Source of the DNA: Clostridia bacterium | GTDB lineage: Bacteria; Bacillota; Clostridia; Oscillospirales; SIG627 | Reading direction: 5' to 3' | Length of the DNA stretch: 64,000 nucleotides | Assembly (NCBI GenBank): GCA_017440805.1 | Contig: JAFSGN010000021.1 | Coordinates: forward strand, 510-64,509 | Shown here: in pieces, positions 1 through 64,000 of the stretch | Numbering within the stretch: position 1 is the first letter of the stretch | Layout: each line of letters starts with the position of its first letter | Position numbers and translations under genes: made by a program | The notes under the pieces: generated by a model | Seen by the model: only the letters and a program-made list of their open reading frames with translations | Told to the model about the DNA's origin: nothing | The model's database searches: none

Positions 1-220
1 CGGTTCTTTCGAGAAGATAATCAACTGATACATTAAAATAATCTGCTATTTTAATCAGTTCATTTATTCCGGGTTCCCTTTCACCTGTTTCATATCTGCT
101 AATCGTATTTTGATTCATATTTAAATCCAAGGCTAATTTTAGTTGGGATATTATATCAACATTAAAGAAGTGCAGTAATGAAAAAGGACAGATTTCATTA
201 TGAAATCTGTCCTTTTTCAT
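1..220 (-). CDS. XRE-family helix-turn-helix protein, partial (continues past window start); 5' end ambiguous
   Basis: Minus-strand translation gives ...IISQLKLALDLNMNQNTISRYETGEREPGINELIKIADYFNVSVDYLLERT, a typical HTH_3 (Cro/C1) motif. The in-frame ATG at 220-218 lies behind a GGAG. Codons 2-13 would be encoded by a canonical terminator hairpin, so the true start is uncertain. Confidence 0.4.
   Translation of the reverse strand, partial: MKKDRFHNEICPFSLLHFFNVDIISQLKLALDLNMNQNTISRYETGEREPGINELIKIADYFNVSVDYLLERT
181..217. terminator. Perfect bidirectional rho-independent terminator hairpin
   Basis: AAAAAGGACAGATTTCA-tta-TGAAATCTGTCCTTTTT: a 17-bp perfect stem with A5/T5 flanks. Confidence 0.7.
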
Positions 221-340
221 CGATATAAATCTCCCCGGAGATTTTCTATGTCTTGCAGACTCGATAGTGCTGTCGCACTTGATATGTTGCCTTTTGGCAA
301 CGAGATTTATATCATATCGGATTTGCAATGTAAATATATT

Positions 341-375
341 AAAAAGCGGAGGTTACATCGCCACCTCCGCTTTTT
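341..375 (-). terminator. Terminator downstream of ahcY (bidirectional form)
   Basis: AAAAAGCGGAGGT-tacatcgcc-ACCTCCGCTTTTT, 43 nt past the ahcY stop. Confidence 0.8.
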
Positions 376-417
376 ATATTGCTGTCAGATTCATTTCTCA
401 AATCGGAAAAAATTCTG

Positions 418-1662
418 TCAGTCATCAATTTTGTTAAGATATGTAATTTGCTCGGGGGTGAGACGGTCAATAGATACTCCCATACTTTCAAGTTTTATTG
501 CCGCAACTTTTGCGTCAATTTCACGGGGGACCTGATAAACTTTGTGTTCAAGTGATTTTCCGTTCTTTACCAGATATTCAAGGCAAAGTGCCTGAATGCC
601 GAAACTCATATCCATTATCTCGGCGGGATGTCCGTTTCCTGCAGCAAGATTAACAAGGCGGCCGTCGGCGAGAAGGTTCAACACCCGTCCGTCTGCCATT
701 TTATATCCTCGTATATTCGGCTTTCGTTCCCAGATTTCAACCGCAAGGTTATCAAGTTCGTTCTTGTTTATTTCAACATCAAAATGTCCTGCGTTTGCAA
801 GAAGGACACCGTCTTTCATTACTTTGAAATGATTTTCGCGTATAACATCGGAACAACCGGTAAGTGTCACAAACAAATCTCCTATTTTGGCTGCCTCGTC
901 CATAGTCATTACGGTAAATCCATCCATAATTGCCTCTATGGCTTTTATCGGGTCAATTTCGGTAATTACAACAACAGCCCCCATACCTTTCGCACGCATC
1001 GCAAGACCTTTTCCGCACCATCCGTATCCGCCTATAACAACTGTTTTACCTGCAATAATAAGATTGGTTGAATTCATTATTCCGTCAAGTGTGGATTGAC
1101 CTGTACCGTAACGGTTATCAAAAAGGTGTTTACAGTCCGCATCATTTACATCTATCATGGTGTAATCTAATTTTCCCGCGTTTTGCCGTGCAAAGAGACG
1201 ATGGATTCCTGTTGTGGTTTCTTCACATCCGCCGATAAGATTTTTACCGTATTCACGGCAATCACCGTGAAGAAGTTGTATAAGGTCACCGCCGTCATCT
1301 ATCATAACATCAGGGCAAAGGGAAAGTGTTTTTTTGAGATGTTCAATATATTCTTGGTCTGTTGCACCGTGCCATGCATTTACTTCAAATCCTGCATCGG
1401 CAAGAGCCGCAGCAACATCGTCTTGCGTAGATAAAGGGTTACACCCTGTAATATAAACTTCAGCACCTCCTGCTGCAAGAGTCATAGCGAGGTACGCAGT
1501 TTTTGCCTCGAGGTGTATAGACATGGAAATTTTTTTGTTTTTAAACGGTTTTTCTTTTTTGAATGTTTCATTTATGGTGTTGAGAATGGGCATATAACTT
1601 TTCACCCAATTTATTTTATCATATCCGCTTTTTGCAAGGCTTATATCTTTAATGGCACTCAT
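418..1662 (-). CDS. ahcY: Adenosylhomocysteinase (S-adenosyl-L-homocysteine hydrolase)
   Basis: 414-aa ORF with the ahcY hallmark CNPLSTQDDVAAAL, EETTTGIHRL, and the NAD-binding GYGWCGKG motif. Confidence 0.93.
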   Translation of the reverse strand: MSAIKDISLAKSGYDKINWVKSYMPILNTINETFKKEKPFKNKKISMSIHLEAKTAYLAMTLAAGGAEVYITGCNPLSTQDDVAAALADAGFEVNAWHGATDQEYIEHLKKTLSLCPDVMIDDGGDLIQLLHGDCREYGKNLIGGCEETTTGIHRLFARQNAGKLDYTMIDVNDADCKHLFDNRYGTGQSTLDGIMNSTNLIIAGKTVVIGGYGWCGKGLAMRAKGMGAVVVITEIDPIKAIEAIMDGFTVMTMDEAAKIGDLFVTLTGCSDVIRENHFKVMKDGVLLANAGHFDVEINKNELDNLAVEIWERKPNIRGYKMADGRVLNLLADGRLVNLAAGNGHPAEIMDMSFGIQALCLEYLVKNGKSLEHKVYQVPREIDAKVAAIKLESMGVSIDRLTPEQITYLNKIDD

Positions 1663-1819
1663 TATGTATTCCTTTCATTAAAAAACATATTGTTTGAATT
1701 ATACCATATTTTTTGTAAAATGTAAAGGTGCATACTAAAATTTGATACACAAAACATATAGAAAAATTAATAAATAAAGTTTATACTGTCTATATAGTAA
1801 AAAAACGAGGTGGCATGAA

Positions 1820-2269
1820 ATGGATAAAATTTTAGTTTTTATATCAGTGTGTCTGTTGGCATTTGTTATGGTTTCCTGCAGGTCGGATATATCGGAAAAC
1901 ACAAATACATATAATTATGACAACGGGGAAATAAAAAGCGGAGATATGGAACAAACAGAATATAATACTGTCAATATCTATATAGGCTCGGAACTTAAAT
2001 ATACAAAAAAATATCCCAATACATCGTCGGTAACGGTATTTGACCTGATTGATACTTTTTGTCGTGAACAGGACATACAACTTTCGCATCTCGACGGATA
2101 TATCAATGGTATTGACGGTGTACTTAATTCTGCCGACAGAGGATGGTTTTACTATTTTAACGGAAATATGCCGGAGGCGTCAGCGGCAGATTATACAATA
2201 GTAAAAGGAAACGACAATGTTATTGATTTTAAATACTTAAAATTTTCAGAGGCGTTTCCCGAGAAATAA
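1820..2269 (+). CDS. DUF4430-type lipoprotein (transcobalamin-like fold family)
   Basis: Lipoprotein signal (LLAFVMVSC). The C-terminal GWFYYFNGNMPEASAADYTIVKGNDNVIDFKY resembles the DUF4430 signature. SD GAGGTGG lies 6 nt upstream. Confidence 0.65.
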   Translation: MDKILVFISVCLLAFVMVSCRSDISENTNTYNYDNGEIKSGDMEQTEYNTVNIYIGSELKYTKKYPNTSSVTVFDLIDTFCREQDIQLSHLDGYINGIDGVLNSADRGWFYYFNGNMPEASAADYTIVKGNDNVIDFKYLKFSEAFPEK

Positions 2270-2289
2270 ATTTCACAGAAAGGGAAAAT

Positions 2290-5200
2290 ATGAAACGCAA
2301 ACAACTTACAATTTTGCTACTTGCATCGTTTTGCTTAATGATTACAGTGACTTTAAGTATGGTGCTATATTATTTTTCCGGCAATTCTACAGTTGGAAGT
2401 GCCGTGTCCGATGACATCGGAGACGGAGTATACGATTTTATTCCGGTTGCCTCCGTAACCCGCAACGGAGAGGAACAAGATAAAGAAGTAAGGGGAGTGT
2501 GGATAACTTCTGCGTATAATATCGACTTTCCTTCAAAACCGGGACTGGATAAAAAAACACTTGAGAGTGAAATAGATTTAATAATTGAAAATGTCTTAAA
2601 ATCGGGTTTGAACACAATATTTTTCCAGGTTCATCCTACTGCGGATGCATTATATGAGTCTGACATTTTCCCTTCCTCCGCATATCTTACAGGGGAGCAG
2701 GGAAAGGAGACTGACGGTGGATTTGACCCCCTTGAATATATTATAAAAAAGGCCCATAAGAACGGAATAAAAATCCATGCGGGAGTAAATCCCTTTCGGA
2801 TTACTGCGGGTTCGCAGGATACATATCAACAGGATATTTCTGCACTGTCTCCCGATAACCCTGCGGTAATTAATAAGAGGTGGACAGTTAAGTATGACGA
2901 CGGAAAACTTTATTTTGACCCCGGTATTCCCGAGGTGAGAGACCTGATTGTTTCCGGCGTTGTGGAGATAGTTGAAAAATATGATGTAGACGGAATATAT
3001 ATAGACGATTATTTTTATCCGTATCCTGTTTATATTACAGATTCAGATAATAAAAAGGTCATTGCAGATTTTGACGACAGTTACAGTTACGGAAAATACG
3101 GTCAGGGAAAGGATAAAGGTGACTGGCGAAGAGAAAATATAAATACTTTTATAAGTTCCCTGCGTGATAGTGTCAAAACTGCGAGAGCCGACTGTATGTT
3201 TGGCGTTTCGTGTGCCGGTATCTGGGCAAATTCCTCAAGCCTTGAAGGCGGAAGCGATACTAACGGAATGCAAAGTTATTTTGATATATATGCAGATTCA
3301 AAGTACTGGATTGAAAACCAACTTATTGATTATATATGTCCGCAGATTTATTGGGATATGAATCATAAATTGGCACCCTTTGATGTCTTGTGCAAATGGT
3401 GGAGCAGTGTCGTTGACGGTACCGGAGTAGACCTTTATATCGGTCATGCCCTGTATAAAAACGAAGAATGGTCGGATAAGACCGAAATAATGCGACAGAT
3501 TGAATTTGCACGGAGTTGGTACGGATATAAGGGAAGTGTTCTGTACGGCTATGGTCAGATAAGAAACAATAATGACGATATTATATCCGGACTTTCGGGT
3601 ATATTTTATGAGGATTATTATCATCCGGATATTGTACCTACAGGAGAAGATGTGACAATCGGAAGTCCTGATAGCGATAGTTATGTAACTGCCGGTAAGC
3701 ATTATATACTCGGAAAGTCCGATCCCGGATATCCGCTTTATTACAACGGTAAAAAAATCCCCCGCACGCAAAACGGATACTTTAATATGTATGTTGATAT
3801 ACATAAAGGAGAGAATAAATTTGATTTTACTCAAAACGGCAAAGTTACTTCGGTAATATTAAAAACCAGGACAGAAACTGCCCCGTCGGGTGTAAAACCG
3901 CTTGAGGGTATGGTCATAAAAAACATTACTCCGTCCAACAATATTATAATATCTCCGGGCAGTGAGATTTCTCTATCCTGTGTTGCACCTGCAGGAAGCA
4001 CAGTTACTGTGTCGCTTGGTGAACAGACACTTACACTGAAACCTCAGGGGACTGCAGTAACATCCCCCGAGTATATGCCGCAGACCTATAAGGGAACACT
4101 AAAACTTCCTGAAAATGTTCCTGGTGATAAATTAAATAATCTGGGTAACATAACATTTACGGCGAAGTATAAAGACCGGATTGCAGTTGAAACGGCACAA
4201 AATGTTACTCTTAAACCGGAAGAGTATAATGTGTTTGCCTGCGTGACCTCCGATTATTCACATCTGAAAAAATCACCCTCATCAAGTTTTTATAATGATT
4301 ACTTGCCTGCATCAGTCGGAATGAGAGATTATATTGAAGGTCTTTCAGACGGTTACTACAAACTGAGGTTTGGTGGATATATTGCCGAACAAAACGCGAA
4401 ACTTGTCGAAAGTACGCTTCAGGATGGTGCAATACTTTCTGCAGTGTGTGAAAAAAACGACCAGAGCACTATAATCCGTTTTGGCGTTACTGAAAATGTA
4501 CCTGTTGACGCAAAGTGTTCAGACGGCATTTTCACAATTACTCTTTATAATGTTTCGGGTGAATATCCTGCTGTTCCTGTTGAATTGTGCGAAAATCCCT
4601 TGTTTTCCCGATGTGATGTGACGGAAGAGGATTTATACACGATTTACAGGTTAAAACTTAAACACCCCGATAATTACTATGGATTTAATGTGCGGTATGT
4701 TGAAGACTCAATAGAATTTACATTCAGAAATCCCACAAAAATTACCGATACAAATCTTCCGCTTGACGGCAAAACGATAATAGTCGATGCGGGACACGGA
4801 GGTAACGACAGCGGTGCACTTGGCTTTTTATCCAGGGGTGAAAATGCTCTTAACGAAAAAGACTTAAATTTACTCACTGCCCAAGCGGTTGCAAAATATC
4901 TCAGAGCGTTGGGGGCAGAGGTGATAATGACAAGGGATACAGACATTACTGTTGAGTTGGAACAAAGAATGCAATTTGTAAATGATACTGACGCGGACCT
5001 TTGTATATCGGTTCATCATAATTCACTGGACTATACAGTAAATGTAAGCAGAATACGCGGATTTGTCGCATTGTGGTGGGATAACAGCGGAGCATTACTT
5101 GCCAAGAGTGTTTCAAAAACAGTAACATCAGTGCTGAGCCGTTATGAGCGAACGCCTTCCTCTCAGAAACTTGCAATGTGCCGAAATCACAAATATCCGT

Positions 5201-5340
5201 CAACACTTCTTGAAATGGCATTTATGACATCTGCAGAAGAGTATGAAAATATAACAAATGACGCAAATATAGATTTGGCAGGCAGGGCAGTTGCCGAGGG
5301 CGTCATTAATTACTATAAACAACAGGAACAATTTATTTGA
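2290..5340 (+). CDS. Large secreted or anchored cell-wall enzyme: N-terminal glycoside-hydrolase-like GHL10 (DUF187/YngK-like) domain fused to a C-terminal N-acetylmuramoyl-L-alanine amidase (Amidase_3)
   Basis: 1016 aa with an N-terminal TM or signal segment. RGVWITS...NTIFFQV...DGIYIDDYFYP is typical of GHL10. The C-terminal IIVDAGHGGNDSGA...CISVHHNS...LLEMAFMTS is typical of Amidase_3. Confidence 0.8.
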   Translation: MKRKQLTILLLASFCLMITVTLSMVLYYFSGNSTVGSAVSDDIGDGVYDFIPVASVTRNGEEQDKEVRGVWITSAYNIDFPSKPGLDKKTLESEIDLIIENVLKSGLNTIFFQVHPTADALYESDIFPSSAYLTGEQGKETDGGFDPLEYIIKKAHKNGIKIHAGVNPFRITAGSQDTYQQDISALSPDNPAVINKRWTVKYDDGKLYFDPGIPEVRDLIVSGVVEIVEKYDVDGIYIDDYFYPYPVYITDSDNKKVIADFDDSYSYGKYGQGKDKGDWRRENINTFISSLRDSVKTARADCMFGVSCAGIWANSSSLEGGSDTNGMQSYFDIYADSKYWIENQLIDYICPQIYWDMNHKLAPFDVLCKWWSSVVDGTGVDLYIGHALYKNEEWSDKTEIMRQIEFARSWYGYKGSVLYGYGQIRNNNDDIISGLSGIFYEDYYHPDIVPTGEDVTIGSPDSDSYVTAGKHYILGKSDPGYPLYYNGKKIPRTQNGYFNMYVDIHKGENKFDFTQNGKVTSVILKTRTETAPSGVKPLEGMVIKNITPSNNIIISPGSEISLSCVAPAGSTVTVSLGEQTLTLKPQGTAVTSPEYMPQTYKGTLKLPENVPGDKLNNLGNITFTAKYKDRIAVETAQNVTLKPEEYNVFACVTSDYSHLKKSPSSSFYNDYLPASVGMRDYIEGLSDGYYKLRFGGYIAEQNAKLVESTLQDGAILSAVCEKNDQSTIIRFGVTENVPVDAKCSDGIFTITLYNVSGEYPAVPVELCENPLFSRCDVTEEDLYTIYRLKLKHPDNYYGFNVRYVEDSIEFTFRNPTKITDTNLPLDGKTIIVDAGHGGNDSGALGFLSRGENALNEKDLNLLTAQAVAKYLRALGAEVIMTRDTDITVELEQRMQFVNDTDADLCISVHHNSLDYTVNVSRIRGFVALWWDNSGALLAKSVSKTVTSVLSRYERTPSSQKLAMCRNHKYPSTLLEMAFMTSAEEYENITNDANIDLAGRAVAEGVINYYKQQEQFI

Positions 5341-5356
5341 GGATAAAACAAAAAGA

Positions 5357-5385
5357 AACGCACCCAAGTTTGTTTTGGGTGCGTT
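5357..5385. terminator. Bidirectional terminator between convergent genes
   Basis: AACGCACCCAA-gtttgtt-TTGGGTGCGTT with T/A runs on both sides. Confidence 0.7.
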
Positions 5386-5408
5386 GGATTTTATGCTTGT
5401 AAATAACT

Positions 5409-6659
5409 TTATCTCCAGGAAGAAGGTGTGGATACTATTGCTTCGCCGTACTTTGCAGCGATAAGTCCCAACATACCGCCTTTTGGAGCGGTGGGTGCAG
5501 AGGGGGTGATATCGGACAATTCATTATATACTTCAGCATAAGCAATACTGCGTGAAATCGGGTCGGAATAAACTGTAACAGGATTACCGTCATTACCTTC
5601 GTAGGTTATATACGATTTTGCGGTGATGTAAAGATCGCTGAACCCGTTAAGTCCGCGTAAAACACCGGTGTATATGATGTAACTGTCGTTTTCTCCCTTT
5701 GCATAATAACCGCCAACGGGTATTTTGATTGCATCCGGTGTGTCTACATCAAGTATTTCATCATTGAGAAGAACGGCGGGGTAACAAACGATACCTGCGT
5801 CCAGAATAACAACATCATTGTCATATGTTCCGTTGTCAGGATAGTATATGGAAGCAAAACGCAATTCGTTTGAAGATTTTTTCATCGAACCGACAATGTC
5901 GAAAGAAGGACCGTTATAAGAAGGATTGTAATAGTAACCGGCAGAACCGAGTATGGGGTAAATATCGGTTTTATTTCCGTCTGTAATTTCGTAGTAGTTT
6001 GCGTAAACTTTTGTTCTGTACCAGTTGCTTTCACCGGTCATTTCAAAGGGGATACGATATAATTCGTTGCTGTTCAATGTGGTTGAATCAAAAATATCGC
6101 TACCTGCATTAATCACTTTAACTTCGCCGTCGTTGTATGCTGTTGTATAACTGCTTTCGCCAAGGTCTTTAAGCGCCCATACATCAGTTACGGTTTCGTC
6201 AAAAGGAACGCGTGCAATAGTGGAAACTGAACTAACAGGAGCACCCTCGGGAGTTGTGTTTAAATTGTAAATAGTATATCCGTTCAAAAGCATCGGCTTT
6301 ACAACTTCGGGGTTGTAGTACAAGAGTGTATATGCAGCAGAGACTGTGACTCCGCTTGAAACGCCGGAGAGTTTGACCATAACATCAAAAGCATTTCCGG
6401 ACATGGGAATAACAGAATTGTTTTCAGGGTCATATAATTTTGGAACACTCAGTTTTGAAAAGAGTGTACTATTGGTCGGAACGGCAGACAATGTACCGTG
6501 TGACGCAGAAGTAACCCTGGCAGGATCTATGGCTAAAGTCTGCTCGGCAGCATAAAGCGACGGATTGCCTTCAAAAGTAACTTGTTCTGCAAATGCTGAA
6601 AAAGATAATGCAGAAATCAACAATAATGTGCAAAACAAAAGATTTATGTGTTTTCTCAT
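5409..6659 (-). CDS. Secreted protein of unknown function (N-terminal region possibly cohesin-like)
   Basis: 416 aa with a signal peptide ending SAFA-EQ. The segment GNAFDVMVKLSGVSSGVTVSAAYTLLYYNPEVVKP resembles cohesin-type beta-sandwich motifs. No catalytic motif recognised. Confidence 0.55.
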   Translation of the reverse strand: MRKHINLLFCTLLLISALSFSAFAEQVTFEGNPSLYAAEQTLAIDPARVTSASHGTLSAVPTNSTLFSKLSVPKLYDPENNSVIPMSGNAFDVMVKLSGVSSGVTVSAAYTLLYYNPEVVKPMLLNGYTIYNLNTTPEGAPVSSVSTIARVPFDETVTDVWALKDLGESSYTTAYNDGEVKVINAGSDIFDSTTLNSNELYRIPFEMTGESNWYRTKVYANYYEITDGNKTDIYPILGSAGYYYNPSYNGPSFDIVGSMKKSSNELRFASIYYPDNGTYDNDVVILDAGIVCYPAVLLNDEILDVDTPDAIKIPVGGYYAKGENDSYIIYTGVLRGLNGFSDLYITAKSYITYEGNDGNPVTVYSDPISRSIAYAEVYNELSDITPSAPTAPKGGMLGLIAAKYGEAIVSTPSSWR

Positions 6660-6847
6660 TACAAATATCCTTTCATATGTGTCCTGGGTGGTAAGACATA
6701 AAAATTATACCTGTAAATTATATCATCTATATGTACCCATATGTATGTATAATTGGTAAAAAAAATGTAAACATTGCAAAGTGTGTCGCTACACTTTTGA
6801 AAAAACGACATCACATTTCATAATTGATATAGGTTGAGACCACAGGT

Positions 6848-8755
6848 CTATTGATAGTTTGTAATAACAGTGCCGGGGAAATATGCATAAAGTATCTGGT
6901 CATAAGTATATCCCAGGTCTGCCATATCTTTTGCACCGTACTGGCTCAGACCAACGCCGTGTCCGTGGCCTTTGCCTATAATCTGCAAAGAACTGTCAGC
7001 AGTGACGGGGAGCGTTCCGGAAGAGGTGATTGCATGTAAATTGTCTGAGAAATTCACGGAATCTTCTCCCGATGAGGTGAGCACAGAATATGACGCCTGC
7101 GGAAGAATAGTGTCAAATGCGGAGTTAGCCTTGATTATAGGAATACCTCGTGCAAGAATGAAATTTGCGCTTTTTACATATTTTGAAAGCAGAATTCGTA
7201 TTCTGTCGGCTGTAGTTACCGTGTATTCTGAACCGTCGGCAGATACCAGCAGAACTTTTGTTACATATCCCGAAGGCATTGTTTCAATTATTTTTATATC
7301 TGTAATGGGAGAGGAAATTTTAGATGCATAAGAAGGCTTTGAGAGAATATAGTCTGAAAGTTCTTTCATGGTTACACTTGTTGACCACAGACCGTTGGAA
7401 TAAGAACTGTATTTTTCCCACGGGGTATTGACAGAAACCAGATACGGATACTTGTCGGGTGATGAACCCCAGACATTTGAAGCACTTTCTGTATATCCGC
7501 CCGAAATTGCATGGTAAAAAGTATGGGCGGGCTGGTTGTTGTAGGTAAGTATCAGATTAGTGGTAGCATCTACACAGGCATCCGAATATTCGGTGGAGCG
7601 TTTTCTTCCCATATATGCCTGACAGTGAGTTTCACTGCACATATCAAAGTTCTCGTTTTTGTGGAATGTTGTAAGAGCATATGTTCTTGCAGCAATAGAA
7701 AACGCCTTTATAGTTTCTTCCGGCCAGTTGTTGTGTATTTCGTACGGCACAACACTTTTGATGTAATCATCCATCTTGAGAATATTGATGAGAACCAGGC
7801 CTTCTGAGGAAGCAGTGTATTCGAAAGTACCTGCAAAAATATTTCCGACTGCAGTTGTAATATACGGAAGGGTGTCATATTCGACATCAGGCTCATTTAT
7901 CTCTATTTTTGTGGCCTCGGGACTCAATGCACCAATATGGATATCAACATCAAGCAATGTGTCGTCCTTCTTCTGTGACGAGGGAATGTCGGATTCTTTA
8001 TATCTTGGCGAGATGTTCAAAGGATAATTTTGAGTATCTGCACGAAGAACAATTTTTCCTGTCTGATTGTCAATAACCGTAATATACGAGTCGGAATGGT
8101 ACTTTATCGCAAATTCCCGATTGTATACAGATGCAATTTTAGAATAGCGGTTAAGTGCATTTTCCTCAGATGTAAAATCTCCCAGTCCCAGATAGAGCCC
8201 GCCGTTATGAATAATCGGATATATGGGGTCATATCCGTTTTTTGATATTGCATAGGTCAGTTCCTGCTTGAGAGAATATTCATCCGGGAACACCGAAGTC
8301 ATTCTCAAAGCAACTACAGAGGCTTGTGCATTGGAAGCGGAGACAGTCTCGTATACACCGCTTGAATTTTTTGCTACATGGTTTTCCCGTACAACAGAAA
8401 TGGATTTTACGGGAGATGAATATGACAAAATCTCATTTCCGTTTTCATCACACATGAAAAATTGAAAACCTGTGGCAGAGGAAATTGAGTGATTCATTCT
8501 TAACAAGTCGTAAGAAGAATTTTTGAAAAAAAGAGCAACTCGAATATCTTTGTCAGATAATGGTGAAGCAGAAGATGTCATATCTTCTGCTTCATCTGAG
8601 TACGATATAATGGCATTTTCTTCGGCAGTTTCAATTTCAGCGGCACCTGCACTGAACATAGCACCGATTCCTGCAGTTATAAACACACTAAGCACAAATA
8701 TAGCAGCCAGAACAATAGCCATTATTCTTACAAACTTTTTATTCACGGATTTCAT
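6848..8755 (-). CDS. SpoIID/LytB domain protein (lytic-transglycosylase-type peptidoglycan remodelling enzyme) with a long N-terminal extension
   Basis: 635 aa with an N-terminal TM. FSIAARTYAL...CSETHCQAYMG...TFYHAISGGYTESASNVWG is the SpoIID family core. The start overlaps the upstream gene by 17 nt. Confidence 0.8.
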   Translation of the reverse strand: MKSVNKKFVRIMAIVLAAIFVLSVFITAGIGAMFSAGAAEIETAEENAIISYSDEAEDMTSSASPLSDKDIRVALFFKNSSYDLLRMNHSISSATGFQFFMCDENGNEILSYSSPVKSISVVRENHVAKNSSGVYETVSASNAQASVVALRMTSVFPDEYSLKQELTYAISKNGYDPIYPIIHNGGLYLGLGDFTSEENALNRYSKIASVYNREFAIKYHSDSYITVIDNQTGKIVLRADTQNYPLNISPRYKESDIPSSQKKDDTLLDVDIHIGALSPEATKIEINEPDVEYDTLPYITTAVGNIFAGTFEYTASSEGLVLINILKMDDYIKSVVPYEIHNNWPEETIKAFSIAARTYALTTFHKNENFDMCSETHCQAYMGRKRSTEYSDACVDATTNLILTYNNQPAHTFYHAISGGYTESASNVWGSSPDKYPYLVSVNTPWEKYSSYSNGLWSTSVTMKELSDYILSKPSYASKISSPITDIKIIETMPSGYVTKVLLVSADGSEYTVTTADRIRILLSKYVKSANFILARGIPIIKANSAFDTILPQASYSVLTSSGEDSVNFSDNLHAITSSGTLPVTADSSLQIIGKGHGHGVGLSQYGAKDMADLGYTYDQILYAYFPGTVITNYQ

Positions 8756-9275
8756 ACTCTCCTCTCACCATAATATATATCTCATCGGAAACTGCGATGA
8801 TGCCTCTGCCATCATCGCCCCTCGGAATGAGGCAATAGTGGTAACGAACCAGCGGTTCATCGTTAAGAAGTTCTCCTCCGTCGGTCATGTCACACACACC
8901 CTGGTCCATAAATGCCGATACGGCATTTGCTTTTCCTGAACGGAGAATCAATTCGGTGGGCGAAAGTGCATACAACACCTGACCTTTGGTCAGATGAACA
9001 ACCTCATACACATCGGATTTCGGTACAAGGGGCTGATTGTTGTCTGTCGGTGTATCCTGATTTGCAGTGTCATCGGGAACTTGCGAGGACACATAATTTT
9101 TCTGGATATACAGTACCAGTTCATCTTTTAAACGGGGGGCAAGGACTTCCTCCACATAACTCAGAGTGACCAATGGATCGTTGGATGTATCTGCTGCGTA
9201 AGTGGAAGACACCACAGAAGCACAAATTGCAGAAAAAATAACAATAACGGCAAAAATAAGGTGTATTTTTTTCAT
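8739..9275 (-). CDS. Secreted hypothetical protein (178 aa)
   Basis: Signal peptide (AICASVVSSTYA-AD). SD AAGGAGAG sits inside the end of the upstream gene. The gene is 1 nt from the upstream stop and overlaps the downstream start. Confidence 0.6.
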   Translation of the reverse strand: MKKIHLIFAVIVIFSAICASVVSSTYAADTSNDPLVTLSYVEEVLAPRLKDELVLYIQKNYVSSQVPDDTANQDTPTDNNQPLVPKSDVYEVVHLTKGQVLYALSPTELILRSGKANAVSAFMDQGVCDMTDGGELLNDEPLVRYHYCLIPRGDDGRGIIAVSDEIYIMVRGEYEIRE

Positions 9276-9276
9276 T

Positions 9277-10722
9277 TTACTCTCCTTTGTATGTGAAGTT
9301 GGTTTTTACATAAGAATCAAACTGCCGGTTATTCAAATCATAAAGAGCATCAAAGGATACGCCGGTTTCAAGATTTGAGTGCAGTATACCGTATGACGCC
9401 GCGGCAATTTCGGGATAGGATGTGCCTAATGTAAAAGATAGGTCATAATAAGGATTTTTGAAAATTTTATCTAACATTATGGCAGACGAATTGTCTGTCA
9501 GAAAGTTTGTGACATAATAATCCTTGCAGTAATCGGCATTATTGAATGAAGAGGTTTCGGCAAGACGCTGAAGCACAATGCCCGTAAAATCAGAATCGGG
9601 AATATTGTTTAAAACGCACACCGACTCGGAAGAAGCCACATAGGTACTGTATGGGGCATTCTCATCATATTTTGGGAGGGGCAATATTCCAAAGTTTATG
9701 CCTGCATCGGAAAAGGATTGTGCACTGTCAAGGGTGGCAATGCAAAAAAGTGCATTCCCCTGAACAAACAAATCGTCGCCTGACATTTCTCCATCATTGC
9801 TTACATATAAATTTCCTTCTTTATTATACAATAAACCGCGAATTTTGTCAATAACAATTTGTGTCTTTTCAGTGTTAAAATTCATTTTGGGGATATTCGG
9901 CGGAAGATTGTCGAAAAATTTCTGCCCGCAGGATGCCCACATTGTATCAATAGTGTCATACAGGGAAAGGGATGTGGAAAGACCGTAAAAGTTGCCTTTA
10001 TCGGAAGCGGCGGCGTTTATGCCGGGGATTGTTGATTTGACAAAGGAAATAAAGTTGTCCCAGGTCCACTGACCGTTTTTTTCGATACTGTATAAATTTT
10101 CCCGGATGTTCTCGTTTGCAATATCCTTGTTGAAAAATACACAAACCGATTTATCGGGCATATATGTCAAATCTCCGTATACCCCATGTACAAAGTTTCC
10201 TATGGTAGCAGAATTTACGGCTTGGGTGTCGTAACATTCTGCTGTCAGGTCAACAAAAGGAAGACTTTTTACACTCATGATTTTTTTCTGGGAGACAAAA
10301 ATGGGAAGCAGGGAATGGGGCACCACAAGCAAATCTCCGCAAAAAAGTCCCGAATTGTATCTTTTGTCAAGTTCAACCAGGAAATTATCGGATGTAAGTC
10401 CTTCAAGGGCGGTTATTTTTATATTGAGCTCTTTTTGAATGTTATCATTCCGCTCAAGAATTTTATTCGAAACAGGGGATGAATCCTTTTCCGGCAGGAA
10501 CAAATCTCTGTTAAACATGGCAATGGTAAAATCCCTGCCTCCGAAGTTGTAAACAGGAGAGGAGTCTGCCCCATTATCACTTTCATCCCCGTATATAAAT
10601 TCGGGCGGGACTATATTGGAATCATCAACGGATGACGGGGGCATACTCAATAAACTGCAGGATGTTAAAAACAAAACCGAAATAACACAGGCCATAACGG
10701 AATATACACAAAATTTTGTCAT
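9277..10722 (-). CDS. Lipoprotein resembling an extracellular solute-binding protein (family 1 SBP-like)
   Basis: 481 aa with a lipobox (LFLTSC). GQWTWDNFISFVK and the overall pattern are typical of ABC sugar-type SBPs. No permease or ATPase genes are nearby. Confidence 0.6.
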   Translation of the reverse strand: MTKFCVYSVMACVISVLFLTSCSLLSMPPSSVDDSNIVPPEFIYGDESDNGADSSPVYNFGGRDFTIAMFNRDLFLPEKDSSPVSNKILERNDNIQKELNIKITALEGLTSDNFLVELDKRYNSGLFCGDLLVVPHSLLPIFVSQKKIMSVKSLPFVDLTAECYDTQAVNSATIGNFVHGVYGDLTYMPDKSVCVFFNKDIANENIRENLYSIEKNGQWTWDNFISFVKSTIPGINAAASDKGNFYGLSTSLSLYDTIDTMWASCGQKFFDNLPPNIPKMNFNTEKTQIVIDKIRGLLYNKEGNLYVSNDGEMSGDDLFVQGNALFCIATLDSAQSFSDAGINFGILPLPKYDENAPYSTYVASSESVCVLNNIPDSDFTGIVLQRLAETSSFNNADYCKDYYVTNFLTDNSSAIMLDKIFKNPYYDLSFTLGTSYPEIAAASYGILHSNLETGVSFDALYDLNNRQFDSYVKTNFTYKGE

Positions 10723-10753
10723 ATTTTATCTCCGAAAATAAATGTACAGGTAC

Positions 10754-10781
10754 AGTATAACATAAAACTGTGAATAATCAA
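10754..10781 (-). promoter_or_regulatory. Candidate sigma-A promoter of the lipoprotein / 178-aa / SpoIID-domain operon, overlapped by a DnaA box
   Basis: Minus strand reads TTGATT-16 nt-TATACT, about 30 nt upstream of the SD GGAGA. The box TTATTCACA (10769-10777) covers the -35/spacer junction. Confidence 0.45.
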
Positions 10782-11172
10782 GATTTTATATATTAAAGTT
10801 TTGGTATTTTGCAATCCGAAGAATCGGCTGAACGAGGTTGTACCAAAAGGACAAAAAACGCAAAAAAAATAAAAGCAGATAATAAGCCGATTTTATGGAT
10901 TTAATGTGAACAATTACGAAAAGTAACAAAATATTTTTTCCAAAATTAAAGTAAAACGCAAAAAAATAATCCGCATAATCCACAGAGTGAATGTGGAAAA
11001 CTTTTTGCATTTTGAGCCAAAAAACAGAGTTATACACACAATCCGCAGAGATATCCACAGGTTCACAAGGAATTTTCGGATTAAAACTGTGGTAAAATAC
11101 TGTTGATTGAATTTCAGATGACAAAATAGAACATTATTCGCACAGTTATACCACAGCACAAAAATATGCACA
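10769..11172. promoter_or_regulatory. DnaA-box cluster (at least 5 boxes within one mismatch of TTATCCACA, plus weaker copies)
   Basis: TTATTCACA (10769-10777, minus), TAATCCACA (10976-10984, plus), TTTTCCACA (10992-11000, minus), TTATACACA (11030-11038, plus), ATATCCACA (11051-11059, plus). Weaker copies: TTGTTCACA (10905-10913, minus), TTTACCACA (11088-11096, minus), ATATGCACA (11164-11172, plus). Confidence 0.6.
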
Positions 11173-11237
11173 AACTATTAACAAATATGCCGCAAAACAG
11201 TATTGAAGTATGGCTTATAATTGTATTCAAAATAAAC

Positions 11238-11269
11238 AAAGGAGAACCTTAAATTTAAAGTTCTCCTTT
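11238..11269 (-). terminator. Terminator downstream of the acyl-CoA ligase gene
   Basis: AAAGGAGAAC-cttaaatttaaa-GTTCTCCTTT. Confidence 0.7.
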
Positions 11270-11282
11270 GCAGACTGACAGG

Positions 11283-12983
11283 TTATTTTCCTACAGAATC
11301 GCGTTTTATTTTCTTGGAAGTGGTCTTTTCAAACTCGGTTTGCCGTACAGTAACCGTTTTGATATGCTTGTAAGGGGGGAGAGGTTGACAAGCAAGTTTT
11401 ACCTCTGCTTTTACAGCGGAAAGAATATCTTCAATGTTGTCTTGCTTAACTTTGTCCATATTGGGGAAGACTTCGGCACAAAGAGCAACTTCTTCGCCGT
11501 CCTGATTTTTTTCGGAAAATACAACGACTTCACTTACAAGAGGACTGTTCATTATATATTCTTCAATTTCTTCGGGATAGATATTTTTGCCGTTTGTAAG
11601 AACAATGATATTCTTTTTTCTGCCGGTAATATAAATTCTTCCTTCACTGTCAATCTTACCGTAGTCGCCGGTATAGAACCAGCCGTCGCGAAGGACTTTT
11701 TCGTTTTCTTCCGGCTTTTTATAATATCCCATCATAACTGTTGGACTCTTGACGCATATTTCACCTATACCGTCTACGGGATTGTCAATTCTTACCTCTG
11801 CACAGGGGAGAGGATAACCAACCGATTCCAGCACATTGTCATCAAGACGGTTAACCGAAACAAGAGGGGAACATTCGGTTATGCCGTATCCGTTTATAAG
11901 CGGTATGCCTATGGAATTAAACAATGCACCGATTTCAGGACGGATGGGGGCACCTCCCGCAACGATTTGTTTGAGTTCACCGCCAAAGGCAGAAAGAACG
12001 CTTTTGAAAAGTATTCTTCTCAAATCTATTCCCATTTTGAGAAGAGTGTTTGAAAACTTTATGAGAACTTTGAGCATCTTGTCTTTACCGCTTTTTTCTG
12101 CAGATGCCCATATTCTGTTGTAGAAACTGTCCGCAAAGGCGGGAACAAGGAAGATGTATTCGGGCTTGAACTCCTGAAGATTTTTCAGGGTGTTTCTCAG
12201 TGAGTCGTTTATACATATTGTAGAGTGATGATGGAGAGATACCAATATCCCGATTACCGCTTCGTAGGTATGATGATAGGGAAGCACCGAAAGACAGGTT
12301 TCGTAAATTGTTTCAACACGGAGACCGTGATAAATAACGGAAACGAGATTTTTCTCGGAAAGCATTACACCTTTTGCAAGGCCGGTTGTACCGGATGTGT
12401 AAACCAAGAGACGCATCTGTTCAATATCGTTGACATTATCCAGATATTCGGTATAACCGCTGTCCAGAAGCGCTTGGCCTCGTTCCGATAGTTTTTCGTA
12501 TGAAAGAAAATTGTCATTTTCCTCTGCTTGGTCAAGTCTTACAAAGTACTTGATGCCGGGAAGTTTATCCAAGTTTTCTGTTATGTCCTTTTCAAATTTT
12601 TTGGAGAAGAACATAATTTCACTGTCACTGTCGTTGACAATACGCACAACACTGTCAAAAGGAAGTTCTTTATCAATCGGAACAAAAACTCCCGGAGAAT
12701 TGAGAACCGCCAGGTATACTGTAATCCATTTGTATGAGTTGTCACCCACCAAAGCAATATGCTTATCACCAAATCCCATTTTTCTGAGTTCCGAACCAAT
12801 AGCACGGGTACGGCGTATAAAATCGCTGTAAGTAACAGATTCAATATTATCACCGTCTACACGGTATTTAAATGCAATTTTTTCGGGAACTTCTTTTTGG
12901 GCAATTTCCAGCATTTCTTTTATTGAACCGAATTTTGTGGGATTAAGATACTGAAACTCTTTTTTCTTCATAATATCCTCCAT
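11283..12983 (-). CDS. AMP-dependent synthetase/ligase (long-chain fatty acid-CoA ligase type)
   Basis: 566 aa with the AMP-binding motif LVYTSGTTGLAKGVMLS, plus YGITE and TGDYG...GRKKNII motifs. Confidence 0.88.
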   Translation of the reverse strand: MEDIMKKKEFQYLNPTKFGSIKEMLEIAQKEVPEKIAFKYRVDGDNIESVTYSDFIRRTRAIGSELRKMGFGDKHIALVGDNSYKWITVYLAVLNSPGVFVPIDKELPFDSVVRIVNDSDSEIMFFSKKFEKDITENLDKLPGIKYFVRLDQAEENDNFLSYEKLSERGQALLDSGYTEYLDNVNDIEQMRLLVYTSGTTGLAKGVMLSEKNLVSVIYHGLRVETIYETCLSVLPYHHTYEAVIGILVSLHHHSTICINDSLRNTLKNLQEFKPEYIFLVPAFADSFYNRIWASAEKSGKDKMLKVLIKFSNTLLKMGIDLRRILFKSVLSAFGGELKQIVAGGAPIRPEIGALFNSIGIPLINGYGITECSPLVSVNRLDDNVLESVGYPLPCAEVRIDNPVDGIGEICVKSPTVMMGYYKKPEENEKVLRDGWFYTGDYGKIDSEGRIYITGRKKNIIVLTNGKNIYPEEIEEYIMNSPLVSEVVVFSEKNQDGEEVALCAEVFPNMDKVKQDNIEDILSAVKAEVKLACQPLPPYKHIKTVTVRQTEFEKTTSKKIKRDSVGK

Positions 12984-13152
12984 AGTAAAAAAAACTATTG
13001 CATTTAGTTTTATAAACCATTATATCAGATAACAGTTATTATGTCAATAACAAAACAATAAAATTAACAAAATATGTAAAAACAGGTTGACTTGTTAGGG
13101 AAAAGATGATATACTTTATTTATAACTATATTAATCTGCAGGATGTGAGTTC

Positions 13153-13686
13153 ATGAACGACATAGATGTAAATATAAGAGAAATACTTGATTTTCATTTA
13201 CCCAGGTGGGATGAATTGCCCGAAATGGAATTGTATATGGACCAGGTGGTTTACACCCTGGAAAAGACACTTTCAGTTTTTGCGGAAGATGAAAATCAGA
13301 AAATAATAACTTCAACCATGATAAACAACTATGTAAAGCAAAAGGTTGTAAAACCCCCGGTAAAAAAAAGGTACGGCAGACTGCAACTTTCCTATCTTTT
13401 TGTTGTGTGTCTGCTCAAACGCATAATGAACATATCGGATATATGTGAGAGTATAGAAATGATGCTCAAAAAGTATACTGTTCAGCAGATATATGACAGG
13501 TTTTGCGACGAATTTGAAAATGCACTTAACATTACATTCATGGGGAAAACATTTTCCAACGGTATGTCAGATAAAGAATGCGATGCAGAACTTATAGCGT
13601 TACGCTCTGCAATGTTTGCATTGTCAAACCTTATTTTAGTACAGAGAATTGTTAAGAAAACAAAACAAAATTTGATTTCTGAATAA
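13153..13686 (+). CDS. DUF1836 domain protein (YkrK-like putative DNA-binding regulator)
   Basis: 177 aa. LPRWDELPEMELYMDQVV...TSTMINNYVKQKVVKPPVKKRY matches the DUF1836 signature. Confidence 0.7.
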   Translation: MNDIDVNIREILDFHLPRWDELPEMELYMDQVVYTLEKTLSVFAEDENQKIITSTMINNYVKQKVVKPPVKKRYGRLQLSYLFVVCLLKRIMNISDICESIEMMLKKYTVQQIYDRFCDEFENALNITFMGKTFSNGMSDKECDAELIALRSAMFALSNLILVQRIVKKTKQNLISE

Positions 13687-13734
13687 AAAAATTACCCATA
13701 AATGAAATAATATTATAAAAATGTAAAAAAAGTC

Positions 13735-13763
13735 TTGAAATTTTTTTTGTAAGGTGATATAAT
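13735..13763 (+). promoter_or_regulatory. Candidate sigma-A promoter with extended -10
   Basis: TTGAAA-17 nt-TATAAT with TG at -15/-14. Confidence 0.45.
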
Positions 13764-13773
13764 AACAAGGGCA

Positions 13774-13832
13774 CAAAACACCCCGCATGGCACACTCTGA
13801 GTTACAGTGAGCTGAGGGTGTTTTGCTTTTTT
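13774..13832 (+). terminator. Terminator/attenuator hairpin 20 nt upstream of the DUF1846 start
   Basis: 10-bp stem CACAAAACACCC/GGGTGTTTTG with a 32-nt loop, followed by C and T6. The SD GGAAAGGA follows directly. Confidence 0.5.
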
Positions 13833-13852
13833 GTATGCGGAAAGGAATTCTT

Positions 13853-15337
13853 ATGGGAAAAATCGGATTTGATAACGACAAATATCTTAAACTTCAGACA
13901 AAGAAAATACGGGAGCGAATAGATGCTTTCGGCGGAAAACTGTATCTGGAATTCGGCGGAAAACTTTTTGACGATTATCACGCTTCCAGAGTTCTTCCCG
14001 GCTTCAAACCGGACAGCAAAGTCAGAATGCTTTTGGAAATGAAAGATGATGCGGAACTGGTTGTTGTTATCAGTGCACATGATATAGAAAAAAACAAGCG
14101 CAGAGGAGACCTTGGGATTACATACGATTCCGATGTCTTACGGCTTATTGACGCTTTCCGCGAGATAGGTTTGTATGTGGGCAGTGTGGTTATAACCCAT
14201 TACCACAATCAGTCTGCCGCGGTAGCATTCCAGAAACGCCTTGAATCACTGGGTGTCAAATCATACAGACATTATCCCATCCCCGATTATCCCGCAAACA
14301 CCGAACTTATAGTAAGCGACAACGGATACGGAAAAAATGAGTATATAGAAACCTCCCGAAAACTTGTTGTCGTAACTGCTCCCGGCCCCGGAAGCGGAAA
14401 AATGGCAACCTGCCTTTCCCAACTTTATCATGAATATAAGCGCGGAATAAGTGCAGGATATGCAAAGTTTGAAACATTTCCTGTATGGAATCTGCCGTTA
14501 AAACATCCCGTAAATCTTGCATACGAGGCTGCAACAGCAGACCTGAATGATATGAATATGATAGACCCTTATCATCTGGATGCATACGGTGTAAAAAGTG
14601 TTAATTATAACCGCGATGTTGAAATATTCCCCGTGCTTAACACAATGCTTGAAAAGATACTTGGTAAATCTCCGTATAAAAGTCCTACCGATATGGGTGT
14701 AAATATGGCAGGAGACTGTATATTTGACGACGAAGTTGTGTGTGAGGCATCAAAGCAGGAAGTTCTTCGCAGATATTATAATACTTTGTGTACCAACCGT
14801 CAGGGAATGGGCGATGAAAGCGAAGTATATAAAATAGAACTTATTATGAATCAACTTGGTATTTCAACCAAGGACCGGAGGGCTGCCGAAGCGGCAATTA
14901 CCGTTGCGGAATCAAGCGGTATGCCTGCGGTTGCACTGCAGTTTGAGGACGGAACAATTGTTACGGGAAAAACATCTCCTCTTTTAGGTGCGTCAGCAGC
15001 ATTATTGCTGAATGCACTCAAATATCTTGCGGGAATAGACCACGAAAAAGACCTTATTGCAAGGGAAATTATAGAGCCGATACAAATACTCAAAACAGAA
15101 CACATGGGTAATCATAATCCCCGCCTTCACACAGATGAGGTGCTTATAGCACTTTCTATATGTGCCGTAACAGATACCGATGCGGCAAAGGCACTTGCAC
15201 AACTTTCTGCATTGCGCGGATGTGAGGCACATGCCTCAGTAATACTTTCCCGCGTTGATGAAAATGTTTTCCAGAAGTTGGGTATAAATATTACCTACGA
15301 ACCTAAATATCAGACTAAGAAACTGTACCATGCCTGA
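13853..15337 (+). CDS. UPF0371/DUF1846 family protein
   Basis: N-terminus MGKIGFDNDKYLKLQ... and a length of 494 aa are typical of UPF0371. The start was chosen at the ATG behind the SD, not the upstream ATG of the ORF track. Confidence 0.85.
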   Translation: MGKIGFDNDKYLKLQTKKIRERIDAFGGKLYLEFGGKLFDDYHASRVLPGFKPDSKVRMLLEMKDDAELVVVISAHDIEKNKRRGDLGITYDSDVLRLIDAFREIGLYVGSVVITHYHNQSAAVAFQKRLESLGVKSYRHYPIPDYPANTELIVSDNGYGKNEYIETSRKLVVVTAPGPGSGKMATCLSQLYHEYKRGISAGYAKFETFPVWNLPLKHPVNLAYEAATADLNDMNMIDPYHLDAYGVKSVNYNRDVEIFPVLNTMLEKILGKSPYKSPTDMGVNMAGDCIFDDEVVCEASKQEVLRRYYNTLCTNRQGMGDESEVYKIELIMNQLGISTKDRRAAEAAITVAESSGMPAVALQFEDGTIVTGKTSPLLGASAALLLNALKYLAGIDHEKDLIAREIIEPIQILKTEHMGNHNPRLHTDEVLIALSICAVTDTDAAKALAQLSALRGCEAHASVILSRVDENVFQKLGINITYEPKYQTKKLYHA

Positions 15338-15854
15338 TATTATCACATATATACCTGAAAAAAAGCCGCGCAGGGCATTGGTTTATCAGTTGATTCTGTT
15401 TTTTATGATAACTGTATCTACCGCACTGAGTGCATCGTTTCCTCAGTACAAGTGGACAACACAGGCTGTATTTGTAATATGCAGTGTTTTGTTTATAAAA
15501 AATGTTGTAAGATATTTTATGTACAGTTACAAATATGTTCTTACGGAAAAATCATTTGTTGTTGTCCAGCAATGCGGAAAAAAGGAACAAAGCGTCTGTA
15601 ATCTTGCCCTTGCAAACACAAAGGCAGTTTTAACATCTTATCAGTTCAGAAAGAGAAAAAAAGAAATCGGACATATTAAGACCACATATAATTATACGCA
15701 GAACTTTATGTCCGAAAATAAGGTGTATTATATTTTTGAATTTAATAACTCGTATTCCTGTGTAGTGTTTGAGGCAGAGGACAGTTTTATTCAGCAATTT
15801 ATAAAACTCTCAAGTCTTTGTGCCGATACTGATATTTCGTCTTTTGATGAATAA
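15330..15854 (+). CDS. Membrane protein of unknown function (two predicted N-terminal TM helices)
   Basis: 174 aa. The start overlaps the DUF1846 stop by 8 nt, suggesting translational coupling. The 3' end overlaps the convergent gene by 64 nt. Confidence 0.5.
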   Translation: MPDIITYIPEKKPRRALVYQLILFFMITVSTALSASFPQYKWTTQAVFVICSVLFIKNVVRYFMYSYKYVLTEKSFVVVQQCGKKEQSVCNLALANTKAVLTSYQFRKRKKEIGHIKTTYNYTQNFMSENKVYYIFEFNNSYSCVVFEAEDSFIQQFIKLSSLCADTDISSFDE

Positions 15855-16579
15855 TTGTCGTTGTACACTTCTATTATATAGTTTCCGTTGTACCCGTAAG
15901 ATTTTAATTTTTCAATAATTCCTGAAATGTCGCAATTGCCGCATAACGGCAGGCGGCATTCTTTTTTTTCAAGGTCATAATCATTTATGTGAACATTTTG
16001 GATACAGTCCCCCATGGCATCTATCATTTCCAACGGGTTTTGTCCGGCACGGATACACTGTTTAATGTCAAATGTGAAAGAAACATCATTGTTCAGTGAT
16101 TTTTTGAATTTTCTGATAAAGTCCACACTGTTTGATACGGTACGGCATACATTTTCGTGGGTTAAGGTAATTCCAAACTCATTTGCAGCCCGGGCAATGC
16201 GTCGGTATGACTCGGCGTATTCCTCCACATTGTTGCACACCAGTCCGTGAGCACCGTGCAAAACAAAATATTCAGCACCCAGATATTGTGCTGCATAAAA
16301 CATTTTTTTGTATATTTCAATACCGTCATCGGTACGGCGGTCATAAGAAGAAAAAAACAGGTATCCTTCCATTGCCGATAAAAAAGGATGTATTGAAGTG
16401 ACGGAAAGGTTTCCGGCTCTCAATATTCCCCTGAGTTTTTCCAAAAACGGCTTTTCAAGTTCGGAAAAACAATTTAAAAATATTTCGCAGACCGACACTC
16501 CCAATGTGGAAACTTCTTCAAGTGCTTTTTCGGTATACATGGGGTAAAAACAAGCGGTTGAAACACCGATTTTTGACAT
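15791..16579 (-). CDS. Sugar phosphate isomerase/epimerase (xylose isomerase-like TIM barrel)
   Basis: 262 aa. The VLHG...THEN...HINDYD pattern is typical of the AP_endonuc_2 / TIM barrel family. Confidence 0.78.
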   Translation of the reverse strand: MSKIGVSTACFYPMYTEKALEEVSTLGVSVCEIFLNCFSELEKPFLEKLRGILRAGNLSVTSIHPFLSAMEGYLFFSSYDRRTDDGIEIYKKMFYAAQYLGAEYFVLHGAHGLVCNNVEEYAESYRRIARAANEFGITLTHENVCRTVSNSVDFIRKFKKSLNNDVSFTFDIKQCIRAGQNPLEMIDAMGDCIQNVHINDYDLEKKECRLPLCGNCDISGIIEKLKSYGYNGNYIIEVYNDNYSSKDEISVSAQRLESFINC

Positions 16580-16725
16580 AAATTTCTCCTTGGTTTCACA
16601 TCTTAAACATTAATCTCGGTTATATTATAACGCAATCTGCAACAAAAATCAATGATTTGTAGCAAATCTTTTTACGACAGCATATCATATTAACAAAAAC
16701 AATAATATGTTGGGAGATAAAGGCT

Positions 16726-16872
16726 ATGTGTAATATTTCTAAAGCGGTGGGTATATCTGTATGTACATTCGGAATGGGAGTTATGGTAGCGTTTTTTCTT
16801 CCCGAGACGGTACTTGTTGTTCTTGAAGCGGTAGTAATCATTACCTCCGGAGTGATTTTTCTGAAGGCGTAA
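16726..16872 (+). CDS. Small hydrophobic protein (48 aa), not in the ORF track
   Basis: MCNISKAVGISVCTFGMGVMVAFFLPETVLVVLEAVVIITSGVIFLKA has two predicted TM segments. SD GGGAG lies 9 nt upstream. Confidence 0.4.
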   Translation: MCNISKAVGISVCTFGMGVMVAFFLPETVLVVLEAVVIITSGVIFLKA

Positions 16873-16899
16873 TTTCTTTACTTGAAAGGAATGTGTTGT

Positions 16900-16974
16900 A
16901 TGCGAATAATGGTTTTTAAACCACCCAGATTTTTTGGAAAAATTCTGGAAAAACTTTTATGCAGAAAAAAATAG
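16900..16974 (+). CDS. spoVM: SpoVM-like sporulation peptide (24 aa), not in the ORF track
   Basis: MRIMVFKPPRFFGKILEKLLCRKK aligns without gaps to B. subtilis SpoVM MKFYTIKLPKFLGGIVRAMLGSFRKD (M+xxxxKxP+FxGxI, basic tail). SD AAAGGA lies 9 nt upstream. The ORF is directly upstream of spoIVA. Confidence 0.6.
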   Translation: MRIMVFKPPRFFGKILEKLLCRKK

Positions 16975-16976
16975 AT

Positions 16977-17002
16977 AATCGGCACGGATATCCGTGCCGA
17001 TT
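16977..17002 (+). terminator. Hairpin after the spoVM-like ORF
   Basis: AATCGGCACGGA-TA-TCCGTGCCGATT palindrome with a weak T tract, so possibly a partial terminator or processing/stability element. Confidence 0.4.
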
Positions 17003-17116
17003 ATATTGTCATCCGGACTTTTACATTCAAAAAAATAAACTGAAATATATTTTTTGCATATTTTGCTTGTTTTGCAAATAAACTGTAGCAAGAGTAAAAA
17101 AAGGGGGATATTTACA

Positions 17117-18589
17117 ATGGAGAATATATACCAGGATATAGCGCAACGCACGGGAGGGGACATATACATAGGTGTTGTAGGTCCGGTGCGTACCGGAAAA
17201 TCCACACTTATTAAACAATTTATGGATGCACTTGTTATACCGAATATAAGCGATGAAGCACAAAGGCAGAGAACGGTTGATGAGTTGCCGCAGAGTGCAT
17301 CGGGACGCACGGTAATGACGGCTGAGCCCAAATTTATTCCCGACAAAGCGGTAAAAGTATGTCTTGAAGATAATGCTGAATTTATGATTAAAATGATAGA
17401 CTGCGTGGGATATATGGTGCCGGGTGCTATAGGTGACAGCGAAGACGGTCAGCCCCGGATGGTTATGACTCCCTGGTCGGAAAATGCAATGCCGTTTGAA
17501 AAGGCAGCAGAAACAGGCACACGCAAGGTTATAACCGAGCATTCGACCATAGGACTTCTTGTGACAACAGACGGCACTATAGGAGAAATACCGAGAGAGG
17601 ACTATGTTCAGGCAGAAGAGAGAGTGGTAAGGGAACTCAGGGAGATGAATAAACCCTTTGTAATAGTTCTCAATTCCGCCTCTCCGGATAGCCATGATGC
17701 AATATCTCTTGCTTTTGAACTTGAGGAAAAATATAAAACTCCCGTTGCACTGGTAAATTGTCTTGAAATAAGCGAAAGCGATATAAGAAACATAATACGG
17801 CTGGTACTGTTTGAATTTCCTGTCAGGGAAATAGGCATAAATCTTCCTTTGTGGGTTATGAGTCTGGATAAGGACGATAAAATGCGTGTTGAGATAAGCC
17901 AGGCTCTGACCAATACGGCACGGGGAATAAAGAAAGTCGGGGATATCCGGCCTGTATTTGAAGAACTGTGCGGAAATGAATACATAAGTAAGGTAAATAC
18001 CGAAAATATTCATCTGGGAGACGGAACATCACTTATAGATGTTGAACTTCACGACGGATTGTTTTATGATGTTTTAAGCGAAAAGTCAGGACTTCAGATA
18101 AACGGTGACGACGACCTTATGAAATGTATTTGCGAATTAAGCGGAATAGGGCAAAAATACGAAAAAATCAGAGCAGCGGTGGAACAGGCAGAGAGCGTGG
18201 GTTACGGAATAGTAATGCCGGGAATAGAGGATTTGACACTTGAAGAGCCGGAAATCACAAAACAGCAAAGCGGATACGGTGTAAAGTTAAAAGCATCTGC
18301 ACCAAGTCTCCATATAATAAAGGCAAACATTAAAACTGAGGTTAATCCCATAATGGGTTCGGAAAAACAGTCGGAGGAAATGGTGAAGTATTTACTCAAA
18401 GAGTTTGAGCAGGACCCCAAAAAGATATGGTATTCCAATATGTTCGGAAAGTCGCTGTATGACCTTGTGAACGAAGGGCTGAATACAAAACTTGCCCATA
18501 TCCCCGAAGAGTCCAGAACAAGACTCACAGAAACACTGGGACGGATTATAAATGAAGGAAGTAACGGACTCATTTGTATAATCCTGTAA
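17117..18589 (+). CDS. spoIVA: Stage IV sporulation protein A (coat basement-layer ATPase)
   Basis: MENIYQDIAQRTGGDIYIGVVGPVRTGKSTLIKQFMD carries the Walker A motif. It is 490 aa, with full-length similarity to SpoIVA. SD AAGGGGGA lies upstream of the ATG at 17117. Confidence 0.95.
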   Translation: MENIYQDIAQRTGGDIYIGVVGPVRTGKSTLIKQFMDALVIPNISDEAQRQRTVDELPQSASGRTVMTAEPKFIPDKAVKVCLEDNAEFMIKMIDCVGYMVPGAIGDSEDGQPRMVMTPWSENAMPFEKAAETGTRKVITEHSTIGLLVTTDGTIGEIPREDYVQAEERVVRELREMNKPFVIVLNSASPDSHDAISLAFELEEKYKTPVALVNCLEISESDIRNIIRLVLFEFPVREIGINLPLWVMSLDKDDKMRVEISQALTNTARGIKKVGDIRPVFEELCGNEYISKVNTENIHLGDGTSLIDVELHDGLFYDVLSEKSGLQINGDDDLMKCICELSGIGQKYEKIRAAVEQAESVGYGIVMPGIEDLTLEEPEITKQQSGYGVKLKASAPSLHIIKANIKTEVNPIMGSEKQSEEMVKYLLKEFEQDPKKIWYSNMFGKSLYDLVNEGLNTKLAHIPEESRTRLTETLGRIINEGSNGLICIIL

Positions 18590-18594
18590 TAAAG

Positions 18595-18633
18595 AAACAA
18601 ACGCACGGAAAAATATCTGTGCGTTTGTTTTTT
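18595..18633. terminator. Bidirectional terminator between spoIVA and the convergent amidase gene
   Basis: AAACAAACGCAC-12 nt loop-GTGCGTTTGTTT followed by TTT. Confidence 0.75.
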
Positions 18634-18700
18634 ACCAACATATTGTTTAATAAATATTCTGTGTGTGGGTTATGTTTTCTAACCGGGTACTGTCAGAATT

Positions 18701-19885
18701 TTATCTGTTAAAATATGCGTCTATTCCTTCGGCAATGGCTTTACCTATGCTGTCGCTTTCCTGTTGCAATATATTCAGGTCGAAGGCGTTATCATAAAAT
18801 CCGATTTCCAGATATGCAACCGGTACTGGCGATTTGCAGAACAGAACCAGTTCCGGATAACCTGTGTATTCACCGCTTGACCATTTCGGCATTGATGTTT
18901 TTTGGGTAATGCAGTCATTTATGGATTTTCCCAGTGCATTGCCTACTTCAACATAGTTTTCCGGTATATCTCCCTGGTCATATAATCCGGAAAGCGATAT
19001 ATAACAACTTCCTCTTCCGCCTCCTGCATTTGAGTGTATGCACACATATGCAGAAGCATCCGGCTCAAGAGAAATGTCATCATTCGGATAGCACTTTCTA
19101 ATACGCTGTGTAATAGATGGTGAATCCTCAGGGCCGCGTGTAATTCTTACGGTGTAACCCAATTGTTCAAGATATTTCTTTGCATTTACGGCATTGTTAT
19201 AGTTCAAATCCGGCTCGGTTGCCCGGTTACTCGCTCCTATCGGATACCAGCAACTGCCGTTTTCAGGGGTACGCCCGCTGCAACCGTATCCTTCACAATC
19301 CTCCCACATTGTACCGCTTTTAAAATGCCGCCATTCACCCCAGCCTTTTCCTTGTACATAGGTGTATCCAAAGTCGTTTTTTTCCTGTTCTGACATCAAC
19401 GAGGAGGATTTTCCGTGTCCGGGGTCAATTACAATAATTTTACCGTTGGGCACAACAGGTAGAGAGTCCTGAGTAGTAGTTTTTTCGGGTGACTCTTCGG
19501 GTACCGGCGACGATACTTCTGGAGAGGGTGAGATATCTGTCATTGTCTGGTTAGAAGATTCATAATATGACTCTTCATATTCAGAAGACGGAGGTTCCGG
19601 CAGGACAGTGTCGGAAGGCGTATCGTTTGTAGTTGTATCCCGGGACAATTCCTCAGAGTCTGAAAATTGAATTTCCGATAAAGGTAAATCATCCGGCATT
19701 ATTTCCTGAGATGGTGATTCCGGCAAAAGAAGGTCGGAAAGTGTTTTGGCGGTATGATTTTCTTGGACGACGGAATGCGGTGAATTTTCTGTGTCGCTGT
19801 CGGATGAAACGAATTCCCTGCTGCATCCGCCAAGCATATTTACGACTAAAAGAGTGCAGAAAAATAAGTTAATTATGTTTTTCAT
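18701..19885 (-). CDS. N-acetylmuramoyl-L-alanine amidase (Amidase_3) lipoprotein with a Ser/Pro/Glu-rich linker
   Basis: Lipobox LGGC. A roughly 130-aa low-complexity S/P/E/T linker is followed by VIDPGHGKSS...CIHSNAGGGRGS...YLEIGFYDN. Confidence 0.83.
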   Translation of the reverse strand: MKNIINLFFCTLLVVNMLGGCSREFVSSDSDTENSPHSVVQENHTAKTLSDLLLPESPSQEIMPDDLPLSEIQFSDSEELSRDTTTNDTPSDTVLPEPPSSEYEESYYESSNQTMTDISPSPEVSSPVPEESPEKTTTQDSLPVVPNGKIIVIDPGHGKSSSLMSEQEKNDFGYTYVQGKGWGEWRHFKSGTMWEDCEGYGCSGRTPENGSCWYPIGASNRATEPDLNYNNAVNAKKYLEQLGYTVRITRGPEDSPSITQRIRKCYPNDDISLEPDASAYVCIHSNAGGGRGSCYISLSGLYDQGDIPENYVEVGNALGKSINDCITQKTSMPKWSSGEYTGYPELVLFCKSPVPVAYLEIGFYDNAFDLNILQQESDSIGKAIAEGIDAYFNR

Positions 19886-20071
19886 AGTTTTATCCCAAAT
19901 AAATAAATTTTGAAAGAGTGGTGTTTTTTATGACATGAAAATATATGCGGTAATTTTGAACCGATGTCCTGCAGATTAAATTATAACTTATATTTTGCGA
20001 TTTTACAAGTCTTTTTTGAGAAGTTTAATGTTCAATTTTAACTGAATGAAGATGTTTTTGGGTTGATAGAT

Positions 20072-20827
20072 TTATTTTACCTGATGTATTGTTCCGCGGA
20101 ATTTACTGCTAACGAAAGAGTAAATATCTTTACTGTTGGTTATTATGGCGGAAACATTATTTAACTCGGTCAGATTGTAGTCTGCCGACAGTGAAAACTT
20201 TGATGAATCACATAAGAATATACTTTCCTTTGTTTGCTTCAAAACCGCTTTCCTCAACAGGGTTTCCGGCAGAGAGGTATCGGTGATAACCCCATTATCG
20301 TTAACTCCTCTGGAGGAAAAAAACATTTTATCAAAATTAAAATTGGTTATAAAGTCTTGAGCAAAACTTCCTGCATAGCACATGGAATTTTGTTGTAATT
20401 CTCCGCCTGTGCAGTAGGTTTTTATTCCTTTTTTATGCAACAGCAGGGAAAGGGGAATACTGTTTGTTACAATGGAAATTGTACTTTTAGGTTCTATAAA
20501 ATCCGCCATTTGCAAAATTGTTGTAGAGGCGTCGAGGAAAATTACATCACCGTCGTTTATCAACGAAGAGGCAACACTGCAAAGGTCTTTTTTCTCTTTC
20601 AGATTGACTGTTTTTCTGAAGTCGATGGGGATTACCCCATGCTCATCTCTGTATTTTTTTGCGCCTCCGTGGTTTCTGATAATCAGTTCTCGTCTCTGAA
20701 GTTCCGCCAGGTCACGGCGAATTGTAGGTAGACTCACAAAAAGCAATTTGCTGAGTTTCTGGGCTGACAGATATTGATTGGTTTCCAACAGTTCCAATAT
20801 TTTATCGTATCTTTCTTCTTTAAGCAT
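20072..20827 (-). CDS. DeoR family transcriptional regulator
   Basis: MLKEERYDKILELLETNQYLSAQKLSKLLFVSLPTIRRDLAELQ is the HTH DeoR N-terminus, followed by a DeoR C-terminal sensor domain. The start is taken at the internal ATG matching the family N-terminus. Confidence 0.88.
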   Translation of the reverse strand: MLKEERYDKILELLETNQYLSAQKLSKLLFVSLPTIRRDLAELQRRELIIRNHGGAKKYRDEHGVIPIDFRKTVNLKEKKDLCSVASSLINDGDVIFLDASTTILQMADFIEPKSTISIVTNSIPLSLLLHKKGIKTYCTGGELQQNSMCYAGSFAQDFITNFNFDKMFFSSRGVNDNGVITDTSLPETLLRKAVLKQTKESIFLCDSSKFSLSADYNLTELNNVSAIITNSKDIYSFVSSKFRGTIHQVK

Positions 20828-20954
20828 AAAAATTCTCCATGAGCGGTTTTGAGCGTTTATCAATGTTTAAGCCAACTATTGACAATCACTTTTGATTGAT
20901 ATATTATATCATTGTATAAATATTATGTCAATACCGCAAAAAAGGAGAACGAAA

Positions 20955-21671
20955 ATGAGTATAAAAATGATTGCATTTGATTTGGACGGTACACTTACTC
21001 AGCATAAAACCAAATTAAGTGCAGAACACCGTAGAATATTGTTTGAATTACAGGAAAGATATCATCTTGTCATGGTCGGAGCAGGTATGTGCAGACGAAT
21101 CTTTAATCAGATGGAGGAATTCCCCATTGACATAATAGGAAATTACGGTATGCAGTGCGCAAAATATGATGCACAAACAAAAGACATACATATTGTAGAG
21201 GATATTGTCAAAGAATGCAACAGACAGATTGTAGAAGAGAGAGTGACAATGCTCCGCAGGAAACACGGATTCACCGAATATGCAGGAGATAATGTTGAGT
21301 ATCATTCCTCGGGATGTGTAACCTTTCCCATTCTCGGAACAAAGGCAAAGCAGGAAGATAAACTTTCCTTTGACCCCGACAGAAAAAAGAGAAGAGCGTT
21401 TTACAACGAAGTAATCGAGACATTCCCCGAATACAATATATTTGTAGGCGGTTCCTCTTCTTTTGATATGGCGCCAAAACCATATAACAAATACTATGCT
21501 CTGGACAAATACTGTGCAGAAAAGGGAATAATACACAGTGAAGTGGTGTTTGTGGGAGACGATTACGGCATGGGCGGAAATGATGAGTCGGTGTATAAAT
21601 CGGATTTCAACTTTATTGAAGTTGATTATTACGAAGATTTTCCCGAAAAAGTTAAGCATTTGCTTGTATAA
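20955..21671 (+). CDS. HAD-superfamily hydrolase (Cof/HAD-IIB-like phosphatase)
   Basis: MIAFDLDGTL motif I and GDDYGMGGNDES motif IV region. SD AAGGAGA lies upstream of the ATG at 20955. Confidence 0.78.
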   Translation: MSIKMIAFDLDGTLTQHKTKLSAEHRRILFELQERYHLVMVGAGMCRRIFNQMEEFPIDIIGNYGMQCAKYDAQTKDIHIVEDIVKECNRQIVEERVTMLRRKHGFTEYAGDNVEYHSSGCVTFPILGTKAKQEDKLSFDPDRKKRRAFYNEVIETFPEYNIFVGGSSSFDMAPKPYNKYYALDKYCAEKGIIHSEVVFVGDDYGMGGNDESVYKSDFNFIEVDYYEDFPEKVKHLLV

Positions 21672-21683
21672 TTACTTGATAAT

Positions 21684-21720
21684 AAAGGCGTTTATTCGAA
21701 CAATAAGCGCCTTTTTGTTT
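21684..21720 (+). terminator. Terminator after the HAD hydrolase gene
   Basis: AAAGGCGTTTATT-loop-AATAAGCGCCTTT followed by a T run. Confidence 0.7.
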
Positions 21721-21842
21721 TTGCCGCGGATATAAAAGGATAAGGGTATAATGGGGTGAAATTATATTGACAAAAATGTGTTTTTGTAGTAAAATAAGTA
21801 CTCAAATAAAATATTCGGAAAAACTGATTTGAAAGGGTAAAA

Positions 21843-22427
21843 ATGGTTAAATCAAAAAAATTACTGACGCTTTTTTTGTCTTTTTTTAAAATAGGTCTTT
21901 TTACTTTTGGCGGCGGATATGCCATGATAGCACTGATTGAGAGAGAATTCGTTGAGCGTCTTAAATGGATTGAAAATGAGGAATTCCTTGATTTGATAGC
22001 GGTGGCAGAGTCCACACCGGGTCCTATTGCAGTTAACTCTGCAGAGTATATAGGATATAAGGTAGGAAAAGTATTGGGTTCTTTTGTTGCAACTCTCGGA
22101 GTGTGTATACCCTCAATTGTGATTATATATATCGTATCTTTGTTTTTTGATACATTCGTGGCTTTCGAGTATGTGGATTATGCTTTCCGCGGTATACAGG
22201 TGTGCGTAGGTTATCTTATTGTATCTGCCGGATTCAGAATGCTGAAAAAAATGAAAAAAACAGTTTTCAACAAAGTTTTTTTTGTGTTGATTGTTGCTGT
22301 GATTTTAGTTACAACATTATTTTCTTTTCACATTTCCTCTATTGCACTGATTGTTGCAGGTGCGGCTTCGGGAGTGATTCTTTACCTTATTAAATACCTG
22401 ACCGGAAAAATCAGCAAAGGGGAGTGA
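21843..22427 (+). CDS. chrA: Chromate transporter family protein (short-chain CHR, first half)
   Basis: FFKIGLFTFGGGYAMIALIE...AESTPGPIAVN is the CHR signature. Confidence 0.85.
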   Translation: MVKSKKLLTLFLSFFKIGLFTFGGGYAMIALIEREFVERLKWIENEEFLDLIAVAESTPGPIAVNSAEYIGYKVGKVLGSFVATLGVCIPSIVIIYIVSLFFDTFVAFEYVDYAFRGIQVCVGYLIVSAGFRMLKKMKKTVFNKVFFVLIVAVILVTTLFSFHISSIALIVAGAASGVILYLIKYLTGKISKGE

Positions 22428-22431
22428 GAAA

Positions 22432-23010
22432 ATGAACATTTATCTGAAACTTTTTTTAACCTTCTTTGAGATAGGTGCTTTTTCTTTCGGGGGCGGATAT
22501 GCCATGATTCCTGTGATTCGTGAAAAATGTATTTTAAACGGATGGCTTACCGAAGAAGGTATTATGAATTTTATTGCTGTTGCCGAGTCCACTCCGGGAC
22601 CTATTGCCGTTAATATGGCAACTTTTGTAGGTTCGTCACAAGGAGGACTTGCAGGTTCGCTTCTTGCAACCTTGGGAGTTGTTTTGCCATCGTTTTTAAT
22701 CATCGTCCTCATAGCATCTGTTATGAACAATTTAATCAGATACGAAGGTGTGAAGGCGGCACTGGGCGGTGTTCAGCCGGTTATAGTCGGACTTATAGTT
22801 ACAACAGGTACGACTATGCTTTTGTCGGTTTTGTTCGGAATTGAAAATGTGAAAAGCACATTTTCAATTGATTATAAATCTGTCATTATTTTTGCGGTTA
22901 TTGCTGCTGCAGGTATGGTTTATAAAAAAATCAGGAAGAAAACAATATCATCCATTTTTATGATAATTTTGTCGGCAGTTATGGGTATTATAATGTTTGG
23001 AATGTTATAA
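22432..23010 (+). CDS. chrA: Chromate transporter family protein (short-chain CHR, second half)
   Basis: FFEIGAFSFGGGYAMIPVIR...AESTPGPIAVN. Paired short CHR genes, as in B. subtilis ywrA/ywrB. Confidence 0.85.
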   Translation: MNIYLKLFLTFFEIGAFSFGGGYAMIPVIREKCILNGWLTEEGIMNFIAVAESTPGPIAVNMATFVGSSQGGLAGSLLATLGVVLPSFLIIVLIASVMNNLIRYEGVKAALGGVQPVIVGLIVTTGTTMLLSVLFGIENVKSTFSIDYKSVIIFAVIAAAGMVYKKIRKKTISSIFMIILSAVMGIIMFGML

Positions 23011-23116
23011 ATTCCGAAAATAACATAAAAATGTATAATATTTTGTGAAAAAATGTTATTAATTGTTAAATTTTACTGTTAAATTTGCTTTTTAAACAAC
23101 AATTAAAGTAAAACTC

Positions 23117-23145
23117 TTGACAAAAAAACCACAAAATGATATAAT
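23117..23145 (+). promoter_or_regulatory. Consensus sigma-A promoter upstream of hppA
   Basis: TTGACA-17 nt-TATAAT with the TG extended -10. Confidence 0.6.
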
Positions 23146-23238
23146 TTTATACATGTCAGGTTGTTAAAAAAATGACAATGTGGCAGAATTTTAATATTAT
23201 GCATCATTTGTTATTTCATTGAAAACAGGAGAATAAGT

Positions 23239-25320
23239 ATGGAAAAATTTGCCCCTTTCTTTGTTATGGCATCGGCAATAATTGCGTTGTTGTTTGCAGT
23301 TTACAACTTTTATAAGGTTAAGAAGATGCCGGAAGGTTCTGAAAAACTTTCGGAAATTTCTGCTAAAATCCGCAGAGGTGCTATGGCGTATCTGAAGCGT
23401 CAGTACAAAACAGTAGGTGTTTTCTTTGCAGTAATGGTCGTTATTCTGACTGTATTGGCAATATGTGGATTTTTAACATATTTTGTTCCGGTTGCTTTTC
23501 TGACCGGTGGTTTTTTCTCGGCTCTTTCCGGATTTGTCGGAATGAAAATAGCAACCTACGCCAACTCCCGTACTGCTAACGGTGCTGTGGGAGGACTCAA
23601 CAAAGGTCTGAAAATAGCATTTTCGTCCGGTACCGTTATGGGTATGACAGTTGTTGGCCTGGGACTTTTTGATATAAGTTTTTGGTTTATTCTCTTAACA
23701 TATGTGTTCAAACTTCCCGTTGATGAGGTAATGTCTGCTATGCTTACTTTCGGTATGGGTGCCAGTTCAATGGCACTGTTTGCCAGAGTTGGAGGCGGTA
23801 TCTTTACAAAGGCAGCGGATGTAGGTGCGGACCTTGTAGGTAAGGTTGAAGCAGGTATTCCCGAAGATGACCACAGAAACCCTGCTTGTATCGCTGACAA
23901 TGTTGGTGATAATGTTGGTGATGTTGCAGGTATGGGTGCCGATTTGTACGAATCATATGTAGGTTCTATTATATCCTGCGGTGCATTGGCGGTTTCTGCC
24001 GGAATGGGATTTGGCGGAGTTATTCTTCCCATGCTTATTGCAGCAATAGGAATTTTGGCGTCTATATTGGCAACTGGATTTGTATCCACCAAAGAAGGTG
24101 CATCCCAGAAAATGCTTCTTGGCGCACTCAGAAAAGGAACATATTCTGCGGCAATTATTTCTGCGGTTGCATCATTTGCACTTATTTATTTGATGTTCCC
24201 CGATAAGTTTGGTTTGTTGGGCTCTGTTATTTCAGGTCTTCTGGCAGGTGTGCTTATCGGATATTTTACCGAGTATTACACCTCCGATACCTATAAACCT
24301 ACCCAGGCTCTTTCCCTTTCATCCGAAACAGGAAGTGCAACAATTATAATTGACGGTATCGCACTGGGTATGCGTTCTACCGCAATTCCCGTAGTGGTTG
24401 TGGGTGTTTCGATTATAGCAAGTTATGTGTTTGCGGGCGGTATAGCGTCATTTGAAAGCGGTCTTTACGGTGTCGGACTTTCTGCCGTTGGTATGCTTGC
24501 AACACTCGGCATTACTCTTGCAACAGACGCATACGGACCTGTTGCCGACAATGCTGGCGGTATTGCTCAGATGTCGGGACTGCCGGAAGAGGTTCGTGAA
24601 AGAACAGATGCACTTGACTCTCTCGGTAATACTACTGCAGCAACCGGAAAAGGATTTGCAATCGGTTCTGCCGCACTTACAGCCCTTGCACTGATTGTTT
24701 CATATACTGATGAAATAAAAGCAATCAACAACGAATTGTTAAATCTCAGCATAACAAATCCTTCTGTATTGATAGGTTTGTTCATAGGTGCTATGCTTCC
24801 GTTCCTGTTCTCTGCAATGACTATGCAGGCAGTGGGCCGTGCGGCACAGAAAATAGTAATCGAAGTAAGAAGACAGTTCAGAGAAATCACAGGACTTTTG
24901 GATGGTACTGCAGAAGCAGACTATGAAAGTTGTATTGATATTTGTACCAAATCATCTCTCAAGGAAATGATTGCTCCCGCGTCATTAGGCGTTCTTTCAC
25001 CGATTATTGTTGGATTGGTATTGGGTTGCAACGGCGTTGTAGGTATGTTGGCAGGTGCACTTGTTTCAGGTTTCGTACTTGCAATTATGATGTCAAACTC
25101 CGGCGGTGCATGGGATAATGCAAAGAAATATATAGAGGCAGGAAATTATAACGGTAAAGGTTCAGAAAATCATAAAGCGGCGGTTGTGGGTGATACAGTA
25201 GGTGACCCGTTCAAAGATACAGCAGGACCTTCGGTAAATATACTTATTAAACTCCTCTCCATGGTTTCTATTGTTTTTGCAACAGTTGTTGCCACATACG
25301 GCGGATTCGGTATTTTTTAA
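23239..25320 (+). CDS. hppA: Membrane-bound ion-translocating pyrophosphatase (K+-dependent type)
   Basis: 693 aa, polytopic. Motifs DNVGDNVGD, GNTTAATGKGFAIGSA (Ala, not Lys, in GNTTA/K) and VGDTVGDPFKDTAGPS. Confidence 0.95.
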   Translation: MEKFAPFFVMASAIIALLFAVYNFYKVKKMPEGSEKLSEISAKIRRGAMAYLKRQYKTVGVFFAVMVVILTVLAICGFLTYFVPVAFLTGGFFSALSGFVGMKIATYANSRTANGAVGGLNKGLKIAFSSGTVMGMTVVGLGLFDISFWFILLTYVFKLPVDEVMSAMLTFGMGASSMALFARVGGGIFTKAADVGADLVGKVEAGIPEDDHRNPACIADNVGDNVGDVAGMGADLYESYVGSIISCGALAVSAGMGFGGVILPMLIAAIGILASILATGFVSTKEGASQKMLLGALRKGTYSAAIISAVASFALIYLMFPDKFGLLGSVISGLLAGVLIGYFTEYYTSDTYKPTQALSLSSETGSATIIIDGIALGMRSTAIPVVVVGVSIIASYVFAGGIASFESGLYGVGLSAVGMLATLGITLATDAYGPVADNAGGIAQMSGLPEEVRERTDALDSLGNTTAATGKGFAIGSAALTALALIVSYTDEIKAINNELLNLSITNPSVLIGLFIGAMLPFLFSAMTMQAVGRAAQKIVIEVRRQFREITGLLDGTAEADYESCIDICTKSSLKEMIAPASLGVLSPIIVGLVLGCNGVVGMLAGALVSGFVLAIMMSNSGGAWDNAKKYIEAGNYNGKGSENHKAAVVGDTVGDPFKDTAGPSVNILIKLLSMVSIVFATVVATYGGFGIF

Positions 25321-25348
25321 TCATAGAATAAAAATGAAATAAACACAT

Positions 25349-25378
25349 AAAAAGGAACTGACTTGTCAGTTCCTTTTT
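25349..25378. terminator. Bidirectional terminator between hppA and the araC-family gene
   Basis: AAAAAGGAACTGAC-tt-GTCAGTTCCTTTTT. Confidence 0.8.
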
Positions 25379-25381
25379 GTA

Positions 25382-26209
25382 TTATGAGTGCTTTCTTCCT
25401 GTTGGGGAATCTCCGTAAAATTTCTTGTATGCTCTGTAAAAATTTGTATAATCGGAATATCCGCACTTAAGGTAAACTTTTGTCGGGTTATCGCCGGACT
25501 CCAACATTTTTTTTGCGGCAGAAAGTCTCTTTACGGTAATATAGTTTCCCACGGTTGCTCCCATTGTACTTTTGAACATTCTGCAAAGTTGCGGTTTGGA
25601 AATAAAAAATTCATTGCATATGTCGTCGAGGGAAAAATTCTTTTCCAGATTGGCAAGAATGTAATTTATAATCTTATTTATGAGAGAACTGTTGGAAATA
25701 TCCGTATTATGCGACTGGTTCGGAGATGCGACAAGCAATTCGTTCATTAATGCAAAAAAATTTGTTTCGGCTTGTATTTTGTTTTTGTCCAGTCCGTCGA
25801 TTATATTATTAATAAGCATAAGGTACAGGTTGCTGGAAAAATGCTCTTTTCTGAACAGGTTATCTTTTCCCGGTACTCTGCCTTCAATTATTTTCAGAAG
25901 TTTGCCTTCACTGTCTATTTTGGAAATATATTGCTTGTCAAAATGAACTACAAATCTTTCGTAGGGATAATTACAGTCAAGTTCAATGTAATGGGATTCA
26001 CTGTTGTCCATAATTGCAATATCTCCCTGTTTTAAAGGATAATCTGTTCCTTCAACATGAAATATACCTTTCCCTGACATGAAATAAAATAACTCACATT
26101 CCTGATGGGTGTGCATTTTAAAGTCGTCCTGATTTGGTTTTGCTATATAGGAATAACGGAATTTTACCGAATCAGTCTCGATTGCTTTGTATAAGTTCAA
26201 ATCAACCAC
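25382..26209 (-). CDS. AraC family transcriptional regulator (cupin sensor plus HTH)
   Basis: 275 aa with an N-terminal cupin-like region and a C-terminal AraC HTH (KPQLCRMFK...GYSDYTNFYRAYKKFYG). Confidence 0.88.
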   Translation of the reverse strand: MVDLNLYKAIETDSVKFRYSYIAKPNQDDFKMHTHQECELFYFMSGKGIFHVEGTDYPLKQGDIAIMDNSESHYIELDCNYPYERFVVHFDKQYISKIDSEGKLLKIIEGRVPGKDNLFRKEHFSSNLYLMLINNIIDGLDKNKIQAETNFFALMNELLVASPNQSHNTDISNSSLINKIINYILANLEKNFSLDDICNEFFISKPQLCRMFKSTMGATVGNYITVKRLSAAKKMLESGDNPTKVYLKCGYSDYTNFYRAYKKFYGDSPTGRKHS

Positions 26210-26329
26210 CTCAATCTTATTATATCACAACTTGTCAATATTTGCAATATATTTAGATAATAATTGCAATTTGATTGTAATTATTTCTGTGATATACTTT
26301 GTTATAAGCAAATATTAGAGGAGGAAAAT

Positions 26330-27370
26330 ATGAAACTTACATTTAGATGGTATGGCGAGAATGACCCTGTAACACTGGAAAAAATTTCTCAGATTCCCAC
26401 TATGACCGGTGTTGTATCGGCGGTTTACGATGTGAAACCGGGTGGAATATGGAGCGAAGAAAGTATATTAAAAATAAAGGAAAGTGCCAACAGGCATAAT
26501 CTTGCTTTTGAGGTCGTGGAAAGTGTTCCCGTGCCTGAGGACATTAAACTGGGAAGCGAAAATGCTCCTTTGCTTATAGAAAACTATTGTGAAAATATCA
26601 GACGCCTTGCAAAACATGGTGTAAAATGTATCTGCTATAACTTTATGCCGGTTTTTGACTGGTTGAGAAGTGAATTGGAGCATCAGCATTCTGACGGCTC
26701 AAATGCATTGGCATACGACGAAAATACGGTACTTGCCATGAATCCGCTTAACAGCGACTTGTCTTTGCCCGGATGGGATGCAAGTTATGAAAGCGGAGAA
26801 CTGAAACTGCTTCTGAAGAAATACGAAACCCTTGGTGAAGAAGGTTTATGGAAAAATCTCGAAGTATTTTTAAAAGCGGTTATCCCTGTTGCAAAGGAAT
26901 GCGATGTCAATATGGCTATTCATCCGGACGATCCGCCATGGGGAATTTTCGGTTTGCCCAGAATAATTACCACCAAGGAAAATATCAGGAGATTTTTCGA
27001 CATTGTTCCTGAAAAAAACAACGGACTGACTTTGTGTACCGGTTCTCTCGGAGCAAACCCCGGTAATGATTTAATTGAAACGGCAACCGAGTTCGCAGAC
27101 CGGATTCATTTTCTTCACCTCAGAAATATAAAATATACAGGTATAAGAAAATTTGAGGAAGTAGGTCATCCCACACCTTGCGGCTCAATTGATATGTATG
27201 GAGTTGTAAAGGCACTTGTAGAAAATGGTTTTGACGGTTATGTACGCCCTGACCACGGCAGAATGATTTGGGGAGAAAAGGGCAGGTATGGTTACGGACT
27301 TTATGACAGAGCACTTGGAGCCACATACATTGCAGGACTTTTTGAAGCAATAGAAAAAGGACAGAAATAA
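26330..27370 (+). CDS. uxuA: Mannonate dehydratase
   Basis: MKLTFRWYGENDPVTLEKISQIP plus HPDDPPWGIFGLPRI are typical of UxuA. SD GAGGAGG lies upstream of the ATG at 26330. Confidence 0.92.
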   Translation: MKLTFRWYGENDPVTLEKISQIPTMTGVVSAVYDVKPGGIWSEESILKIKESANRHNLAFEVVESVPVPEDIKLGSENAPLLIENYCENIRRLAKHGVKCICYNFMPVFDWLRSELEHQHSDGSNALAYDENTVLAMNPLNSDLSLPGWDASYESGELKLLLKKYETLGEEGLWKNLEVFLKAVIPVAKECDVNMAIHPDDPPWGIFGLPRIITTKENIRRFFDIVPEKNNGLTLCTGSLGANPGNDLIETATEFADRIHFLHLRNIKYTGIRKFEEVGHPTPCGSIDMYGVVKALVENGFDGYVRPDHGRMIWGEKGRYGYGLYDRALGATYIAGLFEAIEKGQK

Positions 27371-27413
27371 AACTTATTTGGAAATCTTTGCAGGGGAAAG
27401 GAAATTAATTAAA

Positions 27414-28235
27414 ATGAAAAATATAGTTATAACAGGTGCAGGCGGAATACTTTGCTCATCTTTTGCGGAATTTCTGGCAGAGCAGGGACATAAAGTTGCA
27501 CTTTTAGATTTAAACTATGATGCTGCAAAGGCAGTTTCAGACAGAATAAATTCGAATGGCGGTATATCGGGAGCATACAAATGCAATGTACTTGACAAGG
27601 ATAATATTGAAGAAGTACATCAGAGCATTTTAAAAGATTTTGGCAAGTGCGATATACTTATTAACGGTGCGGGAGGAAACAGCCCGAAATGCACAACAAG
27701 GAATGAGGAGTTTCAGGACGGTGACCAGGACGCCGTAGATTTTCTGACATTCTTCAATATAGACGAAAGAGGTTTTGACTTTGTGTTTGACCTCAATTTA
27801 AAAGGTGTGCTTCTCCCCAGCCAGATATTTATCAAGGATATGATAGGCAGAGAGGGATGCTGCGTTCTTAATATTTCGTCTATGAACGCATATAGACCGC
27901 TTACCAAAATCCCGGCATATTCTGCTGCAAAATCTGCAGTTTCAAACTTTACACAGTGGCTGGCAGTTCATTTTGCAAAACAAAACATCAGAGTAAATGC
28001 CATAGCCCCCGGATTTTTTGTAACTAATCAGAACAGAGCGCTTCTCTTCAATGACGACGGCACTCCCACTCCCAGAACAGAAAAAATACTCCGTTCCACT
28101 CCTATGGGAAGATTTGGGGAATCAACCGAACTTTTAGGAACAATGGAATGGCTTCTTGATGAGAAAAAATCCGGTTTTGTAACAGGTATAACAGTTCCTG
28201 TAGACGGTGGTTTTTCGGCATATTCCGGTGTTTAA
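27414..28235 (+). CDS. SDR-family oxidoreductase (probable D-mannonate/fructuronate oxidoreductase)
   Basis: ITGAGGILC Rossmann motif and YSAAK catalytic motif. Its position between uxuA and eda suggests the role. Confidence 0.8.
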   Translation: MKNIVITGAGGILCSSFAEFLAEQGHKVALLDLNYDAAKAVSDRINSNGGISGAYKCNVLDKDNIEEVHQSILKDFGKCDILINGAGGNSPKCTTRNEEFQDGDQDAVDFLTFFNIDERGFDFVFDLNLKGVLLPSQIFIKDMIGREGCCVLNISSMNAYRPLTKIPAYSAAKSAVSNFTQWLAVHFAKQNIRVNAIAPGFFVTNQNRALLFNDDGTPTPRTEKILRSTPMGRFGESTELLGTMEWLLDEKKSGFVTGITVPVDGGFSAYSGV

Positions 28236-28310
28236 TTAAGCGAGTATTTTTAACCTTTTTGCAGATGCAAGGCACTGATTAATTTTGTGGTTTAAGGAGT
28301 AAAGTTGAAT

Positions 28311-28940
28311 ATGGAAAACAAACTTAGAAATTTTGGTGTTGTCTCTGTAGTTGTACTTAATGATAAAAAAGATGCAAAACCTTTGGCAGAAGCACTTATT
28401 AAGGGCGGACTGCCGTGTGCAGAGATTACATTCCGCACCGATGCGGCAGAAGAATCTATCAGAATAATCTGCGAAAATTTCCCCGATATGTTGGTGGGAG
28501 CAGGAACCGTACTGACAATATCTCAGGTGGACAGAGCAGTAAACGCAGGTGCAAAATTTATTGTAAGTCCCGGTTTTGACCCTGAAATAGTTGATTATTG
28601 TATTTCAAAGAATATTCCCGTTTTCCCCGGATGCATAACTCCTTCGGAGGTTGCACAGGCGGTAAAAAGAGGACTGAAGGTTATTAAATTCTTCCCTGCA
28701 GAGCAGGCAGGCGGTGTTTCTATGATTAAGGCAATGGCGGCACCGTACAATATGGTGACATTTATGCCTACAGGCGGAATTAATGCCAAAAATTTAAAAG
28801 ATTATCTTGAATGCAAGAATATCATTTGCTGCGGCGGAAGTTGGATGGTCAAAGGAGACCTTATTTCAGAAGGTAAGTTTGACACTATCGAACAAATGAC
28901 CAAAGAGGCAGTTGAACTGGTAAAATCAATAAGAGGCTAA
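28311..28940 (+). CDS. eda: 2-dehydro-3-deoxyphosphogluconate (KDPG) aldolase
   Basis: GLPCAEITFRT...GAGTVL...KFFPAE...PTGGI are the Eda/KdgA family motifs. Confidence 0.88.
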   Translation: MENKLRNFGVVSVVVLNDKKDAKPLAEALIKGGLPCAEITFRTDAAEESIRIICENFPDMLVGAGTVLTISQVDRAVNAGAKFIVSPGFDPEIVDYCISKNIPVFPGCITPSEVAQAVKRGLKVIKFFPAEQAGGVSMIKAMAAPYNMVTFMPTGGINAKNLKDYLECKNIICCGGSWMVKGDLISEGKFDTIEQMTKEAVELVKSIRG

Positions 28941-28952
28941 GAGGAGAAAGGT

Positions 28953-30050
28953 ATGAACTTAAATTTAAAGGATAAATCGCAGTGTAAATATGATGCGGTG
29001 TCCCTGGGTGAAGTTATGCTTCGTCTTGACCCGGGTGAAGGAAGAATAAGGACCGCAAGAAGTTTCAGAGCCTGGGAAGGCGGCGGAGAGTATAATGTTA
29101 TCCGCGGACTTCATAAATGTTTCCGTATGGATACTGCCGTTCTTACTGCATTTGCAGAAAATGAAGTGGGATATCTTATGCAGGATTTTATTGAACAGGG
29201 CGGGGTAGATACATCTCTGATTAAATGGATGAAAACCGACGGCATCGGAAGAGTCTGCAGAAACGGACTTAATTTTACAGAGCGTGGATTTGGTATCCGC
29301 GGTGCAGTCGGATGTTCTGACAGAGCAAATACCGCAATATCAAAAGCAACTCCCGAAGACTTCGACTTTGAATATATATTCGGCAAACTGGGTGTGCGTT
29401 GGTTGCATACCGGAGGTATCTATGCTGCATTGTCGGAACAGTCCTGCAAAACTGTTCTTGAGGCCGTAAAGACAGCAAAAAAATACGGAACAGTAGTTTC
29501 TTATGACCTCAATTACCGTCCGTCAATGTGGAGTGCTATAGGCGGAATTGAAAAAGCACAGGAAGTCAACAAGGAAATAGCAAAATATGTTGATGTGATG
29601 ATAGGAAACGAAGAGGACTTTACCGCTTGTCTGGGACTTGAAATTGAGGGCAACGACAAAAACCTCAAAGAACTTAATCTTGACGGATATAAGAAAATGA
29701 TACAGCAGGCGGCGGATATATATCCTAATTTTAAGGTTATTGCAACAACTCTGCGTGAAGTAAAAACTGCAACCGTAAATGACTGGAGTGCAATTTGCTG
29801 GTCAGACGGTACTGTTTATAAGGCAAAGGACTACAAAGCACTCGAAATTATGGACAGAGTCGGCGGCGGTGATTCATTTGCCTCCGGACTGATTTACGGA
29901 CTGATGACAACAGAAAATGCGGAAATGGCTGTAAATTACGGTGCGGCACACGGTGCACTTGCAATGACAACACCCGGAGACACCACTATGGCAAACTTAA
30001 AAGAAGTTGAGGCAATTATGGGTGGTGCCGGATCGAGAGTACAGAGATAA
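28953..30050 (+). CDS. kdgK: 2-dehydro-3-deoxygluconokinase (PfkB sugar kinase)
   Basis: 365 aa with the PfkB signature DRVGGGDSFASGLIYG, in the context of uxuA and eda. Confidence 0.83.
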   Translation: MNLNLKDKSQCKYDAVSLGEVMLRLDPGEGRIRTARSFRAWEGGGEYNVIRGLHKCFRMDTAVLTAFAENEVGYLMQDFIEQGGVDTSLIKWMKTDGIGRVCRNGLNFTERGFGIRGAVGCSDRANTAISKATPEDFDFEYIFGKLGVRWLHTGGIYAALSEQSCKTVLEAVKTAKKYGTVVSYDLNYRPSMWSAIGGIEKAQEVNKEIAKYVDVMIGNEEDFTACLGLEIEGNDKNLKELNLDGYKKMIQQAADIYPNFKVIATTLREVKTATVNDWSAICWSDGTVYKAKDYKALEIMDRVGGGDSFASGLIYGLMTTENAEMAVNYGAAHGALAMTTPGDTTMANLKEVEAIMGGAGSRVQR

Positions 30051-30077
30051 TCCAAAATATAACATACAAATCAGACT

Positions 30078-30116
30078 AAAAACCTTTACGGAAGAGTTTT
30101 CCGTAAAGGTTTTTTT
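30078..30116 (+). terminator. Terminator after kdgK
   Basis: AAAAACCTTTACGGAA-loop-TTCCGTAAAGGTTTTTTT. Confidence 0.8.
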
Positions 30117-30264
30117 GCAGTCGATTGTTCAGAAACTCACAAGAAATGTTTATAAAACACTTGATTTTAAAGTGGTTTTGCAGTATAATAAATATGTTAA
30201 CTGTATTTTGATTTTCTAAAAACAGATTATTTGACATTGGTCAATGAATTGCATGGGAGTCATT

Positions 30265-31176
30265 ATGAAAATAGATGATTTACAATCTGAAATTCTCAGA
30301 TTAAAAAAGGAAAATGATTTTTGTATTCTCGCACATAGTTATCAGGGCAGGGAAATAACTGAAATTGCCGATTTTGTCGGTGATTCATTTCAATTAAGCC
30401 GTAAAGCGGAAAGCGTATCAAACAAAAACATTATAATGTGCGGAGTGCGGTTTATGGCTGAAACCGTAAAAATCCTTTCACCTCACAAGAATGTTTATCT
30501 TTCAAACAGGTTTGCGGGTTGCCCCATGGCAGAACAGATGGATAAGCAGAGTGTGATAGATTTTAAAAAGCAAAATCCCGACTATGTTGTTGTTTGTTAC
30601 ATAAATACCACCGCTGACCTGAAAACAGTGTGTGATGTGTGCGTCACATCGGCATCTGCCGTCAAAATTATAAAGGAGTTGCCCGAGAAAAACATTCTTT
30701 TTATTCCCGATTGCAACCTCGGAAGTTTTGTAGCGGAAACCGTATCCGGAAAAAACATAAAACTTTTTAACGGCGGCTGTCCAATTCATTCCTCTGTGAC
30801 TGAAAAAGATACATTGGAAATGAAAAAATACTATCCTGATGCACCTCTGCTGGTGCACCCCGAATGTAAGCCCGAAGTGGTAAAACATGCGGATTATGTC
30901 GGCTCAACAACCGGAATCATTGATTATGCAAAAAATGCTCATAACAGGGAATTTATTATAGGTACCGAAATAAGCATTGCGGAGCATTTGCAGTATGAAT
31001 GCCCTGATAAAAAGTTTTATGCATTGTCAGGAAAACTTATTTGCCCCGATATGAAACTCACCACACTTTTTGATGTATACAATGTGATTGTTAATCGGGA
31101 AAATGAGATTACATTAGACGAAAAAATAATCACTGATGCAAGAAAATGCATTGACAGAATGATAGCACTTGGTTAA
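30265..31176 (+). CDS. nadA: Quinolinate synthase
   Basis: 303 aa. ILAHSYQ...VRFMAET...CPMA...HPEC are NadA motifs, including the Fe-S cysteines. Confidence 0.92.
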   Translation: MKIDDLQSEILRLKKENDFCILAHSYQGREITEIADFVGDSFQLSRKAESVSNKNIIMCGVRFMAETVKILSPHKNVYLSNRFAGCPMAEQMDKQSVIDFKKQNPDYVVVCYINTTADLKTVCDVCVTSASAVKIIKELPEKNILFIPDCNLGSFVAETVSGKNIKLFNGGCPIHSSVTEKDTLEMKKYYPDAPLLVHPECKPEVVKHADYVGSTTGIIDYAKNAHNREFIIGTEISIAEHLQYECPDKKFYALSGKLICPDMKLTTLFDVYNVIVNRENEITLDEKIITDARKCIDRMIALG

Positions 31177-31191
31177 ACCCTTGAAAAGGCA

Positions 31192-31230
31192 AACCCCTCA
31201 ATACCATATTGGTTTTGAGGGGTTGATTTT
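31192..31230. terminator. Terminator between nadA and the convergent 144-aa gene
   Basis: AACCCCTCAA-13 nt-TTGAGGGGTT followed by GATTTT. Confidence 0.65.
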
Positions 31231-31663
31231 ATAAAAAGCGTCGTATATCCACGGCGAGTTTTTCTTCTGAGTTCATAAGCCGTTTGGTGATGTCCTTTGA
31301 AACCTCGTCTGCCGCTTTGTACTGATTGAGATATTTACCCAGGGATTTGACACCCATATTGCATCCGTCGGTCATAAGGTCGGCAATAGTCTGGTCGGTA
31401 TTATCCATGGCAAGCATTGCGGTGGTTTTAAGTTTGGACATACTTTTTGCTATGGGGGCAGGTGCTTTTCCCGAGTCATGATATTTGCTTAGTTGTTCGC
31501 GTATTTCTGTTTCGAGTCTGGCGTGTTCATCACGGCAATCGGTAAGTCTTTTTTCCAATGCCTCGGAATGAACATATTTCAGTACATCTTCAATGGAAGC
31601 CACACCCATTTTCACACCGGCATCACACTCACGCAAAAGTCTTACTGTATCCTGTTCTATCAT
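31229..31663 (-). CDS. Hypothetical helical protein (144 aa)
   Basis: Clean ORF with internally repeated helical segments (CDAGVKMGV... / GCNMGVKSL...). No family confidently recognised. Confidence 0.5.
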   Translation of the reverse strand: MIEQDTVRLLRECDAGVKMGVASIEDVLKYVHSEALEKRLTDCRDEHARLETEIREQLSKYHDSGKAPAPIAKSMSKLKTTAMLAMDNTDQTIADLMTDGCNMGVKSLGKYLNQYKAADEVSKDITKRLMNSEEKLAVDIRRFL

Positions 31664-31731
31664 ATGGTCTGTACTCCTTTCGATTTTATTTGTATTATAA
31701 CCGTAAAGAATACAATCTAATCATTTAATAC

Positions 31732-33063
31732 TTAAAATTCAAGTCCCAATACAGACAAAGCACCTAATAAAGACGGAACGGAAACGGAAAAACCGTATTT
31801 CAAGAAATCGAAATATGTATAGGTTATATCTTTCTTTTTAAGAATCATAGTCCACATAATGCCTGCCAATGCTCCTATGGGAGTGAGAAATGCTCCCAGG
31901 TTTGAGCCGATTACCGTAGCAAAAACAGCAGGGATCTGCAGTGTGGCGGGAATAGCATCAATCACCGAACAGAATAAAACACTCATAGGGATATTGTTTA
32001 TTATGTTGGCGCTTAAAAAAGAGGAAAAACCATATCGTAATATTGTATTGTCAGTACCCAGCAGTCCGGAAAACAGTTTTGTGACACCGCTCTCGTCAAG
32101 AGCAAGGATTAAAATAAACATAGACAAAACAAAGGGAATGAGTTGCCAGGGTGCTCGTTTTAAGCAGTTGGTAATCACAACAGGCTTTTTACGGCGAAAT
32201 GCCGAAAGAATGAAAATAAATACAAATAAACTTATGACAGATATGAGAGATACACTCCACATTTCTATGTCAAGGTACGAACTTGCCGCAAGAATAACAG
32301 TGCAAACAGACAGATGAATAAGTCCGATAATAAGCATCGGTATATCGTTGATTTCCGCGGTGGTCTTGCATACGGAAAGTGGTGTTGAAAGGTGTTTTCT
32401 GAAAAAAAGCCAAAGAATTACAAATGCAACAATACCTGCCGCCACAGTAGGCAGAACCATTATTTTGATGTAATAGATAAAGTTGACATGGTAGACGGTT
32501 GCAAGATAAATGTTTGTGGGATTGCCAACTATCAACATCATACTCCAGGTATTTGCCGCAATAAACTGTGCTACAAGGTAGGGAAGAGGATTTATTTTTG
32601 CGTTTTTGGAAAAGTAGCAGATAAATGGGGTAAATGTGAGAATGATTATATCATTTGAAGTGAAAATAGTGAGCAGTGATACGGTAATATACAGAATTAA
32701 AAATAATTTAAACTGATTTTTTCCCGCATAACCAAGTGACTTGTTTGCCAGATATGCAAAAAAACCTATTTCGTCCAACAGCACCGACAAAATTGTCATG
32801 CAAATAAACAGAACCAATATTTTCAGCGGATTAACCGCCGTGTCGGCAGATAAAGCGGAAAAAACCGTTTTGATGTCAATACATCCGCTTATTATCATCA
32901 TAAGTGCCCCTGCAGATATTACAACCCAGTAGGTATCTATGACTTTTCCTCTGACAGAAATTTGCGGTTTGAACAGAACGCAGAAAATCATCAAAAGACA
33001 TGAAAGGGTACCAATTGTAAGTGAAGTAGCCATAATAACTCCCATTATTTCATAATACTTCAT
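31732..33063 (-). CDS. ArsB/NhaD-superfamily permease (anion/ion transporter)
   Basis: 443 aa, about 12 TM, with patterns typical of the ArsB_NhaD permease family (NDIIILTFTP...GNPTNI). Confidence 0.75.
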   Translation of the reverse strand: MKYYEIMGVIMATSLTIGTLSCLLMIFCVLFKPQISVRGKVIDTYWVVISAGALMMIISGCIDIKTVFSALSADTAVNPLKILVLFICMTILSVLLDEIGFFAYLANKSLGYAGKNQFKLFLILYITVSLLTIFTSNDIIILTFTPFICYFSKNAKINPLPYLVAQFIAANTWSMMLIVGNPTNIYLATVYHVNFIYYIKIMVLPTVAAGIVAFVILWLFFRKHLSTPLSVCKTTAEINDIPMLIIGLIHLSVCTVILAASSYLDIEMWSVSLISVISLFVFIFILSAFRRKKPVVITNCLKRAPWQLIPFVLSMFILILALDESGVTKLFSGLLGTDNTILRYGFSSFLSANIINNIPMSVLFCSVIDAIPATLQIPAVFATVIGSNLGAFLTPIGALAGIMWTMILKKKDITYTYFDFLKYGFSVSVPSLLGALSVLGLEF

Positions 33064-33399
33064 TATTATACAATAAGTGACCTATAAATACAATATACAA
33101 AACGCAAAAATAATTTCATATTTAAAAAGGATTTTATGCAACTTGATTAAATCGGCGGAAAAATAAATTTCCATTTATTCAAGTATTTCATATAAAATTG
33201 TGAATAAGTTTTTAAAACTGTTGACTTGATTGAAATTATATGATAAAATGTGTTGTCTGGACAAACAGGATGAAAATGTAAATGCCCCTGTCTTTTGCAA
33301 TATTTTCAAACCGGATTTGATGTATTTGACGGATGTTCGTGCCCGGTGGTTTGTCGCGGTATATTTTACGATAAGGATTGAAAGGGGATATAAAGCCGA

Positions 33400-33858
33400 A
33401 TGAAGAAGCTTTTATGGCTGGTTTTTATTTCAATGGTACCTATAATAGAACTCAGGGGTTCTATACCTGTTGCTGCCGGTATGGATGTGCATCCTGTGGT
33501 CGCGTATATCATTTGCACGGTGTGTAATACAATACCTGTGCCTTTTATTATGCTTTTCGGCAGAAAAATAATTGCTTGGCTCCAGACAACAAAACTGTTT
33601 GGAAACATTGCATTGAAATATGAGAAGCGATTGGCTGAAAAATCACAGAAAATAATGCCGTATGCGTTGTGGGGACTTATGATTTTTGTCGCAATTCCGG
33701 CACCGGGAACAGGAGCGTGGTCAGGTGCAGTAATTGCGGCGATTTTAGACATACGCATGAAATATGCAATCCCCGTGATTTTTGCGGGAGTGCTTGTGGC
33801 AGGTATTATTATGACTCTTGTTTCATACGGCATTGTGGGTGCGTCAAAGTTGATATAA
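33400..33858 (+). CDS. Putative small multidrug export protein (COG2426 / Sm_multidrug_ex family)
   Basis: 152 aa. IELRGSIPVA...VAIPAPGTGAWSGA is the family signature. Confidence 0.72.
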   Translation: MKKLLWLVFISMVPIIELRGSIPVAAGMDVHPVVAYIICTVCNTIPVPFIMLFGRKIIAWLQTTKLFGNIALKYEKRLAEKSQKIMPYALWGLMIFVAIPAPGTGAWSGAVIAAILDIRMKYAIPVIFAGVLVAGIIMTLVSYGIVGASKLI

Positions 33859-34067
33859 ACCGTAATTCGTAAAGATGTCTGTGAATAATTCACTGAAAGA
33901 ATGCATAATAAATATATCAGGCATGACTTTTCTAAAATATCATAAGATATGTTCCGGTGGGGTATGACTGTTAGCAGACAGAGAATGTTACCGATAAAGT
34001 CCGGAGAAATACGACTTTTTCAGAAGGCTGAATATTATTATAAAAATTAAAAACGGAGGAATTTTTT

Positions 34068-34223
34068 ATGTCAAAGTATGTTTGCCCTTGCGGTTATGTT
34101 TATGATGTTGAGGCGGGTGACCCCGATAACGGTGTTGCTCCCGGTACAAAGTGGGAAGATGTGCCCCAAGACTGGGTATGCCCTGTATGCGGTCTCGGCA
34201 AGGATGCATTTGAGGAAGAATAA
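34068..34223 (+). CDS. Rubredoxin (51 aa), not in the ORF track
   Basis: [51 protein letters not shown] has two CxxCG knuckles. SD GGAGGA lies 7 nt upstream. Confidence 0.88.
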
Positions 34224-34232
34224 TGTTCGGAT

Positions 34233-34264
34233 AAGGTGAGCAGTTTTACTGTTCACCTTGTTTT
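34233..34264 (+). terminator. Terminator after rubredoxin
   Basis: AAGGTGAGCAG-tttta-CTGTTCACCTT followed by GTTTT. Confidence 0.75.
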
Positions 34265-34414
34265 CTGCCAAAAAATTAACAAAATTTTTGTTAATAATAA
34301 CAAATAATGTATTGCAAACCAAAAAAAATTCTAAAAGACTTGAAAAATATTTAAAAATAGTGTATTATATACATGTCAATATTCGGACAAACCATTTTTT
34401 AGGAGGAAAACATA

Positions 34415-35374
34415 ATGAAGAAAATTATTTCTGTTGTTTTGTTACTCGCAGTTGCAGTGTTTATGTTCTCTTGCACAAGCGATGTAACAACCAAAATGAC
34501 AATGGGTACAGGCGGTACACAAGGTACATATTACGGCTACGGCGGAGTGCTTGGACAGTACATTAAAAACAACGCAAACATAGGTGTTACAGTTGTTTCT
34601 ACCGATGGCTCAAAGGCAAATATTCAGGGAATTGCTGCCGGTAACTATCAGTTAGGCACAGTTCAGTCTGATGTTATGTCATACGCATGGGAAGGAACCC
34701 GTTCCTTTGCAGAAGACGGAAAAGTTGATTCTTTCCGTGTGGTTGCAGGTCTTTATGCAGAGGCTGTTCAGCTTATTACCATGAATTCCGAAATTAAAAC
34801 AGTTGCAGACCTTGCAGGCAAGAATGTATCTATAGGTGCTCCCGGTTCAGGAGTTTACTTCAATGCAATAGATGTTCTTTCCGCTGCCGGACTTACAGAA
34901 AATGATATCAATGCTCAGTATCAGTCCTTCGCAGACAGTACAGATGCATTGAAAGACGGCAAAATTGATGCGGCATTTATTGTTGCCGGCGCTCCTACAC
35001 CTGCAATAGTTGAACTTTGCACAACCAATAGTGCATACCTGGTTCCCATTGACGGTGATGTTGCGGCAAATCTTATTGCAAGTTGTCCTTTCTACACCGC
35101 ATACAATATTCCTGCTGAAACCTATGCAGGACAGACAGAAGATGTTCAGACAGTAACAGTAAAAGCAACTTTGATTGTAAGTTCTTCTGCTTCTGAAGAT
35201 GATGTTTACAACCTTACTGCTGCTATATTTGACAACGCAGAGGCAATTGCTGCCGAAAACGGCAAGGGCGCAGAACTCAGTATTGAAAACGCAACAAGCG
35301 GTATGACTGTTCCGTTCCACGCAGGTGCTGCAAAATATTTTGCTGAAAAAGGCGTAGAAGTATCAATCGGATAA
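34415..35374 (+). CDS. TAXI-family TRAP transporter solute-binding lipoprotein
   Basis: Lipobox FMFSC. GTGGTQGTYYGYGGVLGQ is the characteristic TAXI (TTT/Imp) N-terminal motif. Confidence 0.88.
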   Translation: MKKIISVVLLLAVAVFMFSCTSDVTTKMTMGTGGTQGTYYGYGGVLGQYIKNNANIGVTVVSTDGSKANIQGIAAGNYQLGTVQSDVMSYAWEGTRSFAEDGKVDSFRVVAGLYAEAVQLITMNSEIKTVADLAGKNVSIGAPGSGVYFNAIDVLSAAGLTENDINAQYQSFADSTDALKDGKIDAAFIVAGAPTPAIVELCTTNSAYLVPIDGDVAANLIASCPFYTAYNIPAETYAGQTEDVQTVTVKATLIVSSSASEDDVYNLTAAIFDNAEAIAAENGKGAELSIENATSGMTVPFHAGAAKYFAEKGVEVSIG

Positions 35375-35448
35375 TGTTTTTAGTATATTGAGATGTTGTG
35401 GTTGCGGCAAGAAATTGTCGCAACCGTTTCATATATCAAGGAGAGTTT

Positions 35449-37401
35449 ATGCTTTTTACCAAGAAAAAAGAACCTGCATCACAAGAACCTATGGACTTGG
35501 ATGAGGTAATGAAAAAATATGACCGGGAATCAAACACTCGTATATGGAGCGGTACTCCAAAGTTGTTTGTTAGTATTTTGCTCGGAACATTTTCGTTGTT
35601 TTGTATTTATGTAACTCTTTTTACCACATGGCTGGAAGAGTTTCGTCTTACCACATTCGTGGCATTTATAGTTCTTTTGGGCTATCTTGTATTTCCCGCA
35701 TCCAAGGGTGTACAAAAAGTCAACTATATGCCCTGGTATGATATTCTGCTTATGGTTTGTGGTACAGGTGCATTTTTGTATTATGCCTTTGACGCTATGA
35801 GTATTATTCAGCAGGGGGCAAAATTTGAAGTTTATCAGATTGTAATAGGAATTGTCGGAATAATTTCTCTTGTTGAGGTATGCCGCAGAAGTGTCGGACT
35901 GCCCATAGTTATAGTCGCCCTGTGTTTTATTGTTTATGCTTTTTTCTGGGGACTTTCAAATCCGACAATATGGGGAAAACTGGAATACCTTGTTCATTAT
36001 CTCTTTTTCAGCAAGGAAGGTATTATTTCCACCCCCATAAATGTTTGCTCGAAATTTATTGTTGTATTTATTATATTTGGTGCATTCCTGGAAAGAACGG
36101 GAATTGCGGATTTCTTTATCAAGATTTCCAATGCCGTTGTAGGCGGATTTTCAGGCGGTCCTGCAAAAGTTGCGGTTGTGGCAAGTGCACTTGAGGGTAT
36201 GGTTTCTGGTTCATCTGTTGCCAATACTGTCGGTTCGGGTTCAATTACAATTCCTTTGATGAAAAAGACCGGATATAAGGCAGAATTTGCTGCGGCTGCC
36301 GAGGCAGCGGCGTCTACAGGCGGTCAGATTATGCCCCCTATAATGGGTGCTGCTGCGTTTCTTATGGCGGATTATGTTCGTGTTCCGTACAGTAATATAG
36401 CACTGCGTGCAATGTTGCCTGCGTTTCTTTATTTTGCCGGAATATTTATTGCAGTACACCTTGAGGCAAAAAAAGAGGGGCTCAGAGGTTTGAGCAAGGC
36501 AGAACTTCCCAAGTTTAAGCCTCTTATCAAGAAAATATATCTTATACTGCCTCTTGTTGTTCTTATTTATCTTGTCGGCACAAGTCAGCGTTCTATTCAG
36601 TATGCTGCAGCAATTTCAATTGTTATTGCTATTTTCGTCAGTCTGTTTGACAAAGAAAACCGTATTACACCTAAGAAAATATGGGAATCTCTTGCGGCAG
36701 GCGGACAGGGTATGATAACAGTTGCCGCGGCCTGCGGTGTGGCAGGAATTATTGCGGGAACAATTACTATGACAGGTCTTGCAAACACCATCATCAACGG
36801 TATTGTTGCACTTGCAGGAGATAAGGTAATAATTGCACTGTTACTGACTATGCTTTGCTGTATTGTTCTCGGTATGGGAGTACCTACCACCGCAAACTAC
36901 TGCATTATGGCTGCAACCTGTGCACCTATTCTGGTCCGTATGGGTGTGCCTCAAATTGCCGCACATATGTTTGTATTTTATTTTGGTATTGTTGCTGACC
37001 TTACACCGCCGGTTGCTCTTGCTGCTTATGCCGGAGCGGCAATTGGCCGTGCAAACCCAATGAAGACAGCGGTCACAGCAACAAAACTGGCAATAGGTGC
37101 ATTCATAGTTCCGTACGCGTTTGCACTTAACCCGGCAATGTTGTTTATAGATAATGTCAATGTGTTCAACATATTGGGAATAGCGATTACATCTTTTGTG
37201 GGTATATTTGCCGTTTCGGCATCTCTCGAGGGATATCTTATTCATCATATGAAGTGGTACGAGCGGATTTTATGTATTTCCGGCGGTCTTTTGTTGATTG
37301 ACCCGGAATTGATTACAGACACGATTGGCATCATACTTGTTGCAGTAGTGGTAGTAATTCAGATTTTAAGCAGAAAAAAGTCCAAAGTTCAGTCCATATA
37401 A
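35449..37401 (+). CDS. TRAP transporter fused permease (TAXI-associated DctQM-type)
   Basis: 650 aa, polytopic, directly downstream of the TAXI receptor. SD AAGGAGAG lies upstream of the ATG at 35449. Confidence 0.88.
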   Translation: MLFTKKKEPASQEPMDLDEVMKKYDRESNTRIWSGTPKLFVSILLGTFSLFCIYVTLFTTWLEEFRLTTFVAFIVLLGYLVFPASKGVQKVNYMPWYDILLMVCGTGAFLYYAFDAMSIIQQGAKFEVYQIVIGIVGIISLVEVCRRSVGLPIVIVALCFIVYAFFWGLSNPTIWGKLEYLVHYLFFSKEGIISTPINVCSKFIVVFIIFGAFLERTGIADFFIKISNAVVGGFSGGPAKVAVVASALEGMVSGSSVANTVGSGSITIPLMKKTGYKAEFAAAAEAAASTGGQIMPPIMGAAAFLMADYVRVPYSNIALRAMLPAFLYFAGIFIAVHLEAKKEGLRGLSKAELPKFKPLIKKIYLILPLVVLIYLVGTSQRSIQYAAAISIVIAIFVSLFDKENRITPKKIWESLAAGGQGMITVAAACGVAGIIAGTITMTGLANTIINGIVALAGDKVIIALLLTMLCCIVLGMGVPTTANYCIMAATCAPILVRMGVPQIAAHMFVFYFGIVADLTPPVALAAYAGAAIGRANPMKTAVTATKLAIGAFIVPYAFALNPAMLFIDNVNVFNILGIAITSFVGIFAVSASLEGYLIHHMKWYERILCISGGLLLIDPELITDTIGIILVAVVVVIQILSRKKSKVQSI

Positions 37402-37549
37402 AAATAATATCATGGTAGGGGAAGTGTGTTTTGAATTTTAAAAAGCATCTTCCCCTTTAATAATTATGAGAAAAGCAGTAAAGAGTATTACTGTTGATAT
37501 ATTGTTGCTTTCTGCATATCATATACTCACAATCGAAAGGAATATCAGT

Positions 37550-38914
37550 ATGAATGAAAGAGAAAAATTTTCATCAAGACTCGGATTTATTCTCATTTCC
37601 GCAGGATGTTCAATAGGACTTGGAAATGTATGGCGTTTTCCGTATATTGTAGGAGAATACGGAGGAGCCGCCTTTGTTCTTGTGTATTTGTTTTTTCTTG
37701 TGGCAATCGGACTGCCTATTATGGCAATGGAATTTTCTGTAGGAAGAGCAAGCAGGAAAAGTGTTGCTTCCGGATTTAAGGTTCTGCAGCCTGAAAAAAC
37801 AAAGTGGCATTTGTTCGGATATGTTGCAATGGGCGGGAATTACCTTCTTATGATGTTTTATAACACCATTGGCGGGTGGATGATTGCTTACTTCTTCAAA
37901 ATGCTTAAAGGCAAATTTGATGGAGTGGACTCAAATCAGGTAGAAAACATTTATCATAAAATGGTTGAAAGTCCGCAGGAGACGGTTTTCTGGACAATTG
38001 TTGTGGTTGTTCTGGGTTTTGGCATATGTTCATTGGGACTGAAAAACGGTGTTGAGCGAATTACAAAGGTTATGATGTCAAGCCTTTTTATTATAATGAT
38101 TATTCTTGTGGTACGCTCGTTTACACTTCCGGGTATGGCAGAAGGGTTGTCTTTTTACCTTAAACCTGATTTTTCAAAAATGGCGCAAGCAGGTATATTC
38201 AATGTGATATCTGCTGCCATGGGTCAGGCATTTTTTACACTCAGCATAGGTATGGGCTCAATGCAGATTTTCGGCAGTTATATTGATAAACAACGCTCAC
38301 TTACAGGAGAAGCACTCAGCATAATGGCATTAGATACATTTGTGGCGATACTTTCGGGTTTGATTGTGTTTCCCGCATGTTTTTCCTTTGGCGTAAGTCC
38401 TGAAAGCGGACCAAATCTTGTGTTCATTACTTTGCCGAATATATTCAATTCCATGCAGGGCGGAAGAATATGGGGTACATTGTTTTTTGCCTTTATGTCA
38501 TTTACCGCACTTTCAACAACAATAGCCGTTTTTGAGAATATTATTTCTTTTGCCGTTGATTTGTGGGGAACAACAAGAAAGAAAGCAGTTTTATTTAATT
38601 TACCGGCAGTTATTATTCTTTCCCTGCCTTGTGCTCTCGGTTTTAATCTTCTGAGCGATATACAGCCGTTGGGTGCGGGCTCAACCATTATGGATTTGGA
38701 AGACTTTATAGTTAGCAATAATATTTTACCTTTGGGAGCATTGGTGTATGTTGCTTTTTGTGTTACAAAACACGGATGGGGCTGGGAAAACTTCTACAAC
38801 GAAGTTAATACCGGGAAGGGAATACACTACCCGTCATGGCTTAAAAATTACCTCAAATATGTAATTGTTCCCGTTGTGCTGTTTATATTTGTACAGGGTT
38901 ATATATCAATATGA
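37550..38914 (+). CDS. Sodium-dependent transporter, SNF (neurotransmitter:sodium symporter) family
   Basis: MNEREKFSSRLGFILISAGCSIGLGNVWRFPY is the canonical NSS N-terminal motif. Confidence 0.9.
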   Translation: MNEREKFSSRLGFILISAGCSIGLGNVWRFPYIVGEYGGAAFVLVYLFFLVAIGLPIMAMEFSVGRASRKSVASGFKVLQPEKTKWHLFGYVAMGGNYLLMMFYNTIGGWMIAYFFKMLKGKFDGVDSNQVENIYHKMVESPQETVFWTIVVVVLGFGICSLGLKNGVERITKVMMSSLFIIMIILVVRSFTLPGMAEGLSFYLKPDFSKMAQAGIFNVISAAMGQAFFTLSIGMGSMQIFGSYIDKQRSLTGEALSIMALDTFVAILSGLIVFPACFSFGVSPESGPNLVFITLPNIFNSMQGGRIWGTLFFAFMSFTALSTTIAVFENIISFAVDLWGTTRKKAVLFNLPAVIILSLPCALGFNLLSDIQPLGAGSTIMDLEDFIVSNNILPLGALVYVAFCVTKHGWGWENFYNEVNTGKGIHYPSWLKNYLKYVIVPVVLFIFVQGYISI

Positions 38915-38944
38915 AAAATGAATTGAAAAATATTGCAATTTTAC

Positions 38945-38973
38945 TTGAATTTTGTGACATATTATGTTATAAT
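38945..38973 (+). promoter_or_regulatory. Candidate sigma-A promoter for hom-pheST
   Basis: TTGAAT-17 nt-TATAAT with the TG extended -10. Confidence 0.5.
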
Positions 38974-39011
38974 AAGATGTTATGAATAAAATAGGACAAA
39001 AAGGAGAAAAA

Positions 39012-40208
39012 ATGGTCAATATCGCTATACTTGGTTTCGGTGTTGTAGGTTCCGGCGTGTACGAAATGATTAAAAACAATAAAGCAGTGCTTACAGAAAC
39101 CTGCGGTTGTGAAATCAATGTCAGGTATGTGCTTGATATAAGAGATTTTTCGTCACATCCTGAAGCCGAAAAGTTTACTAAAAATATAAAAGATATCCTG
39201 GATGACCCGGATGTATCCGTGGTGGTAGAGGCAATGGGAGGTTCACACCCCGCCTACGAATACACAATGGATTGTCTTAATGCCAAAAAGAGTGTTGTCA
39301 CCTCAAACAAGGAGGTTGTGGCAACTTTCGGAAAAACATTTCTCAGTTGTGCAAATCAAAACGGCGTAAGTTATCTTTATGAGGCGAGTGTTGGCGGCGG
39401 AATACCGGTATTGCACCCACTTCTTAAGTGCCTGAGCGGAAATGAAATTGTAAAAGCGTACGGTATTCTCAACGGCACTACAAACTACATTCTCACTCAG
39501 ATGTTTAAAAATCAGAAATCTTACGAAAGCGCTCTCCGGGAAGCACAGGAAAAAGGATATGCAGAACGCGATCCCCGTGCAGATGTGGAAGGCATAGATA
39601 CTTGCCGTAAGATATGTATTATATCCGATATTGCTTTTGGCGGATTTGTTGACCCTGATGCTGTTCATACAGAGGGCATAACCGCTGTCAGCGGGGAAGA
39701 TGTATCTTATGCTGAAAGCCGTTCATGCTCTATCAAACTTCTGGGATATACCAAAAAAAGAGAAGACGGTATAGTTGTGATTGTTGCTCCGTTTATGGTT
39801 AGTAAGGATTTTATACTTTCAAATGTAGACGATGTGTACAACGCCGTTACAATTCACGGAAATGCAGTTGAAGATGTAACCTTCTGTGGCAGAGGGGCAG
39901 GAAAATTCCCGACCGCTTCCGCTATGGTGGGAGACATCATAGATATTGTAAACAACACTGCCGGAAAAAACAGGGAATTTGGCAGAAAAGATGTTAAAGT
40001 TGTGGACTATAAAAGTGAGCCTTTCTCTTTCTATCTTAAACTCAGCGGAAGTTGTGCCGGTATAGAAAAAGTTTTTGAAAACTGCAAGGTGTTGTCGGCA
40101 TCTGATTCATCTGCGGTTATAATAACTGACAAAACAACCCAGTCACAAGTTGAAGATAAAGTGAAAAATGCATCTTTGAAGATAGAACGGCTTATAAGAT
40201 GTCTGTAA
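39012..40208 (+). CDS. hom: Homoserine dehydrogenase
   Basis: MVNIAILGFGVVGSG Rossmann motif, NKEV..., and GILNGTTNYILT. 398 aa with a C-terminal ACT-like region. Confidence 0.9.
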   Translation: MVNIAILGFGVVGSGVYEMIKNNKAVLTETCGCEINVRYVLDIRDFSSHPEAEKFTKNIKDILDDPDVSVVVEAMGGSHPAYEYTMDCLNAKKSVVTSNKEVVATFGKTFLSCANQNGVSYLYEASVGGGIPVLHPLLKCLSGNEIVKAYGILNGTTNYILTQMFKNQKSYESALREAQEKGYAERDPRADVEGIDTCRKICIISDIAFGGFVDPDAVHTEGITAVSGEDVSYAESRSCSIKLLGYTKKREDGIVVIVAPFMVSKDFILSNVDDVYNAVTIHGNAVEDVTFCGRGAGKFPTASAMVGDIIDIVNNTAGKNREFGRKDVKVVDYKSEPFSFYLKLSGSCAGIEKVFENCKVLSASDSSAVIITDKTTQSQVEDKVKNASLKIERLIRCL

Positions 40209-40237
40209 TATGTAATTTATAAGAAGGAAGAAACAAA

Positions 40238-41257
40238 ATGAAAGAAAAGTTACAACAGATTAAACTTGCTGCTCAGGCTGAACTGGAAAAACTGTGTGAT
40301 GCTGACCAACTGGAGCAGTTCAAGGTAAAGTATCTCGGAAAAAAAGGCGAACTCACCGCAATTTTGCGTTCTATGAGCGGTATTTCTGCAGAGGAACGAC
40401 CTATTATTGGTCAACTGGCAAACCAGATAAGAAGTGAAATTGAAACACTTGTTGATGAGAAACGCACACTGCTTGCAGAAAGTGCAATGAAACATAAACT
40501 CGAAGCCGAAAAAATTGATGTAACAATTCCCGGAAAAAAACGCCCCCTCGGGCATACTCATCCTGTCACATCAACGGCACGGGAAATAGAAAAAATATTT
40601 ATCAACATGGGCTTTGATGTTGTTGATGGCCCCGAAATAGAATATGTAAGCAACAATTTTGACGCCCTTAACGCGCCTGACAATCATCCTTCCCGTGATA
40701 TGACAGACACTTTCTATATTAACCCTGAAATACTTTTAAGAACTCAGACTTCACCTGTTCAGGCAAGAATTATGAGGGATAATAAGCCTCCGATTCGTGT
40801 TATCTGCCCGGGCAGAGTATATCGTTCGGACGAGGTTGATGCAACTCACTCTCCAATGTTTCATCAGATGGAGGGACTTGTTGTAGATAAGAACATAGTT
40901 ATGGGAGACCTTAAAGGAACTCTTGAAGTATTTGCAAAAAATATGTTTGGAAACGATACAAGGATAAGATTCCGTCCTCATCATTTTCCGTTTACAGAGC
41001 CTTCTGCAGAGGTTGATATTTCCTGCTTTGTATGCGGCGGAAAAGGTTGCCGTCTGTGTAAGGGCGAGGGATGGATTGAAATTCTCGGGGCAGGTATGGT
41101 TCACCCCAATGTTCTCCGTAACTGCGGTATTGACCCCGAAGAATACTCGGGATTTGCATTTGGTATGGGTATTGAGCGTATCGCTATGAGAAAATATAAT
41201 ATTGACGACTTGCGCCTTTTGTATGAAAACGATATGCGCTTCCTGTCACAGTTTTAA
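40238..41257 (+). CDS. pheS: Phenylalanine-tRNA ligase alpha subunit
   Basis: 339 aa. HPVT...DTFY...[16 protein letters not shown]...[10 protein letters not shown]. Confidence 0.97.
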
Positions 41258-41271
41258 GGAGGTAAAGTAAG

Positions 41272-43668
41272 ATGAATTTATCATTTGACTGGCTTAAAGA
41301 TTTTGTTGATGTTGAAAAACTTCCGACTCCCAAACAGTACTGTGACCGAATGACTGATACAGGCTCCAAAGTTGAAGGGTTTGAACTTTTGGGCGAAGAT
41401 ATTGAGAATGTTGTGGTAGGAAAGATAGTTTCTACCGAAAAACATCCGGATGCAGATCGTCTCACAATATGCCAGATTGATTTGGGCGAAAGCGAACTTG
41501 TTCAGATAGTTACAGGTGCTGATAACATTAATGCAGGTGACCTTGTACCTGTTGCTAAAAATGGTTCAACACTCCCCGGTGGTGTTAAAATTAAATCAGG
41601 TAAACTTCGCGGTGTACCGTCAAATGGTATGCTTTGTTCAATTGGTGAACTTAACCTTACAGTACGGGATGTTCCTTATGCAGTAGAGGATGGTATTCTC
41701 ATACTTCAGGAAGATTGCAAAGTAGGTGACGATATAAGGGATGTTCTCAATCTCAGAGACACCGTTGTTGAATTTGAAATCACACCCAACCGACCTGATT
41801 GTAACTCTGTTATAGGTCTTGCAAGAGAAACTGCTGCTTCATTTAATCTTCCTTTTGATTTGAAAGAACCTCAGGTTAAAGGCTCGGGCGACGATATAAA
41901 AAACTATGTAAGTGTTGAGGTCCGGGATAATGACCTTTGCCCCCGATATTCCTGCAAAGTCGTAAAGAATGTTAAAATAAAACCTTCACCCAAATGGATG
42001 AGAACAAGGCTTCGTGCCATGGGTGTGAGACCTATAAATAATATCGTTGACATTACAAACTATGTTATGCTTGAATACGGACAGCCTATGCACGCTTTCG
42101 ATTATAACTATATTGATGGCGGAAAAATTGTAGTCCGCCGTGCTGCAGAGGGCGAAACCGTTACCACACTTGACGGTACAGAGAGAAATCTCACAACCGA
42201 TATGCTCACAATATGCGATGCTAAAAAACCGGTTGGTCTTGCAGGTGTAATGGGTGGCGAAAACAGCGAAATAAACGACAATACAACCACCATAGTGTTT
42301 GAATCTGCAAATTTTGACGGTACCTCAATTCGCCTTACTTCACGGGCACTTGGACTTCGTACCGAAAGTTCGGGAAGATACGAAAAAGGTCTTGACACAG
42401 AAAATACTTTACCCGCACTCCTCAGAGCATGCGAACTTGTTGAAATGCTTGAGGCAGGCGATGTGGTAGACGGTATTATTGATATTTACCCTGTAAAATA
42501 CGCAGAAAGAAAAATTGAGTTCTGCCCTGAAAAAATCAACAGACTTTTGGGACTTTCACTTTCTCGGAGTGAAATGGTTGATATACTTACATCTTTGCAT
42601 TTCATTATAGACTGTGATGTTCTTACTCCGCCCTCATATCGTGCCGATGTGGAACAAATGGCGGATATTGCAGAGGAAATTGCAAGAATTTACGGATATA
42701 ACAGTATCCCGTCTACAAACTTCAAGTGTGAGGTAAGACGCGGAGGATATACACCTTTCACGGAATACAAGAATACTCTTGAAACAGTTGCACAGTCTCT
42801 TGGCTTTTCCGAAATCCAGACATATTCTTTTGTAAGTCCTAAGACATTTGATTTGTTGAATTTGGCGGAAGATTCACCGGCAAGATGCGCTGTTAAAATA
42901 ATCAATCCTCTTGGAGAGGATACAAGTGTAATGCGTACTACCGCGATAGGCTCCATGCTGGAAGTTCTTTCTCATAACCGTAATTTCCGCAATCCTTCGG
43001 TTTGCCTTTACGAGTTTGCAAAAATCTATATATCAGATGAACCTACACTTTCCTCGGGAAAACTTCCTGAAGAAAAGACAAATCTTATAATGGCGTTCTA
43101 TGATAATGGCGATTTTTATGATATGAAAGGTGTTACCGATGCCATTATGAATGCAAGCGGTGTTGTGGGATATGAATATATTTCCTGCACGGACAACACT
43201 ACCTTCCATCCGGGAAGATGTGCGGTTATAAAGGCTGAGGATAAGATATATGCTACAATAGGACAGATTCATCCTTCTGTACTTAAGAATTATTCAATTG
43301 ACCTTCCCGTATATCTTGCAGAAATTGATGTTAACTTACTGTTTGCAGATGCGGGAGCAGAAAAGCAATATAAACCTCTTCCCAAATTTCCTGCAATCAC
43401 CCGTGACCTGGCTTTTGTGTGCGATTCTTCAATCGAGGTAGGACAACTTGAAAAATGCATTTCCAAATATGCCGGCTCAAAACTTGTAGAGGTTACACTT
43501 TTTGATATTTACACCGGTGAGCGTCTTGGGGAAGGCAAAAAAAGTGTTGCATTCAGTCTTACTCTCCGTGATGACAATAAAACACTTACCGATGAAGATG
43601 CGGATAAAATCACAGGCAAAGTTATAAAAGGAATGGAATATGATTTGAACGCAGTCCTTCGTTCGTAA
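41272..43668 (+). CDS. pheT: Phenylalanine-tRNA ligase beta subunit
   Basis: 798 aa. MNLSFDWLKDFVD, tRNA-binding, B3/4, B5 and FDX-ACB regions. Confidence 0.97.
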   Translation: MNLSFDWLKDFVDVEKLPTPKQYCDRMTDTGSKVEGFELLGEDIENVVVGKIVSTEKHPDADRLTICQIDLGESELVQIVTGADNINAGDLVPVAKNGSTLPGGVKIKSGKLRGVPSNGMLCSIGELNLTVRDVPYAVEDGILILQEDCKVGDDIRDVLNLRDTVVEFEITPNRPDCNSVIGLARETAASFNLPFDLKEPQVKGSGDDIKNYVSVEVRDNDLCPRYSCKVVKNVKIKPSPKWMRTRLRAMGVRPINNIVDITNYVMLEYGQPMHAFDYNYIDGGKIVVRRAAEGETVTTLDGTERNLTTDMLTICDAKKPVGLAGVMGGENSEINDNTTTIVFESANFDGTSIRLTSRALGLRTESSGRYEKGLDTENTLPALLRACELVEMLEAGDVVDGIIDIYPVKYAERKIEFCPEKINRLLGLSLSRSEMVDILTSLHFIIDCDVLTPPSYRADVEQMADIAEEIARIYGYNSIPSTNFKCEVRRGGYTPFTEYKNTLETVAQSLGFSEIQTYSFVSPKTFDLLNLAEDSPARCAVKIINPLGEDTSVMRTTAIGSMLEVLSHNRNFRNPSVCLYEFAKIYISDEPTLSSGKLPEEKTNLIMAFYDNGDFYDMKGVTDAIMNASGVVGYEYISCTDNTTFHPGRCAVIKAEDKIYATIGQIHPSVLKNYSIDLPVYLAEIDVNLLFADAGAEKQYKPLPKFPAITRDLAFVCDSSIEVGQLEKCISKYAGSKLVEVTLFDIYTGERLGEGKKSVAFSLTLRDDNKTLTDEDADKITGKVIKGMEYDLNAVLRS

Positions 43669-43695
43669 AATTTAAAACAAAACATGACGACAATG

Positions 43696-43726
43696 AAAAG
43701 CGTATTGCAAAAGCGGTACGCTTTTT
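43696..43726 (+). terminator. Terminator after pheT
   Basis: AAAAGCGTA-12 nt-TACGCTTTTT. Confidence 0.7.
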
Positions 43727-43783
43727 ACATCGTTTTCGACAGTATACATATGTAACCAATGGTTGAAAACTCAAAAAATTGTA

Positions 43784-43812
43784 TTGACAAGAGTTGCGGT
43801 TTGGATTATAAT
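43784..43812 (+). promoter_or_regulatory. Consensus sigma-A promoter upstream of ppk2
   Basis: TTGACA-17 nt-TATAAT. Confidence 0.55.
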
Positions 43813-43867
43813 TTATGTATAAAAAGATGCGGATATGCCTATACTCTCAAAAGGAAAGAGGGATGTT

Positions 43868-45367
43868 ATGCTATATAGTGCAAATCTTGACAGCGTACTT
43901 GAAAAAGAAGAATATTTATGTCTTATGGAGCCGCTCAGACAAAAGATACAAACACTGGGACAACTTGTTAAAAGCGAGAAAATTCCCGTAATTATAATCT
44001 TTGAAGGCTGGGGTGCTTCGGGAAAAGGAAGTTTTATATCAGATATAATAGAAAATCTCGATCCGAGACATTTCAAGGTTTATTCAATTGATGCACCTAC
44101 CGATACCGAAAAAAGAATGCCGCCGTTGTGGCGTTTCTGGTCACGCATTCCGTCAAGCGGTCAGATAGCACTTTTTGACAGAAGTTGGTATTATGATGTT
44201 TCGGTGGGAAAGATTGATAACAATATTGATGACGAAACGGCAGATGAATATATTAATAATATCCGTATATTTGAAAGGCAACTTACAGATAACGGCTATC
44301 TTGTCATAAAACTGTTCTTGCATATAGGAAAAGAAGAACAGGCAAAACGGTTTATAAAATTAAAAAGCGATTTTTCAACAGCATGGCGTGTTGTAGACAG
44401 GGATATTAAACGGCATAAAAAGTATGAGGCACATTTCAAGGCTTTTGATAATATGCTGTCTCTTACAAATACGGATTATGCTCCCTGGACTGTGGTTGAG
44501 GCAAATGACAGAAAATTTGCCCGGGTAAAAATCTTTAATACAATTATCTCCAGAGTTGAAGAGATGATTGAAAAGAAGAAGCAGGAACATAGCACATCTG
44601 AGGACATTCCGTCTCCGAAGCACAATGTTATAAAAATGCCGCTTATTTCGGAAATCTCTCTTGATAAGAGTATCGATCCTGCGGAATACAAAGAGATACT
44701 CAGAGAGGAACAGGCAAAACTAAGAACACTTCATAATATTATCTACCAAAGAAAAATTCCTATAATAATAGTGTATGAGGGATGGGATGCGGCAGGAAAG
44801 GGCGGAAACATCAAGCGGATTGCACAGGCACTGGATCCCAGAGGCTACGAGGTTGTACCTATTTCTGCTCCCAGTCATGTTGAACTTGCTCACCATTATA
44901 TGTGGAGATTTTGGAACAACCTGCCTAAAACAGGACATATTCAGATTTTTGACCGTTCCTGGTATGGAAGAGTAATGGTGGAACGCATAGAAAAATACAC
45001 TCCTCCTCATATATGGAAACTGGCATATAATGAAATATGTGAATTCGAGAAATATCTTTACGATTGGGGAGCAATAATTGTAAAGTTCTGGATACACATT
45101 GATAAGGACGAGCAATTACGACGCTTTGAACACCGTCAGAACACACCCGAGAAAAGATGGAAAATAACCGATGAAGACTGGCGTAACCGTGAAAAATGGG
45201 AACAGTACGAAATGTGTTGCAACGATATGTTAAAATATACATCTACAGAGTATGCACCATGGACGGTTATTGAATCAAATGATAAAAAGTATGCAAGGAT
45301 AAAAGCAATAAAAACTCTTATAAATGCTATTGAAGAAAGACTTGAGAGAGAGGATAATTTATTTTGA
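43868..45367 (+). CDS. ppk2: Two-domain polyphosphate kinase 2 (class II, polyphosphate:AMP phosphotransferase type)
   Basis: Two tandem PPK2 domains, each with a Walker A-like motif (FEGWGASGKGS and YEGWDAAGKGG) and a DRSWY motif. The start is at the ATG behind SD AGAGGGA. Confidence 0.88.
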   Translation: MLYSANLDSVLEKEEYLCLMEPLRQKIQTLGQLVKSEKIPVIIIFEGWGASGKGSFISDIIENLDPRHFKVYSIDAPTDTEKRMPPLWRFWSRIPSSGQIALFDRSWYYDVSVGKIDNNIDDETADEYINNIRIFERQLTDNGYLVIKLFLHIGKEEQAKRFIKLKSDFSTAWRVVDRDIKRHKKYEAHFKAFDNMLSLTNTDYAPWTVVEANDRKFARVKIFNTIISRVEEMIEKKKQEHSTSEDIPSPKHNVIKMPLISEISLDKSIDPAEYKEILREEQAKLRTLHNIIYQRKIPIIIVYEGWDAAGKGGNIKRIAQALDPRGYEVVPISAPSHVELAHHYMWRFWNNLPKTGHIQIFDRSWYGRVMVERIEKYTPPHIWKLAYNEICEFEKYLYDWGAIIVKFWIHIDKDEQLRRFEHRQNTPEKRWKITDEDWRNREKWEQYEMCCNDMLKYTSTEYAPWTVIESNDKKYARIKAIKTLINAIEERLEREDNLF

Positions 45368-45813
45368 GTAAATTTAAAGAACTGTATGATACATTGCCCA
45401 ATACAGAATGGGTTAACTTTTCGGCACCGGCATCCAAAGAGGACATAGCCTCTGTTAAAAATAATTTAGGCGTATATTTACCGGACGAACTTTACAGATT
45501 TTATCTCGAAAGCAATGGGGATGATTGTGCGATTTTTCCGGTCAGCAGACTGATAAGTGAAAATCAGGATTTGAGAAAACTTTCAAAGGAACTCTATATG
45601 CCGCTTGACTGTCTGTTGCTGTTTGGTGACAATGGATGCGGTGACTATTTCGGCTATCCCATTATAGGTGGTGAAACGGAAGAGCACCGTATATACATGT
45701 GGGTGAGGGATACAGATGAAAGAATTCTTGTTGCCAATACTCTGGAAGAATTTATAGGTATATATTACGGTAACGAAGAAGCAGGTAATCAGGTTTTGGG
45801 TGCAAGAATGTAG
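45364..45813 (+). CDS. SMI1/KNR4 (SUKH-1) family protein
   Basis: 149 aa. LPDELYRFYLESNG...LLLFGDNGCGDYFGY is typical of the SUKH fold. A TTG start overlaps the ppk2 stop (TTGA). Confidence 0.68.
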   Translation: MSKFKELYDTLPNTEWVNFSAPASKEDIASVKNNLGVYLPDELYRFYLESNGDDCAIFPVSRLISENQDLRKLSKELYMPLDCLLLFGDNGCGDYFGYPIIGGETEEHRIYMWVRDTDERILVANTLEEFIGIYYGNEEAGNQVLGARM

Positions 45814-45816
45814 AAT

Positions 45817-45858
45817 AATACCGACGAAGTTTATTTCAGACTTCGCCGGTATTTTTTT
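45817..45858 (+). terminator. Terminator after the SUKH gene
   Basis: AATACCGACGAAG-loop-CTTCGCCGGTATT followed by T7 (one mismatch). Confidence 0.75.
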
Positions 45859-45986
45859 GTTATTAATATAATGGGTAAATTTGCTTTCAGGCATTTGTTT
45901 TAATTTACAACCTGTATATTGACTTTTCAATTTGTTATATATATAATGTTATAGGAAAGAAACAGGAGAGGAGAGGAGAGGGCAGA

Positions 45987-46946
45987 ATGTCAAAAAAGAA
46001 AAGAAAAAGTATTGTTCAGGACAAAAGTGTTGATTTTGCCCATTCTCTCGAACAACTCACACCGGAACAAATATCCGGGGATGACGGACACATTCGCAGA
46101 GTGGATGTTATATCTGTTGCGCGAAGGATAATGTTGTTTGTATCTGTTGCTGTTTTTTTTTACTGCTGTTATTATATGACAGACCGGATTGTGTCAAAAT
46201 TCAAGGCAAACAGCGGGTATGAAAATCTAAAGCAAATTTTTTACGGAGACAGCAGTGTTACAGCAGACGGAATGCTTATAAAAAGTGTTCCGGACATTCC
46301 AATATCGTCTATATCAGGAAAATCATACCGGGATGCTGAGGATAAGTCGTTTGGTCAGGATTTTGTTATAAAAAGCAAACTTCAGATTTTGAAAGATATC
46401 AACCCCGATTTGTACGGTTGGATAAAGATTGACGGAACCCGCGTTGACTATCCCATTGTTCAGACAAAGGATAACGAATATTATCTGAATTATACTTTTG
46501 AAAAGGAATATCTGTATTCCGGTACATTATTTGTGGACTGTGCGAATTCAAAATCGCCCGCTGATAATTATAACACCGTTATTTACGGCCATAATATGTC
46601 TGACGGCTCAATGTTTAATACATTATATAATTTCCGTGACAGAAATTTATTCAAAAACGGTCTTATTGAGATAATAACCGATGACGGTATATATATATAT
46701 GAAGTTTTTTCGGTACATACTGTTAAAGAAACGGATCCGTACTTTTTGACATCTTTTGCAGACGGTACAGAGGCGGTGGCTTTTGCCGAGAGTATGCAGA
46801 GTCTGTCAATATACAACAAAAAAATGGAGTTTACCGAAAATGACCGTTTTATTACGCTCAGTACCTGCACAAATATACGGGCAGACGAGAGATTTGCGAT
46901 ACATGGAAGACTGATTTTACCGCCAAGAGAGGAAATTGATTTATAA
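45987..46946 (+). CDS. srtB: Class B sortase with an extended N-terminal cytoplasmic/TM region
   Basis: DYPIVQTKDNEYYLNYTF...VIYGHNM...ITLSTC...R are SrtB-type motifs (His, TLSTC Cys, Arg). Confidence 0.83.
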   Translation: MSKKKRKSIVQDKSVDFAHSLEQLTPEQISGDDGHIRRVDVISVARRIMLFVSVAVFFYCCYYMTDRIVSKFKANSGYENLKQIFYGDSSVTADGMLIKSVPDIPISSISGKSYRDAEDKSFGQDFVIKSKLQILKDINPDLYGWIKIDGTRVDYPIVQTKDNEYYLNYTFEKEYLYSGTLFVDCANSKSPADNYNTVIYGHNMSDGSMFNTLYNFRDRNLFKNGLIEIITDDGIYIYEVFSVHTVKETDPYFLTSFADGTEAVAFAESMQSLSIYNKKMEFTENDRFITLSTCTNIRADERFAIHGRLILPPREEIDL

Positions 46947-46963
46947 ATTGTAAAAAAATTGTT

Positions 46964-46990
46964 AAAAAGCAACAGGCAATGTTGCTTTTT
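46964..46990 (+). terminator. Terminator after srtB
   Basis: AAAAAGCAAC-aggcaat-GTTGCTTTTT. Confidence 0.8.
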
Positions 46991-47004
46991 ATTATATTAT
47001 ATGG

Positions 47005-47334
47005 TATAATATCGTCGTTTGATGTGCGATGAAGCGGGAGGTTGCTGCTTATGCAGGTAATTTCCGCAGAGTATGTCCGAATTAACCGGGCGACAGCAGA
47101 ACTTAGCTGAACACAAAATATTAATTGTTTTGGATAACCCATGGGTATTCCTGTGCGGTTCCGTGTGGCAATTTGTGTTTGTGTAACCCCGAATTTTAAG
47201 GAAACTTAAAGTTCGGATTTATTATTGGGTGGTATGAAACACCCGGATGCGTTGTTCAGAATTTTCTGGGTCCCCAACAAATATCTGCATTGCTCCGGTG
47301 CGGGCGTGCAGCAATTTTTGAAGGAGGCAAAATC
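47005..47334 (+). promoter_or_regulatory. S10-operon promoter (-10 at 47005-47010) and a roughly 320-nt structured 5' leader
   Basis: TTGCTT-17 nt-TATAAT with TGg extended -10. The leader has no ORF. It contains a terminator-like hairpin at 47189-47216 (CCGAATTTTAAG-gaaa-CTTAAAGTTCGG, then ATTTATTATT) and a weaker hairpin plus T4 at about 47289-47319, just before the SD. Confidence 0.45.
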
Positions 47335-47646
47335 ATGGCAAAGCAGAAAATCAGAGTAAGACTCAAGGCTTACGACCACACCCTTATTGACCAGTCTTCA
47401 GAGAAGATAGTCGAAACAGCCAAGCGCTTCGGAGCGAAAGTTTCCGGTCCGATACCGCTTCCCACTGAAAAAGAGATTATCACCATTCTCAGAGCGGTTC
47501 ATAAGTATAAGGATTCCCGTGAGCAATTTGAGTACCGCACTCACAAGAGACTTATCGACATTATCAATCCTTCCAAAGAAGCGGTTGATGCGCTTATGGG
47601 TCTCGAACTTCCTGCCGGCGTTGATCTTGAAATCAAGATGAACTAA
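47335..47646 (+). CDS. rpsJ: 30S ribosomal protein S10
   Basis: [15 protein letters not shown]... SD GAAGGAGG upstream. Confidence 0.97.
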
Positions 47647-47717
47647 GAAAAGGAAGCAATTCACGGTCATGTTGAGCGGGGATGCTCAACCAATAACTGT
47701 TTAGGAGGATTTAAACC

Positions 47718-48347
47718 ATGAAAAAAGCAATTATCGGCAAAAAACTTGGTATGACACAGATTTTCGCTGAGAACGGTCAGGTTATTCCGGTTACCGTTAT
47801 TCAGGCAGGCCCCTGTGTTGTAACACAGAAGAAAACAATTGAAACAGACGGTTACTCTTCTGTACAGCTCGGCTACATGGATGTAGCAGAGAAAAAGGTT
47901 AATAAGCCTTTGGCAGGTCATTTCAAGAAAGCGAATGTTACCTGCAAGAAACACCTCAAGGAATTCAGACTTGATGATGCTGAAAACATGAATGTAGGCG
48001 ACGAAATCAAGGCTGATGTATTCGCAGCAGGCGATGCGGTTGATATAATCGGTACCTCAAAAGGTCACGGTTATACAGGTGCAATCAAACGCTGGAATCT
48101 CCATCACCTCAGAATGACTCACGGTACAGGTCCTGTACATCGTCAGTCAGGTTCTATGGGTGTTATTGACCCGGCCAGAATCTTTAAGAACAAAAAGATG
48201 GCAGGTCAATGGGGTAACGAGCGCGTTACCGTTCTTAACCTCGATGTGGTCAAGGTAGACGCAGAAAACAACCTTATCGCAGTTAAAGGTGCCGTTCCCG
48301 GTGCCAAAGGCGGTATCGTGTTTATCCGCAATACCATAAAGGCATAG
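47718..48347 (+). CDS. rplC: 50S ribosomal protein L3
   Basis: [16 protein letters not shown]... Conserved operon order. Confidence 0.97.
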
Positions 48348-48374
48348 CCTTAAAGGCAGAAGGGAGGAAATACA

Positions 48375-48998
48375 ATGCCAAATGTAAAAGTTTATGATAT
48401 GGCAGGAAAAGAAAGCGGTACTTTAACTCTTTCTGATGAAATATTCGGCGCAGAGATAAATACAGCGGTTCTTCACATGGCTGTCAAAGCATATTTAGCA
48501 AATCAGAGACAGGGCACACAGTCTACTCTGACTCGTGCGGAAGTTTCCGGCGGCGGTATCAAACCGTGGCGTCAGAAGGGAACAGGACGCGCAAGACAGG
48601 GTTCAACCCGTTCTCCTCAGTGGACACACGGTGGTGTGGCTCTTGGACCTAAGCCCAGAAGCTACAGACTCTGCCTTAACAAGAAAGTAAAGAGAATAGC
48701 ACTCAAGAGTGCTCTTTCCAGTAAAGTTGCGGCTGATGAAATGATTGTTATTTCAAATCTTGCTGCAACAGAGTATAAAACCAAAACAATGGTTGAAATG
48801 CTCAAAGCTGTTGGCGCTACTAAGAAAGCATTGGTTGTAATTCCCGGAGTTGATGAAAAGATTATCAAGTCTTTTGCAAATATCCCCGGTGTTAAAACAA
48901 CAACAGCAGACAATATCAATGTATACGATATTCTTAACTGCGATAAATTCATCGTGGCTCAGCCGGCAGTTCAAATCATCGAGGAGGTGTACGCATGA
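48375..48998 (+). CDS. rplD: 50S ribosomal protein L4
   Basis: Sequence and position match. KPWRQKGTGRARQGS motif. Confidence 0.97.
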   Translation: MPNVKVYDMAGKESGTLTLSDEIFGAEINTAVLHMAVKAYLANQRQGTQSTLTRAEVSGGGIKPWRQKGTGRARQGSTRSPQWTHGGVALGPKPRSYRLCLNKKVKRIALKSALSSKVAADEMIVISNLAATEYKTKTMVEMLKAVGATKKALVVIPGVDEKIIKSFANIPGVKTTTADNINVYDILNCDKFIVAQPAVQIIEEVYA

Positions 48999-49288
48999 AA
49001 ACATCTTACGATATTATAATCAGACCGGTTATTACCGAACAGAGCATGTCCGGTATAGCAGAGAAAAAATATGCGTTTGAAGTTGCAAAATCTGCTACAA
49101 AGATAGAGATTAAAAAAGCAGTTGAAGATGCATTTAAAGTTAATGTTGCAAAAGTAAACACAATCACAATGAAAAGCAAACCGAAAAGACTCGGCGTTCA
49201 TCAGGGTACAACAAGTGCATGGAAAAAGGCAGTGGTTACCCTTACCGAAAACTCCAAGACCATCGAGTTCTTTGACGGTATGATGTAA
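48995..49288 (+). CDS. rplW: 50S ribosomal protein L23
   Basis: Overlaps the rplD stop (ATGA). [10 protein letters not shown] motif. Confidence 0.96.
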
Positions 49289-49305
49289 TTCGGGAGGTAA
49301 GAATA

Positions 49306-50136
49306 ATGGCAATTAAAACTTATAAACCAACTACTCCTGCAAGAAGACAGATGACTGTTCAGTCTTTTGAAGAAATTACATCCAGAGTTCCCGAAAAAAG
49401 CTTGTTGACAGTTCTTAAAAAGCATGCAGGACGAAACAACACCGGACGCATTACCGTTCGTCATCACGGCGGCGGAAATCGTCAGAAATACAGAATCATC
49501 GACTTTAAGAGATTGAATGATGCCCCCGCAACAGTTATCGGAATTCATTATGACCCTAACCGTTCGGCTCATATCGCTCTCATCCAGTACGAAGACGGCA
49601 CAAAGAACTACATTATTGCTCCTGTTGGCATTAAAGTAGGCGACAAATTGCTCTCTTCCACTGAAGCAGATATTAAACCCGGTAACACTCTTCCCATTGC
49701 GAATATTCCTTTGGGTACTTTCATTCACAATATTGAACTTTATCCCGGCAAAGGTGCACAACTTGTAAGAAGTGCAGGTGCAGCCGCTCAGCTTATGGCT
49801 AAAGAAAACGGCATGGCACAGGTTCGTCTTCCTTCCGGCGAGGTTCGTTACATTCGTTTTGAGTGCAAGGCTACTATCGGTCAGGTAGGAAACCTTGAAT
49901 ATGAAAATGTGAACATTGGTAAGGCGGGTAAGAAACGCCACATGGGTATTCGTCCTACAGTACGCGGTTCAGTTATGAACCCCTGTGACCATCCTCACGG
50001 TGGTGGTGAAGGACGCTCTCCTATCGGTAGACCTTCTCCTGTTACACCTTGGGGTAAACCCACTCTCGGTTATAAGACCAGAAACAAAAAGGCTCGTACC
50101 AATAAGTTCATTGTAAAACGCAGAAACGATAAGTAA
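49306..50136 (+). CDS. rplB: 50S ribosomal protein L2
   Basis: [14 protein letters not shown]...HPHGGGEG. Confidence 0.98.
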
Positions 50137-50160
50137 TCTGTCACGAAAGGAGAAAGCATA

Positions 50161-50436
50161 ATGAGCAGAAGCGTAAAAAAAGGCCCGTTCGTGCATGAAA
50201 AACTTTTTGCACAAATCGAAGCGATGAATGCAAACAAAGAAAAGAAAGTCGTTAAGACCTGGTCTCGTGCATCTACAATATTCCCTGAATTTGTAGGACA
50301 TACAATCGCGGTTTACGACGGCAAAAAGCATGTTCCGGTTTATGTGACAGAAGACATGGTAGGTCACAAATTGGGCGAATTCGCACCGACAAGAACCTTT
50401 AAGGGCCATTCCGGTTCAAAAACATCTAATTCATAA
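50161..50436 (+). CDS. rpsS: 30S ribosomal protein S19
   Basis: [11 protein letters not shown]... Confidence 0.97.
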
Positions 50437-50492
50437 TAAACGGGTATAACCCGCAGTGATTTTTTCGATAAAGCGAAAGGAGGCAACACTGC

Positions 50493-50840
50493 ATGGCAGA
50501 AGTAAAGATTGCCAAAGCATATCGTGAGGGAATAAGAATTGCTCCCAGAAAAATCTCGATTGTGCTTGACTTAATCAGAAACAAAGATACCAAGCTTGCA
50601 CGTGCCATATTAAAGAACACACCGAAAAGCGCATCGCCGTATCTCGTAAAAATGCTTGACGAGGCTGTGGCAAACGCTCAGAATAATTTCAATATGGACC
50701 CGGAAAAACTTTATGTTTGCGAGTGCAATGTAACCGCTGGCAGAACAATGAAGCGTATGATGCCCAGAGCACAGGGCCGCGGATTCCGCATATTGAAGAG
50801 ATCTTCTCATGTGACTATCAAGGTCGCAGAGAAAGAATAA
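50493..50840 (+). CDS. rplV: 50S ribosomal protein L22
   Basis: [18 protein letters not shown] motif and operon position. Confidence 0.96.
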
Positions 50841-50859
50841 GAAGAAGGAGGTTAATGTA

Positions 50860-51564
50860 ATGGGTCAGAAAGTTAATCCACACGGCTTACGTGTTGGTGT
50901 AATTAAAGGCTGGGATTCGAGATGGTACGCTAAAGATGAAGAATTTGGCGATGTTCTCGTTTCGGACTACAACCTTAGAAAGTATTTAAACTCTAAGGCA
51001 AACCTTGCTCAGGCAGGTATTGCTAAGATAGAAATCGAACGCGACGCAGCGCGTGTAAGAGTAATTCTTCACTGTGCAAAACCCGGTATCGTAATCGGTC
51101 ACCAGGGCTCAGAAATAGAAAAACTTCGTACAGATGTTGTTAATTTCCTTAATGACGGCAAACAGGTTTCTGTAAATGTAATCGAAGTTAAAAACCCCGA
51201 TCTCAACTCACAGTTGGTTGCTGAAAATATCGCAACACAATTGGAAAAGAGAATTTCATTCAGACGCGCAATGAAACAGTGCATCGGAAGAACTATGAAA
51301 CTCGGTGCAAGAGGAATTAAAATTCAGTGCAGCGGCCGTCTTGGCGGTGCTGAAATTGCTCGTTCCGAACATTACCACGAAGGTACAATTCCGCTTCAGA
51401 CTATCAGAGCAGATATTGATTACGGCTTTGCAGAAGCAAATACTACCTACGGTAAAATCGGTATAAAAGTATGGATTTACAAAGGTGAGGTTCTCAATGA
51501 AGTCAGAAGACAGAACAACAGAAGAGAACGCTCCAACAACAATCGTGAAGGAGGTAGAAGATAA
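50860..51564 (+). CDS. rpsC: 30S ribosomal protein S3
   Basis: [13 protein letters not shown]... Confidence 0.98.
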
Positions 51565-51995
51565 TGTTGATGCCTAAGAGAGTTAAGTACAGACGCGTTC
51601 ATCGCGGAAGACTTACAGGTCGTGCATACAGAGGCAACAAGATTACCAACGGTTCATTCGGCTTAGTTGCAATGGAACCTGCTTGGATTACCTCTAATCA
51701 GATTGAGGCTGCCCGTATTGCCATGACAAGATATGTAAAGCGTGGCGGTAATGTTTGGATAAAAATATTCCCGGACAAGCCTGTGACAGAAAAACCTGCT
51801 GAAACTCGTATGGGTTCCGGTAAAGGTTCACCTGAATACTGGGTTGCAGTTGTAAAACCCGGAAGAGTTATGTTTGAAATGGACGGAATTTCTGAAGAGC
51901 AGGCTAAAGAGGCAATGCGTCTTGCTTCTCACAAACTTCCTATCAAATGTAAATTCTACACCAAAGAACAGCTTGAGGAGGTAGCAAAGCAATGA
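51564..51995 (+). CDS. rplP: 50S ribosomal protein L16
   Basis: [15 protein letters not shown]... The start overlaps the rpsC stop (TAATG). Confidence 0.97.
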
Positions 51996-52195
51996 TTAAA
52001 ATTAACGAAATACGCGAAAAGTCTACCGAAGAGCTGAACAAACAGCTTCTTGAACTGAAGAATGAACTTTTCAATCTCCGCTTCCAGCACGCCGTAAATC
52101 AGTTGGACAATCCGCAGAAGATTGTTGAAACAAAGAAAACCATCGCAAAGATAATGACAGTTCTTCGCGAAAAGGAAATTGCGGCAAATAAATAA
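51992..52195 (+). CDS. rpmC: 50S ribosomal protein L29
   Basis: [12 protein letters not shown] motif. ATGA overlap with rplP. Confidence 0.95.
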
Positions 52196-52227
52196 TTTAT
52201 TTATAATTGTGGAAAGGAGTATCAATA

Positions 52228-52482
52228 ATGGAAAGAACTCTCAGAAAAACAAGAGTCGGTAAGGTTGTCAGCGACAAAATGGATAAGACCATTGTAGTTG
52301 CTATTCAGGACAACATCAAACACCCTGTTTATAATAAAATTGTAAAAAGAACTGTAAAGTTCAAAGCACATGATGAAAACAACGAGTGCCGAATCGGTGA
52401 TACTGTTGAAATCATGGAAACAAGACCTCTTTCGAAAGAAAAGAGATGGCGTCTTGTTGAAATTATAGAAAAGGCTAAATAA
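52228..52482 (+). CDS. rpsQ: 30S ribosomal protein S17
   Basis: [24 protein letters not shown]. The start is taken at the ATG behind SD AAAGGAG. Confidence 0.96.
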
Positions 52483-52509
52483 TTTACCGTTTGAAGGAGG
52501 ATACACAAA

Positions 52510-52878
52510 ATGATACAGCAACAAAGTTTCATGAAGGTTGCCGACAATACCGGCGCCAAAGAATTGATGTGCATCCGTGTTCTCGGCGGTACAGGAAGAC
52601 GTTATGCTAACATCGGCGATGTCGTAGTGGCTTCAGTTAAAAAAGCAACACCCGGCGGTGTTGTAAAAAAAGGCGAGGTTGTTAAAGCAGTTATCGTCAG
52701 AAGCGTTAAAGGCATTCGCAGAGCGGACGGTTCTTATGTCAAATTCGACGAGAACGCAGCTGTTATAATCAAAGATGACAAAAATCCCAGGGGTACACGT
52801 ATATTTGGCCCTGTTGCAAGAGAGCTTCGTGAAAAGGATTATCTTAAGATATTATCCTTGGCACCCGAAGTACTTTAA
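52510..52878 (+). CDS. rplN: 50S ribosomal protein L14
   Basis: [18 protein letters not shown]... Confidence 0.98.
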
Positions 52879-52892
52879 TAGGGGGTAAGAAA

Positions 52893-53210
52893 ATGAATAA
52901 ACTTCACATTAAGAAGGATGACACAGTAGTTGTTATCTCCGGAAATTCCAAGGGTACTAAAGGCAAGGTTATTGAAGTTAGCCCCAAGGAAGGAAAAGTA
53001 ATAGTTGAAGGCGCAAACATCGTATCCAAGCATGTTAAGCCCCGTAAACAGGGTGAAGCAGGAGGTATAATTAAAACAGAGGGAGCGATTTACGCTGCTA
53101 AAGTTCAGTTGTACTGCCCTAAATGCGATAAAGGCGTCAGAGTAAAACACGCCGTTCTTGCAAGCGGTGAAAAGGTTCGCGTTTGTGCAAAATGCGGCGA
53201 AAATCTTTAA
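52893..53210 (+). CDS. rplX: 50S ribosomal protein L24
   Basis: KOW motif KKDDTVVVISGNSKGTKGKV. Confidence 0.96.
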   Translation: MNKLHIKKDDTVVVISGNSKGTKGKVIEVSPKEGKVIVEGANIVSKHVKPRKQGEAGGIIKTEGAIYAAKVQLYCPKCDKGVRVKHAVLASGEKVRVCAKCGENL

Positions 53211-53231
53211 TAACGAGGGAGGAAAAACAAC

Positions 53232-53774
53232 ATGGCAAGATTAAGAGATTTTTATAACCAGGAAGTTGCTCCCGCGTTGATGAAGAAATTCGAATATAAG
53301 AGTCCTATGCAGATTCCTAAATTCGATAAAGTGGTTATCAACATCGGTGCGGGCGATGCTAAAGATAACTCCAAAGTTATTGACAGCATCATTACCGACC
53401 TTACTGCAATTTCCGGTCAGAAGGCAGTTGCAACAGTGGCTAAAAAGTCAGTTGCAAACTTTAAACTTCGTGCCGGCATGAAAATCGGTGCAAAAGTTAC
53501 TCTTCGCGGCGAAAGAATGTATGAGTTCATTGATAGATTTTTCAATCTCGCACTTCCCCGTGTTCGTGACTTTAAGGGAATCAATCCCGACGGTTTTGAC
53601 GGCAGAGGCAACTATTCCGTAGGTATCAAGGAACAACTTATTTTCCCTGAAATCGATTATGATAAAATTGATAAAATCAGAGGAATGGATATCTGCTTTG
53701 TTACCACAGCGAAGACAGACGAAGAAGCACGCGAACTTTTGACCCTTATGGGTGCACCGTTCGCTAAAAACTAA
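53232..53774 (+). CDS. rplE: 50S ribosomal protein L5
   Basis: Sequence and operon position. Confidence 0.97.
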
Positions 53775-53788
53775 GGGAGGGGAACAAA

Positions 53789-53974
53789 ATGGCAAAGAAA
53801 GCAATGATTTTGAAGCAGCAGAAAAAGCAGAAGTTTTCTACCAGAGAATATAACAGATGCAAAATCTGCGGCCGTCCCCATGCATATCTTCGCAAATACG
53901 GCGTTTGCCGAATTTGCTTCCGCGAACTTGCTTACAAGGGACAGATACCCGGTGTAAGAAAAGCAAGCTGGTAA
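53789..53974 (+). CDS. rpsN: 30S ribosomal protein S14, type Z (zinc-binding, 61 aa)
   Basis: [21 protein letters not shown] contains CxxC...CxxC. Confidence 0.96.
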
Positions 53975-54034
53975 ACATGTAAAATATGCGCACAAGTGCA
54001 AAAGCATACTATGCGCGAAATGGAGGATATATAA

Positions 54035-54433
54035 ATGCAAATAACAGATGCAATTGCAGATATGCTTACAAGAATTCGTAATGCCAACTCTGCAAAACAC
54101 GAAACTGTTGATATTCCTTGCTCAAATGTAAAGAAGGCTATTGCCGACATACTTCTTGAAGAAGGATATATTAAAGGTTTCCAGGTAATTGAGGATTCAA
54201 AACAGGGTATTATCAGAGTTGCCCTCAAGTATGGTCCAAAGAAACAAAAAATTATTCAGGGTGTAAAGAGAGTTTCCAAACCCGGTCTTCGTATCTATTC
54301 AAGTTGCGAGGATTTGCCCAGAGTAATGAAAGGTCTTGGAGTGGCAATTATTTCTACATCCAAGGGTATTATGACTGACAAAAACGCAAGAAAACAAAAT
54401 GTTGGCGGTGAAGTTCTCGCCTTCATATGGTAG
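54035..54433 (+). CDS. rpsH: 30S ribosomal protein S8
   Basis: [14 protein letters not shown] motif. Confidence 0.97.
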
Positions 54434-54446
54434 GAGGAATACGACT

Positions 54447-54983
54447 ATGTCAAGAATAGGTAGAATGCCGGTCGCTATTCCTGCCGGTGTAAAAGTTACT
54501 TTAAATGATAATGTAATTACAGTTAAAGGCCCCAAAGGCGAACTTACACAGGCACTTCACAGCGATATGGTTGTTAATGTAAGCGAAAAAGAAATTACTG
54601 TTACTCGTCCTTCGGAAGAGAAGCGGCATAAGGCTCTCCATGGTCTTACCCGTACACTTATCTACAATATGGTTGTAGGTGTAACTGATGGCTTTACAAA
54701 GCAGCTTGAAGTTAACGGTGTAGGTTTCAGAGCAGCAAAACAGGGTAAGGAAGTTGTTTTAAACCTCGGTTTTTCACACGATGTTGTTATTCCGGAAATT
54801 GCCGGCATCACCATCGATGTTCCTAACCCCAATCTTCTCGTAGTTTCCGGTGCCGACAAACAGAAGGTAGGTCAGATTGCGGCAGAAATTCGTGCCAAGA
54901 GACCTCCGGAACCCTATTTGGGTAAAGGTATCAAATATAGCGACGAAACAATTCGCCGCAAATCCGGTAAAGCCGGTAAGTAA
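54447..54983 (+). CDS. rplF: 50S ribosomal protein L6
   Basis: MSRIGRMPVAIPAGVKV. The start is at the ATG behind SD GGAGGA, not the upstream ATG in the ORF track. Confidence 0.96.
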   Translation: MSRIGRMPVAIPAGVKVTLNDNVITVKGPKGELTQALHSDMVVNVSEKEITVTRPSEEKRHKALHGLTRTLIYNMVVGVTDGFTKQLEVNGVGFRAAKQGKEVVLNLGFSHDVVIPEIAGITIDVPNPNLLVVSGADKQKVGQIAAEIRAKRPPEPYLGKGIKYSDETIRRKSGKAGK

Positions 54984-55001
54984 AGAAAGGAGTGGACATA
55001 G

Positions 55002-55361
55002 ATGGTCAGCAGAGTTGATACAAACAAAAAGAGACTTAAAAGACATAAAAGAGTTCGTGCGAAAATTTCCGGTACTGCTTCCAAACCCCGTCTTTGCGTA
55101 TACCGTTCTCTTAAGAATATGTGCGTACAGATAATTGATGATGTAGCAGGCGCAACACTCGTTTCCGCTTCCACCCTTGAAAAAGGCTTTGACGGTTACG
55201 GCGGAAATAAAGAAGCTGCCAAAAAACTCGGTGCTGTAATTGCTGAAAAGGCAAAAGCAAAGGGTATTGAAGAAGTGGTATTTGACCGTGGCGGTTATTT
55301 GTACCACGGACGCATCAAAGAACTTGCAGACAGCGCAAGAGAAAACGGTCTTAAATTCTAA
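55002..55361 (+). CDS. rplR: 50S ribosomal protein L18
   Basis: [12 protein letters not shown]...RLCVYRS motif. Confidence 0.96.
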
Positions 55362-55386
55362 GAATTTAACGTAATAGGAGGTAATT

Positions 55387-55893
55387 ATGGCAGTAAGAAT
55401 AGATGCGGCAAACCTCAAAGAATTAAAAGAGGTTGTCGTTGATGTTAAAAGTGTTTCTAAGACAGTCAAGGGCGGACGCGTTCGTAAGTTTACCGCACTT
55501 GTAGTTGTAGGCGATGAAAACGGTCATGTTGGATGCGGCCTTGGCAAAGCATCTGAAAGACCGGAAGCCGTTAGAAAAGGCATAGAAGACGCAAAGAAAA
55601 ACATTATCGAAGTGTCTCTCAAAGGAACAACAATTCCTCACGAGATAATCGGTAAATTCGGTGCAGGCGAAGTTCTCCTCAAGCCGGCTGCTCCCGGTAC
55701 CGGTGTTATTGCAGGCGGTAAGGTAAGAAGCGTGCTTGATATGGTAGGTATTCGCGATGTTCGTACAAAATGCCTTCGTTCCAACAACCCCACAAATGTT
55801 GTAAAAGCAACATTTGAAGGTCTTCGTACTTTGAGAACAGTTGAACAGGTTGCTAAAATGAGAAATATAGAACCTGAACAGATAACAGACTGA
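55387..55893 (+). CDS. rpsE: 30S ribosomal protein S5
   Basis: [17 protein letters not shown] motif. Confidence 0.97.
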
Positions 55894-55927
55894 TAATCAA
55901 ACTTTGTTTGTTGAAAGGAATGGTGTT

Positions 55928-56110
55928 ATGGCAAATTTAAAAATCACACTTGCCAAGAGCCTTATTGGTCGTCTTGACAAGCAGATAAAAACAGCCGCTT
56001 CACTTGGTTTGAAAAAGATTAACGATGTTACCGTTCAACCCGACAATGCGGCAACACAAGGAAAAATATCTACTATAAGTCATCTTGTTACAGTTGAAAA
56101 AGTTGACTGA
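55928..56110 (+). CDS. rpmD: 50S ribosomal protein L30
   Basis: [15 protein letters not shown]..., 60 aa. Confidence 0.94.
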
Positions 56111-56150
56111 TTTAACCAAAAACAAATTTGTTGACAAGGAGGACAATTCC

Positions 56151-56594
56151 ATGAAGCTTCATGAACTTTCACCGGCTCCCGGTTCCAATAAACCGGCATG
56201 GCGCAAGGGAAGAGGTGCCGGATCCGGTAACGGTAAGACTGCCGGCAGAGGCCATAAAGGTCAGAACGCCCGTTCCGGCGGTGGCGTAAGACCCGGTTTT
56301 GAGGGTGGTCAGATTCCCACCTACAGAAGACTTCCCAAGCGTGGTTTCGATAATAGCAGATTTGCTACTAAATATGCCATTATTAATATTGGAGATTTAA
56401 ATGTTTTTGAGGATGGTGCAGTAATCAATATTGTATCACTTGTTGAAAACGGCATGATTGGCAAGGTGTACGATGGTTTAAAGGTTTTGGGTGATGGTGA
56501 GTTGACAAAGAAACTTACAGTTCAGGCAAAAACTTTTTCCGCACAGGCCAAGTCAAAAATCGAAGCTGCAGGCGGAAAGACAGAGGTGATTTAA
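56151..56594 (+). CDS. rplO: 50S ribosomal protein L15
   Basis: [14 protein letters not shown]...GRGHKGQ. SD AAGGAGGA upstream. Confidence 0.96.
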
Positions 56595-57896
56595 TTGATT
56601 AAAACTCTGCAAACCGCATTTAAAATACCGGAAATCAGAAACAAGATAGTATTTACTCTCTTCATTCTTGTATTGTTCAGAATAGGATGTGCAATTCCCG
56701 TACCGTTCATCAATGCTCCCGCATTGCAGAACTTGTTTACTGAAACTGCTCAGGGTTCTATCATACAGTATATGAATATACTTTCCGGTGACGCGCTTTC
56801 AAAAGCGACATTGTTCGCACTCTCTATTTCGCCTTACATTACTGCATCAATCGTTATGCAACTTTTGGCGATAGCAATTCCTGCTCTTGAAAAATTGCAG
56901 AAAGAGGGAGAAGAGGGCAGAAAGAAAATCAATCAAATCACAAGATATCTCACAGTTGTACTCGGTCTCATAACAGGTATAGGTTACTATACTTACCTCA
57001 GAGCAAACGGTTTATTGATGCCCAATACCGGATTCTTTGAAGCGGTTGTAATCGTTGCATGTTATTCATCCGGTGCATCACTCATCATGTGGTTGGGTGA
57101 AAAAATTAACGAAAATGGAACAGGAAACGGTATATCCCTGATACTTTTTGTTAATATCGTTGCCGGACTTCCCGCACAGTTCTCAGGTGTACCCTTGATG
57201 TTCAAGGAAAATGCACTCAAAGGAATTGTAGCAGGTGCAGTTGTTATTATACTTGCAGTTGCAATAGTTGCTTTTGTAGTATATATGACAGAGTCCGAAA
57301 GAAGAATACCTGTTCAGTACGCAAAGAAACAGATAGGAACAAAAATGTACGGCGGTCAAAGCACACACCTGCCACTTAAACTCAATATGTCAGGTGTAAT
57401 GCCTATCATTTTTGCTTCTTCCATTGTATCAATCCCCGGAACAATTCTTATGTTCTTCCCGAACAAGAATGCTTTCTGGACGGGATTTGAAAGAGTATTT
57501 TCTTATACAAGTCCCCTTTATTCTGTTGTACTTTTCATTCTTATAATTGCTTTCTCTTATTTCTATCTTGCAATTTCCTTCAATCCCATGGAAGTGGCAA
57601 ACAATCTTAAGAGAAACGGTGGATCCATCCCCGGAATCCGCCCCGGTAAGCCTACTGTTGATTACATCACCAAGTCGCTTAACCGTATAACATTGATTGG
57701 TGCATTTTTCCTTAGTGCAATTGCGATAATTCCGTTTGTTCTCAATGCAATATTTATGGTTGTTGGTTGGAACAGTATCGGTGCTATGGCATTCGGTGGT
57801 ACATCCTTACTGATTATTGTAGGTGTTGCACTCGAAACAGTACGCGATATTGAAGCGCAAATCACTATGAGACACTATAAAGGATTTCTTGGATAA
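56595..57896 (+). CDS. secY: Preprotein translocase subunit SecY
   Basis: 433 aa, 10 TM. TTG start immediately after the rplO stop, with GAGGTG upstream. Confidence 0.96.
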   Translation: MIKTLQTAFKIPEIRNKIVFTLFILVLFRIGCAIPVPFINAPALQNLFTETAQGSIIQYMNILSGDALSKATLFALSISPYITASIVMQLLAIAIPALEKLQKEGEEGRKKINQITRYLTVVLGLITGIGYYTYLRANGLLMPNTGFFEAVVIVACYSSGASLIMWLGEKINENGTGNGISLILFVNIVAGLPAQFSGVPLMFKENALKGIVAGAVVIILAVAIVAFVVYMTESERRIPVQYAKKQIGTKMYGGQSTHLPLKLNMSGVMPIIFASSIVSIPGTILMFFPNKNAFWTGFERVFSYTSPLYSVVLFILIIAFSYFYLAISFNPMEVANNLKRNGGSIPGIRPGKPTVDYITKSLNRITLIGAFFLSAIAIIPFVLNAIFMVVGWNSIGAMAFGGTSLLIIVGVALETVRDIEAQITMRHYKGFLG

Positions 57897-57925
57897 GCCT
57901 GAACAGATTATGAAAGGAAACTGAT

Positions 57926-58561
57926 ATGAAAATAATTTTTTTAGGTGCCCCGGGAGCAGGAAAAGGAACTCAGGCAGAAATTGTAAGTGAGAAACTTTCC
58001 ATTCCCACTATTTCTACCGGTGCCATAATTCGTGAGGCAATTAAAGCAAAAACGGAAATGGGACTTTCGGCCCAGGTGGCTATTGAGAAGGGCGAACTTG
58101 TTTCTGATGAAATCGTAATCGGTATCATCAAAGACAGAATCGTTCAGGATGACTGTAAAAACGGATTTATTTTAGACGGTTTCCCAAGAACAATTTCTCA
58201 GGCGGAAGCCCTTGAAAAAATGGGCGTAACAATTGATAAGGTAGTCAATATTTATGTATCTGACGAAGATATAGTAAAGCGAATGAGTGGAAGACGCGTT
58301 TGTTCGTCTTGCGGAGCAAGTTATCATACAGTTTTTAAACCTACAAAGGATAATAAAACCTGTGATAAATGTAATGCTGAACTTACAATCAGAAAAGACG
58401 ATGCTCCTGATGTAGTGAAAAGCAGACTTGTTGTGTACCACGAGCAAACCGCACCGCTTGAAGCCTTCTATGACAAAAAAGGAATTCTTGTTACCGTTGA
58501 AGGACAGGAAGAACTTGAAGATACAACAAAATTGACTCTGAAGGCGTTAGATATTAAATGA
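57926..58561 (+). CDS. adk: Adenylate kinase (zinc-lid type)
   Basis: GAPGAGKGTQ P-loop. CSSCGASYH...CDKC lid. Confidence 0.97.
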   Translation: MKIIFLGAPGAGKGTQAEIVSEKLSIPTISTGAIIREAIKAKTEMGLSAQVAIEKGELVSDEIVIGIIKDRIVQDDCKNGFILDGFPRTISQAEALEKMGVTIDKVVNIYVSDEDIVKRMSGRRVCSSCGASYHTVFKPTKDNKTCDKCNAELTIRKDDAPDVVKSRLVVYHEQTAPLEAFYDKKGILVTVEGQEELEDTTKLTLKALDIK

Positions 58562-59304
58562 TTATACTAAAGACATCAAGTCAAATAGAACTTATGCGTG
58601 AAGCGGGAAAGATAACAGGTGCAGCCTTACAGACAGGTGGAGAAATGGTTAAAGAGGGAGTTTCTCTCATAACTATAGATCGTAAAATCCGCACCTTTAT
58701 TGAATCCCACGGCGCAAAACCTTCTTTTCTCGGTTATGCCGGATTTCCGGCTTCAGCATGCATCAGTGTAAACAGTGAAGTGATTCACGGAATACCTGGT
58801 GACAGAGTTCTTAAAAACGGCGATATAGTAAAAATTGATGTGGGTGCCTGTTATAAAGGTTATCACGGTGACAGTGCCAACACCTTTGCGGTGGGAGAAA
58901 TATCACCTGATGCACAAAAACTCATAGAGGTTACCAAACAAAGCTTTTATAACGGAGTTGCAAAAATTCAGGAAGGTTGTCGTGTGGGCGATATTTCGGC
59001 GGCAATTCAGGAGACTGCAGAAAGCAATGGCTTTTCAGTAGTTCGCGATTATGTCGGGCACGGAGTAGGAAAAAATCTGCACGAAGAACCGGATGTTCCG
59101 AATTTCGGACGGGCAGGACGGGGACCAAGAATAGTAAAAAATATGACATTTGCTATAGAACCTATGGTTTGTATAGGAGATTATCATGTTAAAATTCTTG
59201 AAAATGATTGGACGGTTGTCACTGTTGACGGTTCGCTTTCGGCACATTATGAACATACTGTTGCACTCACCGATAACGGCGTTGAGCTGCTGACTTTGTT
59301 ATAA
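58558..59304 (+). CDS. map: Type I methionine aminopeptidase
   Basis: ATGA overlap with adk. HGIP...D..D...H...E..E metal ligand pattern. Confidence 0.96.
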   Translation: MIILKTSSQIELMREAGKITGAALQTGGEMVKEGVSLITIDRKIRTFIESHGAKPSFLGYAGFPASACISVNSEVIHGIPGDRVLKNGDIVKIDVGACYKGYHGDSANTFAVGEISPDAQKLIEVTKQSFYNGVAKIQEGCRVGDISAAIQETAESNGFSVVRDYVGHGVGKNLHEEPDVPNFGRAGRGPRIVKNMTFAIEPMVCIGDYHVKILENDWTVVTVDGSLSAHYEHTVALTDNGVELLTLL

Positions 59305-59338
59305 TGTTTTCTCAACAATAAATGGAGGGCTGTATTTA

Positions 59339-59596
59339 ATGGATATTAAAAGTGGAAGTATAGTGCTTTCCACAGCAGGTCGTGATTCCGACAGGATTTT
59401 CGCGGTAGTAGGAATAGTTGACAGTGATTATGTGCTGATTTCCGATGGCCGTGTCAGAAGACTTGAAGCTCCAAAAAAGAAGAAGCTTAAACATTTAAAA
59501 TTCATTTCACAGAGTGAAGAAATTACGCAAAAGATTTCTGACGGCAAGCTTACTAACAATATATTGAAGAAAGAGCTTTCTGTTATCATGTATTAA
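59339..59596 (+). CDS. KOW-domain RNA-binding protein (conserved Clostridia gene between map and infA)
   Basis: 85 aa. GSIVLSTAGRDSDRIFAVVG is a KOW-like motif. Confidence 0.8.
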   Translation: MDIKSGSIVLSTAGRDSDRIFAVVGIVDSDYVLISDGRVRRLEAPKKKKLKHLKFISQSEEITQKISDGKLTNNILKKELSVIMY

Positions 59597-59611
59597 GAAA
59601 GAGGGATATTT

Positions 59612-59827
59612 CTGGCTAAAGATGATGTAATGGAATTTGAGGGTACGGTTGTAGAAACTTTACCCAGCGCAAATTTTAAAGTAAAACTTCCCAATGACAT
59701 GGTTATACTTGCTCATGTTTCGGGAAAAATGCGTATGCACTATATAAAAATAATCCCGGGTGACAAAGTTCTTGTTGAGGTTTCGGTTTACGACCCGACC
59801 AAGGGCAGGATTACCCGCAGATTGTAA
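59612..59827 (+). CDS. infA: Translation initiation factor IF-1, apparent CTG start
   Basis: The first ATG (59630) would remove the conserved N-terminus. In frame upstream, CTG-GCT-AAA-GAT-GAT-GTA encodes (M)AKDDV, matching the IF-1 consensus MAKDDVIE.EG. SD AGAGGGA lies 7 nt before the CTG. Confidence 0.85.
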
Positions 59828-59849
59828 TTATCGATGGAGGTCGAATATA

Positions 59850-59963
59850 ATGAAAGTAAAACCTTCTGTAAAGAAAATATGTGAAAAATGCAAAATTATC
59901 AAAAGAAAAGGCGTTATCATGGTAATTTGCGAAAACCCCAAGCATAAACAGAAACAAGGATAA
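59850..59963 (+). CDS. rpmJ: 50S ribosomal protein L36
   Basis: [37 protein letters not shown]. Confidence 0.96.
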
Positions 59964-59975
59964 GGAGGCAAATAA

Positions 59976-60344
59976 ATGGCTCGTATTGCAGGTGTAGATA
60001 TTCCCAGAGAAAAACGCGTTGAAATTGGTCTGACTTATATCTACGGTATAGGCAGAACAACCGCAAACAAAATCCTTGCAAAAACCGGTGTAAATCCTGA
60101 CACAAGATGTAAGGACCTCACCGATGAAGAAGTTGCCAAACTCCGTGATGTAATTCAGGAAGAATACACGGTTGAAGGTGACCTTCGCAGAGACATAGCA
60201 TACGATATCAAGAGAATGGTAGAAATCGGATGCTATCGCGGAGTAAGACACAGAAAAGGTCTTCCCGTTCGTGGACAGCGTACAAAAACAAACGCGCGTA
60301 CACGCAAGGGACCGGCTAAAACCATTGCGAATAAGAAGAAGTAA
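59976..60344 (+). CDS. rpsM: 30S ribosomal protein S13
   Basis: [15 protein letters not shown]... Confidence 0.98.
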
Positions 60345-60359
60345 GGAGTGATTAATTAG

Positions 60360-60761
60360 ATGGCTGCAAAAGTACAGGCTAAGAAAGTAATCAGAAAACG
60401 CCGCGAACGTAAGAACATCGAGGCAGGCGCTGCACATATCCGTTCTACTTACAATAACACAATTGTAACTATCACAGATACGAACGGTAATGCAATATCT
60501 TGGGCTTCGGCAGGCGAGCTCGGCTTTAAAGGTTCTAAGAAGTCTACTCCCTTCGCTGCACAGATGGCTGCTGAAACTGCTGCTAAAGCCGCTATAGAGC
60601 ATGGCTTGAAGACAGTAGAGGTTTATGTAAAAGGTCCCGGACAGGGAAGAGAAAGTGCGATTCGTGCACTTCAGACCGCAGGACTCAGCATTAACCTTAT
60701 TAAAGATGTAACCCCCATTCCCCACAACGGATGCCGTCCTCCCAAGAGAAGACGCGTATAA
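60360..60761 (+). CDS. rpsK: 30S ribosomal protein S11
   Basis: [15 protein letters not shown] motif. Confidence 0.97.
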
Positions 60762-60785
60762 TTTAAAATAGGAGGAGCAATAATT

Positions 60786-61412
60786 ATGGCAAAATATACA
60801 GGTCCTGCTTGCAGACAGTGCCGCAGAGAAGGCGTTAAGCTTTTTCTCAAAGGTGACCGTTGCTTTAGCGACAAATGTGCTATTTCCCGTCGTTCTACCG
60901 TTCCCGGTCAGCACGGCACAGGCAGAAAAACAGTAAAAGAATACGGCTTACAGCTTCGTGAAAAGCAGAAGGCAAAGAGATATTACGGTATTCTTGAAAA
61001 GCAGTTCAGAAACTACTACGAAAAGGCTTCCCGTCAGGAAGGTATGGCAGGCGAAAACTTGCTTACCCTTATTGAAAAGCGTCTTGACAATGTAGTATAC
61101 AGATTGGGCTTTGCTGAAAGCCGCAGAGAAGCAAGACAGTTCGTTCTTCACGGACACTTTACTCTCAACGGCAGAAAAGTAACTATCCCGTCTCTTATTG
61201 TAAAGCCGGGCGATGTTATTTCTATCAAGGACACCAGCCGTTCCAAGCCGCGTATTAAAGAGATTCTTGAAGGAATTGAAAGCACAAATGCACCTAAGTG
61301 GATTGAGCTCGATAAGACAAATTTTGTTGCAAAAATCGCTCAGAATCCTCAGCGTGACGATGTTGATTTTCCGTTCGAAGAACATCTTATCGTCGAGTTG
61401 TACTCCAAATAA
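60786..61412 (+). CDS. rpsD: 30S ribosomal protein S4
   Basis: [26 protein letters not shown]... Confidence 0.97.
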
Positions 61413-61481
61413 TAATATCCTCGAAGTTAGATTTATCTGCCCACAGAATGTGTTAAAAAAATTGATAAGGAGGGTATTTTT

Positions 61482-62426
61482 ATGATAGAAAGACCGAGCA
61501 TAACAACAGTAGAAACTTCAGAAGATGGAGCACATGGCGTATTTGTCGTTGAGCCACTTGAACGAGGTTTCGGTATGACTCTCGGCAACTCTTTACGCAG
61601 AATATTACTCAGCTCGTTACCCGGCGTAGCAGTGACTCGTGTTAAAATAGATGGTGTTTTACACGAAATTTCAACAATACCGGGTGTTAAAGAAGATGTA
61701 ACCGAAATAATCCTTAATATTAAGGGAATTACTGCTAAACTCCATTCAACCGTGCCTAAGACAGCAATTATTGATGTTCACGGTGAATGCGTTGTTACCG
61801 CAGGCGATATTGTTTCTGATTCCGAATTGGAAATAATAAATCCCGAACATCATATTGCAACCTTGTCATCCAGTGCTAACTTGTATATGGAACTTGTGTT
61901 CGATACAGGCCGCGGATATGTTTCTTCCGATAAGAATAAACAAAACGGCACACCGACCATAGGCGTTATATATACAGACTCTATATTTACTCCGGTATAT
62001 AAAGTAAATTATACCGTTGGAAATACCCGTGTCGGAAACAGCATTGATTTTGATAAGTTAACACTTGATGTAACAACAAACGGTATTATAACCGCCAAGG
62101 AATCTATTTCGCTTGCAGCCAAGATTCTCAACGAACATCTCAATCTCTTCGTTGACCTTTCAGATGAAGCAAAGAAAACTGAAATAATGGTTGACCGAGA
62201 AGAAACCATCAAAGAAAAAGTACTTGAGATGACCATTGAGGAACTTGACATGTCGGTTCGTTCCTTTAACTGCTTGAAGCGTGCAGGTATAGACACCGTA
62301 GAAGACCTTACAAATCGTACCGAAGAGGATATGATTAAGGTAAGAAATCTTGGTAAGAAATCGCTTGAGGAAGTTATACTGAAACTTAATTCTTTGGGCT
62401 TGAGCCTGAAGAAGGAAGAAGAATAA
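61482..62426 (+). CDS. rpoA: DNA-directed RNA polymerase subunit alpha
   Basis: 314 aa. [11 protein letters not shown] and the C-terminal domain [14 protein letters not shown]. Confidence 0.97.
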
Positions 62427-62479
62427 TAAGTTAACTCAAGGTTTGTTTACAACCAATCTCATATAGGAGGTAAAAATAG

Positions 62480-62824
62480 ATGCCCGGAACAAGAAAACTC
62501 GGAAGAACAACTGACCATAGAATGGCAATGCTTCGTGGTATGGTAACTTTGCTTTTGGAAAAAGGCAGTATCCAGACCACAGTAACCCGTGCAAAAGAAG
62601 TCAGAAGTCTTACCGAAAAAATGATTACTCTTGGTAAAACTAACACACTTGCTTCGAGAAGACAGGCACTTGCTTTTATTACGAAGGAAGATGTTGTAAA
62701 AAATCTTTTTGATACTATCGCTCCATCTTACGCAGAACGCAAAGGCGGATATACCCGTATAATTAAAATCGGACCCCGCCGCGGTGATGCTGCAGAAATG
62801 GCGATTATCGAACTTGTAAAATAA
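62480..62824 (+). CDS. rplQ: 50S ribosomal protein L17
   Basis: [17 protein letters not shown] motif. Confidence 0.96.
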
Positions 62825-62838
62825 TAAATTTACAAAGT

Positions 62839-62868
62839 AAAAAACGAGGATGTAAATCCTCGTTTTTT
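62839..62868 (+). terminator. Terminator of the alpha operon
   Basis: AAAACGAGGA-tgtaaa-TCCTCGTTTTTT. Confidence 0.85.
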
Positions 62869-62903
62869 ATATAACTATAAAGTAGTAATTTTGCCAATAT
62901 TAC

Positions 62904-62932
62904 TTGACAAAATATAAGATTTGTAGTATAAT
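62904..62932 (+). promoter_or_regulatory. Consensus sigma-A promoter for tRNA-Leu
   Basis: TTGACA-17 nt-TATAAT, 15 nt upstream of the tRNA 5' end. Confidence 0.6.
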
Positions 62933-62947
62933 TAACTATAAAAATCT

Positions 62948-63031
62948 GCGGCTGTGGCGGAATTGGCAGACGCGCTAGACTTAGGATCTAGTGTCAATGA
63001 CGTGGGGGTTCAAGTCCCTTCAGCCGCACCA
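62948..63031 (+). tRNA. tRNA-Leu (anticodon TAG), class II with long variable arm, CCA encoded
   Basis: Acceptor GCGGCTG/CAGCCGC. Anticodon stem CTAGA/TCTAG with loop CTTAGGA. T-loop GGTTCAAGTCC. Ends with 3' ACCA. Confidence 0.93.
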
Positions 63032-63071
63032 CCACTTTAGAGCTTGTAGGATTTGTTCCTGCAAGCTTTTT
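63018..63071 (+). repeat. Direct repeat copy A: tRNA-Leu 3' end plus terminator hairpin
   Basis: CTTCAGCCGCACCACC followed by AGCTTGTAGGA-tttgt-TCCTGCAAGCT and T5. Confidence 0.75.
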
Positions 63072-63182
63072 ACTTTGCATTATGACTTGACTTTCAAATC
63101 ATACTTCGCCTACGGCTCGTATTCTTTGGAAGGGACTCTCGGCTACAAAACAATTCACTGGATTGTTTTGCTTACGCCTCGT

Positions 63183-63235
63183 CTTCATCCGCACCACCGA
63201 CAAAAAGCTTACAGGATTTGACTGTAAGCTTTTTT
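63183..63235 (+). repeat. Direct repeat copy B (165 bp downstream): pseudo tRNA 3' end plus related terminator hairpin
   Basis: CTTCATCCGCACCACC (15 of 16 identical to copy A) followed by AAAAAGCTTACAG-gatttga-CTGTAAGCTTTTTT. No tRNA body precedes it. Confidence 0.7.
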
Positions 63236-64000
63236 CGTGCCTGTTATTAGTCAGGCTGATACTTCCTCGTAATCGTCTTCGCACATCATGCCAATTTCAT
63301 CCGTATAGCTCTTTTCAAGGAATGGTGCTTTCATTCGTATTTCAAGGCGGAGTCCGTATTCATCCTCATGAATAATTATCTTTTCTATCAGCAGACACAG
63401 GTTCGTGTGGCTCAGTTCCTTTTCACTTAATATCTTATCAAGTAAGCTTGCATTTTCGAGCATTGCCTTTTTTCTCTCTTTGATAGTTTTATCAATATTC
63501 TCTATTTTTGCAATCTCATTTTTGAACCCTTCCATTTCTCTGTTTCGCTTTTCTATCATTCTTTCATATCTCTCGGCATTATCCCTGTCCTTGATTTTCT
63601 CCATGAGTATTTGCTCGACCTCAAGCTCGGTAGCATTTATACTGTCCTGAATCCGTTTTATTCTCTTGCTGACATTGTTTTTCTGTGACATCCTTGATGA
63701 CCATATATCACTTTCGATTTGTCTTGAGCATTTGGATAATCCGTCTCTCATTACGGCAAGTTGCTTATAAATCTGTTCGTCAAGTACCGATTCGTTTATT
63801 CTGTGTGAGGAGCATACCATATGAGTGTGTCTGTGATAACCGTTACACACATATTCAATTCTGTCCGGCTTATCCGTAGTTTTTCTCCTTTTTGCCGTGA
63901 ATGTACTTCCGCAGTCTCCACATTTTAAGAGAGAAGCATATCTGTGACAAGGCTGATTATTTTGCGATTTCACTTTACCCTCTGAATTAATCCGTATAAT
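63236..64000. mobile_element. Probable left edge of an integrated element (prophage / ICE / transposon) carrying the serine recombinase
   Basis: The recombinase gene abuts the tRNA-associated repeat. The usual Firmicute genes after rplQ are absent in the remaining 1.2 kb. The extent is unknown because the window ends. Confidence 0.5.
63251..64000 (-). CDS. Large serine recombinase, C-terminal part (ORF continues past window end)
   Basis: HRYASLLKCGDCGSTFTAKRR...YVCNGYHRH...CSSHRI is a recombinase zinc beta-ribbon, followed by a long coiled-coil region typical of large serine recombinases. The reading frame stays open to position 64000. Confidence 0.8.
   Translation of the reverse strand: MIRINSEGKVKSQNNQPCHRYASLLKCGDCGSTFTAKRRKTTDKPDRIEYVCNGYHRHTHMVCSSHRINESVLDEQIYKQLAVMRDGLSKCSRQIESDIWSSRMSQKNNVSKRIKRIQDSINATELEVEQILMEKIKDRDNAERYERMIEKRNREMEGFKNEIAKIENIDKTIKERKKAMLENASLLDKILSEKELSHTNLCLLIEKIIIHEDEYGLRLEIRMKAPFLEKSYTDEIGMMCEDDYEEVSA

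Follow-up and report, generated by a model that had tools for sequence, protein, structure and literature searches.

A conserved array of nine DnaA-box-like sites upstream of a lipoprotein and SpoIID/LytB-domain operon in uncultured Oscillospiraceae/Ruminococcaceae

In Bacillus subtilis, DnaA tolerates up to three mismatches to TTATNCACA in the boxes that it binds, and it occupies multi-box regions cooperatively (PMC4447404). Six DnaA-box clusters lie outside oriC in this organism, several of them in promoter regions, regulating sda, ywlC, and yydA; such clusters are reported to be common in Firmicutes, and no structural feature separates the B. subtilis clusters that control initiation from the others (PMC3245932). 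Extra-origin clusters are known from a few model organisms, and a literature search found no work on replication control in uncultured animal-gut Oscillospiraceae/Ruminococcaceae. The locus described here is an intergenic spacer (positions 10723 to 11282) in a 64,000-nucleotide stretch of a Clostridia bacterium genome (GCA_017440805.1, contig JAFSGN010000021.1), which is referred to below as the window.

An initial sequence-only reading of the window had pointed to a non-random DnaA-box cluster without a dnaA gene in this spacer, a claim that holds and is strengthened by phylogenetic footprinting. The individual sites on which it rested are all present. These are five one-mismatch boxes, with the coordinates and strands borne out (10769-77, minus; 10976-84, plus; 10992-11000, minus; 11030-38, plus; and 11051-59, plus), three two-mismatch copies (10905-10913, 11088-11096, and 11164-11172), a tandem of TAATCCGCA and TAATCCACA at 10967-84, a copy of CAATCCGCA at 11039-47, and a direct repeat of AAAACGCAAAAAAA at 10855-68 and 10953-66. 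The spacer is AT-rich (GC 0.305, versus 0.40 in the flanks), and its description as free of ORFs is essentially right, although two mechanical minus-strand ORFs of 112 and 85 aa exist. An estimate of well under one box by chance was likewise upheld, as 5000 first-order Markov sequences simulated from the composition of the spacer itself contained 0.19 boxes on average and 3 at most, and none of them reached 5.

The same contrast is seen against real DNA. Of 27 DnaA-box matches with at most one mismatch in the 64-kb window, 5 fall within 10769-11059 (about 290 bp), whereas the 22 remaining intergenic spacers with a length of 100 bp or more, which are equally AT-rich and amount to 7.6 kb, hold 3 in total. 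Background density in 1.3 Mb of related clostridial loci is 0.31 boxes per kb, and at least three boxes per 300 bp were reached there only in the orthologous spacers and in one coding-region cluster at locus L030. The L030 cluster, with three boxes in 300 bp, lies inside a coding sequence and was set aside as a chance cluster. The spacer thus shares two properties with DnaA-box clusters outside oriC: several intergenic boxes are clustered above chance, and they lie away from the oriC/dnaA region, with no skew switch and no dnaA in the window or the orthologous loci.

Seven to eight related uncultured Oscillospiraceae/Ruminococcaceae genomes were compared, with column counts for the boxes taken from seven. 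Across this clade, nine box-like 9-mers (10905-11155) keep the same positions and orientations, while the sequence between them drifts freely. The conserved features are as follows.

10871..11163, no strand assigned: conserved core of nine DnaA-box-like 9-mers in fixed register, from alignments and an nhmmer profile
10905..10913, minus strand: b1, TTGTTCACA, one mismatch to TTATNCACA
10967..10975, plus strand: b2, TAATCCGCA in the window and TTTTGCACA in most orthologues, adjoining b3 with zero gap
10976..10984, plus strand: b3, TAATCCACA, clade form YAATCCRCA, repeat family D1
10992..11000, minus strand: b4, TTTTCCACA (TTATCCACA in L092), fitting TTWTNCACA in all seven genomes
11030..11038, plus strand: b5, TTATACACA, a perfect match to TTATNCACA, invariant in all seven genomes and adjoining b6 with zero gap
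11039..11047, plus strand: b6, CAATCCGCA, a weak box, clade form CAAYCCRCA, repeat family D1
11051..11059, plus strand: b7, ATATCCACA in the window and TTTTCCRCA in orthologues, forming an inverted pair with b4, 59 bp apart
11088..11096, minus strand: b8, TTTACCACA, clade form TKYACCACA, forming inverted repeat I10 with b9
11147..11155, plus strand: b9, TATACCACA, clade form TRTACCACA, forming an inverted pair with b8, 59 bp apart

Invariant columns make up 59 of 81 positions in the boxes and 26 of 218 outside them (Fisher p about 8e-24, 7 genomes). At four-fold degenerate sites of the neighbouring ligase gene, pairwise identity is 38-50% and 5.9% of sites are invariant, indicating saturation. 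The distance from b9 to b1 is 241-243 bp in 6 of 7 genomes, and the two stretches of spacer that flank it range in length over 75-188 bp and 40-65 bp. As judged from these alignments, the boxes are under purifying selection and their spacing is fixed. Loss of the boxes from orthologous spacers had been named in advance as an outcome that would count against the cluster; they are instead in register in seven genomes. Three of the other elements described at the outset, namely the box at 10769-10777, the copy at 11164, and the A-tract repeat, are not conserved among the related genomes compared. When 1.4 Mb of related DNA was searched with an nhmmer profile of alignment A3, only window positions 11163-10871 and the orthologous spacers were recovered. 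A metagenome scan for the pattern TTGTGTGTATAACT-N22-30-GTTTTCCACA returned a single, unrelated locus (L091), and a scan of a genome collection with the SBP-like protein yielded, for the most part, distant paralogues from other contexts that served as background.

The pooled box logo, T-[T/A]-[A/T]-T-C-C-[A/G]-C-A, is the DnaA-box consensus, with position 3 varying most and positions 8-9 fixed. Three or four boxes are strong (TTATACACA, two copies of TTTTCCACA, and TTTTGCACA), and weaker ones neighbour them (YAATCCRCA, TTGTTCACA, TRTACCACA, and TTYACCACA). Box b2 is the most variable of the nine, and b1 is identical in 5 of 7 genomes, with TTATTCACA in L008 and TTCTTAACA in L010. The window's own array lacks a perfect TTATCCACA. 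Both this absence and the state of positions 4 and 7, which are usually regarded as important for binding in E. coli, weigh against DnaA as the binder: b8 and b9 carry A in place of T at position 4, and b3, b6, and b7 alternate between A and G at position 7. Boxes b3 and b4 are convergent with a 7-bp gap, b6 sits 63 bp from its counterpart b3 (the family D1 spacings being 9 and 63), and the inverted pairs b4/b7 and b8/b9, each 59 bp apart, are mutually offset by 96 bp. On sequence grounds, the spacer is a real array of nine DnaA-type sites and a further example of the already known DnaA-box clusters.

Conservation extends from the array to the promoter region, the elements of which are listed here.

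10754..10781, minus strand: predicted sigma-A-type promoter of the operon, TTGATT, 16 nt, and a TG-extended TATACT
10769..10777, minus strand: TTATTCACA in the promoter spacer, found in the window, decayed to TTATTAACA in L008, and absent from the other six lineages
11236..11271, minus strand: intrinsic terminator of the upstream acyl-CoA ligase gene, a 16-pair stem followed by a T-run (inverted repeat I1)

All eight lineages have the TGnTATAMT -10 element, six also have a TTGAAA -35 element, and the operon promoter appears, from its predicted elements, to be sigma-A-type and not sporulation-specific. The distance from b1 to the -10 element is 137-139 bp in six lineages and 151 and 154 bp in the window and L008, so that the boxes keep a conserved spacing to a nearby promoter, as at DnaA-regulated promoters. 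However, the nearest conserved box is about 125 bp upstream of the -35 element, with none inside the conserved promoter, and such a gap is far for direct contact with RNA polymerase. The terminator forms the upstream limit of the regulatory region. Between array and promoter lie conserved motifs that do not resemble DnaA boxes (AAATCGGCT and a GTTTTAC...GTAAAAC dyad), which suggests additional factors. A possible upstream extended -10 element (TGTTATTAT) and a terminator that would together define a small transcript were also considered and rejected, as the hairpin and T-run are inconsistent between genomes.

The array is flanked by chromosomal housekeeping genes in conserved synteny. Its immediate neighbours are the following.

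6848..8755, minus strand: operon gene 3, a 635-aa SpoIID/LytB-domain protein (PF08486; TIGR02669 at 207 bits)
8739..9275, minus strand: operon gene 2, p178, a secreted or anchored protein of 178 aa with no family match
9277..10722, minus strand: operon gene 1, a lipoprotein with a weak solute-binding-protein (SBP) fold signal (SBP_bac_8 and SBP_bac_1, both below cut-off)
11283..12983, minus strand: upstream neighbour, an AMP-binding acyl-CoA ligase with no functional tie to the array

The product of gene 1 has a signal peptide with an LTSC lipobox, and its orthologues are 49-58% identical. The operon had been called a SpoIID-domain operon, which is right as to the domain; the protein does not reach true SpoIID, since the spore_II_D equivalog is below cut-off. 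In L092 and L093 a bioY gene lies between the ligase gene and the array, and the array stays beside the operon; therefore, the ligase is not considered to be functionally tied to the array. The array was found only where the SBP-p178-SpoIID/LytB operon exists. Even distant relatives keep the p178 and SpoIID/LytB genes as a pair, which in them is co-transcribed with nrdR instead, and no array was found upstream of this differently organised operon. The SpoIID/LytB orthologue of L098 is 72% identical, and its contig retains just the 3' end of the SBP gene.

Taken together, these observations suggest that the spacer is, on balance, probably an extra-origin, clade-specific DnaA-box cluster on which a defined DnaA complex would act on the operon promoter, with sequestration as a possible second role. 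We infer that the binding protein would be DnaA, and likewise the direction and size of any effect. Under this model, DnaA would first fill the strong boxes and then, cooperatively, the abutting weak ones, as at other multi-box regions. A stereospecific nucleoprotein complex would form over the array of about 250 bp, some 140-150 bp upstream of the -10 element, and could tune transcription of the lipoprotein, p178, and SpoIID/LytB genes depending on how much DnaA is present or on its nucleotide state. As a by-product, several DnaA molecules would be kept away from oriC. DnaA control of the downstream operon had already been proposed, and its general form is supported, in that the array travels with the operon at a fixed promoter distance. 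The specific proposal that control runs through the promoter-overlapping box at 10769-10777 is not supported, since that box is absent from 6 of 8 lineages, and it probably lies outside the conserved element.

Other explanations of the array differ in how far they accommodate these data. With its many boxes facing both ways, held at conserved distances in otherwise unconserved sequence, the spacer looks like an oriC, and its AT-richness would also fit an origin. Even so, a replication origin, or a second origin module separated from dnaA, is very improbable, and the sequence-only reading had already ranked it lowest. GC skew in the window is positive on both sides of the spacer (+0.059 and +0.097), and at the flipped loci L008, L009, and L010 it is negative on both sides. 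Plus-strand skew is still positive over the minus-strand genes to the left and, therefore, the replication fork passes through the spacer. A basal unwinding system was sought as a box followed within 16 bp by at least three DnaA-trios and an AT-rich unwinding element (trio rules from PMC8287927; b9 was scored over 11 nt downstream and the remainder by eye), and the DnaA-trio runs beside the boxes equal random expectation at positions that are not conserved between genomes. Neither dnaA nor dnaN was found in the window or within 10 kb in orthologous loci. For the window, the claimed absence of dnaA is corroborated by the lack of a Pfam DnaA domain in every one of the 36 scanned ORFs (of 60 larger ones, all outside the ribosomal-protein operon region) and of the DnaA signature motif in all six frames. 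Skew in four genomes, the trios, and the missing dnaA thus contradict an origin, and the spacer shows no skew sign change, no basal unwinding system, and no dnaA/dnaN adjacency. A structured non-coding RNA or long 5' leader, in which the conserved blocks would be paired stems, is equally hard to credit. RNAalifold does build stems from inverted boxes (TGTGGTA with TACCACA; ATGTGGAAAAC with GTTTTCCACAT), but the covariation term is unfavourable (+0.61), and the paired columns are invariant or changed one-sidedly (TGYGG against a fixed CCACA; the window's change in b7 is unmatched in b4). Additionally, no Rfam match comes near its gathering score (best E-value 0.23), and the sole conserved promoter lies downstream of the array. 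Two further identities were rejected. The longest ORFs in orthologous spacers share neither strand, frame, nor length, which does not fit a small protein, and a plasmid or phage origin or mobile element was dismissed with no plasmid match and just three marginal 55-nt phage matches.

The two remaining alternatives concern what the boxes bind and what they serve. It is rather unlikely, although more plausible than an origin or an RNA, that the array is the operator of another DNA-binding protein and that its TTTTCCRCA / YAATCCRCA / TACCACA motif is merely DnaA-box-like. In its favour are the purine alternation at position 7 in b2, b3, b6, and b7, the unusual TACCACA common to b8 and b9, and the near-invariance within each box of the supposedly free position 5, none of which a simple DnaA consensus predicts, together with the additional non-box-like motifs that adjoin the array. 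However, three boxes fit the stringent TTWTNCACA in every genome, b5 is a perfect TTATACACA, and the b4 change from TTTT to TTAT is of a kind permitted by DnaA-box degeneracy. Virtually all bacteria have DnaA, which is known to bind such arrays. By-eye comparison with known motifs gave no fit for Spo0A (TGTCGAA), Rex (TTGTGAA-N4-TTCACAA), TnrA/GlnR (TGTNA-N7-TNACA), WalR (TGTWAH-N5-TGTWAH), or CRP-type regulators (TGTGA-N6-TCACA); parS and the Noc site, compared by eye in the same way, did not fit either. Somewhat more credible, yet still doubtful, is a pure DnaA-control site acting by titration or on nucleotide state, like B. subtilis DBC[yydA-yycS], datA, or DARS, whose position at the operon would be incidental. 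Fixed spacing over about 250 bp and the paired orientations of b3/b4, b4/b7, and b8/b9 exceed the needs of a simple operator. The window's plus strand is replicated as the leading strand, and following it from the spacer one reaches the S10 operon after 36 kb, whereas to the left the contig stops after about 12 kb; a leading-strand position upstream of the S10 operon by fork movement fits the origin-proximal location that is typical of such clusters (PMC3245932). In contrast, the distance from array to promoter is as constrained as the array itself, the array was found only with the lipoprotein, p178, and SpoIID/LytB operon, and only 2 of the 6 B. subtilis clusters measurably affect initiation (PMC3245932).

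If the favoured reading of a DnaA complex acting on the operon promoter is right, the locus may connect a cell-wall (SpoIID/LytB) operon to the replication initiator at the level of regulation. A more ambitious version, for which we would claim only a small chance, is an architecture-locked DnaA site in spore-forming gut Clostridia that couples initiation status to peptidoglycan remodelling by switching the SpoIID/LytB operon and that is also a datA- or DARS-like modulator; if true, it would be the first such element in Clostridia defined by conserved box geometry. If DnaA is not the binder, the array would represent a new, strongly selected operator system. Silent sites are saturated and yet box orientation, spacing, and promoter distance have been kept; therefore, natural variation offers a ready-made map of which boxes and gaps matter.

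Among known systems, the DnaA-regulated promoters of B. subtilis sda, dnaA, ywlC, and yydA similarly have a box array upstream of a housekeeping-type promoter (PMC3245932), as does Pseudomonas aeruginosa gidA / oriCII (PMC13438810). In these cases and at the spacer, the target operon is linked to the cell cycle or to envelope or development; unlike at those promoters, the conserved boxes of the spacer stop about 125 bp upstream of the -35 element. To our knowledge, the lipoprotein, p178, and SpoIID/LytB operon is not a known DnaA target. E. coli datA, DARS1, and DARS2 are also non-origin clusters, whose function depends critically on how a few boxes are oriented and spaced, and the convergent b3/b4 pair recalls the oppositely oriented core boxes of DARS. 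There is, however, no sequence relationship, the spacer has nine boxes against 3-5, and datA and DARS2 require IHF or Fis, both of which Firmicutes lack. With the Firmicute oriC (incA/B/C arrays plus a basal unwinding system), the spacer shares boxes in both orientations, conserved spacing, free inter-box sequence, and abutting tandem boxes with the better box first, but it has no skew switch, no nearby dnaA/dnaN, and no conserved DnaA-trios or box-adjacent unwinding element.

The extra-oriC clusters of B. subtilis resemble the spacer in that they are intergenic groups of consensus and near-consensus boxes away from dnaA in a Firmicute, often containing or preceding the promoter of a neighbouring gene (PMC3245932, PMC4447404). 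Their flanking genes differ and they have no sequence homology to the spacer. Additionally, the positions of the B. subtilis clusters change between Bacillus species and no discriminating architecture has been reported for them (PMC3245932), whereas the array in the spacer has kept its box number, order, orientation, and spacing across a clade in which silent sites are saturated.

The window comes from the chromosome of an uncultured, spore-forming clostridium and encodes SpoIVA, amidases, housekeeping enzymes and pheST, with an S10 ribosomal-protein leader at 47020. Several metagenomes contain contigs of ~65 kb with proteins identical to those it encodes, and its relatives are labelled as Ruminococcaceae or Oscillospiraceae MAGs. 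Both GC and AT skew mark the plus strand as leading, and 41 of the 61 larger ORFs lie on it; transcription of the operon region (5409-10722) and of the ligase gene (11283-12983) runs head-on against the inferred replication direction. The sequence-only reading had reported that the window lacks dnaA, and indeed no DnaA match was found among the 36 of 60 larger ORFs scanned with Pfam, nor any DnaA signature motif in a six-frame translation. A 1016-aa fusion of GHL10 glycosyl-hydrolase-like and Amidase_3 domains is a single gene here (2290-5340, plus strand) and is called as two (576 and 421 aa) on a near-identical contig from another sample (L002, 15383-18437), owing either to strain-level frameshift or stop variation or to an assembly error.

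The spacer at 10723-11282 is flanked on both sides by minus-strand genes:

11283-12983, minus strand, acyl-CoA ligase gene, whose stop codon bounds the spacer on one side
11271-11236, minus strand, intrinsic terminator of the ligase gene, at the ligase end of the spacer
9277-10722, minus strand, lipoprotein gene, whose start codon bounds the spacer on the other side

The genes downstream form one operon. Its products are the lipoprotein, in which a solute-binding-protein signal is faint, a 178-aa secreted protein without a family match, and a 635-aa SpoIID/LytB-domain protein that scores under the cut-off for a true SpoIID.

Five 9-mers within one mismatch of the DnaA-box consensus and three with two mismatches had been described in the spacer, together with a TAATCCGCA/TAATCCACA tandem, a second copy of CAATCCGCA and an AAAACGC-A7 direct repeat, and all were recovered at the same positions. 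The cluster is also, as had been estimated, well beyond chance: against the five one-mismatch boxes observed, 5000 first-order Markov sequences matched to the spacer in composition averaged 0.19, with a maximum of 3. The whole window holds 27 such boxes, these five being packed into 290 bp inside the spacer, and the remaining 22 intergenic spacers (7.6 kb, equally AT-rich) hold three in total. Across 1.3 Mb of related Clostridia loci, box density is 0.31 per kb, and three boxes per 300 bp occur only in orthologous spacers, apart from one chance cluster within coding sequence. No second copy of the core was returned by a profile search of 1.4 Mb (window and related loci).

Orthologous loci were compared from seven further lineages (L008, L009, L010, L092, L093, L094/L095 and, in part, L011). 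Identity to the window proteins is 49-58% for the lipoprotein, 59-72% for SpoIID/LytB and 83-89% for the ligase, whose four-fold degenerate sites are saturated (pairwise identity 38-50%; 10 of 169 invariant across six genomes). All seven full-length spacers share nine 9-mers resembling the DnaA box, which align gap-free:

b1, 10905-13, minus strand, clade sequence TTGTTCACA
b2, 10967-75, plus strand, mostly TTTTGCACA, in the window TAATCCGCA
b3, 10976-84, plus strand, clade YAATCCRCA
b4, 10992-11000, minus strand, TTTTCCACA, in L092 TTATCCACA
b5, 11030-38, plus strand, TTATACACA, invariant across the clade
b6, 11039-47, plus strand, clade CAAYCCRCA
b7, 11051-59, plus strand, clade TTTTCCRCA, in the window ATATCCACA
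b8, 11088-96, minus strand, clade TKYACCACA
b9, 11147-55, plus strand, clade TRTACCACA

Invariant columns make up 59 of 81 in the boxes vs 26 of 218 in the remaining core (Fisher p ~8e-24), a test that is partly circular because b9 was chosen with conservation in view; the other eight boxes were chosen from the window sequence alone. In core columns outside the boxes the majority fraction is 0.66, matching that of silent sites (0.64). The pooled logo of the boxes is T-[T/A]-[A/T]-T-C-C-[A/G]-C-A, with position 7 switching between A and G; at position 4, b8 and b9 have A.

Inter-box sequence varies freely, but inter-box length does not. In six of seven genomes b9 and b1 are 241-243 bp apart (234 bp in L093). 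Six lineages place b1 137-139 bp from the conserved TG-extended -10 of a sigma-A-type promoter, and the window and L008 place it at 151/154 bp; the stretches of spacer on either side of this array-promoter block vary from 75 to 188 bp and from 40 to 65 bp. A strong box with an abutting YAATCCRCA-type box occurs twice, 63 bp (six helical turns) apart. The pairs b4/b7 and b8/b9 are inverted, the two boxes of each being 59 bp apart and the pairs mutually offset by 96 bp, and b3 and b4 converge with 7 bp between them.

Other parts of the spacer are not kept. The box overlapping the promoter spacer (10769-10777), which had been proposed as a DnaA control site, is confined to the window, L008 having a degraded copy (TTATTAACA); also window-specific are the AAAACGC-A7 repeat and the copy at 11164-11172.

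Further conserved motifs lie between array and promoter. An inverted repeat, GGTTTTACTTT-N~20-TTTGGTAAAACT, is present in six lineages (L009 about 9870-9920, with equivalent positions in L010, L092, L093, L094 and L011); in the window (10799-10848) its arms differ in sequence (TTTTGGTA / TACCAAAA). It may form a hairpin or serve as the operator of a second regulator. Box b2, too, is followed by a related GTTTTAC motif. The non-box 9-mer AGCCGATTT (10885-10893, plus strand; AAATCGGCT toward the operon) sits some 20 nt downstream of b1 and is kept in almost every lineage, and a second window copy (10822-10829) creates a 17-nt inverted repeat (10813-29 / 10885-901). Immediately upstream of b1, a conserved TGTKATTRTAC block (columns 240-250 of A3, the core alignment; window about 10919-10929, minus strand) is TG-extended -10-like (TGTTATTAT) in most orthologues and weaker in the window. 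This may be a second, upstream promoter, putting b1 at the transcript start; no terminator downstream of the block is consistent between genomes.

A replication origin, already ranked last in the sequence-only reading, is largely ruled out. GC skew keeps its sign across the spacer (+0.059 left, +0.097 right; in L008, L009 and L010, whose loci are flipped, it is negative on both sides), and because the skew of the plus strand stays positive even where the genes on the left are encoded on the minus strand, the plus strand is leading throughout and forks cross the spacer. In none of the loci is dnaA or dnaN present within 10 kb. NTN triplet runs downstream of boxes are at random expectation and their positions are not conserved, and thus the basal unwinding system, as defined in PMC8287927, is absent. 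An RNA element was also rejected, since RNAalifold pairs only the inverted boxes, with a covariation term of +0.61 and one-sided changes; the best Rfam match for the spacer has E = 0.23. Coding and plasmid- or phage-like readings were rejected as well.

In L092 (8947-9465) and L093 (2916-3470), bioY, on the opposite strand, separates the ligase gene from the array. Despite this insertion the array still adjoins the operon, and therefore belongs with it; in all loci compared, it is found only alongside the operon of lipoprotein, small secreted protein and SpoIID/LytB. In distant relatives (33-34% identity), the p176 (small secreted protein) and SpoIID/LytB pair follows nrdR and an LCP-family gene, and this string lies beside divergent spoIVA (L096, 4040-7974; L097, 3938-8055), with no DnaA-box cluster upstream of it. 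The nrdR string is a different tie of a replication-related regulator to the same cell-wall module. In a 72%-identical relative (L098, 4655-4860), only the last lipoprotein codons (...NFTYKGE*) are left upstream of the p177 and SpoIID/LytB genes, adjoining an opposite-strand DUF4080 gene; this reflects either deletion or rearrangement, or a chimeric contig. At an unrelated locus matching the search pattern (L091, metagenome contig OMLO01026540.1, about 2150-2300), a ~70-nt inverted repeat built on TTGTGTGTATAACT, with GTTTTCCACATT following it, adjoins a tRNA gene; this may be a further element with DnaA boxes, from a different organism.

The most economical reading of the spacer is a DnaA-box cluster outside oriC, as in B. 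subtilis. The ligand is quite probably DnaA. DnaA would occupy the strong boxes b5, b4, b7 and b2 and recruit additional protomers to b6 and b3, the weak boxes that abut them, the fixed geometry being the imprint of a defined higher-order complex that could act on the promoter ~140 bp away and sequester DnaA as a side effect. We lean slightly towards this combined reading, in which assembly on the array, action on the operon promoter and incidental sequestration would go together. The A/G variation at position 7, the A at position 4 of b8 and b9, and the additional motifs between array and promoter are reservations about it. B. subtilis has six extra-oriC DnaA-box clusters, mostly in promoter regions, some of which regulate the adjacent gene and which jointly restrain initiation (PMC3245932); in that species DnaA binding to multi-box regions is cooperative, and boxes carrying as many as three mismatches are used (PMC4447404). 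On this reading the spacer array is the same kind of element as these clusters. The kind is already known; the novelty lies in the lineage, in the operon targeted and in how strictly the architecture is conserved.
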